From Camelus dromedarius (Eukaryota): a DNA stretch of 64,000 nucleotides. This document shows, piece by piece, positions 1-64,000 of this stretch. Position 1 is the first letter of the stretch; every line of letters begins with the position of its first letter. Both the position numbers and the translations under genes were made by a program. Under the pieces are notes generated by a model. The model worked only from the letters and a program-made list of their open reading frames with translations. It was not told where the DNA came from and searched no databases. Where the stretch lies: assembly GCF_036321535.1 (NCBI RefSeq), contig NC_087458.1, positions 1-64,000 on the forward strand, written 5' to 3'.

Positions 1-3000
1 ACATGTTCCTCTTCCTGCTCTGCCTCACCCTCTTCCAGGTGCGTGGGCGCGGGGCGGTGCGCGGGCGGTGCGGGCCGTGTGGGGCAGCCTGGGCCTTGCC
101 GGCCGGCCTCACCACACCCTGTCTGGCAGGTCTACTACAGCCTGTGGCGGAAGCTGCTGCAGCTCTTCTGGTGGCTGGTGGTGGCCTACACCATGCTGGT
201 GCTGGTCGCCGTCTACACCTTCCAGTTCCAGGACTTCCCCGCCTACTGGCGCAACCTGACCGGCCTCACGGATGAGCAGTGAGTCTGGGGCGGGGCGGGG
301 CGGCGGGGCGGGGCTCCCCGTGTGCTGACACTGCCCCTCGCCTCACCAGGCTGGGGGACCTGGGCCTGGAGCAGTTCAGCGTGTCGGAGCTCTTCTCCAG
401 CATCCTCATCCCCGGCTTCTTCCTGCTCGCCTGCATCCTGCAGCTGCACTACTTCCACCGGCCCTTCATGCGCCTCACCGACCTGGAGCGCCGCCCCCTG
501 CCCGGCGCCCGCGCCCCACACTGGGCCCGCAGGTGCGCCCCCCGCCGCCTCTGAGAGGCGCGTGCTGCAGTCCCCGCTCCTGAGGGACCGGGGGTCTGCA
601 GGGTGTTCCCCCCGCTTCCCCAAACCAGCACAGAGGACAGCCTGTCTGGTGGGATTTGGATGGGGGACGTGGAACAGGGTGACAGCCTGGGCTGCTGCCT
701 TCAGATGAGGGGCTTCAGGCACTGGATGTCCTCTCTGACCCGCAGGGGTCACGGGGCCACAGGCTCATCTGGTAGCTGCAGCACCGACAGCAGGAGTCCC
801 ACAGATGGGGGGTGGGGCAGGAATGGGAGGGGCCTGCGGGGCCACCCCATAAGTACAGGTGGGAAGGACACTTTGGGGCCCTGTCCTAGGCAGGACGCGG
901 TGAGTGGGACCCCACTGCTGCAACAGGAGGAAGAGGAGGCCCCCAGGGACGAGGGGCTGGGCACAGCAGGCCCCTCCCAGGCCTCGCAGGCCCCAGAGGG
1001 TAAGTACAGGACGCAGACACACCCCCCGTGCCGTGAACCCTGAGAGTCTCCGTCCCCCTCCTCACTGTCCTCCCCAACCCACCCCAGCCAGCAAGTGGGG
1101 CCTGGTGGCAGAGAGGCTGCTGGACCTGGCCGCCGGCTTCTCAGACGTCCTCGCCCGTGTGCAGATGTTCACGCAGCGCCTGCTGGAGCTGCATGTCGTA
1201 AAGCTGGTCGCACTGTACGCTGTCTGGGTGGCCCTGAAGGAGGTGAGTGTGGACACGCACCTTCCTTGTCCATAGCAGGGTCACTCAGGGACCCTCGCTG
1301 GCCTCCCTGCAGCCTGGGCTGCAGGTCGCAGGCACCACGGGGAGGGTGGGGCGCCGCTCCGCCCGCCCCCAGCCCAGCCACCCGCCTGCCGGCAGGTGTC
1401 AGTGATGAACTTCCTGCTGGTGGCGCTCTGGGCCTTCGCCCTGCCCTACCCACGCTTCCGGCCCACGGCCTCCTGCCTGTCCACTGTGTGGACCTGCGTC
1501 ATCATCGTGTGCAAGATGCTGTACCAGCTCAAGGTCGTCAACCCGCACGAGTACTCCAGCAACTGCACCGAGGTACAGCTGCCGCCTCGTGGCGCCTGAG
1601 TCACACGGAGTCTCCCGCGCCCCTAAGGGCCGCCACTCCAGCCCAGGGCGGAGGACAGGTGCAGAGGGCCTGTCCCTGGGGCCAGGGGCTTCCCGGAGGA
1701 GGTGACCTTCCACCTGGTCTGCGGGGGACCACCCCCAGTACCGGGGCGTCTGGGTTCAGAGGAGTGTACTGACCTGGCTGGCTCCCTGATGGACATGCGT
1801 GTCATGGCGTGAGGGGCACAGAGGCCCAAGGTCTCCTGGAGAGAAGGGGGAGCCCTGGGGAAGGAGGGGGTCGCCCAGGGAAGCCCCACCCATCACTTTG
1901 TCTTCACTCCCCCCAGCTCCTGCAGGTGGCCTCCCTGTCCCCAGATACCCTGTCCCCTTCCCCATTAAGGTGGATTGGAGGCAGCACCTCACGTCCCTGG
2001 CTGGGGACAGCTGTTCTCTGGCCCAGACCAGTCCCGGAGCTGTGGCTGGGGTCAGGGAGTGAGGCAGGGTCCAGTTCCTGGCGGGGAACAGGTGCTGACG
2101 CCAGCCCTCCCTCAGCCCTTCCCCAACAGCACGAACCTGCAGAAGACGGAGGTCCATGACTCTCTGCTGTACCGGGGCCCCATTGACCCTGCCAACTGGT
2201 TTGGGGTGCGGAAGGGCTTCCCAAACCTGGGCTACATCCAGGTGAGCATGCGGCAGGCAGGCGAGGTGGTCCGGTGCCTGGGGCATGGGGCGAGGGGGCA
2301 GGGCAGGGCCTGACTGCTCGTGCTCCCCAGAACCACCTGCAGATCCTGCTGCTGCTGGTGTTCGAGGCCATGGTCTACCGGCGCCAGGAGCACCACCGCC
2401 GCTGGCACCAGCTGGGCCCACTGCCCGCCCAGGCCGTCTGCGCTGACGGCACCCGCCAGCAGCTGGACCGGGACCTTCCCAGCTGCCTCAAGTACTTCGT
2501 CAACTTCTTCTTCTATAAATTTGGGCTGGAGGTGAGACTGGGCATCGACCCTTACCCACCCCCAACCCCCCCCCGCCGGACAAGGCTCAGCCACTGGGGT
2601 CCTTGCTGCCCTGAGGGGCCTTCGCTGAGCATCTGGGATGAGCAGGCCCAGGGGGCCGCTGGGGTGTGGTGACGGGGTGGGACCACCGAGGGTGCCAGGT
2701 TCTCCTGGGCTGAGTGTCAGGCTGTGCTTGGAGAGTGGCCTGCAGAGGCAGGGTGGGGGGCTGGGACTCAGGCTGGAGATGGGGTTGGTCTCGACTCTGC
2801 CATGGAACCCCCACCACGGTCCCCACCACCATGGTCCCCCCCTACAGTAGAGACAAGTCCAGCCTCGCCGTCCCTCCAGGAGAGGGGCCTGGGCTGCAGG
2901 CCCCCACCCCATGCACGACACCCGCCAGAGGCATTCTAGGCCACCCCCCAGCTCCTGCCTGACTCTGCCACCCCCAGATCTGCTTCCTGATGGCTGTGAC

Positions 3001-6000
3001 TGTGATCGGGCAGCGCATGAACTTCATGGTCATCCTGCACGGCTGCTGGCTGGTGGCCATCCTCACGCGCCGGCGCCGTGTGGCCATCGCCCGCCTCTGG
3101 CCCAACTACTGCCTCTTCCTGGCACTCTTTCTGCTGTACCAGTACCTGCTGTGCCTGGGCGTGCCCCCTGCCCTGTGCATCGGTGAGCAGGCACCGGGGT
3201 GTGCCGAGCACTGGGGGGGGCACCTACCCTGGGGCCCCTCCCCCATCTGCTGGCCGCGGCCGTGCTGCCGCTCATGGCGGCGGTTGCCCCCTCCGTGGTC
3301 ACTGCATTCGTTGCTTTCTTTCTGCCCAGCATACTATGTTGAAAAATCTCAGTGGGAAGTTGGGGAAGCGGTGTCTGGACCAGGGGGCAGGACCGAGTCC
3401 GTCGGGGTCCGTGCCCAGTTCCCCCGGGGGCCAGTGCCCTCTGTGCTCGGGACGGTGACCCCACACGGCCATCCATTCCTGGATGGTACCCCGGTCTGAT
3501 ACACCGTCCGTGCTCACGGCCTCGTCCTCAGGGCGGTGTCCTGCTGATGGTCTGCTTTGACGGGACCTGACAGGAGGGCTTGGCCGACCTCTTCTCGCAG
3601 CTCCTTTGGTCGAGTCCATGCCAGCCCATCTGTGTCCTTCCCACAGTCAGGCCGGGGGGTCTGCAGAAAGCTCTGAATCTGGATTCGCGGGTTGTGCCCC
3701 AACACTTAGATGTCAGTGGACACTTCAGCAGGAACGTCCCACGACTGGGGAGCCAGGTGGCCACGGGGCGTCCAGGGCCCCCGATGGCCCCGCCGCGGGG
3801 CTGCCGCTCTGCTGGGTGTCCGTGCCCTGCTCTCTCCCTGTGGCCGGTGGGCCTTCGTGAACGGGGTGTTCCCCGTTCGCCATCACTGCTGGTTGGTCGG
3901 TTAGTTGGCTTTTCTGCGAAGGGGGACTTTGATTTCTCCCCCTTTTCTGTTTCTTGCTGTCAGTGGAGCCCAGCTGTCCTTGGAGCGGGGGAGGAGCTGG
4001 GGGATGAACCCAGGACCTCATGCCTGCTAAGGACGCGCTCTGCCATGGCGCCGCCCCCTCCCCGAGCCCCAGTGGTGCTTTCTGAGCGCGCTGTGACCTG
4101 TCCGGGGCTCCCTTGGACGTGCCAAGGCGGCCCCTGGAGCCCTCCCAGACGGCACTTCAGACGCCCTCCACCACTGTCTTCACGTCAGGCTCACAGAGGC
4201 TGCAGTCACCCAGGGAAACGCCCTGTTGGGTGTACAGTCTGAGTTTTGAAGAAGGCACGGGCGCGTGACCACTGCGGTCAGACCCCGTGGCCCAAGTCCC
4301 TGCCCCTTTGCAGCAACCCCTCCCTGGCTGCCTGCCTAGCGACCTCTGACTTGACCTTTCCCAAAGTGTCCTAGGGACGGACCCACACGGGGTCGCCTTC
4401 AGCCAGGCTTCTTCGGCAGAATAGGCTCGAGACGCCCCGTGTTGTCCCATGTTGGTCTTGTTTAATTTTCTAACTTTTCCATAGACTTACAGATATTTAC
4501 AAAAGCAGAACAGAGCTCCGAATCTCTTCACCCATTTTCCCAGGGTTGGTGTCAGCCTCTGACATACCCGGAGCCGCAGTGGCTGCCAGGCCACCACCTA
4601 CGGCCGGAGCCCCGGGCCGCGTGGCTCTCCCTGGTCTCGCTCGCCCCTGCCGCTGGGGGTCCCAGGCCCCCGACACCCCTGCTGTGGTCCTCAGGCTGCT
4701 CCACTCGCCTCGGGCCGGGGTGGTGCCTCTGTCTGCCTGCCTCTTCATCACTCTGGGACTCCTGGGAGCACCAGGCTGCCGTTCCTCCCCCGGCATCATC
4801 CAGTGCTGCTGCTTTAGACCAGGTTACGCACTTTTGGCAAGAGCATGGTGTCACGTGGGGCCAGTGTATCACCCCAGGGGACACGCCTTTGTCACCCGGT
4901 TACAGCGTCATCGTCTGCTGCTTGTCACTGGTGCAGGCTTGTTGGGGGACAGGCCTGGAGACCAGGCAGGGGTCTTGTTTCTGTGTGAACTCCTGCCTAC
5001 TAGCGTCGGCGCCCGAGGCGGGCCCGCCCACAGGGGCGCTCGGGGCTCTCACGGGGACTTCCTGTCTCTGCATTTCTCCGACGGCCGTTGACTGGTGTCT
5101 TCCGTGAGCGAGGAGCTGCCCCGTCGCCCACCCTGCTCTGTCCAGTTTTCATTTGCCTGTATGGACTCCGGGCACTTAGGCCTGGGGCTCTGCTCCAGTC
5201 CTGTCCCTGGGGCCTTGTCCTTGGCACCGTCCCAGCACTGGCCCTGGAAGTCCCCCCGCCCCTGCCCGGTGGACCCTGCTTTCTTCCCTCCACTGGCGGG
5301 TGAAATTCAGACGCCCAGCCCCAGCTCTTGCGGTGTGTGTTGCTCTGGGGAGATGCTGCTTCTCTGACCTCTCGGCAGACAGTGTCTTTCTTCAATCAAA
5401 ACAGTTTCCAACGTCACTCGGGGTGGCTCCGTTCTTCCCCGAGACCTCTGGAAGGTGCGATGTACATGCACCATCTGGTTCGATTGCTTGTCAGTCTGTG
5501 CTCCGCCCTGGGCCCCCCAGCGTCCAGGATGGCTTCGATTTTTAATATAGTAATGTTCTCTGTGTGGTGCCAACCAGCGCGTGGAGGCGTGTCCACCCCA
5601 GTTCTCTGCCCCCCGCCCCGTGACTCCCGCCCTGTGGTTTCCCTTTGCCAGGAGTCACCTAAGTAGGGTCACACAGCCCTGGGGTCTGGCTTCCCTCAAT
5701 CACGAGCCACAGCCAAGGGCTCCGGGCTGCTGCCCACGTTCACCCTTGGACGACATCTGGCCGCTGGGGACCAGGTGTTGCGGACACCAGTCTGTCTGCC
5801 ACTGCGCACGTGTCTGTGTGGCCGTGGCTTCCGTCTCTCGGGGATGAGCGCCCTGGGAGGCTGTGTCGTCTCTTGTCTGTGCCAGCGTTTTGCGTTGACA
5901 CCATTTTATTTTAGCTCTTCTGTCAGGTGCGCGATGAAGTCTCATTCTGGCCCATGCCGACCGTGGCCCTCACACAGGGAGGCCTGCCCACCACCCTCCC

Positions 6001-9000
6001 CAGGCGACCCTTGATTCCTCCCCCAAGGGCTGGGGCACAGTTCGTGTCTGAGACACGCGTCCACGAGAAGCGGGCTTTGGGCCCGGATGCTTGGAGACAC
6101 GGGTGGCAGGGGTGTGAGGGAGGCTCCCAGTGGGCGCTGGGGACAGGGGTGGGGACGGGCCTGGACACACAGGTGACGCACACCCTCCCCCCGCAGACTA
6201 CCCGTGGCGTTGGAGCCGGGCCGTCCCCATGAACTCCGCCCTCATCCAGTGGCTGTACCTGCCCGACTTCTTCAGAGCCCCCAACTCCACCAACCTCATC
6301 AGTGAGCACCTGCTGCTGGAGCCCCGCCACACGGGGGGCTGGGTTCCCTTGTGGACGGGCAGTGTGCGAGCGGGGACCCTCCTCTCCAGCCCGCGAGGGA
6401 CGAGGCCCAGGCCTCACCGGCTGGTCCAGCCCTGTAGCTCCCTAGCAGGGATCTTTGTTCCATGAGTGTGCCCAGTCCTGCAGACAGATCCCTTGAGACT
6501 GGGGGGCCCACATCACGTGCACCCCTGCACAGAGACACGTGCCTGCTCGCAGGTGTGGACGCGGGTGTGCAGACGGAGGCCGTGAGGCGTGCAGTCAGGC
6601 TCCTGTGGGTCTTGTTTGCTGACATGTGTGCAGTGTGTGCGGAGCCACACGTGCACATGCAGAATGTGTACAGCAGGCGTGTTCTCTGATGTCTGTGTGC
6701 CTGTCCACACTGTGTGTAGGTGCTGGTGTCCACATAGGTGGATGCTTGCACCACTCCCCCCACACACTGCAACCTCTCTCTGGCCAGGGGCCTGAGGGCA
6801 GTGCCGGACGTGCCTGGCACTCCCCAGGGTGCAGCCCAGCAGTGCCCCCGTGTGCCCGCAGGTGACTTCCTCCTGCTGCTCTGCGCCTCCCAGCAGTGGC
6901 AGGTGTTCCTGGCTGAGCGCACGGAGGAGTGGCAGCACATGGCTGGCATCAACACTGACCACCTGGAGCCGCTGCGGGGGGAGCCCAACCCCGTGCCCAA
7001 CTTCATCCACTGCAGGTGGGTGTCACAGCGGCCAGGACCGGGGCCCCTGGGGCTGCAGAGGCGGCAGTTGGCAGGGCGGACGGACGTGCCTGGGCTCCAG
7101 CAGGACTGAGCCGGGCAGGCCCTGCCAGCGGCGTCCCCGTGGCCAGGACGAGGGGTGGTCGCTGACCCTGCCGAGGAGGGGGCCTGCAGGGGAGGCCGTA
7201 GTGCCCGGGCCCTGCAGTGACGCCCTGCCCACAGGTCCTACCTCGACATGCTGAAGGTGGCCGTCTTCCGCTACCTCTTCTGGCTGGTGCTGGTGGTGGT
7301 GTTCGTCACGGGCGCCACGCGCATCAGCGTCTTCGGGCTGGGCTACTTGCTGGCCTGTTTCTACCTGCTGCTGTTCGGGACCAGCTTGCTGCAGAAAGAC
7401 ACGCACTCCCGCCTCGTGCTGTGGGACTGCCTCATCCTCTACAATGTCACCGTCATCATCTCCAAGAACATGCTCTCGGTGAGCCCCGCCCCACCCCCAC
7501 CCCCGCCCTCGCCTCGCCTCGCCTCGCCTCGCCGCCCAGGCTGACCCTCCTGCCACCCCCAGCTCCTGTCCTGTGTCTTCGTGGAGCAGATGCAGAGCAG
7601 CTTCTGCTGGGTCATCCAGCTCTTCAGCCTCGTGTGCACTGTCAAAGGCTACCACGACCGTGAGTGGGCGGGGCGGGTGTCCAGGGGCGCAGGGGCGAGC
7701 GGCTCCCAGGCCTGACCTGGGCCACTGTCTGTCTGCAGCCAAGGAGATGCTGGGCCGGGACCAGGACTGCCTGCTGCCCGTGGAGGAGGCCGGCGTCCTG
7801 TGGGATAGCATCTGCTTCCTGTTCCTGCTGCTGCAGCGCCGCGTCTTCCTCAGCCGCTACTTCCTGCACGTCAGGGCCGAGCTCCAGGCCACTGCCCTGC
7901 AGGCCTCCAGGTGGGCCCCTGCCTTGTGTCCCCTCGTCACCACTCTGCAACATGACACGCCACCCACGGGAGGCCTGAGGACCTTGTCACGAGTGTGGTG
8001 GTGCGTGGCGTCAGCCCGGATCTGCCACTGGCTGACATTTAGGCCCCATGTGGCTGCCACGTGGGCCCAAGGGTTCACTCCTCCCTGACTCTGCGCTTTG
8101 GTCAAGGAGCCAGCTAACCTCCTGTCCCCCGATTTCGACCCCATGAGGCTGGGGGCTGCTGGAGGGTCTCCCTCTGACTACTGCACCTGGTGGCAGGGGG
8201 TGTCGAGTGGGGGCCGGCACCATGGCATGAGCAGCAGGCCTGGGCAGCTGGGCTGAGCGTGGCTGGTGGGGCGGGGAGGGTCGGGGATCGAGCAGCCGGC
8301 ACTGAGTGCCCCATCCTCTCCCCTCACAGGGGTTTCGCCCTCTACAATGCTGCCAATCTCAAGACCATCGAGCTTCACCGCAGGGCGGAGGAGAAGTCCC
8401 TGGCCCAGCTGAAAAGACAGTAGGTGCCGTCCGGGCGGGGCCCTGCGGGCTCTCTGGGCAGCCCAGCACTGAGCCGCCTCCCGGCCCGCAGGATGGAGCG
8501 CATCCGGGCCAAACAGGAGAAGCACAGGCAAGGCCGGGCCGGCCGCAGCCGCCTGCAGGACTCGCCAGGCCCCGGGCAGGAGCCAGGTGAGCGTGGATGG
8601 AGCCTCGGAGGGCCCCGCACCCCCTGTGTCCCCGCCCGCCGGAGCCTGCCCGCGTCTGTGCCGTGAGCTGTCCCACGGGGCTTCCAGCCCGTCCGCCCTG
8701 TGCTGTGTGGTTGCTCTGGCCCTGCAGGCCACATAGCTGGCCGTCAGTGTCTGTGCGCACTTGTGGGCTCTCCTCTGCTCCCCAGGGTCTATATGTGGCC
8801 CCTTCGACGCCTCACGGGCTCTGCGTCTGTCTCTGCTGAGGGGCCACCTCCCCGGCCCTGCCCCTCCCTGCTGGCTCACGCTCCCCCCTGCCCTCCCACA
8901 GGGCCCGGCAGTCCAGGGGGCTCCTCCCCGCCACAGCGACAGTGGTGGCGGCCCTGGCTGGACCACGCCACAGGTACTGCCCCAACCTGGCCTGCCCTGC

Positions 9001-12000
9001 CCACCCTCTCAGAGCCGCTGTGTGCCAGGCAGCCCCCTCTTGGCTGCCAGCTACCCTCGGGCAGAGGGAGCTGACCTGGCCAGTGCACGCCATCCCTCCC
9101 TGCACCTTCTATGAGCCCTCCATGCGAGCTCTCAGCCTCACATGGTGAGGGGCCCGGCCCAACCACAGACTCTTTTCTTCCTCCTGTGCTTTTCTGACTC
9201 AAGTTGGAGTTTTTGTTGCTAATCGGCAGTGTCCCCCTTTTCCTGGCCCCACCCTATACGTCCCCTCGTCCGGTCTGGTCTCGTCCCAGCTCTGGCCTGT
9301 GTACTGTGCATGTGCCACCGCCCCTGCCCACCACTCTCTGCCGCCCGCCACTGTGGCTGTCTCTCGGGTGAGGGTGGCATGTGGGCCTTGGCCCCGGGGG
9401 CCACGGGCTGCTGGGGACATCCAAGCTGGACAGCACAGCCAGGCCTGTTCCTGGACCCACCCCAAACTGAAGAGATGGTCTAGGGGTCTGGGGGGAGGAG
9501 GAGGGGACACAGAGCCCCATCCGTGTCGGGGGCCGGCTCTCACTCCACCATGCCCACAGTCATCCACTCCGGGGACTACTTCCTGTTCGAGTCCGACAGC
9601 GAGGAGGAGGAGGAGGCCCAGCCCGAGGACCTCAGGTCGTCAGAACAGAGTGCCTTCCAGGTGAGTGCCTGCTCCCCTGCTGCTGCGGAGGCCTGGGCCT
9701 GGGCAGGGTGGCAGGAGGAGTCACACCCAGCACCCTCGAGCCAGGTGGGCAGTCCCAGGCAGCAGGGAGCCCTTTGCCCAGCGCCTCCCAGGGACCCAAC
9801 CCTGGCCCCCCAGGCCTGTGGTGGCCTGGCCTCCGAGAAGGACACACAGTGGCTGGACACCTGTCATCTTGTCTGCCTCTGGGCCCTTGGTTCTCAGCGT
9901 GGGGCGTGGGGCTGAGTGACTGCCCAGGACAGTCGGGGCCCTGGTGCTCACTCGGCATCCCCTGCAGATGGCCTACCAGGCGTGGGTGACCAGCGCCCAA
10001 ACGGTGCTGAGGCAGCAGCGGCAGGAGCAGACGAGGCAGCTGCCCACGGGTGAGTCTGGCTGCATGGGGTATGGGGGCCCTCAGGGTGCAAGGCGCTGAC
10101 CAGCACTCCTGTGCCCAGGAGGCGGCCCAGGCCAAGAGGCGGCACCGGCGGAGGGCCTGCAGGACCAGATGGCAGGTGCGTGGGCCCCGGGGCAGGGGGC
10201 CGGGGTCAGGGTGCCCACGGGCCGCCCTCCAGCACCGCCCTCCCACCCTCGTAGGCCGCAGGCATGTGGTACAGCGGGTGCTGAGCGCCGTGCAGTTCCT
10301 GTGGGTGCTGGGGCAGGCACTGGTGGACGGGCTGACACGCTGGCTGCTCACCTTCACACGGCACCACAGCGCCATAAGTGACGTGCTGCGTGCCGAGCGC
10401 TACCTGCTCACGCAGGAGCTGCTCAGGGTGAGTGGGCTGTCCCCGCGCCCCCCTGTACCCTACCCCTGTGCCTGCCCCGCCTCAGCTGCCCTGAGCCCCC
10501 GGTGCCCTGCAGGGCGGAGAGGTGCGCCGGGACGTGCTGGACCAGCTGTACATCAGCGAAGTGGAGGCCACGCTGCCAGGCCACTTGGAGGCCCGCGATG
10601 CTCTGAGCACAGCATCAAGGTAGAAGTGAGGGTGGGGGCTCAGGCACCCCCCCCCCGAGCCCCACCTGGCCTATTTCCAGGCCCAAAGTGAGGTCCAGCC
10701 CAGCCGCCCAGCCCCTCGTCCACCAGGGACCTCGAGGTCCTACCCTGCTGCCCCAGAGCCCCCTGGTGACCAGCCCCCTCCCACAGTGGGCTGGGGGCCG
10801 AGGAGCCACTGAGCAGTGCGACTGAGGACACCAGCAGCCCCCAGAGCACCGGCTACCACACCCGCAGCAGCGGCAGCGAGGACACGGTTGTTGAGCCTGG
10901 GACGTCCCTACTCGGCTCCCGGGAGCTTGCCACCGGCGGCCGCGCCCAAACACGCACGGCCAGTGAGCTGCTCCTGGCCAGGTGGGCGGCGACGGGGCTG
11001 GCGGAGGGCCCGGGGCCCCGGGGCGCCCCCAGTGGGCGGCGCCTGAGCCTTGTGCCCCCACAGACGCCTGCACGTCCCGGAGCTGGAGGCGGCCGAGCAG
11101 TTTGCGGCACGGCAGGGCCGGGCGCTGCGCCTGCTGCGGGCCGGGTACCAGTGCCTGGCCGCCCACTCGGAGCTGCTCTGCTACTTCGTCATTGTCCTCA
11201 ACCACATGGTCACGGCCTCAGCCGCCTCGCTCGTGCTGCCCGTGCTGGTCTTCCTGTGGGCCATGCTGTCCATCCCGCGGCCCAGCAAGCGCTTCTGGAT
11301 GACGGCCATCGTCTTCACGGAGGTGGGCGTTGGCCAGGCGGGGCCGGGTGGGGCCGGGGGCCGCGCCCTGCTGACTGCTGTCCCCTGCAGGTCACCGTGG
11401 TCACCAAGTACCTGTTCCAGTTCGGCTTCTTCCCCTGGAACAGCCACGCGGTGCTCCAGCGCCACGAGAACAAGCCCTACTTCCCACCGCGCATCCTGGG
11501 GCTGGAGAAGCGCGACGGCTACGTCAGGGGGGATCTGGCGCAGCTCATGGCGCTCTTCTTCCACCGCTCCCAGCTGCTGGTGAGCCCGGCAGAGTGCTCG
11601 CGCAGGGCACACATGCACTCACACGCACGCATGCACACTCGTGCACTCACATACACACTCATGCGTACACACAGTACACTCACACACAATGTATGCATAT
11701 ACACACACAAAAACACACTCAAGTCGTTTTGTTCCAGGAGGCAGATTGGACATCTTACAGCCCAGGATGCACCTGGCCATCTTCTTGGTCTGAGCTCAGC
11801 CCAGCGGCACTACGTGGCCTCCTCACCCACCTCCCTCCCTCTGTCCCTCCACAGTGCTACGGCCTCTGGGACCACGAGGACGACCCGCTCTCCAAGGAGC
11901 ACGACAGAGGCAGTAGGAAGAAGGGGGCTGAGGAGGAGCTGGCCCCACTAGGACCCCAGGAGGAGCCAGGGGTGGCCAGGACTGAGGGCGACATCCAGCT

Positions 12001-15000
12001 AGAAGTAAGGGACGGGCCCCCTGAGCCCCAAGACAAGAGGCGTATCAGCCTGCGTTTCCGGAGGAGCAGGAGGGAGAGCACAGAACCCAGAGGACAGGCA
12101 GCCGTGGGTACGAGGGCCCCCCTGCTGCCCCCCGACCCCGGACACCTGGTGACCCTCTGCTGGTCTAAAAAGTGAGGCAGTGGCAGCCCTTTGGGAGGTC
12201 TCAGGAGGGTCAGGAGTCCGAGCCTGGCCCCACCCCGTGGGCTCTGTTAGCAGCAGTTGCTCCCCACAGACGCTGAGGACCAGGAGGAGGACGAGGCGGA
12301 GGCAGCGGCAGCCTCGAGGAGGAGGAAGCAGCGGAGTCGCCCCCGGGAAAGAGTGAGGGAGGCGGGGGCCCAGCTGCGGAGCTGCTGCCTGTCCCTGTGA
12401 GTGACCCAGCTGGGAGCCCCGGGCCGGGGGGGGGGGGCGGGAGGCAGCAGGGCTGCACTGAGCCGGGCCTGCCCACCCGCCCAGGGCCCAGGGCGTCTAC
12501 CGGCCCCTGCGGAGGTTCTTCCAGGACATTCTGCACACCAAGTACCGCGCGGCCACCGACGTCTACGCCCTCATGTTCCTGGCCGACGTGGTCGATTTCA
12601 TCATCATCATCTTCGGCTTCTGGGCCTTTGGGGTGAGCCGGGTCTCAGTGCCCCCGGTGAGCGCGGGGCCCGGGGGCCACCCCAACCCAGCACCCCTGAC
12701 CTCTGCTCTCCTGGCCACAGAAGCACTCAGCGGCCACGGACATCACGTCCTCCCTGTCAGATGACCAGGTGCCTGAGGCCTTCCTCGTCATGCTGCTGGT
12801 CCAGTTCAGCACCATGGTCATCGACCGCGCCCTGTACCTGCGCAAGACCGTGCTGGGCAAGCTGGCCTTCCAGGTTGTGCTGGTCCTGGCCATCCACGTC
12901 TGGATGTTCTTCGTCCTGCCCGCCGTCACCGAGCGGTGGGTGTGGGCTCGGGAGTGGCCTGGACGCGCGTGCTGTGCGGAGCTCAGGGCTCTGCGGGCGC
13001 CCTGACCTGGCTCCCCACCCGTGCAGGATGTTCAACCAGAATGCCGTGGCCCAGCTGTGGTACTTCGTCAAGTGCGTCTACTTCGCCCTGTCGGCCTACC
13101 AGATCCGCTGCGGCTACCCCACCCGCATCCTCGGCAACTTCCTCACCAAGAAGTACAACCACCTCAACCTGTTCCTCTTCCAGGGGTGAGCGTGGCCGGC
13201 CCGGGCACCAGGGGCAGGGCGGCCCTCCCTCGGGCCCTCCTGACGGTCCCTGGCCTCGCACAGGTTCCGGCTGGTGCCCTTCCTGGTGGAGCTGCGGGCC
13301 GTGATGGACTGGGTGTGGACGGACACCACGCTGTCCCTGTCCAGCTGGATGTGCGTGGAGGACATTTATGCCAATATCTTCATCATCAAGTGCAGCCGCG
13401 AGACAGAGAAGGTGAGGGCCGGCTGCTGCCCACGCCAGCATGCGTCCAGTGCGCGCCTCTGAAACTTCCTGATGGCCAGAAGGGGCTTTCTCGAGGGGAC
13501 GGTGGGCTCAGCCATGTCAGGGCGGCCACCCACAGAGAGGGCCCCCAGCCACAGGCATGGGGAGCAGGCTGCGTGGTAGAACATGAACCAAGTGTTTCTT
13601 CTTAGCAGCTACTGATGTAATTCACGCAGCTGCCCCTGTACCGCGCGCAGCTGGGTGGTTCCTGGTGCACCCAGGGCTGCAAGCCCGCTGCACAGAAAGA
13701 AGCCCCACTCGCACGGGCAGCCACCCCCTCCCACGCGGACTTGCCCCTTCCTGGTGTCTCACGTGCACAGCAGCACACGGCACGTGGCCTTTGGTGACCA
13801 TTTCCCTCTCACAGCACGGCGCTCTCCAGGCGCACCCACCTGTCAGTTGTGTCAGAATTCTCTTCACAGCTGAGTAGCTTTCCATTGTGACAAGTCTCAG
13901 TTGTGAGATGCTGCTGTGGCCATTCCATCCAGAGCCGTGGCCATAGGTCCCCATGGCTCCTGGGTACACAGCTCAGAGTGGCTGTGGTGCCAGGCCCCTC
14001 CACCCCGGGCTCGGCGTCCGGGGATGGGCGGGGCCCTGCGGGGGCTCCAGTCTTGGCGCCAGGCCCCTTCCTGTGCTTGGCCGCTTGCGTAGCTTGTCTG
14101 GAGAAGCATCTGTTGATGTTTTCGCCAGGTCTTCACCGGGTGGTGTCTCACCGTTGTGAGAGTTCTTTCTGGATCTTGCACACTAGGTTCTTTCAGATAG
14201 ATTTGCCGTGAAGAGTTTCACCGTTTTATGGTCTTCTGTTTGAGTTCACTTTGGTCGAGGGTTAAGGGCCCAACTTCACTCTTCGGCGTGTGGGTGTCCG
14301 GCCATCCTTCCCTCTGGGTGGCCTGGGCACCTGGTCCCCACGTGGGTCTGGCTCTGCAGGGCCATGTGAGGACAGAGGCCCACTTGGCGGGTGACCTGCA
14401 TCCCCCCTCTGCCCCCCAGAGATACCCGCAGCCCAAGGGGCAGAAGAAGAAGAAGGTGGTCAAGTATGGCATGGGTGGCCTGATCATCCTGTTCCTGGTG
14501 GCCATCATCTGGTTCCCGCTGCTCTTCATGTCCCTGGTGCGCTCTGTGGTCGGGGTCGTCAACCAGCCCATCGACGTCACCGTCACCCTCAAGCTGGGCG
14601 GTTATGAGGTGAGCAGCCTCACCCCCACCTCAGGTGCCCTCCCCTCGAGATCGTGAGGGGCTCTGTGTGACGCTGGTGGCCTGGGGTCCAGAGGCCCCGG
14701 CGCCACATCACTGCATCCCCACCACCAGCCCCTGTTCACCATGAGCGCCCAGCAGCCATCCATCGTGCCCTTCACCGCCCAGGCCTATGAGGAACTGTCC
14801 CGGCAGTTTGACCGCGACCCAGTGAGTGCCCCTGCCACATGCGGCTGCCGGGGGTGGGGGTTGGGGGGACCGGGCTGCCCCGCTGAGGTGGCTGCCCCCC
14901 ACATCCAGCTGGCCATGCAGTTCATCAGCCAGTACAGCCCCGAGGACATCGTCACAGCGCACATCGAGGGCAGTTCCGGGGCACTGTGGCGCATCAGCCC

Positions 15001-16042
15001 ACCGAGCCGGGCGCAGATGAAGCGTGAGCTGCACAATGGCACCGCCGATATCACCCTGCGCCTCACCTGGAACTTCCAGAGGTGCGTCCAGGCCCCAGGG
15101 GAGGGGGGATCGGGGGCCACCCAGCTGCACTGAGGGTCACACAGCACCCCTGCCCCAGGGACCTGGCCAAGGGCGGCACCGTGGAGTACACCAACGAGAA
15201 GCATACCCTGGACCTAGCCCCCAACAGCACCGCCCGGCGGCAGCTGGCCAGCCTGCTGGAGGGCACCTCCGACCATTCCGTGTGAGTAGGGGGTGGACGG
15301 GGGGGCCATGGTGGGGGGCAGGGCCAGGCCTGACCCTCTGGCCTCCTCCCTACAGGGTCATCCCCCACCTCTTCCCTAAGTACATCCGTGCCCCCAACGG
15401 ACCTGAAGCCAACCCTGTGAAACAGCTACAGCCCAGTGAGTGAGGTGGGGACATGGGGTGGGGGTGCTGGCCTCAGCCTGGGATGGGTGGGGACTGTGAC
15501 ACCTCCTGGTTCCCACCCAGAGGAGGAGGCTGACTACCTCAGTGTGCGCGTCCAGCTGCGCAGGGAGCGTGTGGGCTCGGGGGCAGCTGGCTTCCTCGAG
15601 TGGTGGGTCATCGAGCTGCAAGACTGCCGAGCCAGATGCAACCTGCTGCCCATGGTCATCTTCAGTGACAAGGTCAGCCCACCCAGCCTGGGCTTCCTGG
15701 CCGGCTACGGGTGAGTGCGGCGTGCAGCGGGCCAGGCCGGGGCGGGGCCAGGGAGGAGAACGGACTCTCACTGCCCACCCGCCCGCCCGCAGCATCATGG
15801 GTCTCTACGTGTCCATCGTGCTGGTCATCGGCAAGTTCGTGCGTGGCTTCTTCAGCGAGATCTCGCACTCCATCATGTTCGAGGAGTTGCCATGCGTGGA
15901 CCGCATCCTTAAGCTCTGCCAGGACATCTTCCTGGTGCGGGAGACGCAGGAGCTGGAGCTGGAGGAGGAGCTGTACGCCAAGCTCATTTTCCTGTACCGC
16001 TCACCCGAGACCATGATCAAGTGGACCCGTGAGAAGGAGTAG
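1..16042 (+). CDS. PIEZO1: Piezo-type mechanosensitive ion channel component 1, 5'-partial (equivalent to human exons 14-51)
   Basis: GT-AG exons in a continuous frame: 1-38, 130-278, 350-532, 890-999, 1088-1242, 1396-1572, 2116-2241, 2331-2531, 2978-3182, 6197-6301, 6862-7015, 7235-7478, 7563-7659, 7739-7910, 8330-8419, 8492-8586, 8902-8973, 9560-9660, 9968-10049, 10119-10175, 10255-10427, 10513-10619, 10787-10981, 11064-11322, 11391-11579, 11855-12107, 12270-12396, 12485-12632, 12721-12935, 13027-13185, 13264-13411, 14420-14608, 14729-14821, 14909-15081, 15159-15281, 15356-15435, 15521-15710, 15793-16042 (TAG). Diagnostic peptides: [61 protein letters not shown], and the terminus [13 protein letters not shown]. 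Confidence 0.98.
4460..5950 (-). mobile_element. Highly decayed LINE-1 (L1M-type) 3' fragments in the large PIEZO1 intron
   Basis: T-rich L1-like phrases (TTAATTTTCTAACTTTT...AGATATTTACAAAAGCAGAACAGAG; CATTTTATTTTAGC) interspersed with GC-drifted sequence. Boundaries approximate. Confidence 0.45.
7508..7533. repeat. (CTCGC)5 pentanucleotide repeat within an 84-nt PIEZO1 intron
   Basis: Directly visible: CTCGCCTCGCCTCGCCTCGCCTCGCC. Confidence 0.85.
11605..11718. repeat. Imperfect (CA)n/RY low-complexity repeat
   Basis: CACACATGCACTCACACGCACGCATGCACAC...TATACACACACA. Confidence 0.8.
13850..14260 (-). mobile_element. Old LINE-1 fragment
   Basis: Antisense L1 ORF2/3'UTR-like phrases (TGAGTAGCTTTCCATTGTG; TTGTCTGGAGAAGCATCTGTT; GTTGTGAGAGTTCTTT). 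Confidence 0.65.
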
Positions 16043-16251
16043 GGCCACCCCTCCGGCCAAGGCCACCAGCTGACCTGCTCCCGGCCCACGAGCGCTGCTA
16101 CTGTGCTGTCGGGAGCGAAGCCGCGGCTCCCCCGGCCTGGCGCAGGACTGCCGCCCCTGCCAGCCGTCCCTGCGGGGCCCGGCGCTGCCCAGCACCACAC
16201 ACGGCCAGAGGCCCGGCCCTCCCTGCCCCATGCGTACTGTAGAGTTTTCTA

Positions 16252-16257
16252 ATTAAA
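16252..16257 (+). terminator. PIEZO1 poly(A) signal ATTAAA
   Basis: ATTAAA 210 nt after the PIEZO1 stop codon, in the only AT-rich patch between the two convergent genes. Confidence 0.8.
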
Positions 16258-16262
16258 ACGTT

Positions 16263-16268
16263 TTTATT
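16263..16268 (-). terminator. CTU2 poly(A) signal AATAAA (TTTATT on +)
   Basis: Canonical hexamer on the minus strand about 80 nt after the CTU2 stop codon. Confidence 0.8.
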
Positions 16269-16348
16269 TATACATGTGGACAACCACAGGCAGCCTGCCT
16301 GTCCTTGCCTGCCCGTTCCGTGTAGGGTGAGGCCCAAGCGCTCGCACC

Positions 16349-19300
16349 TCAGCTCCCACCGGGCAGCGCCTCATCATCGCGGTCCCCCAGCAGATACGCT
16401 TGGATCTCCTGCTCGCCCCCGGCCCTGGGGGAAGCCACACGGGAGGAAGTCCCACAGGTTCACACACCCAGAAGCCCCCCCTCGGGGCTCCCCAGCAGAG
16501 CAAACAGTACCTCTGGCTGCGGAGCTGGGCCTCGGCCAGGATGTAGGGCGGCAGGGAGTCCAGGGAGGGCTGTAACAGAGAGCCGGGATGGGTGTGGGCC
16601 GCGTGGGGCAGGGGGGGGCTGGTCCAGGAGCTGGGCAGGCGTCCACTCACCAGGTCCCTCGCGTTCACACGGCAGCCATAGCACAGCTGCCCCACCACAC
16701 GGGCTCGGGGGTCCTCCCTGCAGGCAGAGCTGGACCTGGGTGCCTGCTCTCGCCCTCAGCGAGTGTCCTGGGGGCCACCCCCACCCCGTGCGGCTGCCAG
16801 GTGCTGACCACGGTGGGGACAGGAGGACAGGACGAGGCAGGGACTCACCTCGCACAGCAGCCTTGGGCACCGCCCAGCCCTGGACAACAGCAGAGGGTGG
16901 TGGGCGTCCCGGCCTCAGCTTGTGGGCCGGGGGCCTGCATCTGGCAGAGATGTGATGAGGTCTGAGCCCCAAAAGCCGTGGCACTGTCTGGAAGCAGAGA
17001 GAAGCTAAGGGGGCCTCGAGGGCTACAGAACCCTAACACACACCCGTGCGTGGCCCTCCCCCGAGCGCCCATGGAGGCCAGGACAGACCAGCACTGTCGA
17101 CGTCCAGGGTGCACAGGCAGAGCAGGCAGCGGGGGCCAGGGGGGCTGGCAGCACAGCCGTCCCTGGGGGCCTTGACCAGCTTCTCACTTGTCCTGGGGGG
17201 GGGGCAGGGGGGCAGGGCACTGAGGCACAGCTGGCTGGGGGCCTCCACTCTCAGCTCCTGTCCCAAGTACCAGGATGGAGGGCTTGGAGCCCACACACCC
17301 ACACACACACACCTGTACACGGTGCTGACGGTGGAGGGGAACTGGGCCTGCAGCCTGAGCAGGAAGGCCTCCATCAGCCGGTGGATGCTGGCCTTCTCGG
17401 GGGCCTGGAGCAGACGGGTTGGGGGCCTCAGTCAGAGGGGCAGCCCCCGGGCCTGCTCAGGGGCCACCACTTCTAGAGACCCCTCACTGTCAAGCACAGA
17501 TGCTGTTAAATAAAGCACCCAACACAGGTCATCCTGTCCCACTGTCCCCTCGCCCACCTGTGTGACGCCCAACGGGCACCCCCTTCCTCAAGTCTGTACC
17601 CCTAGTGTGCGCTCCACTGGGGCACCAGGCAGAGCCCACCCCGCCGACCCCAGCCCACCTTGGTGTCGACGGCCGGTGTAAAGACAGATGGGACGGCAAA
17701 CAGGCGGTTGTAGAAGGCGACCTCCTTCAGCGTGTGCTCACGCATTGGCCGCACCACCACCACGTCACCATGCCGCTCGTCCGAGAAGCCCTGGGGGAAC
17801 AGGCGTTCCTCAGGACACTCAGCTGACTGGCTCACAGTTCCTGTCCTTCCCTGCCAGCTGGCGGGGGGTCTTTGGCCCCACCCCGTGGGAGACCCCAGGA
17901 CCAATTCATGAATCAAGTGACAGGGGACAGAAGGGTGAGGGTGGGGCCAGAGCAGCCGTGTGCACACCGTGTCCCAGGCGAGGAAGGCCCCTCTCCCAAG
18001 TGCCAGGCTGGTCATGAGCTTCACGGCCAGGCGGGTGCAGCTGTCCCCTGCCATCACCTTAGAGTAGCCATGAGTCCGGGCCACGTGCAGGATCAAGTGG
18101 GTCCTGCAGAGCACGGCAGGAATCTCAGGGTGGGCAGGACCAGGACCCCGGGGGTAGGGAAGAGAAGGTCTCAGGAACTTGGTGGGGGCGATCAGGCAGG
18201 GACCCTGGGGCAGTGGAGGGGGCTCACCGCAGTGTCTGCAGAAGCTCCTCCTTGGCCGTCAGCGTCTTCACTGAATCGAACAGTCCGGACAGAGCTTCGG
18301 TCTGCACAGCTGTGGGGGGCCCGGCCAGGCTCTGGGGGCCCTGGGGGCGGGGCTGGCTCCAGGGCTCCTCCCCCGCTGCCCCCAGCACACACTGTTGCTG
18401 GAGGAAACTGTCCACGGCCGCCTTGTAGGCACCCTCGGTCCCCACCGACTCTGGCTCCTGGGCAAAGCAGCGTAGCACAGACGGTGGCAAGCCAAACACC
18501 TGGCGGGTGGGTGGGGAGAGCGTGAAGCCCGGCCCTCCACGTGGGGAAGCAGGCCTTTGGCCCTGTGGACACTGAGCAGGCACCTCCAGGGCCCTTGAGT
18601 GGGGACGGGCCGCCCACCTCTTCCAGGGCGATCACATGGCTCGGGAAGCCGACTCTCTGCAGGACCTGCTCCACCTCCACCAGAGTTCTGGCTCTGTCTT
18701 CGGGGCTCCGGCCACAGGCTGCTCCCTCTGGAAAATGCGGAATGACCACTTTACAGAAGAGGCGCACGCGGGCAGTCAGGGCCACCACCACTGCGCCTGT
18801 GGAGGGGTGTGCAGCAAGTCCTCTGGAGGCCGCTGGGGGCCAAGCCGTCTCCTTGGGGGCGTTTTCAGGGTGGTGGGTTCTCTGACAGTGGGGTGGGAAG
18901 GCCCCCTCTGGCCGTGCATTCGGAGTTCTCACCAAGTGCCCCTGATCCCGTGGAGAGACCTCAGACAACAGCAGGGCCGTCCGCTGAACCCGGGCGCTAT
19001 CTCCAGGGGAACGCCCCCACCAGGGCCCTGCACAAGCCCAGTGCCAGCTGTTGGAGGGGTCGCCCCGAGCGCCAGGGCCTGGGGACAGACAGACACGTAC
19101 CGTCGACGTAGATGACTCCTGGCACAAAACGCAGCCTCTTGGCAGAATCTCGACTCAGGCCCTGGAGGGGACAGGACAGGACTTCAGCTCTGCGGCCAGA
19201 AGCCACAAGACGCTGCTGATGGTCTGCTCCCCGTCTCGAACAAGTACCCTCCTGGACTGCACTGGTCAGGCCGCTCAGCCCGGGTGCCAGGCAGGCCCGG

Positions 19301-22300
19301 GGGGGAGAGCGCACAGGACGACATGCTTCAGAGCAGCCCCGCCGGGAGCGCAGGAGCCCCACAAGTGGACCCTGCCCTTGACAGCCTCCCAGCAACATCC
19401 CCAGAGAGACAGCTGGGTGCACATGCCCCCCAGGCCCCTGCCCGAGCCCCTCAGACCGCTCAGGGGACGGGCAGTACGGCAGAAACGAGGTGTCTCTGGT
19501 TGAGGGACGAGCAACGCACAGGGCGAGGAGCCAGGGAGGGGTGCCGGCCTCACACCGCAGGCCAGGCTCAGGGCGCATGAGGTGAGAGCAGAAACCCAGC
19601 CACAGAAGCACTGCACTGCCCGGAACCCCTGGTACAGACCGGCACCGCAGCCCCACACCAGGAGTCAGTGCCGGGGTCTGTGTGCCACACCCTGGGCAAG
19701 GCCTCGTAAGCAGGAGCCCCCTTGCCTCCAGGGCCCTGAGCTGGGCCTGGGGACACACTGGGCACAGCCCCATGCTCCCCACCAGCCTAGACCTGAGCTG
19801 TGCTCCCGGCTCATACCCCTGCACCCCACCCAGCAGCGCCCCTGCGCACGCGGGCCTCCCCTGTATCTTCTCAAGGAAGCCACGTGACCCGCACCAGGGC
19901 CCATCCCCTTGACGCCCCCAAAACACCTCAAGCAGCACTCTGCCAAGGTTCCACACCCATTTTCCAGCCACTCATAGTCAAGCAAAGGGACGGCGCCGAG
20001 CTGGGACACAGCTTCCAGGTCGTGTGCCTCCTGCATGACCCTTGGGCTCCCAGCTGGGGAGTGGGCCGTCAGTGCCAGCCCCCGACCCTGGAACTTGGCC
20101 GGATGGCATCCTGGGTGCAGGAGGAGGTAGAGACTCACCTCCAGGACCTGCCAGACCATGGAGCTGGACGAAGGCCCCCCAGACCATGCCAGGAGCACCT
20201 GGGGGAGACAGAACATCACTGGAGACGCTGCACCCACAACATGAAGGCCCACGCTGCCCGTGGACATCCCTCCCAGACATGAGTCCACCCCCATAACCCA
20301 CAGGTGTGCGCAGGGGAGGGGCTGGAGGGGTGTGGCTGGGGCAGGCCACGTGCAGGAAGAGATGCCCCATACCCTACCTTTTCTCCCGGAAAGATCAGTC
20401 GGTTCTTTCCAAGCATGGCCCTGAACTTGTGGACGTAAAACACCTTGAAACAGTCCCTGTAATACAGGCCACCAGCAGCTGTGGCAACAGGGCCTCGACC
20501 ACCAGCCACCACCAGGACAGGGAAGCGCTGGGCCCCACGTGTGGGGCTGCAGCCCGAGGCTCCACCAAGCAATGTTTTCTTTCAGCAAAGTCAGCTGTAA
20601 AAGCAGTGTCTCGGGGGGAGTGTGCAGCTCAGTGGCAGAGTGCCTGCCTAGCGCGCATGAGGTTCTGGGCTCAATTCCCAGTGTACCTCCACTGAGTAAG
20701 TAAGCAAAAGCACTGTCTCAGCCCTGAGGAGATCTGGAGCTGAGGGGCTCTCACCAGCTGTGGCTGCCCCACAAGGAGCCTCACGCTATACAGGGAGGCC
20801 CGCTTAGGTCCCCGCCCCCCCACTTATCACCAGTGTGAACCACTGCCTGAGGGGCCGGGGGCCCAGGCACCACTTGCACTGCAGCCCTGGGGAAGGGCCA
20901 GCTAGTGGGAGAGATGGGCGGATGGACACAGGCTCGTGCAGGGCAAGGCCACCCCGACCCTTCCCTAAGCAGAGCGGGTGACCCCTTCCCAGAGCCCCAG
21001 AGGGAAGCACACCACCTTTGGGGGTACAGGGCAAGCACTGAGCAGGCTGTGGGGTCAGGGGACGAGTGTCCTAAAGCCTCACACTGGCCTCTCATGTGGT
21101 GAGCCCATCTGGACCAGAAATGCCTGGGAGGCTCCCACAAACACAGAGAATGACAACTTCCAGGGCAGGGCCTGGGACTCTGCATTCTTGGTAAACCTTC
21201 TAGCTGACTAGGTCAGAGGCTGTTGGCCTTGGCCCCACATCAGAATTACTCAGGCCGGCAACATCAGGGTGTGTCGGGTGAGGCCCAGGATCCCACAGGT
21301 TTAAGTTTCCCAGCAACCCCAACAGGCAGCCAAGGCGGAGAACGTTGCCCAGGACCCCCAAGTCTACTTCCTGCTTCCTGTCCATACATGCTGTCCCCCA
21401 ACACCAAACACCCCACAGGCCTTTGTGCGCAGTAACTCAATTCAGTGCCTAACAGCAAAATGCCAAGGCCCCAGGTGACCAGCCACAGGAGTGACTCCCA
21501 GGTCAGGGCCGGGCAGGCTCCTTCAGCAGACACAGGTGCTCCCAGCAGGCACAGGGGGCCCTGGGGCTGCTGCATCGGCATCCTCCCTGCCCTACCGGAC
21601 TCCTGAAACCACTCTCTCCCGCAAGTCAGGCGAGACCAGGACCCTCACTTTCACTGAGAAAACCTGCTCAAAACCTAGATTCCTGCTGCCCAGAAGATCA
21701 GGTTCCCACCTTTTCTCTGGACCAAGCAAGCGTGGGCAGGGGGGCTGTGGACCCAGAAACAGACTGCAAAGATCGACATTTCTAGATGCTCTTAAGTGGT
21801 TAAAGCAGTGACTTTCTTGCTTAAAACGTATCCTGGAGACACACACCAAGCTCACTGGACACCTAAGAGGTGGGCAGAGACCAGAACGTTTTGGGAAAAC
21901 AACTTACTCAGTCCTTTCAGTTTTTCTTCGGGAAACATCCACAAAACAGAATCCCATACTCTTGAAGACCAATTTAAAACGTGAGCCAGTTGCTCACGCA
22001 GGAAGCACTCAATGCTGTAACAGAGCCTGCAGTGCCACCAGGAACAGGGGTAAAACCGGAGACGGGCCCTGCCCTCGGGGAGCTATGAGCCAGTGAACGT
22101 GCTCAGACACTGGCCGAGTTAGGATTCAAAGGCATGTCACAGCGCCACGAGAGCGCTTCAGATATAATGCAACACACTCACGCCCAGGCATCTCTGGGAA
22201 CAGGCCTCTGCTCCTGTCCAGAGGCCCCCAGAGCGAGGGGAGGCTGGGGCCCTCCTTCCACCCCGCCATCTCTCACAAGTAAAACAGGTATCAACTGGAG

Positions 22301-23423
22301 CGCCTGCCAGAGACACCAGGACGCTCTAATCTGCCCTTGATGTGTTCCAGCTGCCCCAGAAAAGCTCACCTCGCCTGCACCACAGACCACTTTCACTCCC
22401 AACTCTCCCCATGAGCTTCGTCAGTGTCTTCCTGTCACCTGTGGCACAGCTCGACGATGTAGTGGTACTCAGAAAGCCGATCAGGAAACCAATCCCCCTC
22501 CACACACACAGCACCAGAACGTTACAAGCAAGGGCAAAGTGACGAGACACTTTCAAAGGCAACAAACAAAGCCACAGAAACCGTGGCAGTTGTGGCGGCT
22601 GAGTGAGGCTGCATTTGCCGGGTCTCCTCATGCCAGGCCTCACCTGCAGAAGGCGTCTCCTGCTCGAATCACCACCACAGGTGGGCCTTCCTTGCACTTC
22701 ACACACTTCTGCTCACGGCTTTGGAGACATGCGGGGAAGAGAACAAGAACACAGATTACACCCCCTCCCAGGGGCGTCAGGCACACGGTGGCCTGTTTTT
22801 CACCCCACGCTGGCGTACTAGAGAGGTCACGTGGCAGGCTGCACCACACAAACCAGGGCTTGTAGCTTATCTACACTACCACCCTGAGGAAAAGCCAAGG
22901 CCCTAGAAAGACCACAGCCTGTTAAAGTTGGCTCAGCGGGCACGTAAAGACCAACTCAGTTTCCCAAGGGCTGAGACAACGAGAGAGAACTTGCTCTGTG
23001 CGACCCTGGAGGGGAATGGAGCCAGCGAGTGGAAGCGACAAAAAGGCCTACTTTCCTGTAAGAGTAACGACAGCTTGGTCAGCGGCGGACCTGCCCCACT
23101 GGCTACACGAATCGGAGGTGCAAGCGCGCAGATGGAGCTCCTTCCTGGGGCTTCACCGCTGGCTTGACAGACACTCCCCGGGTGCTGCGGAGCGAGGTCC
23201 AGCCCCCGCCTTGACTCCAGCGCTGCTGGGCCCCGCCCTCGGCGTTACCCGGGCTTCCCGGAGCGCGGCCCCCGTGACTGACGGAAAAGCGCGGGCTGGA
23301 CCCTCGAGACAGGGCTCGCCGCCGGCGGGAGCGGCGGGAACGGCCGCCCAGCTCTTACCCGGGTCGTGTCAGCGGCGGCCCCCCAGGCGCGGACTCACGG
23401 TAGTCCTCGCCCACCTCGCACAT
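16349..23423 (-). CDS. CTU2: Cytoplasmic tRNA 2-thiolation protein 2
   Basis: 15 exons (5'->3'): 23423-23359, 22718-22644, 20456-20378, 20198-20139, 19161-19101, 18727-18618, 18499-18228, 18103-17968, 17790-17659, 17404-17313, 17192-17089, 16987-16849, 16717-16651, 16569-16511, 16424-16349 (TGA). Peptides: MCEVGEDY, REQKCVKCKE, LLAWSGGPSS (degenerate PP-loop), GDSCTRLAVKLM, RPMREHTLKEVAFY, QLCYGCRVN. Confidence 0.96.
20613..20705 (+). mobile_element. tRNA-derived SINE with 14-bp target-site duplication
   Basis: A box (AGCTCAGTGG), B-box-like (GGCTCAATTCC); TSD AAAAGCAGTGTCTC (20599-20612) and AAAAGCACTGTCTC (20706-20719). Confidence 0.85.
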
Positions 23424-24069
23424 GGTTGCGCCGGCTTGCTCTGTACGCGGCGGCGGGGCGCACCCTGACTACGTCACTGAGGCGCCGGCGCCGGCGTCAC
23501 GTGAGGCACGGGCCAGGGGCGGGCGCTCCCTGACTACGTCACCGAATCGCCGGAGCCCCGTGACGCACGGCCGGGGATGGACGGCCGCTGACTACGTCAC
23601 AGAGGTACTGGCGCTCCCTGATTGCGTCACAGAGGCGCCGGCACGCCGTGACGCACGGACCGGGGGACGGGTGCTTCCAGGCTACCTGACAGGGACACCA
23701 GCGCTGCCTGATTACATCACCGAAGCGCCGGAGACTCATGCACGGGCCGGGGCGGACGCTCCCTGATTACGTCACAGAGGCTCCGGAATTCTGTGACGCT
23801 TCGGCCGCCGGCGAGCGCTCGCTGGCAACATCACAGATGCGCCGGTACTCAGTGACATAAGGGCCAGAGGCGGGAGCTTCTTGACTACGTCACATAGATA
23901 CCAGCGCTTCCTGACTACGTCACCGAGGCGCCGGCGCGGCCGTGACGCGCGGGCCGGGGGCGGGCGCTCGTTACGTCAACCCCGCGCCGTCGCGGCCGTT
24001 ACGCGCAGGCCGGGCCGGGCCGGGCCGGGCCGGGACAGGACAGGGGCGGCGCCGCGGACCGGGCCCGGG
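23424..24069. promoter_or_regulatory. Bidirectional CpG-island promoter of CTU2 and RNF166
   Basis: 646 nt between divergent ATGs; CpG-rich; GC boxes (GGGCGG) and multiple CRE/ATF-like half sites. Confidence 0.9.
23460..23985. repeat. Degenerate ~30/59-bp tandem repeat carrying TGAYTACGTCAC
   Basis: Motif copies start at 23466, 23531, 23589, 23619, (23679), 23709, 23764, 23823, 23882, 23912, 23969, with shared flanks GCGCTCCC and AGAGGCGCCGG...GTGACGCACGGGCCGGGG. Confidence 0.85.
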
Positions 24070-27000
24070 ATGGCGATGTTCCGCAGCCTGGTGGCCTCGG
24101 CTCAGCAGCGGCAGCCGCCTGGCGGGCCCGCGGGCGGTGACAGCGGCCTGGAGGCGCAGTACAGCTGCCCCATCTGCCTGGAGGTCTACCACCGGCCGGT
24201 GGCCATCGGCAGCTGCGGCCACACGTGAGTGCGCCGGCCTCCGGGAGGCCGCGGGGTCGGGCGCCGCCGCGGGGAGGGCTCTGCAGACTCCCCGCGCAGC
24301 GCCTTTTCTGCATCCATCCGCCTCAGCCCAGCCTCCTGCCCGCCCGCCCCGGGTGCTCGATCCGACCCCCAGGTCGGCATATGGGGCCCACCTGCAGCCT
24401 TGCCTGGTCTCCGGTGCCCGGGGGTCGTTGACGGCCTCGGTGGGCCTCCCTGGGGACTCAGAGGGCAGCGGGCGCGACCTCTGCGCCGGTTGCTTTCGAT
24501 CTGATTTCGTGGAGACTGGGGTGGGCAGAGGTAAATAAATAACTTGTGACTTCTGCTGTCAACTCTTTTTCGAATCCGCTGTCTGCTTGTCTTGACTGCA
24601 GAGGAGAGAAGTTCCCTAAAGTTTAGGCATCGGCTTGTTTGAAGTCTGGCGCTATTTTGTTTTGATGGAGAACTTGGGTCACATCGGTCACTGAGCAAGC
24701 AGGCAGGCTGGCCCTCGGGATACCAGAAGCCACACACTTTGCTAGGGTTTCCATCTGTGCCATGGCCGAGTTGTTTCAGGAACAGACTCATGAGGATGTG
24801 GCTCTTCTAGCCAAGAGCTTCACTCAAGTCTGGGAGCTGCCAGCCTGGTTGGGAGGAGGCTGAGATCAGAGTGTCTGCTCTGCAACTCTCCCTAGTGCTG
24901 AATAATACAGCTCTTGAGTGAAATTAGCAGGGTGGAGAGAGGGGGCAGGAGGGCTTGGCTGCCAGCAGCTGCTGCGGAGGAGGTGGGGCCGAGGTGCACC
25001 CAGGCTGGTAGGAGGCCCTGGAACATTTTGCAAACAGAGGCATCTGACCTACGAGGTTCCTGATACAAAGAGGGAGCAGGGAGTTGGAACTGCTTGGGTG
25101 TGTGTGTAACTCTCATCACCCAGGGAGGCAGCAGGGATGGTGTCCGGAGCCAGGAAGGGCACACACGCGTGCACACATACACACACGTGCCGACAAGCAG
25201 CCCAGGCACCTGCCCACACCGGGAGACTTGCCTCAAAGGTGCTTTGCCTGCTTTTTCGTGCTGTTCGTGACCTTTCGGTAGGGGTGGCCTCTGAACAACA
25301 CTTGTCTCTTGTAAGTGGGTGTTTTAAGGTATGTTTAGCATCTTCCAGCCTATCATTGAGAGACGTGTAGGGCATGTCCCAGGCCTACTTTTAGAAAGCC
25401 TTTCCTAGGCTTTGGGTTGGTACCAACACTACCCCAGCCCCAGAATGTGGTGTTTCGGGTCTCCTGGTCAGCACAAATCTGTTTTCTCTCCCTTTTTTTC
25501 CAAATCAGTCTTTTCTTAAAAGGTGGTTTTCAGATTACAGAACTACAGAAGTTGTGGAGAAAGCTTGATCTACACACCCCCCGCCCCATGCTTTTCTTGG
25601 CAGAATCTGACACCTCTCTTTCCGGTTCTAAGGTTAGTTCTGGAGGAACCTCTTCAGCTTCTCCCTTAAAAAGACTTTCTCCCTGGTTCTACCTGCAGGC
25701 GTAAACAAACCTCCTGCCTGCTCTGTCTCTGCCTTGCACTTTCCCTAAGTTTCTTGTCCAGTGTTTCAAAGGCATGTGCACAGATGAACAAAAATGACTC
25801 CGAGGGTCGTGCCTCTCCTTTTACAAGGTTTGCTGGTGGCCTGATTCTGTCCCTCCGTGGCTCTCTGACTGGAAGCAGTTTCTTTCCACAAGATATGTTT
25901 TCTGATGGTGAGAGCAGCCCTGTCTGTGACCGGCACTTCTGCTCCAGCACCAGGCAGAGGGGCCAGGTTGTAGGGAGGGCTTTCGGGCAGGAGGCCGCTG
26001 GTAGGTATTGTGAAAGCGCTCCCAGGAACTCCCCAGGGCCCCAGAGGGAGCCAGTTAACTGTCACAGTCAGGGGACACCCTGGGCAGTGAGCCACATCCA
26101 GAACCAGACGCTACCCAGCTGTTTTTGACCCTCTGAGGAAGCCTCCCCCGAGGGCCAGTGTACGTTTGGGGTGGGGCTCTGTCCTGGCTGCCTCCGGCTT
26201 CTGTACCTCTTGTGTCATTCTCTCTGGTCAGCGTGTCACATCTGTCTCCCCGCCTGAGTGTCCCCTCGTGCTGTCTGTTAATGAACAGAGGTTGAAGAAC
26301 ATTAAGATGCTCATGTTTAAGGGAACCTGTTGGGAACAGTGATAACGGACGTTTTCGGAATCCTCCCTGTTCAGAGGTCCTGGGAGGCAGATGCTACATT
26401 ATTCTTTTTGTACAAGGAAAATGGGATCAGAGAGGCTGAGTGGAGTTCCCACGCATCCTGGCAAGGCTGCCAGGCCCTGGCCAGTCTCCCCTCGCCACCT
26501 TTAGCAGCTGTGCCCACCCCTCAGCTCCCCACGCTCCTGCAACAGAGCGTTTCCAGCCCCCTGCCGGGCTGCAGTCAGGCCAGTGAGCTGGCTTCTGTGC
26601 TCAGGGTCACAGGCCTCTGTCACTGCGCTCTGCTTCCTGAGAGGCCTGGGCCCATGGGCGGCTCACCTGCGTCTGTGCCTGAGTGAGCCGAGTCAGGGGG
26701 CCAGGACATGAGCGATTAGAAGCCCTTCCAGAAAAGGCTCAGGATGGCTCCAGGCACTGCCCAGCCTGCCAGCTTTCCCAGGTCACTGGTGCAGCTGCGC
26801 ATGTAGGAGGCTGGGCCAAGAGTGAGGTGCGTTGGCGGTGCCCATGGGCCTCCAGATAAAAAGCTGCTCCGCGCCAGCCCCTGGGGCCGGCGGGCGTTGG
26901 GGGCCAGCGAGGTGGTGCTGGAAACTAGGCCGCAGGCCAGGTGCTGTGTGGACACCTGATTCCGCCTCCATCTCCTCAGGGAGGGACACGAGACCTGCGG

Positions 27001-30000
27001 GCGGGCCAGGAGGCTAGGTCAGGCAGGGCTGTCTTGCTTCTCGAGACATCAGGCTTTTCTGTCTCCTCCCGCTGGGGGCACCCTGCGCCCCGACCCGAGG
27101 CCCACGATGGCTTGTCCCAAGTGCACTCCTGGGCCTCACCGAACGGCTTTAGGGAGATCCTGTTCCCTCATTTACCCTCGTCCCTCATGACACAACATCT
27201 CCAGGCACAGGGCCAAGAGGAGCCGGGGCAGGGGGGCCCGGGCACCGCCCCTTCTGTCACCATGCCTCTGCTCTGGCCAAGCCAGAGCCCTTCTTGAGTG
27301 GGGCGAGGGCACTGTCCCCAGGTTGGTGGCACTCACCTGGCCAACTTTGGCCCTGCCCCATCCAATGAGTCCGCAGCCCTGGGACCCTGCGGTTTCCTCT
27401 CTTGCCACTGTTAGCGATTTTACTCGCCAGAGCTTAGTAGGTGGGGGGTCTCCAGGGTCCCCCATGCTGTCCTGGAGCCCCCTGAGGTGTTGGCATCACC
27501 ACGTGGCAGTGAGACTGGTAGGCTGAGCCCTGGGCCACCTTCTGCAGCGAGAGCTGCTGCTGGGACCAGGGCTGTGGGGCCAGCTCGGGACCTGGGGAGC
27601 CACAGCCACAGCTCGGCCTGCATCGCAGGGTCCAGCAGGGGTCTCAAAGCCCACAGCTCGGTGGGTACCTGGGGTCATCTTTTAGCCAGATGGCGTCTGA
27701 CCGGCCAGCAGGACTCAGGCAGAGTGACCGCTGCCAGAGTGAGCCGCAGCCCTCAGGCCCACGTCCCGCCCCTGCAGGTTCTGCGGGGAGTGCCTCCAGC
27801 CCTGCCTGCAGGTGCCGTCCCCTCTGTGCCCGCTCTGCCGCCTGCCCTTCGACCCCAAGAAGGTGGACAAGGCCACCCACGTGGAGAAGCAGCTCTCATC
27901 CTGCAAGGCGCCCTGCCGGGGCTGCAGTAAGAAGGTACCCCCCAGCCCCAGGCCCCTGGCGGGAAGGGCTGGATGGGGCAGCTCTGACCGGGTTCCGCTC
28001 ACCAGCACGAGGAACTAGGTGCGTGCCTCCCTTCCCGTTGAGCAACTGGCCACTCCCCTGGCTTCTGGCGGGCCTTCCCCCACACTGGGTGGGCCTAGCC
28101 TAGGCGCTGAGCTGAAGCCCACCCTGGACACCCCAGTGACCTGCCCCCTGCAGGTGATGCCAGAGGGGAGGGCGGTGGGGACAGCAGACGGGGCCGCGGG
28201 CAGAACTGGGAGCTGAGGGCTGTTCCCTCCGGCAGCAGAGCCCCCCCGCCTCACTGCTCCCTCCGGGTGGATGCAGTGCCTCCCGCTGGACCCAGCCCAG
28301 GAACAGAGTTTGAACTTAGCTTTCAGATTTCACCATCTCTCGGGTTAACGAGTTCTACCATCTTACCACATAGGAAGCAGCCCCTGGTTGCTCAGTCCTC
28401 AAGGTCAAAGATCTGATTGTCCAGGGGCTGCCCTGGGCCTCCTTTGAGCTCCGGTGCTGCCCCCTCCTGGTGGGAGAACAGAGCAGGTCCCTGTGTGAGG
28501 CGGCCCTGCCCACAGCCTCAGTGCTGTGGGTCTGCCCGGGTGTGCAGGCCCAGAGGGGCAGGCCTCACTTGGTGCCCAGCCCTGTGCCAGCAGGACCTCC
28601 TCCTGTAGCCCAGACGCCTGGCTCAGCCCCTCACTGCTTCCTTGGTTCTATGAAGCGGCTTCCTGCTAGTGAGGTGTCTGCCCCCGGCCTCTCAGCACCT
28701 TCACCTGGCAGGATCAGTGGCGCCCATCCCCAGGGTGGGCTGACCGGGCCTGTCCTACCTCCTGGCTCCCTGTCTGCTCACGGGAGCCAGTGCCTCTTCC
28801 CTGTGCTGCTCTGAGATGGTCCCACCTTCAGCCAGAGTGGCAGCCGAGAAGGTCCTGTTTTATTTGGTTTTCTACTTCTTGGTAAGGAGTTTGACTGTCT
28901 ACAAGGACCTTGCCTGTTGGCTCCCGTTACTAGGGTATTTTTTCCCAAATAAACACTCTTCCTGGTCCCTCGTGAGCTGCCCCTCCCTTCCGCAGCTCCC
29001 CAGGGACCACAGCAGGGCTGCTCCCATCCAGTGGCTGGTGGCCGACTGCCCCCTGCATGGCTGCAGCTGAGAACCGTGAGCACCAGCTTCTGGTGCAGCT
29101 CAGTGGTGCGTCTGGGATCCGGAGTCCCCTTCTCCTGGTGTGTCTTCTCCAACAGGGGTGCTCGGCCCCCAAGGGAGCCTCCGGAACCCGCTCACGCAGC
29201 ACTGCTGGCTCAGGCGTCAGGAGCTGGACCAGCCCAGCTCGCTGCCAGCGGCCCTTGTCCTCCACTGCCTGACCCCTTCTCTCCTCCGCATCCTCATCCT
29301 AGGTGACGCTGGCGAAGATGAGGGTGCACATTTCCTCCTGCGTGAAGGTCCAGGAGCAGATGGCCAACTGTCCCAAGTTCGTCCCCGTGGTGCCCACGTC
29401 CCAGCCCATTCCCAGGTAGGCCGCCTTGCCTGGCGCCCAGAGTCCCCACCCTTTGTGGGGCAGCTCCTGGCCAACGTCAAGGGGAAGATGGGAGGGCTGC
29501 CATGTCCCCTCTGTGGGGGGGATCACCGCCTGCACATAGGAGACCCAGGAGGGCCCAGGCCAGGCCCACGGTCACCTCCCAGCAGGGGAGTGTGGTCCGC
29601 AGACAGGCCGGGACTGGATAGACACTCCCTCTCAGGGCAGGAGGCAGGAGGGCCGGTCTCTGCCACTGGCTCAGCCATGTCTGGGAAGGAGAGGGGCCAG
29701 GAGGTGACTAGGTGGGAGCTGCAGTGGGGTGCACCGAGGAGGGCGGGCCGGCCGGGCTGTTGGAGGGCGGCACTGCGCTGACCCCGCCCCGCCCNNNNNN
29801 NNNNNNNNNNNNNNNNNNNNNNNNNNNNNNNNNNNNNNNNNNNNNNNNNNNNNNNNNNNNNNNNNNNNNNNNNNNNNNNNNNNNNNNNNNNNNNNNNNNN
29901 NNNNNNNNNNNNNNNNNNNNNNNNNNCGACCCCTGCTGGGGTGCAGGGAGCCATGCCCGCCGCAGGCCCTCGGGGCTCACCCTTGCCCGCTGCGTTGCAG

Positions 30001-30969
30001 GTGTGCCCCGTCTGCTCGGCCATGCCCTGGGGCGACCCCAGCTACAAGAGTGCCAACTTCCTACAGCACCTGCTCCACCGGCACAAGTTCTCCTACGACA
30101 CTTTCGTGGTGGGTGCCCCCCCCGCCCTCTGCGGTGTCTGTGGCAGCCGCCTGCAGGGGGGTGCTGGTGGCAGTCAGATCCGTGTGGCCACTAGGGGCCC
30201 CGGGGCTCTGGGTCTGTTCACAGCAGGCCCACGGGGGACCCCTCTGTCCTGCGGTCCCTCAGCGCCAGGCCAGCGAGCTCACCTCACCTGGGCCCATTCT
30301 CTGGGAGAGGCACCATCACAGGGGCCCCATCTCCCCAGCTGTGCATGGGGCCTCAGGACAGAGACCCCTCTAGAGGGGATGCGTTCCCTCTGGGGCCTGG
30401 TAGAGAAGGTTCCACCAGACTCCCGTTGCCTTGAAAACCTCGGCTCTTCCTCCGCGCCCATGGCCTCTGGCCCACAGACCTGCCCTGGCTGTACGGCCTG
30501 GCCTGACTCCCACCCCAACCAGCCTCCGGGCCCCGTAGGGTCAGCACCCCCCCCCCCAATCTGTGCCTGGTCCTGATGGCTGGAGGCCACGGGGAGCTCT
30601 GGCTTCTCGACTTGCCTCAAGACCCTGTTCCTGAGTCTCTCATTCCATGTGTCCACCCCACACCGTCCGCTCAGCCCTCAGTCACTGGGCATGGTATCTG
30701 TGGGCAGCTCACTGCACAGACCTCGGCGGAAGCCAGACACCGTCCCCACAGAGAGGCTGCCTGGTGGTGCCGGGACCCCGTGACCATGCAGGGCTGGAAG
30801 GGAGCCGGGGACCTGGATGTGGCAGTGCTGGTCTGTTGGAGGTGACGGGACAGGGAGGAAGCCCTGAGAGGCCACTAGCACAGCCTGGCTCCTTGCCTTC
30901 CAGGACTATAGCATCGATGAGGAAGCCGCCTTCCAGGCTGCCCTGGCCCTGTCCCTCTCCGAGAACTGA
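24070..30969 (+). CDS. RNF166: E3 ubiquitin ligase RING finger protein 166 (RING-C2HC-2xC2H2-UIM); exon 4 not visible
   Basis: Exons 24070-24224 ([15 protein letters not shown]...[20 protein letters not shown]), 27778-27934 ([21 protein letters not shown]), 29303-29415 ([13 protein letters not shown]), [exon 4 expected in the gap 29795-29926], 30001-30108 ([20 protein letters not shown]), 30904-30969 ([24 protein letters not shown]). Confidence 0.95.
29795..29926. other. Assembly gap (132 N)
   Basis: Run of N flanked by GC-rich sequence, at the position of RNF166 exon 4. Confidence 0.99.
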
Positions 30970-31808
30970 GGGCGCAGCCCTGGACGAGCCCTCCTGCTGG
31001 AGGGACAGGGCCCTGCCCGCTCGAGGGAAGGAGCCTCGAGGGCCGGGGGAGCCTCACTGTGGCAGGAAGGGAGGCCGCCGTCCGGCTGCCAGGGCTCTGC
31101 TAAGCGTCGCTGGCTCTGCGGTGCTTTGAGCTGAGCAGGTGGCCTCGCGGGACCGGCCGCGGGACCGAGCACAGCCAGCCGTCTGCGTCTCAAAGCCATG
31201 CCGTCCTCTGCTGCCGGGAGGACTGTTGGGGCCCTGCCGCTGAGCAGGGACGCGCAGAGGGGCACCCAGCCCAGCCCCGGCCTGCTCCCCCCCTGCACTC
31301 GGTACTGGCCTCTGCGGTCCCTCGAGATCCTGGCACTTTTCTACATTATCCAGCGCGATGACCTTTTCACGTTTTTAGAACAAAGATAAAGCAGTCACTC
31401 TTCATGCTGCAATCTCTGTGTTTGACTAGGAACAATAGTATTTTTATGGAACATTTACAAAATTATATTTTTTAAAAAACAAAAGTGAACAATCGCAGGA
31501 ATGAGCAGGGTCTCGCTGTGTGTGGGGCCAAGGCGGCCACGAGCCTCGGTCACTGCGACGTCTCCCTGTGGTAACAACCAGAAGAAAGCCCAGCGCCCAG
31601 CCACTGGGGGTGGAGCTGGTCTGCTCCTGGCCTCGGCCCCGCTGTCACTGTCCCAAAGTGGACCACGTGTCCCCCTCCCTCGGCAGGCCCGCCTCCGTGG
31701 TGGCGGGGCGCAGCGGCCTGGGCAGCGGCGGGTCGGGCCAGAAAACGCTCGTCAGTGCTCCCGTTTCGTTCATGGCATAAGTTATTTCTGTCTTTCAAAA
31801 AAATTTAA

Positions 31809-31814
31809 ATAAAA
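31809..31814 (+). terminator. RNF166 poly(A) signal AATAAA
   Basis: Canonical hexamer about 840 nt after the stop codon, at the end of AT-rich 3'UTR blocks. Confidence 0.8.
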
Positions 31815-34800
31815 CGTTTCAAAGCATCTCTTGTGTCCCGGACCCATGCGTTTCTTCAGCCAGTATTCAGAGCAGAGGGCTGGAGTCCTGCTCAAGGCCC
31901 ACGGGTGTGCATCCATCCCTGGCGGCCCCGCCCAGGAGGAGCTGAGCCGCCTCCCCCAGGCCCTCTCACCCGCCCTTCGGCCCCTCCCTGTGACAAGCTC
32001 AGGCCCAGGTTTGCTGGACAGCAGCTCTCACCTCCTTCCTTGTCTGGAGACGGGGTCCGCCTGAGGCCGGCAGGCAGGGTACCTTCCCACACCTCCCGTT
32101 GTCCAGGACCTGTCCCTTCTTCCCCCGGAGCCAGCAGCACGTAGGTCTGGGACACGCAGCGGCTGTGGTTCTGGGCTGTCACTCAGGCTGCATCCCACCC
32201 CCACTCCCGTTCCCACTGGGACAGCCCCACCTGCAGGGGTTCAACCTGGGCCTTGAGCCCTCAGAGCGGGGCTGCCAGCCACGCCTGTCCACCCCGAGGG
32301 CCGCCTGCCACCTGCCCACCACCTTGGGAAAGGACAGCACTGTTACCACATGCCCTCGTGGCCCTTGCTGCCCTGGAGGAGGCTCCAGGGCTGTCCGGGC
32401 AGGTCCTGACCTCACCAGTGCCCTCGGGGAGGTGATGCTCCAGTGACTGTCCTCACCCTGTGGGGCCCTGGCAGCCATCACATCACCACAGCGGGGCCCC
32501 AGGAGGGAGTGGGAGGAGCCAGGTGCACCTTTACGTTGTCTGACACAGGAACAGGCTGTGGCAAGTCCCTGCCTCTGCGCGAGGGTGCCTGCCAAGCTCG
32601 GCCCCTCCAGGCAGCTCAGTGTGGCCACAGAGGCCAGAGCCACAGGCAGCATCCATGCATGTTCTCCATCTCGTCCCTTCCACCCTGGCACACGGGCACA
32701 CGCCGCTCGGTGACCAGGGGTCCAGGACAGATGACCCAGGTGGCGGCCATCAGAGTGAACCCGGTGCAGGGGTTGTCCACAGGGGAGCTGGGTCTGGGCA
32801 GACCCCACCGCGTCAGGTGGGGATGCCTCTGGCTGAACCAGCAGGAAGCTGCTTTCAGTTTGGATGAAACTGCAGCTGGAGCCCAAGGTTGAGCCCCTGT
32901 GGGTGGGGCTGTCCCAGTGGGAACGGGAGGCCGGCACCACTGCTGGTCGGCGCTCCCCACTCCACAGCTCAGGTCACGGGCCACTAGCTCCAGGCTGCCG
33001 CTCCTGGAGCCAAGGTCTCCCTCTCACCAGACACGTGCGAGGACAGACCATCCTCCATAGCGCATCTTCGCAGCACAAAGCCAGAAGGCCCTCACGCCCA
33101 CAAGGCCCAGGCCCCGACACCTGGGTGGCCCTGAGTGAGGGCCACACGCCCTCTCCTCCCAAGTCACACAGCAGCAGGGGGAGTCCGCACACAGCATGCT
33201 GCCCAGAAGGCGCCTCTGTGTCCCCGGGGACCTGTGACCTTCACCGTTGGGAAGAGGACAGGCGGGCAGCTCTCCTGGAGGCAGGATGCCTGGAGCAAAG
33301 AGCGCCTCCCCCAGGCCGACCAGCTCCCTCCACTAGCCCCAGGACTCCCGAGAACGGGCCACAGTTGTCAATCTGGGTCTTGCAGAGCCACTGACCCAAG
33401 CTCTTGGGGCCCCTCTTTCAGGCTCATGCACCCTGGGGGGTGGGCCGAAGTCCCGGCTCCTGTTTCACAGGTGAAGAAAGAGATTCTGAAGCCTGCTGAC
33501 GTGGCCCACGGCCCACTCATGCTTCCTACTCGCTGACACAGCTGGGGTCAGGGCCCCGGGCACCCCTCCCACGGTGCAGACACCAGGCCTGGCACCTCCT
33601 TCCATGAGACACCAGGGTGCCCCCAGCCCTGCCCGCTCGGGGGAAGGAGCCTTCACTCACTCACCTCGAGGCACCAGGAGCTGACAGGCCCGAAGGAGAA
33701 GAGGGAGCCCGCAGGGCGGGATGGGCTTCGCGGGGTGAGAGGAAAGACTGCGTCCGGCCTCCCCCACCCCAAGCCTGAGGCAAAGGGCCAGCGACTGGGG
33801 TGGGAAGGAGGCCCTCACGGCTGAGGTGCGGGCAGCGGGGCGCTGAGGCTGGGCTTCTCCTGAGCGAAGGGCAGAGGAGGCAGGAGCCTGGAGACCCACG
33901 TGGACGCACGTCTCTCGGGTGGAGTCTGCCCCCTGGGACCTCGGGAGGCACTGGGGCGGGGGCGAGCACAGGAGCAGGCAGCTGGGGAGCAATCAGCACC
34001 CACGCGGTGTTTTGCTAGAAACTCTTAGCACATTTGGTGCGTGGATTTGAAGGGCTGTGGTCAGTCTTGAACTGACAGCCTCACCCCAAATCACACCCTC
34101 TCCTCAGGGCATCCTGCACCCAGAGACAACTGACACGAGGGAGGAAAGCCGTGGACCCTCGCCACAACCCAAGACGACTCTGAAGGTCTGCCCCGGCCCC
34201 TGCAGCCTCGGGGGCCTTGGCCGGCAGGGAGAAGCACGGACCTGACCCCCCGAGGAGCCCAAGCTCCAGGGAGGGCAGGTGGCGACGTGGGACCGTCAGG
34301 TATCCCATGGTGACAGGCAGCCGGCCTTGCTGCCTGTCAGCAGTTCCCACCTGCTGGGAACGAGGGAGGGCCCGGCTCCACGTGAGGACGGGTAAGAGGC
34401 TTGGAGAGGGCGCCGCGGGGTTCGGAGCACATCCTCCCCTCCAGGCCCTGGGCTCACCCGCTGAAGCCTCACTTCTGTGTCACTCAGGAATAGCTCCTGT
34501 GACCTCACACACACAGACGTGCGTGGACACACACGTGTGTGCGTGCACACCAGGGTGCAGGCCTGCACGCACGCTGACGCACATGCACACACAGTGTGTC
34601 CCTCCTTGGCCCTCAGGTCACCTTCCGCAGCTCAGCGTCTGGGACTCTGCTGTGCGTCACGGCTGCAGGTGAAGTGCCAGTGTCAGAGGCCCCACATCGC
34701 ACAGGGTGTGCCCACTGAACCCCAGTTTGAGAATAAGTGTCGCCTCTAACAACCGGGCGCCAAACGGGACCAGGCAGCTGTAAGCGGTAATGAATCCCCC

Positions 34801-36559
34801 TTCTGGGAGTGACCAAGCACACACTGGCCACCAGTCTGGCCACATGTTGGGGGCTGGAGCACTGGGTCCGAGCTTCCAGAAGTCCATGACCTTGGACAGC
34901 CACGGAGATGCCCAGGTCAGGCTGTCCCAGCCACGCTCACCCTCCCTCGGCGACCACTCCACACCCTGACACGGGGGCCATGGTAACTGGCGCCGGACCC
35001 CGGGACAGCTGAGCCCCACTGGCAAGGCGTGGCACTGAGCACTGTTCCAAGAGTCCCAGGTCAGGCTCACCCAGGGTCTTGTTCTCTCACCCGCACGTCT
35101 GCTCCTGAGACACCCCAGGGAAGGGTGTGCCTGGGGCCGTGCTGTCGGGGGGATCCCCATGTCCTCCACGGGTCCTGCTCTGGTCTGGCCTGGACACAGC
35201 CCTGTGAGGCACATCCAATAGTGAGTCTATGCGACCACAGGAGGGCAGTTCTGAGAAGTCGGCAGGGACCTCAGACTCCCCTCCAGTGGCTGGCTGAGGC
35301 AGCCCTCCGCAAGGAGCGCACCACCCCAAAGGTGCCTCAAGGCCCCTGGAGGCCACAGGGGTGCTTCCAGGGTGACAGAGCAGGCTCTCCTCAGCAGTGC
35401 TCGGGCACCCCGCTACACCATGTGTGTCTCTCTGGGGATTAAGGAGGGCACCTTGGCCGGAGGCCCGGCCAGCTATCTGCAAACGTTATCTACATCTCGG
35501 GGGGAGAGAAGGGAGAGAGGGTATAAATGGAAAGTATGTGAGGCCACGGAACAGGTGAACAAGCAGAAGCCAGCCACATGGCCTCTGACATCCACACGCA
35601 TGGCAGCGTGGTGCCAGGCCTCGCCCACGAGAGACATGCGCCTTCTCGTCTGTGTACCGCCTGTCTGTCCCTCCACGCGCCCTGACCAAGCGGCGGGTGG
35701 GGTTCACCCAGCAGCCGATGCCTTGTGTGAGGCTGGAAGCGCCCGCCCGGCTCCCACTCCCACCACTTTCCAACCTCTCCAAGCCTGTCTTCTCTTTGGC
35801 AAAACCATGGGAACGTAAGACACTGTGACACAGGCCCCCCTCCATCGCTCCACAGCTCTTCTGCCCCCAGGCCCACGGTGGCAAAGGGCACCAGGCTGTC
35901 ACGTGGCTTCTGGGCCGCAAAAGGCAGGTCTGCTGCACAGCCATGGGCGCTCCTGGCGGCTCTCGGGGGTGGCACTGTGCCCCCTAGCCCAGAGGCTGAC
36001 CTCACAAAATGGCCACATCAGAGGGAACAGACCCCCAGGCTTGGCTCAGTCTTTACAGCACTGAGGACTCCAAGGGACATCGAAAGAGGGACAAGGCTGC
36101 TCCAGGTCACAGACCAGGCTGCTGCAGCCAGAACACACGCTGCCCTCTGTGACTAAACGTGTCTGAACCCCTCCGAATTCCAGAATTCCAGGCCATGCCT
36201 TTCTCCTGCCAAACGAGCTTTCTGGAGACCTGGGGCCAACTCCCAAAGCACCTTCTCCTCCTGGCCTTCATCCCACCAGGAGAGGCCACTCTCCTCCAGG
36301 CCGGCGGACCGCCCCCGTCCCCCCCGCACCCCGGGCCACTCTGGCTCGTCAACTGGGTCAGCTCTGGAGTTCAGAGCTTGTGCTCAGCAATCCTACCTTT
36401 GCGGGTCTGCGCTGGAGGCGGGGAGGGTGCCACGGGCTGGAGCAGGGTTCTCCGTGGCTGGGCTCCGCGCACGCTCCCACCGCTGGATGGACTGCGCCGG
36501 GCTGGGCTTCTGCCCAGCCCTGACCTCCGCCCTTCAGTCCACGGCGAGTGGGTGCGCCA

Positions 36560-36826
36560 GGCCCTGGGGTAGGTGTGACTCGCGGCGCGCGCCAAGGAAG
36601 TCCCGTGGGTTGGACACGCGGCCACGCGCTCCCTCCCCCGCGGCCCGCGCACCTGTCCTGGGCGTGGCCCGAAACCCCGCCCCGCGGCCCCACCCCTCCC
36701 CGGCCGCGCCGGGCGCTGGTTGGCCGAGGCGGCGCGCTATGCTAATGACCCGACCCTCCAGGCACCTGCGGGCGGCTCTGCCCGCGGGCGCCGGCGGATT
36801 CGCCGCGGGACCCGCGCGAGGGCACC
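36560..36826 (+). promoter_or_regulatory. SNAI3 CpG-rich proximal promoter
   Basis: CpG-rich stretch with GC boxes directly upstream of the ATG; CACCTG E-boxes at 36650 and 36763. Confidence 0.7.
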
Positions 36827-39800
36827 ATGCCGCGCTCCTTCCTGGTGAAGACGCACTCCAGTCACAGGGTCCCCAATTACGGGCAGCTGGAGACGCAAAG
36901 AGGTAGGTGCTGCGGGCTCCCCGCCACCCAGGGCTCCACTCCTGAGCGGCAGGAGGGGCGAGTTCCTAGGGAGCGAGGACACCTGTCCAGGTGGGAGGCG
37001 GGTCCAGAGATCCTGGAGCTAGAGGCAGGAATGTGGCCCGCGGGCACCTTGTCCACTTTGGGGATCGGGGCCTCGAATCGGGGCAGACTGGGTAAGGTTT
37101 CTCTCTCCACTTAGAGAAATTTCCAGGCCCCCAGTCACCCTGGGGGCTCTCCCCCTATGGCCTCGTGCTCCCATCCCAGCAAAGGGGACATCAGAGTCAT
37201 TCCTGGTGCAAGAGGTTTGATAGGGTCCCATGGATGTTGGGGAGAGAGACAAAGGGTGACCACCAGGCTGTCCTCCAAGGGCCCACCAGAGCATCCTGGC
37301 TTGAGCGGTGAGCAGAGGGGACAGGAAGAGTGACCCTGGGGCCCTGTGGTGCCCAGGCCCAGCTTGTGTTCCACTGGGCTCCTCCAGAGCCTCCTCACAC
37401 CTTCCCTCCCTTCTCCCCTCACCCCAGTGGAGGTTGCTCAAGGCAGGCTGGGCTACGGGGCTGCAGCTCTCACCCAGGTGGGGAGACGGGCGTCCAGGAA
37501 CCAGGACTGTCCACTCATTCCCATTCCCTGCTAGGCACAGGGACATGGGAAGGTCCCAGGGCAAAGGCCTCTCTAGAGTGGTCGAGCCGTCCCCCAGCTC
37601 TGCAGCTCCTTGGGGTGAAGCCCTTCTGGGGGACTGCCTGGGGACTCGGAGGGGAGGAACATTAGGGAGGCCAGGGCCCCCAGTTGATGCCCGCTCAGAG
37701 CCCTTCAGCCCTCTCAGGACTGGGGGGGGGGGGGCGCAGGTGGTGGGGGAGTCCTGGCTGGTGGGTCCCTGAGTCTGGGCTGCCACCAGGGGGCACATTC
37801 TAGGGCCAGGATCCTCAGCCACACTTTGAGATCCAGTTAGAGTCACCACCAGCAATCTTATAAAATGAAAAAGAACAGAAGCCATCAGAGCACAGTGCTC
37901 ATGGTAAAGGAAAATTTTGTTTCAGATATATATGTGTGATGAAAATTAAATTTACACAAGTCATAGTTTTAAAAGTTCAGAAACCATTGTCTGGAAACTG
38001 GTCCCGCAGTGTACCCTGCCTTACCCCGAACGTGCTCGTCTAGGCGGCGTGCAAAGCCCAGTGGCTAGAGGAGAGCAGCCTCAGAGCTGCCAGTGCTCCT
38101 GCCCCGCTCCCCTCCCTTACCCCCCCACTAGTCGCACCAGCTCTCTTTCTGCCCAGCAGTTACCGCAGGTAGACCTGAGATGCTGGATTTGGGCTTCCCT
38201 AGTCTTCACTCTTAAATAAGGGCCTTTTTAGGCCTCCCCAGGGAACCCCTGAAGCCAGAGGGGAACTTTAAAGTCTCTTCCCCCATGGATCTGAGCTGCA
38301 GAATGAATTAAAAATCTAGCTAACCCAGGTATCCCCTGGGGAAGCATTTAAAGTACCGGGAGGAGCACGCTGCCCCTGCCCCCGCCTCCTGCTGCAGTCG
38401 GCACGGGCCCCCCAGACAGGGGCTTTCTCCATGGTGATGCCTGGGGCCAGGCAGAACCTCAGAGACCTGAGGAAGGTGACTTTTTTTCTCCATAGAGGGG
38501 CCTGTTGTGAAGCTTCTCTGTGGAGTGGGGGGTCCTAGACTCTCCAGGAACCCCAGCGCTGTCTCTCCAGAACCTCCTTGAACATCATCTCTCAGCCAGT
38601 CACTGTCCAGCCCCCACTTCTGGGAGGACAGAAACCTGGCGTGTTGACTTTGTAGTTGGGAAGACTGGGGTGGAGGACGACGAGTCAGGAGAGTGGAGTG
38701 TGAGGACCTTCCTTAACTTTCCCGCTTCTCTGCATCCTCATCAGCGCTTGTAACCGCCTGTTTTCAACCCTACCCGTGCTGGGGGTGTGACGTGGAACCT
38801 CCCCGCAGCTCTACGCTGCGGCCCTGACGGCTAGTGGTGTCGAGCGTCGGCTTCTTCCCGCACTTGTTGGCTGCGTGTGTATCTTCTTTGGAGAAACGTC
38901 TGTTCACGTCGTTTGCCCACTTAGAACTTGGATCATCTGTCTTTTTATCGCTCAGTTGTGAGAGTTCTTTGTCTGTTTCTGGACACTAACCCTCCCCAGA
39001 TGTCTGATTTGCAAGTATTTTCTCCATTTTGTGGGTTGTCTTCCTCCACGCAAAGCCTTGGCATGGTTGTAGAAACGGCCAGGGATTGATGTCAACACAT
39101 GAAGGACAAGAGACGAGCTGAGGGATGTTTGGAGAGCTGGGCTTTGGGGAAACACAGAACTCAGCTCTGACCTGCTAGCCTCTTTGCTTTGGGGGCTCCT
39201 GCCACCTGGGTCCAGCATGAGGCGTGCTGGACCACAAATATGGGAGCGAGGCCGGGAGACAGGGGTCCGGGACAGGCCGTCTTGACCTGGGAGTATCCGC
39301 AGGAGCTGTGTCCACCCACATCACGACGGGCGAGTGGTGACCAGGAGGTGACTGGAGGCTAGTTAGTTATTGCACACGTTGCCAAGCCCCGTGAGTTAAC
39401 GCTGCGTGGGCGCCCAGAGGACGCGGCCCGAGCTGGTCCTGAGGTGGGCGGAGGCTTCCTTCCTTGGCCCCTGAGGGCTGCTGCGAGGTGCTTCTCTTTC
39501 CCTGTTTTTAAAGGGGAACTGAAATTCCTGCTCTGGGCTGCAGCCCACACCCTCACACGGGGCTGCCCAGGGCTTAAACGGCGGGTGTGGGGGTTCGCTG
39601 GGAATGCCAGTTGGGAACACGCAGCACGGGGACTCAGGGCTCACCTGTGTTGTCCCCTCCCCTCCCAGACATCAGTGGTGCCTGTTCTGCCTGCGGGGGG
39701 CCGGTGGTGCCCCTCATCTTCCCAGACAAGGTGGCCCCGTCCTCGCCTGGTGACCCTCCCCAGCCCTGGGACCACGCCTCTGTCATCGCTCACACCTCCC

Positions 39801-42231
39801 TGCCCCTGCTGTGCAACGAGGAAGCTCTGGGGGCTTCAGGGCCAGAAGCCCTGGACGTCAGCCGGGCGGACCCCCGGGCCAGCCGGGCCCTCAGCGCACC
39901 CCTCAGAGACAGCCTGAACCACCTCAACCTGCCCCCGCTGCCGGCCCTGCCCATGCGCTGGCCCCCGCTCCTGGGCACAGACGGGGCCCAGACCCCAGGC
40001 CGCCTGCTGGGGGCTGAGCGGGCCCTCCATGGCCACAGGCCCGCCCACGCGCCAGCCGGGCTGGCCAGGCGCCGGCAGCTGCGGTGCCCCTTGCAGGCCC
40101 AGCGCTGTTTCACCTGCCAGTTCTGCGACAAGGAGTACGGCAGCCTGGGCGCCCTCAAGATGCACATCCGGACACACACGCTGCCCTGCCTCTGCGCCGT
40201 CTGCGGCAAGGCCTTCTCCAGGCCCTGGCTGCTGCAAGGCCACCTCCGGACCCACACGGGTAGGCGCCAGGGCACGCGAGGGGCTGGTGGGGCCGGGGCT
40301 GGGCCTAGAAAGGAGGGAGGGCCGGGCAGCCAGCCACACAGGGCTTCTGCTTCCCAGTGTCCTAAGGCTGCGGCACAGAGGCCCACACACCGGGGTCTCC
40401 CTCGCAGTCTGCAGCCAGGAGTCCACGATCGAGCTGTCGCAGGGCCACAGTCCCTCCAGGTCTTGTGGGGAGGTTCTTCCTGTCTCTCCCAGCCCCTGTG
40501 GCCCCAGGTGTTCCTTGTGGCCAAGTCACTCCAGTCTCTGCCTCTGTCCCCACACAGCCTGTGTCCACACTGACCTCTTGTCATAACACCACCAGGCACA
40601 TGGCATTCAGGGCCCATGTACTCCAGTGTGACCTCATCTCAACCTGACAACATCTGCAAAACCCCAGCTTCCAAATAAGGCCACACTCACAGGTACCCAG
40701 GTTGAGGACGTGAACGTATTTTTCTGGAGACATGACTTGGCTCACAACACCTGGCTAAGCACAGGATGGACACAGCTCTTGTGGGGGCTGACTGCTCACA
40801 GGCCACGGCCTTCCAGAATTCTGGAGCAGCCGGAGAGGCGAGGAGGCAGAAAGGCCTGGCTTGGGGGTGAGGACCCCAGGGGCCACACAGCAGACGAGGA
40901 GAGCGGGGTGGTTGTGGAAGAGTCAAGCAGGGGGTGGAGGGCACATCCTTCACCCTGCAGATTACCAGCAGTGTCCTGGAAGAGCGCAGGGCCCGGCGGT
41001 GCCCAAGGGCAGCCAGTGGCTGAGCTGGACCTCAACCCAGGCCACCGTCTTGAGTCCAGGACTTTGTCAAGCACACAGCGAAAGAGTGAGAGACAGGAAC
41101 AGAGACTCAGCTCTGGGCCTGGCGCTGACGACACACACGCCTTGTCACTGGAGCCTCCCTGACCCTCAGGTCATGGGTCCATGAGTCATACCCTGGCAGA
41201 TGACAGAAAGAGGGGTTTTGCAGGAGTCTTTTTCCAGGTTGGAAATCCATCCGGTTTTCCTCGACCCCTCGCAGAGGGTGTCCCCAAGCACCCTGCCACA
41301 CTGTCAGGGCTCCGTGCCCTGGGCTGGGATGCAGGAGTCAGGCAGCAAGGACGCAGAGACTGCAGGCTGGTGCCTCCCGGGACCCTCTAGGGCTGCAGAA
41401 CCGGAGGCCACTCCACACTGGCAGAGCTGGACAGATGACGGTCAACAACCCTTCCTTTTAGACCTGTCAGGGTCAGCCTGGGGGCCAAGGTCCCAACAGA
41501 AGGACCGTGTGCAAATCCCTGGTCGCCCTCATGGAGGCGGCCTGGAGGACACGGGACTCCCCCTGGCCCCGAGTGCCTGGCTCTTGTGCAGGGCCCACTT
41601 GGAGATGCACTCGGACCCGGGGTCACTCCTTCCAACTACCTGAGTGGCAGATTCTGTGCAAGCCCCACAGGTCCCCTCCACTGGCCTTCAAGGGGCAGGG
41701 CAGCTGCCAGGAGGCTCCCAGAGCACCTGCCGCCCAGGGCTGGTGGCAGAGGCCCCAGGAGGGCTCTAGCAGAAGCCGGGTGCCCCAGCCAAGGTCTGTG
41801 CAAGCCCTTCACTCTTGCACGACCCCTCGGCCCCAGCATCTCCCCCTGCGGCAAGTGCCAAGGCCCCCACCCCTTATCTCCGAGGGAGGGGCAAGGAGAT
41901 AAAGGCATTACAACCTCCACGAGGGACTGAGCGAGCCTCTGCGGTGGGGGATGGGTTCTCACCCGTGAGTCTGGGTGGCCTTCTGCAGTGTTGTCCTGGC
42001 CGCTGCAACAGGCCGCTCCAATGGTCACCGGTCCCCTCCCCTCCCACAGGTGAGAAGCCCTACGCCTGCCCTCACTGCAGCAGGGCCTTCGCCGACCGCT
42101 CCAACCTGCGGGCCCACCTGCAGACGCACTCGGAAACCAAGAAGTACCAGTGCAAGCGCTGCGCCAAGACCTTCTCCCGCATGGCACTCCTGGCGCGGCA
42201 CGAGGAGTCTGGCGGCTGCCCCGGCCCCTAG
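36827..42231 (+). CDS. SNAI3: Snail family zinc finger transcriptional repressor 3 (282 aa)
   Basis: Exons 36827-36902 (SNAG domain MPRSFLVK), 39669-40259, 42050-42231 (TAG). Fingers [89 protein letters not shown]-terminal [10 protein letters not shown] and the RNF166-SNAI3-MVD synteny identify SNAI3. Confidence 0.96.
37781..37796 (+). promoter_or_regulatory. Putative CTCF site
   Basis: TGCCACCAGGGGGCAC matches the CTCF core consensus CCASYAGRKGGCRS. Motif match only. Confidence 0.55.
38830..39045 (-). mobile_element. Old LINE-1 fragment (L1M-like)
   Basis: TATCTTCTTTGGAGAAACGTCTGTTCACGTCGTTTGCCCAC...GTTGTGAGAGTTCTTT...TTTGCAAGTATTTTCTCC, typical antisense L1 sequence. Confidence 0.75.
40600..40750. 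mobile_element. MaLR (MLT1-like) LTR fragment
   Basis: GTGTGACCTCATCTCAAC...ATCTGCAAAACCC...TTCCAAATAAGGCCACACTCACAGGTACC, characteristic of MLT1 LTR ends. Confidence 0.65.
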
Positions 42232-43842
42232 AGACGCGAGGGTTTGTGCAGGCAGGGGCAGGGCCTCGCCCCCAGAGCCCACTGCCCCTGGAGAAGCCAA
42301 GCGTCCTGGGGGGTCGGGGCCCTCGCGCAGGAGGGGCTCTCTCCCGGGGAGACTTTCACTGAGATGGGAGCCTCCATTCTGCTCCTCCCACTTACGGCTG
42401 CTGGGAGACAGGTCTCCGGCACCAGGATGCCTGCCGTCAGGCTGACGGGCAGGGCTGCCCTGGATCCCTCTACTGCAGATGAGCAGTCTAGCCGTCCAGT
42501 CCACCTTCATGGGCAGAGCCGCCTGGAGGCTCACCTCCATCTGCCTCATGTCACGCGTGCACAGACGCACCCCCCACCTCACGAGGCTGTCCCAAAGATG
42601 GAGCAGCGGGAGAACTCACAGCGGGGGGGGGACTTGGGCTATAAAAGGAGTCCCCACAGCCTGCTGTGCCGCCCCGTGGAGGTGCCTGAGCGCCGACAGA
42701 GGCCCACCCCCGGCAGGACTCGCGGATAATCAAGGCTCTTCTGGCCAGTCAGGGAGCACTGCGCTGTGCAGTGGTTATGGGACAGGGGCCTAGGCGAGCC
42801 AGGTGCCTCCTCTGGAAGAAAAGGTGAGGACGAGAACGGGGCATGAACCGGCACTGGGCGTCGAGGGCGCGAGTGTCTGCAGAGGGAGTCACCTCCCCAA
42901 AGTCTAATGCAGAGTCCATCCCGCACCTGCAGCCCCTCTGCTAAACACCACACACACGTCTTCACTGCAGCCACCTCCGCGAGGTGCCAAGCCCACGCCG
43001 CCTGCCCACAGTGACCCAGCCTCCCGCCTGCCTGGCCGAGGCCGTGTCGTCCCCCAGTCAAGCGAGCAGCTGGCCTTTGACCCTGCCTGAGATCCACGCC
43101 TTCCCAAGCTGACTCACATACCAACACGAGACCCCATTTCTTTCTCGCAGGTGGCCTCCCCTCACCCGCAGCCCCCGGGCGGTCACCCAGTGGGCTGCCC
43201 CTTCCCCTTGCCAGCAGGTCTGAGCCGCCTGGAGGGTGGGATTCAGGAATGAGGAAGGAGCCCTGAGTCTAACAGAGATGACCGAGTCCTTGATGCCGAC
43301 AGGGGACACCTGCTCCTCTCTGCAGGAGGGCTGGCCTACAGTCAGCAGCTCCACGCTGGCCCCAGCCAAGTGACAGAGTTAAGCACCCTGGTCCTGGTCC
43401 AGGATGGAGCCACATGGCAAGCAGCAGAGGCCCCCTCTCTCCACTCCGGGCCTCCAGACCTGCTGAGCCCACCAGGACCACGCCGGGCCATGGCATCCAC
43501 TGCTCTGCAGCCCCAGCCCTGGGCCCCCCACCTGACATGTCGGGGCTGAAGCCCTGATGGCTGGCGTGATGACAGCCACTGAAGGGGCGTGGACAAAGCC
43601 CAGAGCAAACTTGGCCTCGTCATTGGGCTTCTCTGGACCAAGGGTGACCTTGATGAAACTGTCCACCCCGGAGAGCCCCTGCTCCAGCCTGCATCAGACT
43701 GTATCTGCCGGTGAAACAAAGACCCTCTGTGAGGAAGTCTCCCTCACATTCCCAGACCTGCTGCCTTCCCCTTACAGGGGTCAGCCTCCCTCGAGGGACA
43801 GAGGGCAGGGACCAGAGGCTGGAAATGTGCCGTGTAGCTAAC

Positions 43843-44252
43843 GTGTCAGTCTGCTGGGGCGGCCATAACAAATCCCACCAACTAAGTGCCTTAAACCACA
43901 AAAATTCACTCTCCCGCAGTCCTGAAGGCCAGAAGCCCGAGGCCGAGGTGCCGGCCGGGCTGGCTCCTTCTGAGACCGAGGGGTCCTGTCCCGGCCTCTC
44001 CCAGCTCCTGCTGGTTCGCTGGCAGCTCTGATGTTCTGTGTCTCGTAGAAGCATCACCCCCATCGCTGCCCCGTCATGTGGGCAAATTTCCCCTTTCTGT
44101 AAGGACACTGGTCGTGCTGGGTGAGACCCACCTGCATAATCTCATCTGACTGACTACAGCCACAAAGACCGTCTCCAAATAAGGCCAGCTTCTGAGGCAC
44201 TTGGGGGTTAGGGTTTCAATATGTGAATGAAGGGCACCGTTCACCCTGTAAC
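43843..44252. mobile_element. Near full-length MaLR solo LTR (MLT1-like)
   Basis: Starts with TGTCAGTCTGCT...GCCATAACAAATCCCACCAACTAAGTGCCTTAAAC; internal TTTCTGTAAGGACAC and CCAAATAAGG; ends CCCTGTAACA (TG...CA termini). Confidence 0.8.
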
Positions 44253-47200
44253 AGCTGATAAGAACACAGTTTGCCAAGAGATGCCTGGTGGGTCCCTGTA
44301 CTTGGACTGAAGGAGAAGAATGAATCCTTTGCCCCCAGGCTGCAAAGGGTGGGGAGGGGAGAAAGGGGGCAGTCGGCTTCACGATGCATTTGCTAGAGCG
44401 CCTCCTCTGCAAGCACCGTGAGCCCCACTCCCTCCCGAGCACGCCGGTGCCTGCCCCCCACCTCCTCCGCCGTCCTGGTCAGGAGCCCAGGTGAGAACGG
44501 GCCTCTGCCCTGCACCGTCTCCTGAGGCGCCCGGCCCTCTGCTGTGTGGGGGCGGCCTCTCCGGCCTCTGTAGAAGGCGAGACTCCAACCACGTCTGTGT
44601 TGTGCCCGCCCGAGCATCTCACTGGACTTTTTTTTTCTTTTTAATGGCATCCAGATGCCTGAAGGAAGCTATATTGTAAATTGTGTTCTATTTCCGAGCC
44701 CCAATATCTAAATGAGGCAATGCACCTGTTGGGGACGGAGGAAAGGAATTTCACAGGCTTAAAATAAAGTCCACGTCTGCACTTCTGTGCCGGCCCATGG
44801 AAAATGCTCTTATATTTATATCTGGGCTGGTGGAGGACAGGGTGGCGGAGGATGGGTTGGCAGATGGGGTGAGGGGAGGTCCAGGCACCTGCCAGGGTGC
44901 CGACATGGAGTGACGGCGGAGACGCTTCCCTCCGAGCAGGGCGGCTGCACTCAGCATGCCATGTCCCTCCACAGGGCCACTTCCCCACTGGCCACTCAGG
45001 CCTCGTTGCTTCCCGCTTCACTGTCCTCGTGATTTTGTCTAATCACCAGCACTGACCCAGGAGGCTCACTTAAAATTCAGGTTTCTGAACCCCCTCTCAA
45101 CACCCACAGATGGGAATTGAGAGGGGGCCTAACCCCTGCTCACATTCGTCCCAGGTGAGGTGGGCACGGCCAGCTCTTTTCTCAGGGACCACCGTCTGGG
45201 TCCCCCACGTACAGGCTTGCTTTTCTCAACCCATTTTCACACATTACATTTCCACTTTTCTCCCAAAAGAAGGCCTTCTGACTGCGATGCCCCAGGCATG
45301 CTGCTGGCACCTCTCCGAGGTGGGAGCAGGGCGGAGACAGGAGCCTCAGGACCAGGAGTTGGAAGCAGGCGTTTTGGTGGCAGCCCAGCTACATCTGGGT
45401 GACAGCAGGAGCCTAAGAAACCTGCATGATTCTGGACAAGAGGAGAACCACGTAAGGAGCTGAGGGTGGGGACGGCGTCTCCACCATGTGAACAGTGCTC
45501 CCAGGAGGCGTGTGATGGGCAGTGGACAGAAACCCGCCGGGTGCCGCCTGTGCCCGGGGCGCGAGCGCCTGGCCCCGGGGCGCAGGTCCAGGAACAGGTG
45601 TGAGAGGGACGCCCAGGGTCTCAGAGGCCTGGCTCTCTGCCCCGCTCCCCAGGGAGAGAGACCTCCCCACTGAAGCTGCAGGTGCGCTAAGGTTATGGCT
45701 TCCCTTCCAAGACCCAGAGTCTTCTATAAATACCGTTTTGGCCCAGAATATTCTGGGGGTTCTCTGGGAGTTTGAAAATAGCCCACTGGTTACTATCTAT
45801 ACTCGGAGAGCCCACTCCTGGCCTCCACTGGGTGGCTAAGTATAGTTCCCTGGCAAAGTTCAGTGGAACAAAAGTTTCCAACCTCCATCACCTTGTGGAC
45901 GAGAAGCCCTGCGGGGAGGGCGCCCGGCTGCTGAGGCTCAGGGGCACGTGGGAGAGGCTGGAGCTGACGGGGGTCTGTCCGGGGCCCTGCAAGCAAACGC
46001 AGTGACCTTGCCCGATCCGGACGGAGGCCTCTGGCCCCAGCCCGCGGCTCTGCTGGGCAGGACCCGCCACAAAGCCCTGGTTTCTGCTCTGGCCTCTGTT
46101 CTAGGATTCAGGAGGGACCTGGGAGACTGAACAGCAGCAGAAATAAGACGTAACTGTTAACTCTAGGGAGACCTGTAACCTTTAACCCCCTAGGCCCACG
46201 TCCGACCGCCAAGCACACCTCTCCTCCCAGCTGCCCCTGCCCGACCCGCTGAGCTGCCCGAGAGCCAGCCTGGCCAGCAGAGCGCTGGGGAGGGCAGAAG
46301 GGGCGGAGCAGAGCCGGGTCACGCTCACCGACGGCACAGCTGAGCTCGCAGGGATGGCGCGGCCAAGACTCGGCACATTTCCAAAGAGCCACTTGATCCA
46401 AAAGCGGTCACAGCATGTCCCTCCCACACAGCGGTCCCCTTCCCACGCAGCCACCAAAGCCCCACATGGAGCAGAGGCAGCAGGGCCGGGCGCCGGCACC
46501 GCAGGGCCACGCTGAGGAGGCTCGCGAAGACGCAGCACAGTCCTCACCAAAACCGTTCCAGGAAACAGCCATTGTCACAAGACGCTAACGTGGGATGGGC
46601 TCGTTACTGCCTTTAGGTGAGTTTAATAAACATCCTTAAGAAACACCAAGTTTAACTTCTGAAATGGGCACGACGGGTGGAAGCCCCCGCACGAGGTCCT
46701 CGGCCGTGCGTCAGGGGTCCTGAGACGCACAGCAACGGCCCCCGAGCTGCACACCTGACCGGCATGTGTGGACGGGAGCCCCGGGGCCAAAGCAGCGGGT
46801 CGGGCGGAGGGAGGAGGGGCTGCCCGGGCCCAGCAGGAGACGGTCCTGTGCTCCTCTGGTGCCAACGGTCAGTTATTCAGGGCAACTCTGCCCGCCTGTT
46901 TTCTGCTTTCCCCACTGACTCTGGAAACGAGTCCCTCACAGGCGCGTCAGTGAGAGGATGGCCTGGAGCACACGACTCGGAGCCCCATGTTCGCGGCCCC
47001 ATGTCCAGTCAGCTCCACCTCCGGGGTCTCTCTCAGACCAGCGTCTTCACCTCAACCCTCACGGCCACTGCCAGAGAGCCCACGTCCTCACGATTTCCCA
47101 GCCAGACAACGGAAGACCCCTCCCAGCCCCATCTCCATCTGCAGTTCAGCCTCCACTCTGCACCCCAAGCAGCCCCACAACCCACTCCCCCACCCCGTTC

Positions 47201-47667
47201 CGGCCTCAGACAGGCAGTCTGCCCTGCAGACCCAAGTTCAAGCCCATAAACCTTGGCACCCACACGAGGCCACTTTCTCCCACGAGCCCCCACTGTGTGG
47301 TGGCCGCCTCTGTCTCCCACGTGCCAAACTCTGTCTGACCTGGGACAGGCCCCCCACCAGCATCGAAGGAAGGAGGGAACTGACAGGGAACACGTTAGAC
47401 GTGGCTCAGTCTGAACAGGCCCCCCCCCCATGCCTGGGGTCATCTCACAGTCGTGGCTCCTCCCACCGCTCGAGAGGGGTCCGCTCTCCTGAGCCCATCA
47501 CCAGCCCCCAGAGGCCCGCAGGCAGCCTCTGGGGGTCTATCCAGGCCACGTGAACCAAGCCCCAGACCTATTCACTGGCACAGCGTGTGCAATGTCTGAA
47601 AGCAGGTGAGCTGGCTTCAGGCATCCACCGGCGAGGGAGATGCTTCCTGCGCTGAGCGGCTCCAGCA

Positions 47668-47705
47668 GGGACTCCAGGGAGCGGCGGGGACTCCAGGGAG
47701 CGGCG
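47668..47705. repeat. Perfect 19-bp tandem duplication (GGGACTCCAGGGAGCGGCG x2)
   Basis: Two identical adjacent copies at 47668-47686 and 47687-47705. Confidence 0.9.
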
Positions 47706-48656
47706 GGGCCTCCCAGCCACGTGCAGGCAGTAAGCGCCAGCGTGTCCGGGGCCCTTGTTTGAGAAAGCTGGAAGCACAGGGGCTGTGTTCTGAACTCCCG
47801 ATTTCGCCAGATGCACACATTCCTCTGAAAGGGAGTTGCTCTCACCTGAGCGCTTCCCTGGGGACGGTAACAAGCAGCAGCCACCGTGGACGGACGTGGG
47901 CGTGGCTCCAACACAACCCCTTTGCAGCTCTACCCTCCGTGGGGGAAGACAACCTCACCTCTCCCCTACAGGCAGGGGGCTGACACAGAGAGCTGCAGCC
48001 CCTCGTCCGCAGCCACACAGCAGGGCCGCGGTAGAGCAGGGATCCAAGCCCTGGCACTCGGGCCCCAGCCTGTAGCCTTGGTCTCTAAACCGCGTCCCTG
48101 CTGAGAAAGCGATTCTGAGCTTTCCTTTCTCTTGGAAATCATAAACAGGGCACCAGATCTGGATGGCAGGTACTGTCACTGCCCCAGGGGCCGGGGGTGA
48201 GGTGAGGTGGTCAGAGGATGGGCAGGAAAGGGAAGCCGAGGGAGATGGGCTGGAGGAAGGACAGCAGGACCCACCCAGCGCCTCAGCGGTGACCTGGGTC
48301 TGGGAAGCCAGACAGAAAGGCACAGCAAAAAGAGGAAAAGGGAGATCAGAGCGACAGGTACAGGGGAGGGTTTGGACAGGCTTCTTGGGAGCCAGCCAGG
48401 CTCAGGGACTAAACGGGGTGGCAGTCACCAGCCTCACACCTGACACATGGCAGGTGCTGTCAGTGCTCAGCCTCGCAGCTCTGGTCTCTGGAACCACAAA
48501 CCTCCAAGGGAAGTTAGGGAGCGGGGTGCTGGCAGATGTGGCTGGAAGGCCCCTTGGGGATGCCCACCACCCACAGTGCCCACACAGGGGCTCTGTGCCC
48601 ACTGTGGTCACACACACACGATCATGCCTGCTCTGCTCCCAAGACCTGGGGAGACG

Positions 48657-48948
48657 GTGTGCTACAACCCACGACAAAGCGCCACGACCCAGCGGTCGGA
48701 GTCACAGACATTCCTGTCTCACAGTCCTGGAGACGGGCCGTCCAGGTTCAGGTGTCAGAGGCCAGCTCCTCCTGAGGCCTCCCTGGCAGTGGGTAGATGG
48801 CCAACTCCTGCCTGGTCCTCCAGTGGTCATCCCTCTGGGCGCCTGGGTCTCCTTTTCTTAGCTCTCCCGTCATCGGGGCCACCCTGCTGGCTTCAGCTTC
48901 ATCTCCTCAGTAAAGACCCTGCCTCCAAACGCAGTCCGTTCTGAGGTC
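48657..48948. mobile_element. MLT-type LTR fragment
   Basis: TGTCTCACAGTCCTGGAG...CCTCCTGAGGCCTCCCT...TAAAGACCCTGCCTCCAAACGCAGTC...TTCTGAGGT. Confidence 0.65.
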
Positions 48949-50459
48949 GTCTCTCTACCGGCCCCTCCTCTGCATCAGCAGTGCCCCCAGGTGACCCTGG
49001 CTCCCTGCCAGCCATGCCACCTCCAACAGGCTCTGACAGAAAGGGTTCTGGGGCAAATGGAAGGGTGCTTGGAGGCCAGGACCCAAGAGAGGCCCGGACC
49101 CGAGAGAGGCCCATCAGCCCACGGCAGAGAGCAGACCCAAACGCGGTGGGACCTGGCAGCTGGGAGTGGACAAGGGTGGGGTGAGCCACCACAGGAGAAT
49201 GTCAGGCCCGCGCACCAGTGAACGCGACTCACGCATCAAATACGAGCAGGCCAGGAGGGGCCTCAGCAGCCCCCAGACCGTCTTCACCCTCCTGCCCCGT
49301 GTCACCGCCGTGCTCCCACCTCTTCTGGGAAACAAGCTGCTGGACAACAAGCGGCTAGAAAAGAAGCCACTCCTAAATTTCCACGAGCTTAATATATTAT
49401 ATTCACACATGCTTGCTTTGTTTTAGTGTCTGGCGCAATAGATGACCTGTAGCACGTGTCACACTAAAGAAAATGTGTGGCGAGCGATCCTGACGTTGAC
49501 CGTAAGGGCACGAAGGAGGGCAGATACTTCCTTAGGGTGAAACAGATGGCCCTGGACAGCCAGATCGTCCATTAACAGAACTTTGTTCCGGCATGAAAGC
49601 TGCTGCTGAACCCAGGGGAAGTCCTCGCTATCTCGAGATGTCCCGGAGGCAGCGACAGGATAGACTCAGAAATTCTGCACACCCCCAGGAGGGTGACTGT
49701 TCCTGGAAGGGATGGCCTGAAGTTCATCAGTGAACCCACAAGCAGAACTTAGCGCTTACCACAGGGATGTCTAAAGCCCCCCCTCTTTGATCGCATTTTT
49801 TTCTGAGCTGTGTACCCATAATAAATATGACGTCGACACGGCTTTGGGGCTCTGGGTCCACGAGATCAAGTCCCCTGGTCCCACCTTCGCTCTCTGTCTC
49901 TTTGTTTCTTAGGTCTTGCATCACCCGTCCTCAGACACGATCCCGAGCTGCGCTGGACGCAGCTCACCTCAGTTCCAAAAACGAAGGCAGATACTTTCGC
50001 AGAAGCGGTCGGCAAAGACAGTGCCTCTGACGCCCAGAGCCAGCCACCCTCAGACAACAACAAGGACCCGGCTCCCGCCCTCCCTGGGCCCTCAGTTCAA
50101 ACCAGCCACCCACCTGGGCGTCAGACACAACGTCCGCACCGTCCGGCCACAGCCCCTCCATGTCCATCGGCGTCCGTGCTGGATGAGCACCAGTGACACT
50201 GTCGCCCCGAGCAACGGGCCAGACGCTTCTCCTGCCCCTTCCTAGTCCAATGACCCCTCCCCAGGAACCGCTGACCTGCCTTCTGCCACTACGGATCAGG
50301 CGGCATCTCCCAGAATTCTTACGAGTGGAATCCGTCAGGACCTCTCTCCCTCCATCTCTTGCCCTGGGCCCTCAACGTGCCCCACGCTCTGTTCCCATCT
50401 CACTCTTCCGGGCCTCAGACTCCGGTCACTGCCTTCTGCTGCGGGTCCCCATCTTCCGC

Positions 50460-50590
50460 ACAGACCACCACAGTCCACAGACAACACATCACAACAGATA
50501 ACCAGCGCTACAGACCGTCAGCTCTACAGACGATCACTGACACAGACTGAGTCTGTAGATGGCCGACACCATGAGCTTCCCTAACAGACA
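50460..50590. repeat. Degenerate 16-17-bp periodic ACAGAC array
   Basis: ACAGA starts at 50460, 50477, 50494, 50510, 50526, 50542 and 50584. Confidence 0.65.
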
Positions 50591-51877
50591 ACCGGTGAGA
50601 CTACACACGACCGCCGACAGTGCCGCAGTCTACCCCAGCCCACACCACAGCAGAGGGCAGGGTCACAGACCACCGCGGCGGCCTGTCGGAGGTCCCCCCA
50701 CGTGCAGACAGTCCTTGCTCCAACTCGTCCTCGTCACTGATGACCTCTGCTCTCCAGACACAGTGACATCGTGTCATTCTCCAAACAGCCCCCACGCTGG
50801 GGGGACCTCAGCCTGTCAGCATCTTCAGACGACTTGCTACTGACAGCTGTGCACTCTGCGCGCTCCCTGCTGTGCTGCAGTCCCAGCTCCACGAGGAGTT
50901 TGCCCCGACACAGTGCCTGCTGGAGGGGTTCCCAAAAAAGGTCTGGGAATGGGCAGAGGGGCACACACAACTTCAGCAAAATTTAGGGCTTAGAAGGCTC
51001 CAGAACCTTCCACTGGGTGATTACAGAGAGTGACTTGGCTCCTCCCTGAAGAGGGAGCCAGGGGGAGTGACCCTGAAGGCTGAAAGGACGCAGGCCAAGC
51101 TGACCTCCCCCAGAGCCCAACACGGAGCAGGAACGTCTGTCTCTCCACTCCTGCTACCAACCCCGCTCCCCTCCCCTCCTCACTCTCCCAGACACTCGCA
51201 GGTCCTCTGCAGCTGTGTCGCCTCGATGCCAAATCCATCCTGTGAAGAAGAGTCGGCGTGAGAAGGGCGACGCTCGGATGCGTGCAGGGCTGGGCAGGGA
51301 CAAGGCCACAGACAACAGGCCCATCCATCTCCGAGCCCCGCGAGTGGATGCCGGGGGAGGGTGCCCTGGGGATGGGGGGCTGGTCCGAGTTCTCCAAATG
51401 AGGGTCAGGGGCTGGGGCTTCATTTTCTGGTGCTCCAAGTGACCACATGAACCTGTATTCTTTTACGTGCATTAAGCATTTCTTAATAAAAAGGAAGACT
51501 TTTGCACAGAAACTATCGCCCTGGAGAAGAAAAGGTCAAGAAGAAAGTGGGAGGGGGGCGCCCCTTGCAGCTACGCCTGGGACGTGGTCCAGCCCAACTG
51601 GGGACTGGACTGTCCTCCCTGCGAACACAGCCAGCCCTCAGCTTGGGGTCACTCCACCCAGATCCAGTCTCTCTAGATGGGGATGACTGGGCAGCCTGGG
51701 CAGTTCCTGGGTCCTGAGAGGCCAAGCAAGGTGATGCAAAGCTGGGCTCAGGATGTGACTTGGGACCATTATGTTTCAGAGCATGGTCTACAAGCCAGGG
51801 CCCAGACCTAGCCCTGCACACCTGTGTTTGGCAGCTCAAGAGCTGAGAGTGATTGTCTGATAAGAAAATCCAACTGC

Positions 51878-52240
51878 ATGGCAGCGTTATTCACAATGGT
51901 CAAAAGGCAGAAGCAACCCAGTGTCCATCGATGGATGAAACGTGGTCCATCCATGGAACAGAACATCACTTAGCCGCGAAAGTCCTGATATGCTGAGTGG
52001 ATGACCCACGAGGACGTGATGCTCAGGGCGGTGCCAGACACAGACAAACCCCGTGATTCCACTTATATGGGGACCTGGAGGAGTCAGGTTCACAGACACA
52101 GGAAGCAGACGGTGGGGGCGGGGCTGGGGGCGTCTGTGTTCAGTGGGGACAGTCTCAGTGTAAGAAGATGAGAAGGTTCCAGAGGCTTGGTGGTGACGGC
52201 GGCACAACACCAGGAACGCTGTTACGGATGCTTCACCTCT
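51878..52240 (+). mobile_element. LINE-1 3' end fragment (L1MB/MC-like)
   Basis: GCAGCGTTATTCACAATGGTCAAAAGGCAGAAGCAACCCAGTGTCCATC...GATTCCACTTATATG...GGGGACAGTCTCAGTGTAAGAAGATGAGAAGGTTCCAGAG. Confidence 0.8.
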
Positions 52241-53129
52241 GAAAAAAAACACCAAAAAATCAAAGTCCTGCAAACTCCACGGCGCTCACACCTCCGAGCC
52301 TCTCCCTTGTCCTGCGGCTGCTCTCCATGCACTGCCACACAGGCGAGCCTTCCCACTGCCTCTCCAGGTGGTGGTCCACGCCCGCCAGGTTCCAGAAAAG
52401 CCTCACTGCTGAGGGTCTCCGGGGGGAGTGAACTGAAACAGAAGGGAAAGAAAGGGGAAAAAAGAACATCTCCAAACGAGCGCATGCCGTTTTTTCAAGG
52501 ATCTCCTGTCTTGACACCTGGTAGGTCGCACACGCAGGCCAGGCAGCTGAAGGCACCGAGGACCACCACCCAGTGTCCCTGGTCCCCTCTGTGGGTGGGA
52601 GGGGCAGGCGGCTCTGATCCTGCTTCACCGCCCTCGGTGCCCCCCAATGCTCGTGCACCCGCACCCGGCTGGGCAAGCAGGAGGCTCCCCCACGTTTGCC
52701 TGCCCGCTGCTGCGGGGCACAAATGGCGGTACCAGTGGGGAAGGGATCCCTCGCCTGGAGGTGACCGTCGGCCCCACACCCGGCTCATACACTGTGCACT
52801 GGGCTTCCTTCTTTCCACCCTGGGCAGCTCATTCTCATCTCCACCCCCGCATGAGGGGCCAAGCTGCCACCATCAAGGGAGGGGTTGTTTATTCCCTGCC
52901 CTTGGCAGTCTGCTGCAGGGACAACTGCTCTGCTGCGGGGAAGAAAGTCACTGCACCACCAGGTCCGCCTGACCCCAGAGCCCCTGGGCTTCCTAGCATC
53001 TGTCTTTGCAGCTCAGCGGCCCTGGCCCAGCAACTCCTGTTGGCGGCGCCCAGGGCGCCAGCTGCACAGGCGGGGTCTCAGGACCCCTGACCTGACTCAG
53101 ACCTGCTCCTAGCAGCCAGCATTTGAGAA

Positions 53130-53792
53130 ACACCATCCCATGTACTCTCTCATCAACACTGGGAAACCACCGCAAATAAAAGGAAATCTGGGAACGCACA
53201 TCAAAGTCACAACTGGCACTGCACACCCTTTAGGGTGGCAACCGTTAAAAAAAAAGATGTGGAGAAACTAGAAGATAACCACGTGCTGTTGGGGATGTAA
53301 GACGGTGCAGCTGCTGCAGAGAACAGTCTGGAGGTTCCTCAAAAAGTTAACCAGTCACCATACGACCCAGCAATTCCGCCGCCACACATTCACCCAAAAG
53401 GACAGAAAACAGGAACGTGGAGGCCTGAAACCTGTGCTCACAGCAGCACTGCTCCCAGGGGCCAGACGATGGACCCACACGGTAGAGTAATACTCAGCCT
53501 CAAAAAGGAGACTCTGAAAGGTGCCAGTGTGGACTAACCTCAAAAACACGCTCAGTGAAATAAGGCAGACACAAAAGGACAAATCCTGCAGGACTCCACT
53601 TCCATGAGGCCCCCCGAATAGACAAACTCAGAGACAGACAGCAGAAAGGTGGCTGCCAGGGGCTGGGGGAGTCAGCATTTGACAGGGACAGAGTCTCACA
53701 GTGTGAAGGTGCTTAATGCCACCGAGTGGCACACTTAAAATGGTTAAGATGGTAAACTTCATGTTATGCGTATTTTACCACAGTAAAAAAAA
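53130..53792 (+). mobile_element. LINE-1 3' end (L1MB-like) with A tail
   Basis: GATGTGGAGAAACTAGAA...GGAGGTTCCTCAAAAAGTTAA...ACCCAGCAATTCC...CACTTAAAATGGTTAAGATGGTAAACTTCATGTTATGCGTATTTTACCACAGTAAAAAAAA. Confidence 0.85.
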
Positions 53793-54522
53793 TGCTTTGA
53801 AATCACGACGGAAATCTGAGGGAACCGTGGGAGGGGCTCCAGGCGGAGGCAGGAGCGGCCCCTGGTTTTCAGCCTGCATCTCAGCCTGGATACCTGGATC
53901 CTGACCCCTGGGCGTCCCACACCTCCCACCGCCCCCCAAAACACTGGGACAAATCCGGAAGTGTGAGTGCATGTCTTAAAGTTTCTGTCCTTGGTTTATC
54001 ACACCCATAGTTATTACTCACATCAATTTGACAAAAAAACAGGAAATAGAAAAAAACATTGACTTCACAGTTATTCACCCCAGACACCCTGTGATGAGTC
54101 TTGCACACGTGTATAGGCTGACCATTCTGGAGAACTGGGGTGATGGTGTCCACCCTCTTCTATTCAAGGTTCCCTATCAAACGAGGGAGCCTTTGCCCAC
54201 ATGCAAACGGTCAGGCGTTTACACCCACATGGCTCACCCAAGTGCATGGCTCACAAGATCGTAACAATGAAAACATTTCACTGCATGGGGGAGGGAGGAC
54301 TGTGGTCCTGATAGAAGAGAATTCCTCATGTCTACTTGGTGGTATGAACAGATACCTGTCTTAACAGGAAAAAAGGAAGGAGAGAAAGGAAGAGAAAAAA
54401 TAAGCTGTTTACTTAGAAACATGGAGGGAAGTGAGAGATTTGAAAGTGGCTGCCTTTGATAACCTGGAGGTGGGTGGGTGTGTGTGGGGGTCCTTGTAAT
54501 TGCCCCCTTAAATCACATGCAA

Positions 54523-54625
54523 GGGGGAGGGTCTAGCTGAGTAGCCCTGGGTTCAATCCCCAGGACTGCTGTTAAAAAATAAATAAACCTAATTACCTCC
54601 CCCCAAAACAAAACTAATAAATAAA
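54523..54625 (+). mobile_element. tRNA-derived SINE (camelid-type tail, internally deleted)
   Basis: GGGGGAGGGTCTAGCT...CCTGGGTTCAATCCCCAG...AAATAAATAAACCTAATTACCTCCCCCCAAAA. Confidence 0.75.
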
Positions 54626-54644
54626 TCGTGTGCATGCAACTCGG

Positions 54645-54955
54645 TCTTCGCCTGTTCCGGTCGCTATAATGAACAATACCCCAGACGAGGGGGCTTCAAC
54701 AACCACCAGCGAGTTCTCTCAGTTCTGGGGCTGGACGTCCAGGATCAAGGCGGCGGCAGGTGCGGTGTCTGGTGAGCGCCCCTTCCTGATTCACGGACGG
54801 CGTCTTCTCGCTGTGTCCTCACATGGGGAAGGGGCGAGGGAGCCGTGGGGTCTCTTTAGGAGGGCTCCAATCCCATTCACGACGCTCCACCCTCATGACC
54901 CCATCACACTGGGGCGTTAAGTTTCAACGTATGAATTTCAGGGGGGACACGTTAC
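54645..54955. mobile_element. MaLR solo LTR (MLT1A-like)
   Basis: TCTCAGTTCTGGGGCTGGACGTCCAGGATCAAGGCG...TCTTCTCGCTGTGTCCTCACATGG...AATCCCATTCACGA...TTTCAACGTATGAATTT. Confidence 0.75.
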
Positions 54956-55234
54956 TTATAAACAGTAAAGCTGAAGTTACCAAGGGGCTGCAGGGTGACG
55001 CACCTAGCACACCATCTGCCACCAAACAGGTGCAAAATGAACGTGTGTGCTGGCCCTGCCATCATCACCACGGCAGGACACAGATCACCGAGGTTCACGG
55101 GCGACCCAGCCTCTGTAGCTCAGAAAATACACGATGACGCAGTCCAGAGCAATCTACCAGCAGCTCTTCAAAAGAAGTTTCAGTGTCTTTGCATGAAACA
55201 GAAAAGTGATTCCAAGAAAAACTTGAAACAATAA

Positions 55235-55725
55235 CCATCAGAAATGCAACTGTAAACAGTGAGATGCCATCTTTCAGGCATCAGACAGACGAGGTCTGCT
55301 GTGCGAGGAAGGTTCGCACGCCTGTGCTTTGGTGGCTAGACTTCAAGCATCCAACGAACTTGCGCAGATGGGACTTGCTCAGCTATCAAAATTACCTCAG
55401 GCACATCCTGCAGGGCCCACAACTCCAGGAGTTTCACCTGCAGAAGGACTCATACTTGCACAAAACAGCAGCTTGTGCCAAAAAATTGGTAACAACCCAG
55501 GTGTCCACCAACAGGGGATGTGTTGGACAAGTTACAGCAAGTCTAGATCATCAGAAATGACTTCCAAGAAACCAGTAAGTGGGAAAAAAGCTATTTGCTC
55601 CTATGACATATAAAACATTGATGAAAATACACAGAATTCATAACACTAGTCCTTCCAGGAACAGAACTGGGGGGGCTAGGCCCAAAGTGGGAGACCTTAT
55701 GTTGCATACTTTTACCTTGACTGAA
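55235..55725 (+). mobile_element. Old LINE-1 fragment (L1MC/ME-like)
   Basis: CAGAAATGCAACTGTAAACAGTGAGATGCCATCTT...AAAAAATTGGTAACAACCCAGGTGTCCACCAACAGGGGA. Confidence 0.55.
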
Positions 55726-55752
55726 ATCTGAACCATTTTAAAGCTAAAAATA

Positions 55753-55849
55753 GGGAGAGAGGGTACAGCTCAGGAGTAGAGTGTATGCTCAGCATGCCTA
55801 AGGTCATGGGTTCAATCCCCAGTATCTCCACCAGAAAAAAAAAAAAAAA
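55753..55849 (+). mobile_element. tRNA-derived SINE with poly(A) tail
   Basis: GGGTACAGCTCAGGAGTAGAG...GGTCATGGGTTCAATCCCCAGTATCTCCACCAG followed by A15. Confidence 0.85.
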
Positions 55850-55934
55850 GATGGCAAAAAAAAGTGCGCTTGTGAAAAAAAAATAAAGCTGAAAATAAAT
55901 TTTTATAAAAGGAAGAGAAAATTGGGCGTTACTG

Positions 55935-56075
55935 TTCATCGGGTTTTGCGGTTTAGGATACTGGATGAGTTCTGGAGACCGAGGGTGGTGATGGCTGCAC
56001 AACACTGTCAGTACTTAATGCCACATAATTGTTTGCTTAAAAGTGGTTGAAATGGTACATTTTATGACAATAAAA
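55935..56075 (+). mobile_element. LINE-1 extreme 3' fragment
   Basis: GGATGAGTTCTGGAGA...GGTGGTGATGGCTGCACAACACTGTCAGTACTTAATGCCAC...TTAAAAGTGGTTGAAATGGTACATTTTATG. Confidence 0.75.
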
Positions 56076-56229
56076 GAGTCAATATAAACGTGGCAACCCG
56101 CATTTCAACCGTGAAAAAGTAACTCTTGCTTATAGGCGCTTCAAAAACGAGAGTGGGGCTTTAAAGCATCTATCTCGGAAGCAGTTCATCCCTTAGCAGC
56201 CCCCCACCCAGGCACTGTTCGGCTCCAGG

Positions 56230-56809
56230 ACTAAGACCTCAGGCTGCGGGGGGACCTCGGGGGGAGAGGAAGGTGGGGACTTCGGGCCGCGGGGCCCGCG
56301 TCCAGCCGCGCTGGGAGCGCCTGCCCTTCGGCCGGGCAGGTCACGACGTCTCCGGAGCTGCCGGCCCCGCCCAGTCCGCTCGGGCGGTCGGCCACCCCCT
56401 CCCTCGGCCCAGGACGGACCTCGGAGCCCACGGCGCTTACTGCGCTTACCGCGTCCGCCCGGCCGGAGCTCCCCTCAGCTGCGCGAGCGGCGCGGTCCCA
56501 AAAAAAACCCCACGCTCCTGCGCCCACCCCGCGCCTGCGCAGAGCGACGCCTGCGCGGGCTCCGCGTACGGCCCGATCCCGCGCCTGCGCAGAACCGGAG
56601 CGCCGCCGCGGGCTAGCGGGGGCGGGCTCAGCGTCAGCAGCCCGTCGTCCGATCCAGTTCATTGGCTGTAAAGTGGAGTGTGGGCCAGGCCCGCCGCTGA
56701 TTGGGCGGCGCGCGGACAGATGGGGCGGTGCCGACCAATTGCTCGGCCGGCTGCGGCGCGGGTTGGAAAGGCCCGCGGTCGTGGGCTGGGGTCGCGCGGT
56801 TCCTCGGCC
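56230..56809 (+). promoter_or_regulatory. MVD CpG-island promoter with NF-Y boxes, SRE-like element and NRF1 motifs
   Basis: ATTGG at 56661 and 56700, CCAAT at 56735, SRE-like GTGGAGTGTG at 56673-56682, GCGCCTGCGCA at 56531 and 56581. Confidence 0.8.
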
Positions 56810-59800
56810 ATGGCCGCAGAGAAGCCGGTCGTGGCGGTGACCTGCACTGCGCCGGTCAACATCGCGGTCATCAAGTACTGTGAGTATGCGGGCCTGGGGG
56901 CGCGGTGTTGGGGGGCCTGCGGACGGGGAAACTGGGATTCAGAGGGGCCGGTTTGGGCGGTGGACCCGCCCGCGGGGCGGGTGGGCTGGGCCCCGCTGGC
57001 CCCTCGGGTGGACTGACTGGCTTTGCCTCGGGTTGTCTGTTCCAGGGGGAAAGCGGGATGAGAAGCTGATCCTGCCCATCAACTCCTCTCTGAGCGTCAC
57101 TTTGCACCAGGATCAGGTTAGCGTGGACTGGCAGCAAACACCAAAAATATTTACAGAACCTTTGTTTCCGAATGGTAGCAACAAACCCGCCGCCAATGAA
57201 CGGTGTCCGTTCCACCCGCCGCTGTTAGGAATGCTCATCGTGCGCACACGCCTGGTCCTCCTCTGGGGGTCCCTGTCCTTCATTCCCTGTGCCCGGTCCA
57301 GTGGCCCTGATGTGGAACGTGGAAACAGGCCGTCCCCTGTGTAGTGGACGCCTGTGTGGCATCCCCACCGACCGAGCCTGGCCCGCCTGGGCCTCCACCT
57401 CCCTGCTTTCCAGCAAGGCCACTGTCCTGGTTGGGTGACCAGGAGGGACCCTCAGAGAGGAGTGCTTGGCGGGCACCCGCTCCTGAGGTGGCCTTGCGTT
57501 TCCCTTCCTAGTTAAAAACCACCACGACGGCCGCCATCAGCAGAGACTTCACGGAGGACCGGATTTGGCTGAACGGCCGCGAGGAGGACATTGGGCAGCC
57601 GCGCCTCCAGGCCTGCCTGAAGGAGAGTGAGTGGGGGCCCGGAGCTGCTGGGTCTTCAGGCCGCAGGGGTCCAGGGCACAGATGGTGCTGCTGCCACTTT
57701 GCCCGCCACGTCCCATGCCCCAGGGACCACGGTCGCCTGTCAGCGTGGCCAAGTCCGGGCCTGGGGCCTCCCAAGAAGGAAGTCACGGGGAGAGGTTCGG
57801 GTGGAGACCAGTCCCAAGGGTGCTGGCCCACGACAGGCGGGCGGCTCTGCCCAGCGCCGACTCCTTCTCCCTGTAGTCCGCCGTCTGGCCTGCAAGCGCA
57901 GGAGCGGCAGCCCGGAAGACCCACTGCCCCTCAGCCACAGCTGCAAGGTTCACATCGCCTCGGAGAACAACTTCCCCACGGCTGCGGGCCTGGCCTCCTC
58001 AGCGGCCGGCTATGCCTGCCTAGGTGGGTGCCCCTCACACCCGCCGTGGCCTGGGTGATCTCGCATGTCTGAGTGCCGAGATCTCCCAGGGACCCGTGGA
58101 TGGGACCCTGCACATGGCAGAAACCCCCCAAACCGGCTTAAACTGAGTAGGGGGATTCTGTGGCTTACGTAGTGGGATTCCAAGGGGGTACGGCTGGCTC
58201 CAGGTTCTGGTCCTCCCACCGGGAGTCCATCCCTCTTGCTCTACACCCCAGCTCTGCCCTCCCTGTTTTGGCTCACCCTCCAGCAGGGCCCCTGGCCCCT
58301 GCCTGGGGGCAAAGCTGGTCACCACAGCGATGGGCGGTAGGGGTCACGTTCTCAGAGTCCTGAGACCAGTGACCCAGCAAACCCCCTACACCACCACCCC
58401 TCAGAGCTCCTCAGAGAGCTCTGCCTGCCCAGGCCCCCGGGCACGGGCCCCCAGGTCCCTAGCAGGCTTCCGGGGCAGCTGCTCCTTTTAAGTCCTGAGT
58501 GCCTGAGCCCACCGTGGGGGATGCCCACCTTGGGAGCTGGGATTCCTTCTCTCCCATGGCTCTGAGCCCAGGACGGACCCCAGCCTGTCTGAGCCTCTCT
58601 GCCCTGCCTGCTCCTGTGCCTGCAGCCTACACCCTGGCCCGCGTCTATGGGGTGGAGAGTGACCTCTCGGAAGTGGCCCGCAGGGGCTCGGGCAGCGCTT
58701 GCCGCAGCCTGTACGGCGGCTTCGTGGAGTGGCAGATGGGAGAGCGGGCTGACGGGAAGGACAGCATCGCCCGGCAGGTGGCCCCTGAGTCACACTGGCC
58801 CGAACTCCGAGTCCTCATCCTCGTGGTGAGTGAGACGGCTGTGGAGCGAGGGGCCCCCTCTGGCTGGCCCGGCTGAGCTGGGGGTGCAGGAGTGGGGAGG
58901 GCGGGGCTTCAGGGCGCGGTCCAGGCCATCTCTCCCTTGGGGCAGGTGAGCGCCGGGAAGAAGCTGACGGGCAGCACCGTGGGCATGCAGACCAGCGTGG
59001 AGACTAGCCCCCTGCTCAGGGTGAGGCCGCGCTCAGCGGGCGGGCCGCTCCCTGGGGGCCCTGGGAGCCCAGCCCCTCAGCCCCGTAGCCCCAGTGGGCC
59101 CACGCCATTAGGAGACTGTCTGCCTTGCAGTTCCGCGCCGAGGCGGTGGTGCCGGCCCGCATGGTGGAGATGGCCCGCTGTGTCCGGGAGCGGGACTTCC
59201 AGGCCTTCGGCCGGCTGACCATGCAGGACAGCAACCAGTTCCACGCCACCTGCCTGGACACCTTCCCGCCCATCTCCTACCTCAATGACACGTCTCGGCG
59301 CATCATCCACCTGGTGCACCGCTTCAATGCCCTCCACGGGCACACCAAGGCAGGCTGGCCGGCACGGGTGGGCTCTGTCTCACTGCGGTTCATTCGGCTG
59401 CGTGGCCCCACGTCCAAGCCCCCTGTCCCGAGTGGGTGGGAGCTCGCCTGGCACCTGGGAGCGGGTCTGAGCTGTGGTGCCTGGTCACGCTGAACGCATG
59501 GTTCCAGGTGGCCTACACATTTGACGCGGGTCCCAATGCTGTAATCTTCACTCTGGACGAGACCGTGGCTGAGTTTGTGGCTGCCGTGAGGCACAGCTTC
59601 CCACCTGAGTCGAATGGAGACAAGTGAGTTGTGGGCCGCTGTCCGGGAGGCAGGGGTGGGAGGCGTGGGTTCTCCTCCTCAGGCTGTGGTGGGGGTTGAC
59701 CCGTGGAGACCTCAGGCGGTGTATCCTCAAGGACGCCTCCGTGTGACCTGGACGCTTCTCCGCCCAGCCCAGCCCACCCACACCCACACCCACGTGCACG

Positions 59801-61163
59801 CACGCCGCCAGCGGCTTCTGTGCAGAGTGTCTGCATTTCTTCTCTCCAGCTGTTCTGAGGGGCCCTGTTCTCAGCATGGGGACACCTGCCCCCTGGGGGT
59901 GTGGGGGGCATGTGGGGTCCTTGTGTCCATCACTGTGAGGGGGCAGTGCCCCTTCTAGTGGGAGGGGCTGGATACTACATCCCCACCAGATGGGACAGAC
60001 CACAGGACCGAGGACAGACCGGCTGGTGTGCCCTCTGGGGGCTCATTGCCCTGGTCACCCTGTGGGTGGTTTGTAGGTTTGTGCTTGAACTGAGGTGTTT
60101 TCTTAAGCTCTGCTACCCAACGTGCGTGGCAGTAGCCACAGGCCAGGGCAAGGGGGCAGCACCGAAACCTCCCCTCAGGGACCCCACCAGGCCCCTGGCG
60201 TTCCTGCACAGTGCTTAGCACACGTGGTGAGACACAGGTGACATGAAGCGTACCACCAACCACTTGGGGTGGACAGCCTGGTGGCACTAAGAATATTCAG
60301 GGCGGGGCAAGCAGCACTTGTGCGTCAGCCCACAAGAGCCCATCCTGGTGGCAGTCACAGCCCAAGCCGCGCAGCCACTCTGGGGCTTCCGTCCTGGAGC
60401 CACCTGTCCGCACACCTGCGTCTGCGGACCCCGGGCCAGCCTGCCGTTCTCTCCCAGGTTTCTGCAGGGGCTGCCTGTGGAGCCTGCCCTGCTCTCGGAC
60501 GAGCTTAAAGCTGTGCTGGGCGTGGACCCCGCTCCTGGCGGCATCAAGTACATCATTGCCACCCAGGTGAGCCCCGGCTGCACCCGTCACAGGCCTGTGG
60601 GCTCGGCCAGGTGGGGGGCCACCTTGCTGAGGGTCAGTCAGGTAGCAGGAACCCTGCTCCTCGGGTTTCAAAGCACCCAGCGTTTCCCTCGCTCACTCAC
60701 AGTGGACTTGTGAGGGCCCTGGGGTGCGTGGGGCAGCGTTCCCGTGCTGGGGAATGTGGGGGCCTCCAGGTCACCCCACCAGACCAGGTCAGGGTCCTGC
60801 TCAGTGGTGGGGCTGGGATTTCCCTTAGATCTGTCTGATTCCAAGACCCGTGACCTTGTGCCCCCGGACACAGCCCCTATCTTCCATCCCAGAACCTGCT
60901 CTCCACCCCAAGTCTGGGCTGTGGAGGCAAGTGCCCGCGGGACCCCAGCTCTGCCTGAGGCTTGGGCCCAGGGCCAGCGTCACCATGGGGTTGTCATCTT
61001 CTGATCTGCACTTACCCGGGAGGGCAGGTGCATTCTGCCCCTCCCTGTCACCTGCCCTGACATTAATTTCTGTGCCCGCCAGGTAGGGCCTGGGCCTCAA
61101 GTCCTGGACGACCCTGGTGCTCGCCTGCTGGGCCCTGATGGTCTGCCGAAGCCAGCCGCCTGA
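56810..61163 (+). CDS. MVD: Diphosphomevalonate decarboxylase (400 aa)
   Basis: Exons 56810-56879, 57046-57116, 57512-57626, 57877-58023, 58626-58825, 58946-59020, 59131-59349 (GC donor), 59508-59623, 60458-60566, 61083-61163; total 1203 nt. Motifs [50 protein letters not shown]. Confidence 0.97.
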
Positions 61164-61717
61164 GCACCTTAGTGGAGCCCCAGCTGCCACTGGGTGAAGG
61201 GGCCACTTCACTGGGACTGGGGAGCCGGGTGTGGTGGTCGGCCCACCCTGCTTGTTGGGATTGTGGGTGGCTGCCTCACTCTGGGCCCGGCAATGTGCCG
61301 TGGCAGAGTTGGGGCAGTGGAGAAACACCTGCAGGCACCCAGGCGGTCAGGAGCCCCCCAGTACCTCATCTTCCCCACCTGCACCTACACTTTGCTGAGA
61401 TGGGAGCCCAGATCAGGAGACAGACGTGGGGGACCAGCCAGCCAGGTGGAGCTGCCAGTGCCTCTACCAGTGAAGTGCTCTCTGTCCCTGAACTTGGGCC
61501 ACCCCCACTGCCCCAAGGAGAAGATGGCCAATCAGTGTCCCCCCTGGAGGACAAGTCACCGTGCAGGGAGCAGCCTCAGGACACCTCCGTGAAGTGTTCC
61601 TCCAGACCCTGAGCTTAGGCCCATGTGCCTGCAGTTTATTCACAGAAAGACCAGCGGTGTGTCTGGAGCGGGGCGGGGAGCAGCACTGAGAGGTGAACGG
61701 GACTCTGTCTGGCCCCA

Positions 61718-61723
61718 GAGTAA
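61718..61723 (+). terminator. Possible MVD poly(A) signal AGTAAA (variant)
   Basis: I saw no canonical AATAAA between the MVD stop and CYBA. AGTAAA lies about 555 nt after the stop. Confidence 0.4.
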
Positions 61724-62702
61724 AGGCAGTGAGCTGACTCTGCCTGGTGTGCTTTCTCTGGGCCCTTGCGGTCATTCTGCAGTGAGGACTGGGAAGGGGC
61801 TGCCGTGGGCTTGGCAGGAGGGGCTGAGGACTCACCTTCCCCCCAGCTCGCCCTCTTGCTCAGCTTGCCACCCCCCACAGCCCCGGCCACACTGTGACAG
61901 ACCTGGTCACTAAGGCTCATGGCCTGGGATGTGGTTTGGGTCCAGGAAGGAAGGCGGGCAGTGCTGATTGAGAAGCTGTGGGTCTGTGGGTCTGAAAGCA
62001 CTGGGTCGCTCCCTCCTTTGCGTGACCTACTCCATCCGTGTTCCTAGTCCCTCCCCACTGTCCCAACCAGGCTGGGAGGAGAGGGGGTGGGCACTTGCGC
62101 CCTCTGACCTACCTCCTGGCTCCCCTCATTGTCCCAAAAGGGTCAGCTTCCTGCTGCTGGAGAGTCCTGACCTTGACCCAAAGGTAGGGTAGAGGAGGGA
62201 GGTGACAGGACAGGACCCTGCCCTCCTACACGCTGGGTTTTCCCAGAAGCTGCACCCTGGGGGCCCCCCAAGACAGTGCTGGTGAGCAAAGGGGCTGCAG
62301 CTGCCCACACCTGCACTAGCCCAAGGCCAGATGAGGCGGAGCTGGGCCTGCTCTGACTGCCAGGGAGGGATCCCCATGAGGCCTTAGGGGTTCCTGGCCT
62401 GAGGCCCTGCTCCCTCTGCAGGGGGGCACCACTGAAGCCAGGGTGGCTGGGTCTCTCCCTGAGCTCCCGGGGGCCCAGGCTCTCGTGGAAGGGGTAGGGG
62501 GCAAGGCTCCTGGGAGCATGGGCCCGCCTGCCTGCTGGTCTGGCCAGTCACCTGGAGCCAGGGTGGGGCGGAGCGAGCAGCAAGGCGGCCCCGGAACTTG
62601 GGAAACTCTGGGCGGGGCTGGCAGGAGGCAGGCGGAGCTCGGGCCGCGGGGTCCGAAGGGTCTGAGCCAGTCGGAGGAGCCCTGGGGAGACGTGCGGCCG
62701 CC

Positions 62703-62760
62703 ATGGGGCAGATCGAGTGGGCCATGTGGGCCAACGAGCAGGCGCTGGCATCTGGCCTGA
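62703..62760 (+). CDS. CYBA: Cytochrome b-245 light chain (p22phox), exon 1 only; gene continues beyond the window
   Basis: MGQIEWAMWANEQALASGL followed by the donor A|GTGAGT, downstream of MVD as in human synteny. GC-box and Ets-like (CCGGAACT) motifs lie upstream. Confidence 0.95.
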
Positions 62761-64000
62761 GTGAGTGGGCACCAGGGCTCTGGCACTTGGGGTGGGGGAC
62801 ACAGGGACGGCTGAACCTGGGGTGAGGGGCGCCGAAACTTAAACCCTCAGGATTGGCCAGGGCCCAGCAGAGCAAAGCTGAGGGCCAGGAGTCAGCCACC
62901 CTAGGCTGCGTGCCGGGGAAGGGGGAAAGGAGCAGGCTGGAGACGGGGGTGGGGAGCAGGGTCCTGACCAGCCAGAGACCCCAGACTGCAGGTCAGGAAG
63001 TGGGAACTGAAGCCTGGGGGTGGGGGCCGAGTCTGGAGCCTTCTGCCAGGGACCTGCAGCCCCGTGGGAAAGGGCCTGGGGCCAGTGTCAGGACAGGCTG
63101 CAGCCCTCAGGTTGAGGAGATGGATTCATTGCCCTCCTGCCCTGCAGACACATGCACCCCACCTCCCATCCTCTGTCCCGCTGCCACAGCTGTTCCTACT
63201 TCACTCCTCCACTCACCCCCTGAAAAGAGGAAGTTGCAGCCAGGGGAAGAGGCGTTTCGCCCCTGGTGGTTTCCGGAGAGTCACCACCCATCGGGTTGGA
63301 AAAACCCGGCCTGACCCGCCCCTGTGGCCCCTCCTGTCCTGGTGTGGAGGCTCCTTCCCAGGGGCCCTGGGGTGCAGAGGTGGGCTCCTCCTGCCTCCTG
63401 GCCAGGCGCTTGGCCCACGGAGGGGTGACCCTCTCTCTGGGGCCCAGCCCTGGGTCTGCTGAGAAGGGCCCTGTGCACAGTGCTGTAAATGGCCCCCACT
63501 GCCCCTCCCTCCCAGCTCCCCAGGTGCTCCTCGGAGGGACGGCAGGGCCCCATCACCCAGCCTTGCTCTGGTCAAGGAGCAGTGGGGTCTGCACTGTACA
63601 CTTGGAAGCGAGACCCAGACACGCCCACCTCACCCACCAATGCCAGCTGGGGGCAGAGGAGCTGGCCAAGCTGGGACGGGTAGGGGAGCAGAGACGGGTG
63701 AGGTATCCGGCCTGCCCACAGGGCAAGGTCACATTTTGGAGGGTGGTCTCTCCTGGGTCTGGAGTGGCTGAGAACCCAGAAGGTCAGTAGATGGCTCTCC
63801 TCATCTCATTTCTGCCCAGAGCTGTCCTTGGCAGACCCCCAGCCCCCAGCAGGAGAGGGTGACTGCAGGCTCTGAGCGTGGGGCTGAGAGGCCTGGATTC
63901 CTGTCCCAAGGGCGCAGATGGTACCCCCGTGGTGGCTTCCCTGTCCTCAGCCAACACCCGGGGGGCAGGGCTGTTCTGTGTCTTCTTTACAGTGATGCCC

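What the first reader, a model, noticed from the sequence alone, without database searches (positions are those of the whole stretch)
23460..23985. Regular homotypic bZIP-motif array with fixed inverted geometry in the CTU2/RNF166 bidirectional promoter
Seen: about 10-11 copies of TGAYTACGTCAC (five exact TGACTACGTCAC at 23466, 23531, 23589, 23882, 23912), spaced about 30 or 55-65 bp apart. In five units the forward C(G/A)TCAC is followed by an inverted GTGAC(G/A) after a nearly invariant spacer: 17 nt (23542/23560), 17 (23630/23648), 17 (23775/23793), 17 (23834/23852) and 18 (23923/23942). The spacer sequences diverge while the half sites and spacing are kept, which suggests selection on geometry rather than simple repeat slippage. 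Known: (T)ACGTCA/TGACG are CREB/ATF half sites, and TTACGTCA is an ATF/C/EBP/PAR-bZIP hybrid site. Inference: a symmetric, copy-number-tunable module drives both genes, or forms repeated stem-loops or cruciforms.
Basis: partly seen in the sequence, partly recalled or inferred. Interest (0 to 1): 0.7.

Follow-up and report, generated by a model that had tools for sequence, protein, structure and literature searches.

The report
Camel promoter module amplified in tandem
The gap between the divergent CTU2 and RNF166 genes of this camel genome is filled by 11 tandem copies of a roughly 60-base promoter module that other mammals carry only two or three times, so the regular motif spacing is inherited by duplication and the array is a lineage-specific promoter minisatellite, a known kind of feature.

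Summary
There are five exact copies of TGACTACGTCAC at the stated coordinates, and eight copies within 2 mismatches inside 460 bp. The five forward/inverted pairs have 17-18 nt spacers.

The array is a head-to-tail repeat of 11 units: seven long (55-65 bp), three short (30 bp) and one ancestral proximal unit. It fills the roughly 645 bp between the start codons of CTU2 (minus strand) and RNF166 (plus strand).

Orthologous promoters that I fetched show the origin:
- Horse, bats, vole and opossum have two such modules. Musk deer has three, and narwhal has at least three beside an assembly gap.
- Each module is a CRE-like site, then about 20 nt, then TGACGC, then a GC box.
- Camelids amplified it: dromedary (identical to the window) 11 units, Bactrian-type camels 12, alpaca 20.

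The fixed spacing is therefore copied, not selected within the array:
- The inverted site decays at the average rate and is intact in only 5 of 12 alpaca long units.
- Short units lack it altogether.
- Hairpins form in 2 of 5 units.
- The forward TACGTCAC core is the best-kept block among paralogues (7% against 22% departures), which fits retained CREB/ATF-type sites.

No binding, transcription-start or within-species copy-number data could be obtained. This is a new member of a known kind, of moderate interest.

The parts
23402..23426 (-). Coding part of CTU2 exon 1 (start codon at 23426-23424, splice donor GTGAGT follows)
   Evidence: Read directly. CTU2 identity from Pfam PF10288 on the minus ORF 17033-17374 and 100% identity of an internal exon to Camelus dromedarius CTU2. 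The same start is used by the gene models in L013-L016.
23465..23529 (+). Unit 1, long (65 bp), nearest to CTU2. Exact motif, a 6-bp GGCGCC duplication, inverted site altered
   Evidence: Orthologous to alpaca unit 1.
23530..23587 (+). Unit 2, long (58 bp). Exact motif, intact inverted GTGACG after 17 nt
   Evidence: Identical in alpaca.
23588..23617 (+). Unit 3, short (30 bp). Exact motif; no inverted site or GC box (internal deletion of about 29 bp)
   Evidence: Identical in alpaca.
23618..23677 (+). Unit 4, long (60 bp). Core TGCGTCAC, intact inverted site after 17 nt
   Evidence: One of the two units whose predicted fold is the hairpin.
23678..23707 (+). Unit 5, short (30 bp), motif decayed
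   Evidence: Identical in alpaca although the motif is lost.
23708..23762 (+). Unit 6, long (55 bp). Core CpG decayed to CA; inverted site removed by a small deletion
23763..23821 (+). Unit 7, long (59 bp). TGATTACGTCAC; intact inverted site after 17 nt. The only unit that matches the E4F1 consensus
23822..23880 (+). Unit 8, long (59 bp). Both sites carry CpG-to-CpA decay
   Evidence: Alpaca keeps the CpG in the core.
23881..23910 (+). Unit 9, short (30 bp), exact motif
23911..23966 (+). Unit 10, long. Exact motif, inverted site after 18 nt, intact GC box. Counterpart of the distal ancestral module of other mammals and the unit most like all others
   Evidence: (80-92% identity to the other long units).
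23967..24012 (+). Unit 11, the ancestral RNF166-proximal module. TTACGTCAA; second site changed to GTTACG in camelids
   Evidence: Alignment A1 with seven other mammals.
24008..24034 (+). GGCCG pentanucleotide microsatellite (5.4 copies) between the array and the RNF166 start
   Evidence: Its length differs among camelid assemblies and it is present in horse, bats and narwhal.
24071..24226 (+). Coding part of RNF166 exon 1.
   Evidence: reading. Exon 1 from residue 19 onward is 100% identical to carnivore, horse and bat RNF166. Later exons are at about 27779-27937, 29303-29413, 30001-30108 and 30898-30966.

Best explanation
The array is a camelid-specific tandem amplification (a promoter minisatellite) of the ancestral CTU2/RNF166 bidirectional promoter module. 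The module is about 60 bp: a CRE-like site, about 20 nt, an inverted TGACGC, then a GC box. Therian mammals carry two copies, and musk deer and narwhal three or more. In the camelid stem lineage the distal copy was duplicated repeatedly, partly as a 90-bp dimer made of a long unit and a 30-bp deletion derivative. This reached at least 20 units. Later single deletion events left 12 units in Bactrian-type camels and 11 in the dromedary, which is the window. The regular motif spacing and fixed inverted geometry are therefore inherited from the copied unit. Inferred, not shown: the units that keep an intact ACGTCA core (8 of 11 here, counting GCGTCA) act as a homotypic cluster of CREB/ATF-type bZIP sites in the unmethylated CpG-island promoter. 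The amplification also moves the two core promoters about 430 bp further apart than in other mammals.
For: Head-to-tail structure and unit sizes. Two to three modules in 190-310 bp intergenic regions of musk deer, vole, opossum, bats and horse, and at least three in narwhal: alignment A1. Same spacing outside camelids (20 nt). The window array is identical to that of the Camelus dromedarius assembly (L013, which may be the same assembly as the window); unit counts are 11, 12 and 20 in three camelid lineages, with one-to-one orthology of the flanking units. Unit 10 is the unit closest to all others (80-92%), as expected of the source copy. Short units equal long units minus about 29 bp. The forward core TACGTCAC is the best-kept block among paralogues (7% departures against 22% overall, Fisher p about 8e-5, cells not fully independent). 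The orthologous array evolves at 2.0% between dromedary and alpaca, against 3.7-4.5% in the flanks. The stretch is held at full word share by 14 runs from at least seven studies.
Against: At the orthologue level substitutions are not depleted in the motif (3 of 12 fall in the 13-nt motif, which makes up about a quarter of the columns). Fully decayed units are as well conserved as intact ones, so the low recent rate may be regional (CpG island) rather than site-specific. Loss of eight units in Camelus and one more in the dromedary was tolerated, which fits weak or no selection on copy number. The camelid core (CTACGTCA) has lost the left half of the full CRE palindrome that bats, narwhal and musk deer carry, so affinity for CREB/ATF may be lower than in the ancestor.
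Confidence: 0.78

Rival explanations
1. The array is a selected, geometry-constrained regulatory device. Pairs of inverted bZIP half sites at a fixed 17-18 nt spacing are maintained by selection in each unit, and copy number tunes the output of both genes.
For: The spacing of the two half sites in the ancestral module is kept at 20 nt in musk deer, narwhal, bats and horse, and in the vole despite a different spacer sequence. Copy number differs between camelid lineages. The array diverges at half the rate of its flanks.
Against: Inside the array the inverted site departs from consensus at the average rate (21% against 22%) and is intact in only 5 of 12 alpaca long units and 4 of 8 in the window. 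Eight of 20 alpaca units and 3 of 11 window units are 30-bp forms with no inverted site. Units with indels in the spacer persist (units 1 and 6). The camelid proximal ancestral unit has itself lost GTGACG. Keeping a spacing for tens of millions of years in a 17-20 nt stretch needs no selection.
Confidence: 0.12
2. The array is a functionally inert minisatellite. Replication slippage or unequal exchange happened to amplify a piece of promoter, and the extra units are decaying neutrally while only the two ancestral units (10 and 11) and the CTU2-proximal unit 1 do the work.
For: Many units carry CpG-to-TpG/CpA decay in both sites (units 6 and 8; alpaca units 9, 10, 12, 16). Mean paralogue identity is only 73-78%. 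Large unit losses were tolerated. There is no motif bias among orthologous substitutions.
Against: The forward core is clearly better kept than the rest of the unit among paralogues. Fifteen of 20 alpaca units and 9 of 11 window units keep CGTCA. The array has persisted since before the split of camels and llamas, with unit-for-unit orthology.
Confidence: 0.3
3. The repeated inverted half sites form stem-loops in the transcript or cruciforms in the DNA, and these structures are the functional element.
For: Two of five units fold into the expected hairpin with z about -2.1 and -2.4. The whole array as RNA has z -2.4 against shuffles. In horse the proximal unit lies in the 5' UTR of an assembled RNF166 mRNA contig.
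Against: Three of five units do not form the hairpin (z -0.6, +0.2, -0.5). Arms are 6-9 bp with loops of 11-17 nt, far from what cruciform extrusion needs (established knowledge). The inverted site is not preferentially conserved. There are no compensatory changes to count, because the arms are the binding-site cores themselves.
Confidence: 0.03
4. The sites are E4F1 sites, and the array links CTU2 to the E4F1 programme that also controls the Elongator subunit Elp3 in the same tRNA U34 modification pathway.
For: E4F1 recognises RTGACGT(C/A)AY in vitro (PMC10541018). It directly controls Elp3 and U34 tRNA modification, upstream of CTU1/2 (PMC11696611). The full CRE-type sites of bats and narwhal fit that consensus, as does window unit 7.
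Against: Only 1 of 11 window units matches the consensus; the five exact copies have G where A is required. Neither E4F1 paper that I read names CTU2 as a target. The consensus overlaps the CRE, so a match does not discriminate between factors.
Confidence: 0.07

Closest known systems
Promoter minisatellites or VNTRs that multiply a cis-regulatory element, for example the 68-bp PDYN promoter repeat (one copy in non-human primates, one to four in humans; PMC1283535)
   Same: A unit of about 60 bp that is part of the promoter, single or few-copy in related lineages, is duplicated head to tail in one lineage, and copy number then varies.
   Different: Here there are 11-20 copies instead of 1-4. 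The array is old (unit-for-unit orthology between camels and alpaca) and partly decayed. It sits in a housekeeping-type bidirectional CpG-island promoter and fills almost the whole space between two start codons. Variation is shown between species only, and no effect on expression has been measured.
CRE / CRE half-site promoters bound by CREB/ATF-family bZIP factors (TGACGTCA, half site CGTCA; established knowledge)
   Same: Every unit is built around an ACGTCA core, and orthologues in bats, narwhal and musk deer carry the full palindrome. The core lies in a CpG island close to the start codons and next to GC boxes.
   Different: The camelid units have CTACGTCA or TTACGTCA, i.e. a half site with a changed left half. 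No occupancy data exist. TTACGTCA-type variants also fit PAR-bZIP/NFIL3-like and E4F1-like consensus sequences.
Homotypic clusters of transcription-factor binding sites
   Same: There are many same-orientation copies of one motif within a few hundred bases, and the motif core is better conserved than most of the surrounding unit among paralogues.
   Different: The cluster arose by tandem duplication of a whole module rather than by independent site gain, and selection on the cluster as such is not shown (no motif bias among orthologous substitutions).

Membership tests
Promoter minisatellite (tandem repeat of a regulatory module) | Head-to-tail copies of a 10-100 bp unit | tested here: met
   TRF periods 58 and 90. 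Eleven same-strand units of 30-65 bp. TRF also finds 30- and 59/60-bp periods in alpaca.
Promoter minisatellite (tandem repeat of a regulatory module) | Lies within a promoter | tested here: met
   It occupies 23465-24012, between the CTU2 start codon (23426, minus) and the RNF166 start codon (24071, plus). Transcription starts were not mapped.
Promoter minisatellite (tandem repeat of a regulatory module) | Copy number varies | tested here: inconclusive
   Varies between species: 11 (dromedary), 12 (Bactrian-type) and 20 (alpaca), against 2-3 in other mammals. Within species there are no data. The window and L013 are identical (and may be the same assembly), and 31-mer shares of runs cannot count units.
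CRE / ATF-CREB bZIP site | TGACGTCA palindrome or CGTCA half site | tested here: met
   CGTCA occurs 9 times on the + strand of the window array and 15 times in alpaca. There is no full palindrome in camelids, but there is one in bats, narwhal and musk deer.
CRE / ATF-CREB bZIP site | Occupied by CREB/ATF factors, with the central CpG unmethylated | not testable with these tools
   No ChIP, footprint or methylation data were available.
E4F1 site | Match to RTGACGT(C/A)AY (PMC10541018) | tested here: not met
   One match in the whole window, in unit 7. The five exact copies differ at the ninth position.
Cruciform- or hairpin-forming inverted repeat | Long arms with a short loop, folding better than shuffled sequence in each unit | tested here: not met
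   Arms of 6-9 bp and loops of 11-17 nt. The expected hairpin forms in 2 of 5 units; z-scores are -0.6, -2.1, -2.4, +0.2 and -0.5.
Selected homotypic site cluster | Motif columns conserved above the rest of the unit | tested here: inconclusive
   Among paralogues the feature is met for the forward core (7% against 22% departures) and not for the inverted site (21%). Among orthologues it is not met (3 of 12 substitutions fall in the motif).

The most novel reading that the evidence does not exclude
The amplification has been kept as a dosage device. With 8-15 intact CRE-like cores instead of two, the camelid CTU2/RNF166 promoter responds much more strongly to CREB/ATF-type signalling than that of other mammals, and each long unit, which copies the segment where RNF166 transcription begins in horse, may also act as an extra initiation site. 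Unit gains and losses (20, 12, 11) would then have retuned tRNA wobble-thiolation and RNF166 expression during camelid evolution.
Probability: 0.15. Interest if true: 0.55.

Novelty: new member of a known kind. Interest (0 to 1): 0.35.

Why it matters
This is a clean natural example of a whole promoter module, not just a simple sequence, being multiplied five- to ten-fold in one mammalian family. It was then held for a long time, with unit-for-unit orthology between camels and alpaca. The three copy-number states (11, 12, 20) and the two-unit outgroups form a ready-made deletion series. That series could test how the number of CRE-type sites and the distance between two divergent core promoters affect a bidirectional housekeeping promoter. 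It also carries a practical warning for motif-based scans: regular spacing inside a tandem repeat is inherited and is not by itself evidence of selection on geometry.

Tried and rejected
After it, one sandbox script used a 14-letter regular expression equal to the start of the RNF166 coding sequence to locate the start codon in the alpaca locus. Local blast queries were cut to leave the place out.

2. Pfam on exon 1 and on 20 ORFs gave only the CTU2 hit. RNF166 exons were located with short remembered peptides and confirmed with fetched orthologues.

3. Look-ups of short or secondary isoforms (camel X3, vampire bat X4) found no gene on record.

4. The vole RNF166 gene model starts at the wrong place. 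The true promoter was found by similarity at L003 8022-8210.

5. E4F1 as the specific factor: the consensus is matched by one unit only, and no paper links E4F1 to CTU2.

6. Cruciform or stem-loop reading: rejected.

7. The literature search for a described CTU2/RNF166 bidirectional promoter found nothing. A broad search for CRE-carrying promoter VNTRs was uninformative.

8. Earlier notes of this scan hold nothing on this feature.

Exons were searched one by one by reference, inside read-through ORFs with the 'region' option.

10. No human contig was fetched. Human-named proteins appeared in hit lists (P0042, P0142). P0042 went into one batch tblastn of all fetched proteins against the window. 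Neither was looked up or used further.

11. The N runs in the window (29795-29926) and in the narwhal promoter were left as they are.

Full report
**Observation**

The region 23460-23985 was read directly.
- With the Y variant and up to two mismatches there are 12 matches in 64 kb, against 3.1 expected from dinucleotide-preserving shuffles. None of 100 shuffles reaches 12. Eight of the matches lie on the + strand between 23466 and 23923.
- Tandem Repeats Finder reports periods of 58 and 90.
- Cutting at the motif gives 11 head-to-tail units: seven long (55-65 bp), three short (30 bp) and a last, more divergent one.
- The 90-bp period is a long unit plus a short unit. A short unit equals a long unit without about 29 bp, and the missing piece holds the inverted site and the GC box.

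**Setting**

- A minus-strand exon at 17033-17374 hits Pfam CTU2 (PF10288). An internal CTU2 exon is 100% identical to Camelus dromedarius CTU2.
- The CTU2 start codon is at 23426-23424 on the minus strand.
- RNF166 exons 1-3, 5 and 6 were located and are 94-98% identical overall to fetched mammalian RNF166 proteins. The middle and late exons are 100% identical to camelid isoforms.
- The RNF166 start codon is at 24071.

**Origin**

I used RNF166 and CTU2 orthologues found with single exons and their cluster members. With these I fetched the same intergenic region from 11 non-camelid assemblies and four camelid assemblies.

In the non-camelids the distance between the two start codons is 189-311 bp in every assembly except narwhal. 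It holds two modules in horse, two bat families, vole and opossum, and three in musk deer (alignment A1). Narwhal has at least three modules next to an assembly gap, which I did not fill.

Each module is a CRE-like site, about 20 nt, TGACGC and then a GC box. The CRE-like site is the full TGACGTCA palindrome in bats, narwhal and musk deer. The gap between CGTCA and TGACG is exactly 20 nt in musk deer, narwhal, both bat families and horse. In camelids it is 19 nt in three pairs and 20 nt in one. By eye it is also 20 nt in the vole, whose spacer differs in sequence, and 21 nt in opossum.

In camelids:
- The window array is identical to that of a dromedary assembly, apart from one base in the neighbouring GGCCG microsatellite. 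That assembly may be the same one as the window.
- Two Bactrian-type assemblies have one more long unit.
- Alpaca has 20 units.
- Alpaca units 1-6 and 15-20 are one-to-one orthologues of the Camelus units. Eight middle units are absent from Camelus. These eight differ from one another, so they are old, and a single deletion in Camelus is the simpler history.
- The unit missing in the dromedary is present in both Bactrian-type camels and alpaca, so the dromedary lost it.
- Window unit 10 corresponds to the distal ancestral module and unit 11 to the proximal one. Unit 10 is the unit most similar to all other long units (80-92%), as expected of the source copy.

The regular spacing inside the array is thus inherited from the amplified module.

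**Is anything in the array under selection?**

Paralogues. In an alignment of the 11 long alpaca units, departures from the consensus were as follows:

| Block | Departures from consensus |
|---|---|
| TACGTCAC core | 7% |
| First 11 nt of the spacer | 14% |
| Last 7 columns of the spacer | 44% |
| Inverted site | 21% |
| GC box and tail | 28% |
| Whole unit | 22% |

- The core differs from the rest with Fisher p about 8e-5. The cells are not fully independent because the units share ancestry.
- Over all 20 units the core columns are kept in 16-20 units each.
- The forward core is therefore preferentially kept. The inverted site is not: it is intact in 5 of 12 alpaca long units.

Orthologues. 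Dromedary and alpaca units differ at 12 of 601 aligned positions (2.0%), against 3.7-4.5% in the flanking 19 kb (binomial p about 0.005). However, only 3 of the 12 changes fall in the 13-nt motif, which is its share of the columns. Fully decayed units are as unchanged as intact ones. The low recent rate may therefore be regional.

Mean paralogue identity is 73-78%, and several differences are CpG-to-TpG/CpA changes inside the sites.

Together this fits an old amplification in which the forward site tends to be retained and the rest decays. It does not prove function.

**Structure**

As single-stranded DNA, only two of the five regular units fold into the hairpin made by the inverted half sites (z -2.1 and -2.4). 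The other three do not. Arms of 6-9 bp with loops of 11-17 nt are not cruciform material. The whole array as RNA has z -2.4, which is unremarkable for a G+C-rich repeat.

**Which factor?**

- The core is a CRE half site.
- E4F1 was attractive because it controls Elp3 in the same tRNA U34 pathway (PMC11696611) and recognises RTGACGT(C/A)AY (PMC10541018). But only one unit matches that consensus, and no paper links E4F1 to CTU2.
- CREB/ATF-family binding is the default inference and is untested.

**Transcripts**

- A spliced horse RNA contig starts inside the proximal module, 73 nt upstream of the start codon. It includes the GTGACGCG site, so in horse that site is transcribed.
- The alpaca RNF166 gene model (308 aa) starts at an ATG created by a mutated core (TATGCC) in unit 18, 71 codons in frame upstream of the usual start. 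This hints that the proximal units are transcribed there, but it may be an annotation choice.

**Verdict**

This is a real, non-random feature with an ordinary origin: a lineage-specific promoter minisatellite. Its closest known kind is promoter repeats such as the 68-bp PDYN element (PMC1283535). It stands out only for its size (11-20 units), its age, and its position between two divergent housekeeping-type genes. It is a new member of a known kind, of moderate interest.

Noticed in passing
L014 (alpaca), unit 18 of the array, about 213 nt upstream of the RNF166 start; the same unit in L015/L016: A mutated core (TATGCC) creates an upstream ATG. The alpaca RNF166 model (308 aa) starts there, 71 codons in frame with the normal start. 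The L015 model (341 aa, no RING hit) starts at the same ATG but 214 nt upstream, so out of frame. The dromedary has lost this unit.
   Followed up: partly
L002 9391-9790 (narwhal): The narwhal assembly has an N gap exactly in the CTU2/RNF166 intergenic region, next to at least three modules. The true unit number there is unknown and could be larger. The gap was not filled.
   Followed up: no
window 29795-29926: An N run lies inside RNF166 between exons 3 and 5. RNF166 residues about 142-180 (exon 4) found no match in the window, presumably because of it. It was left as it is.
   Followed up: no
window 24008-24034: The GGCCG microsatellite between the array and the RNF166 start differs slightly in length among the camelid assemblies. 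It is present in horse, bats and narwhal too.
   Followed up: partly
L003 8022-8392 (Microtus ochrogaster GCA_020004485.1): The RNF166 gene model of this assembly starts about 1.8 kb downstream of the real first exon and lacks the RING. The real exon 1 and promoter lie at 8022-8392.
   Followed up: partly
L012 1-73 and L010 4928-5000 (horse): An assembled horse RNF166 mRNA contig begins inside the proximal module, so the inverted GTGACGCG site is part of the 5' UTR there.
   Followed up: partly
I did not examine it.
   Followed up: no
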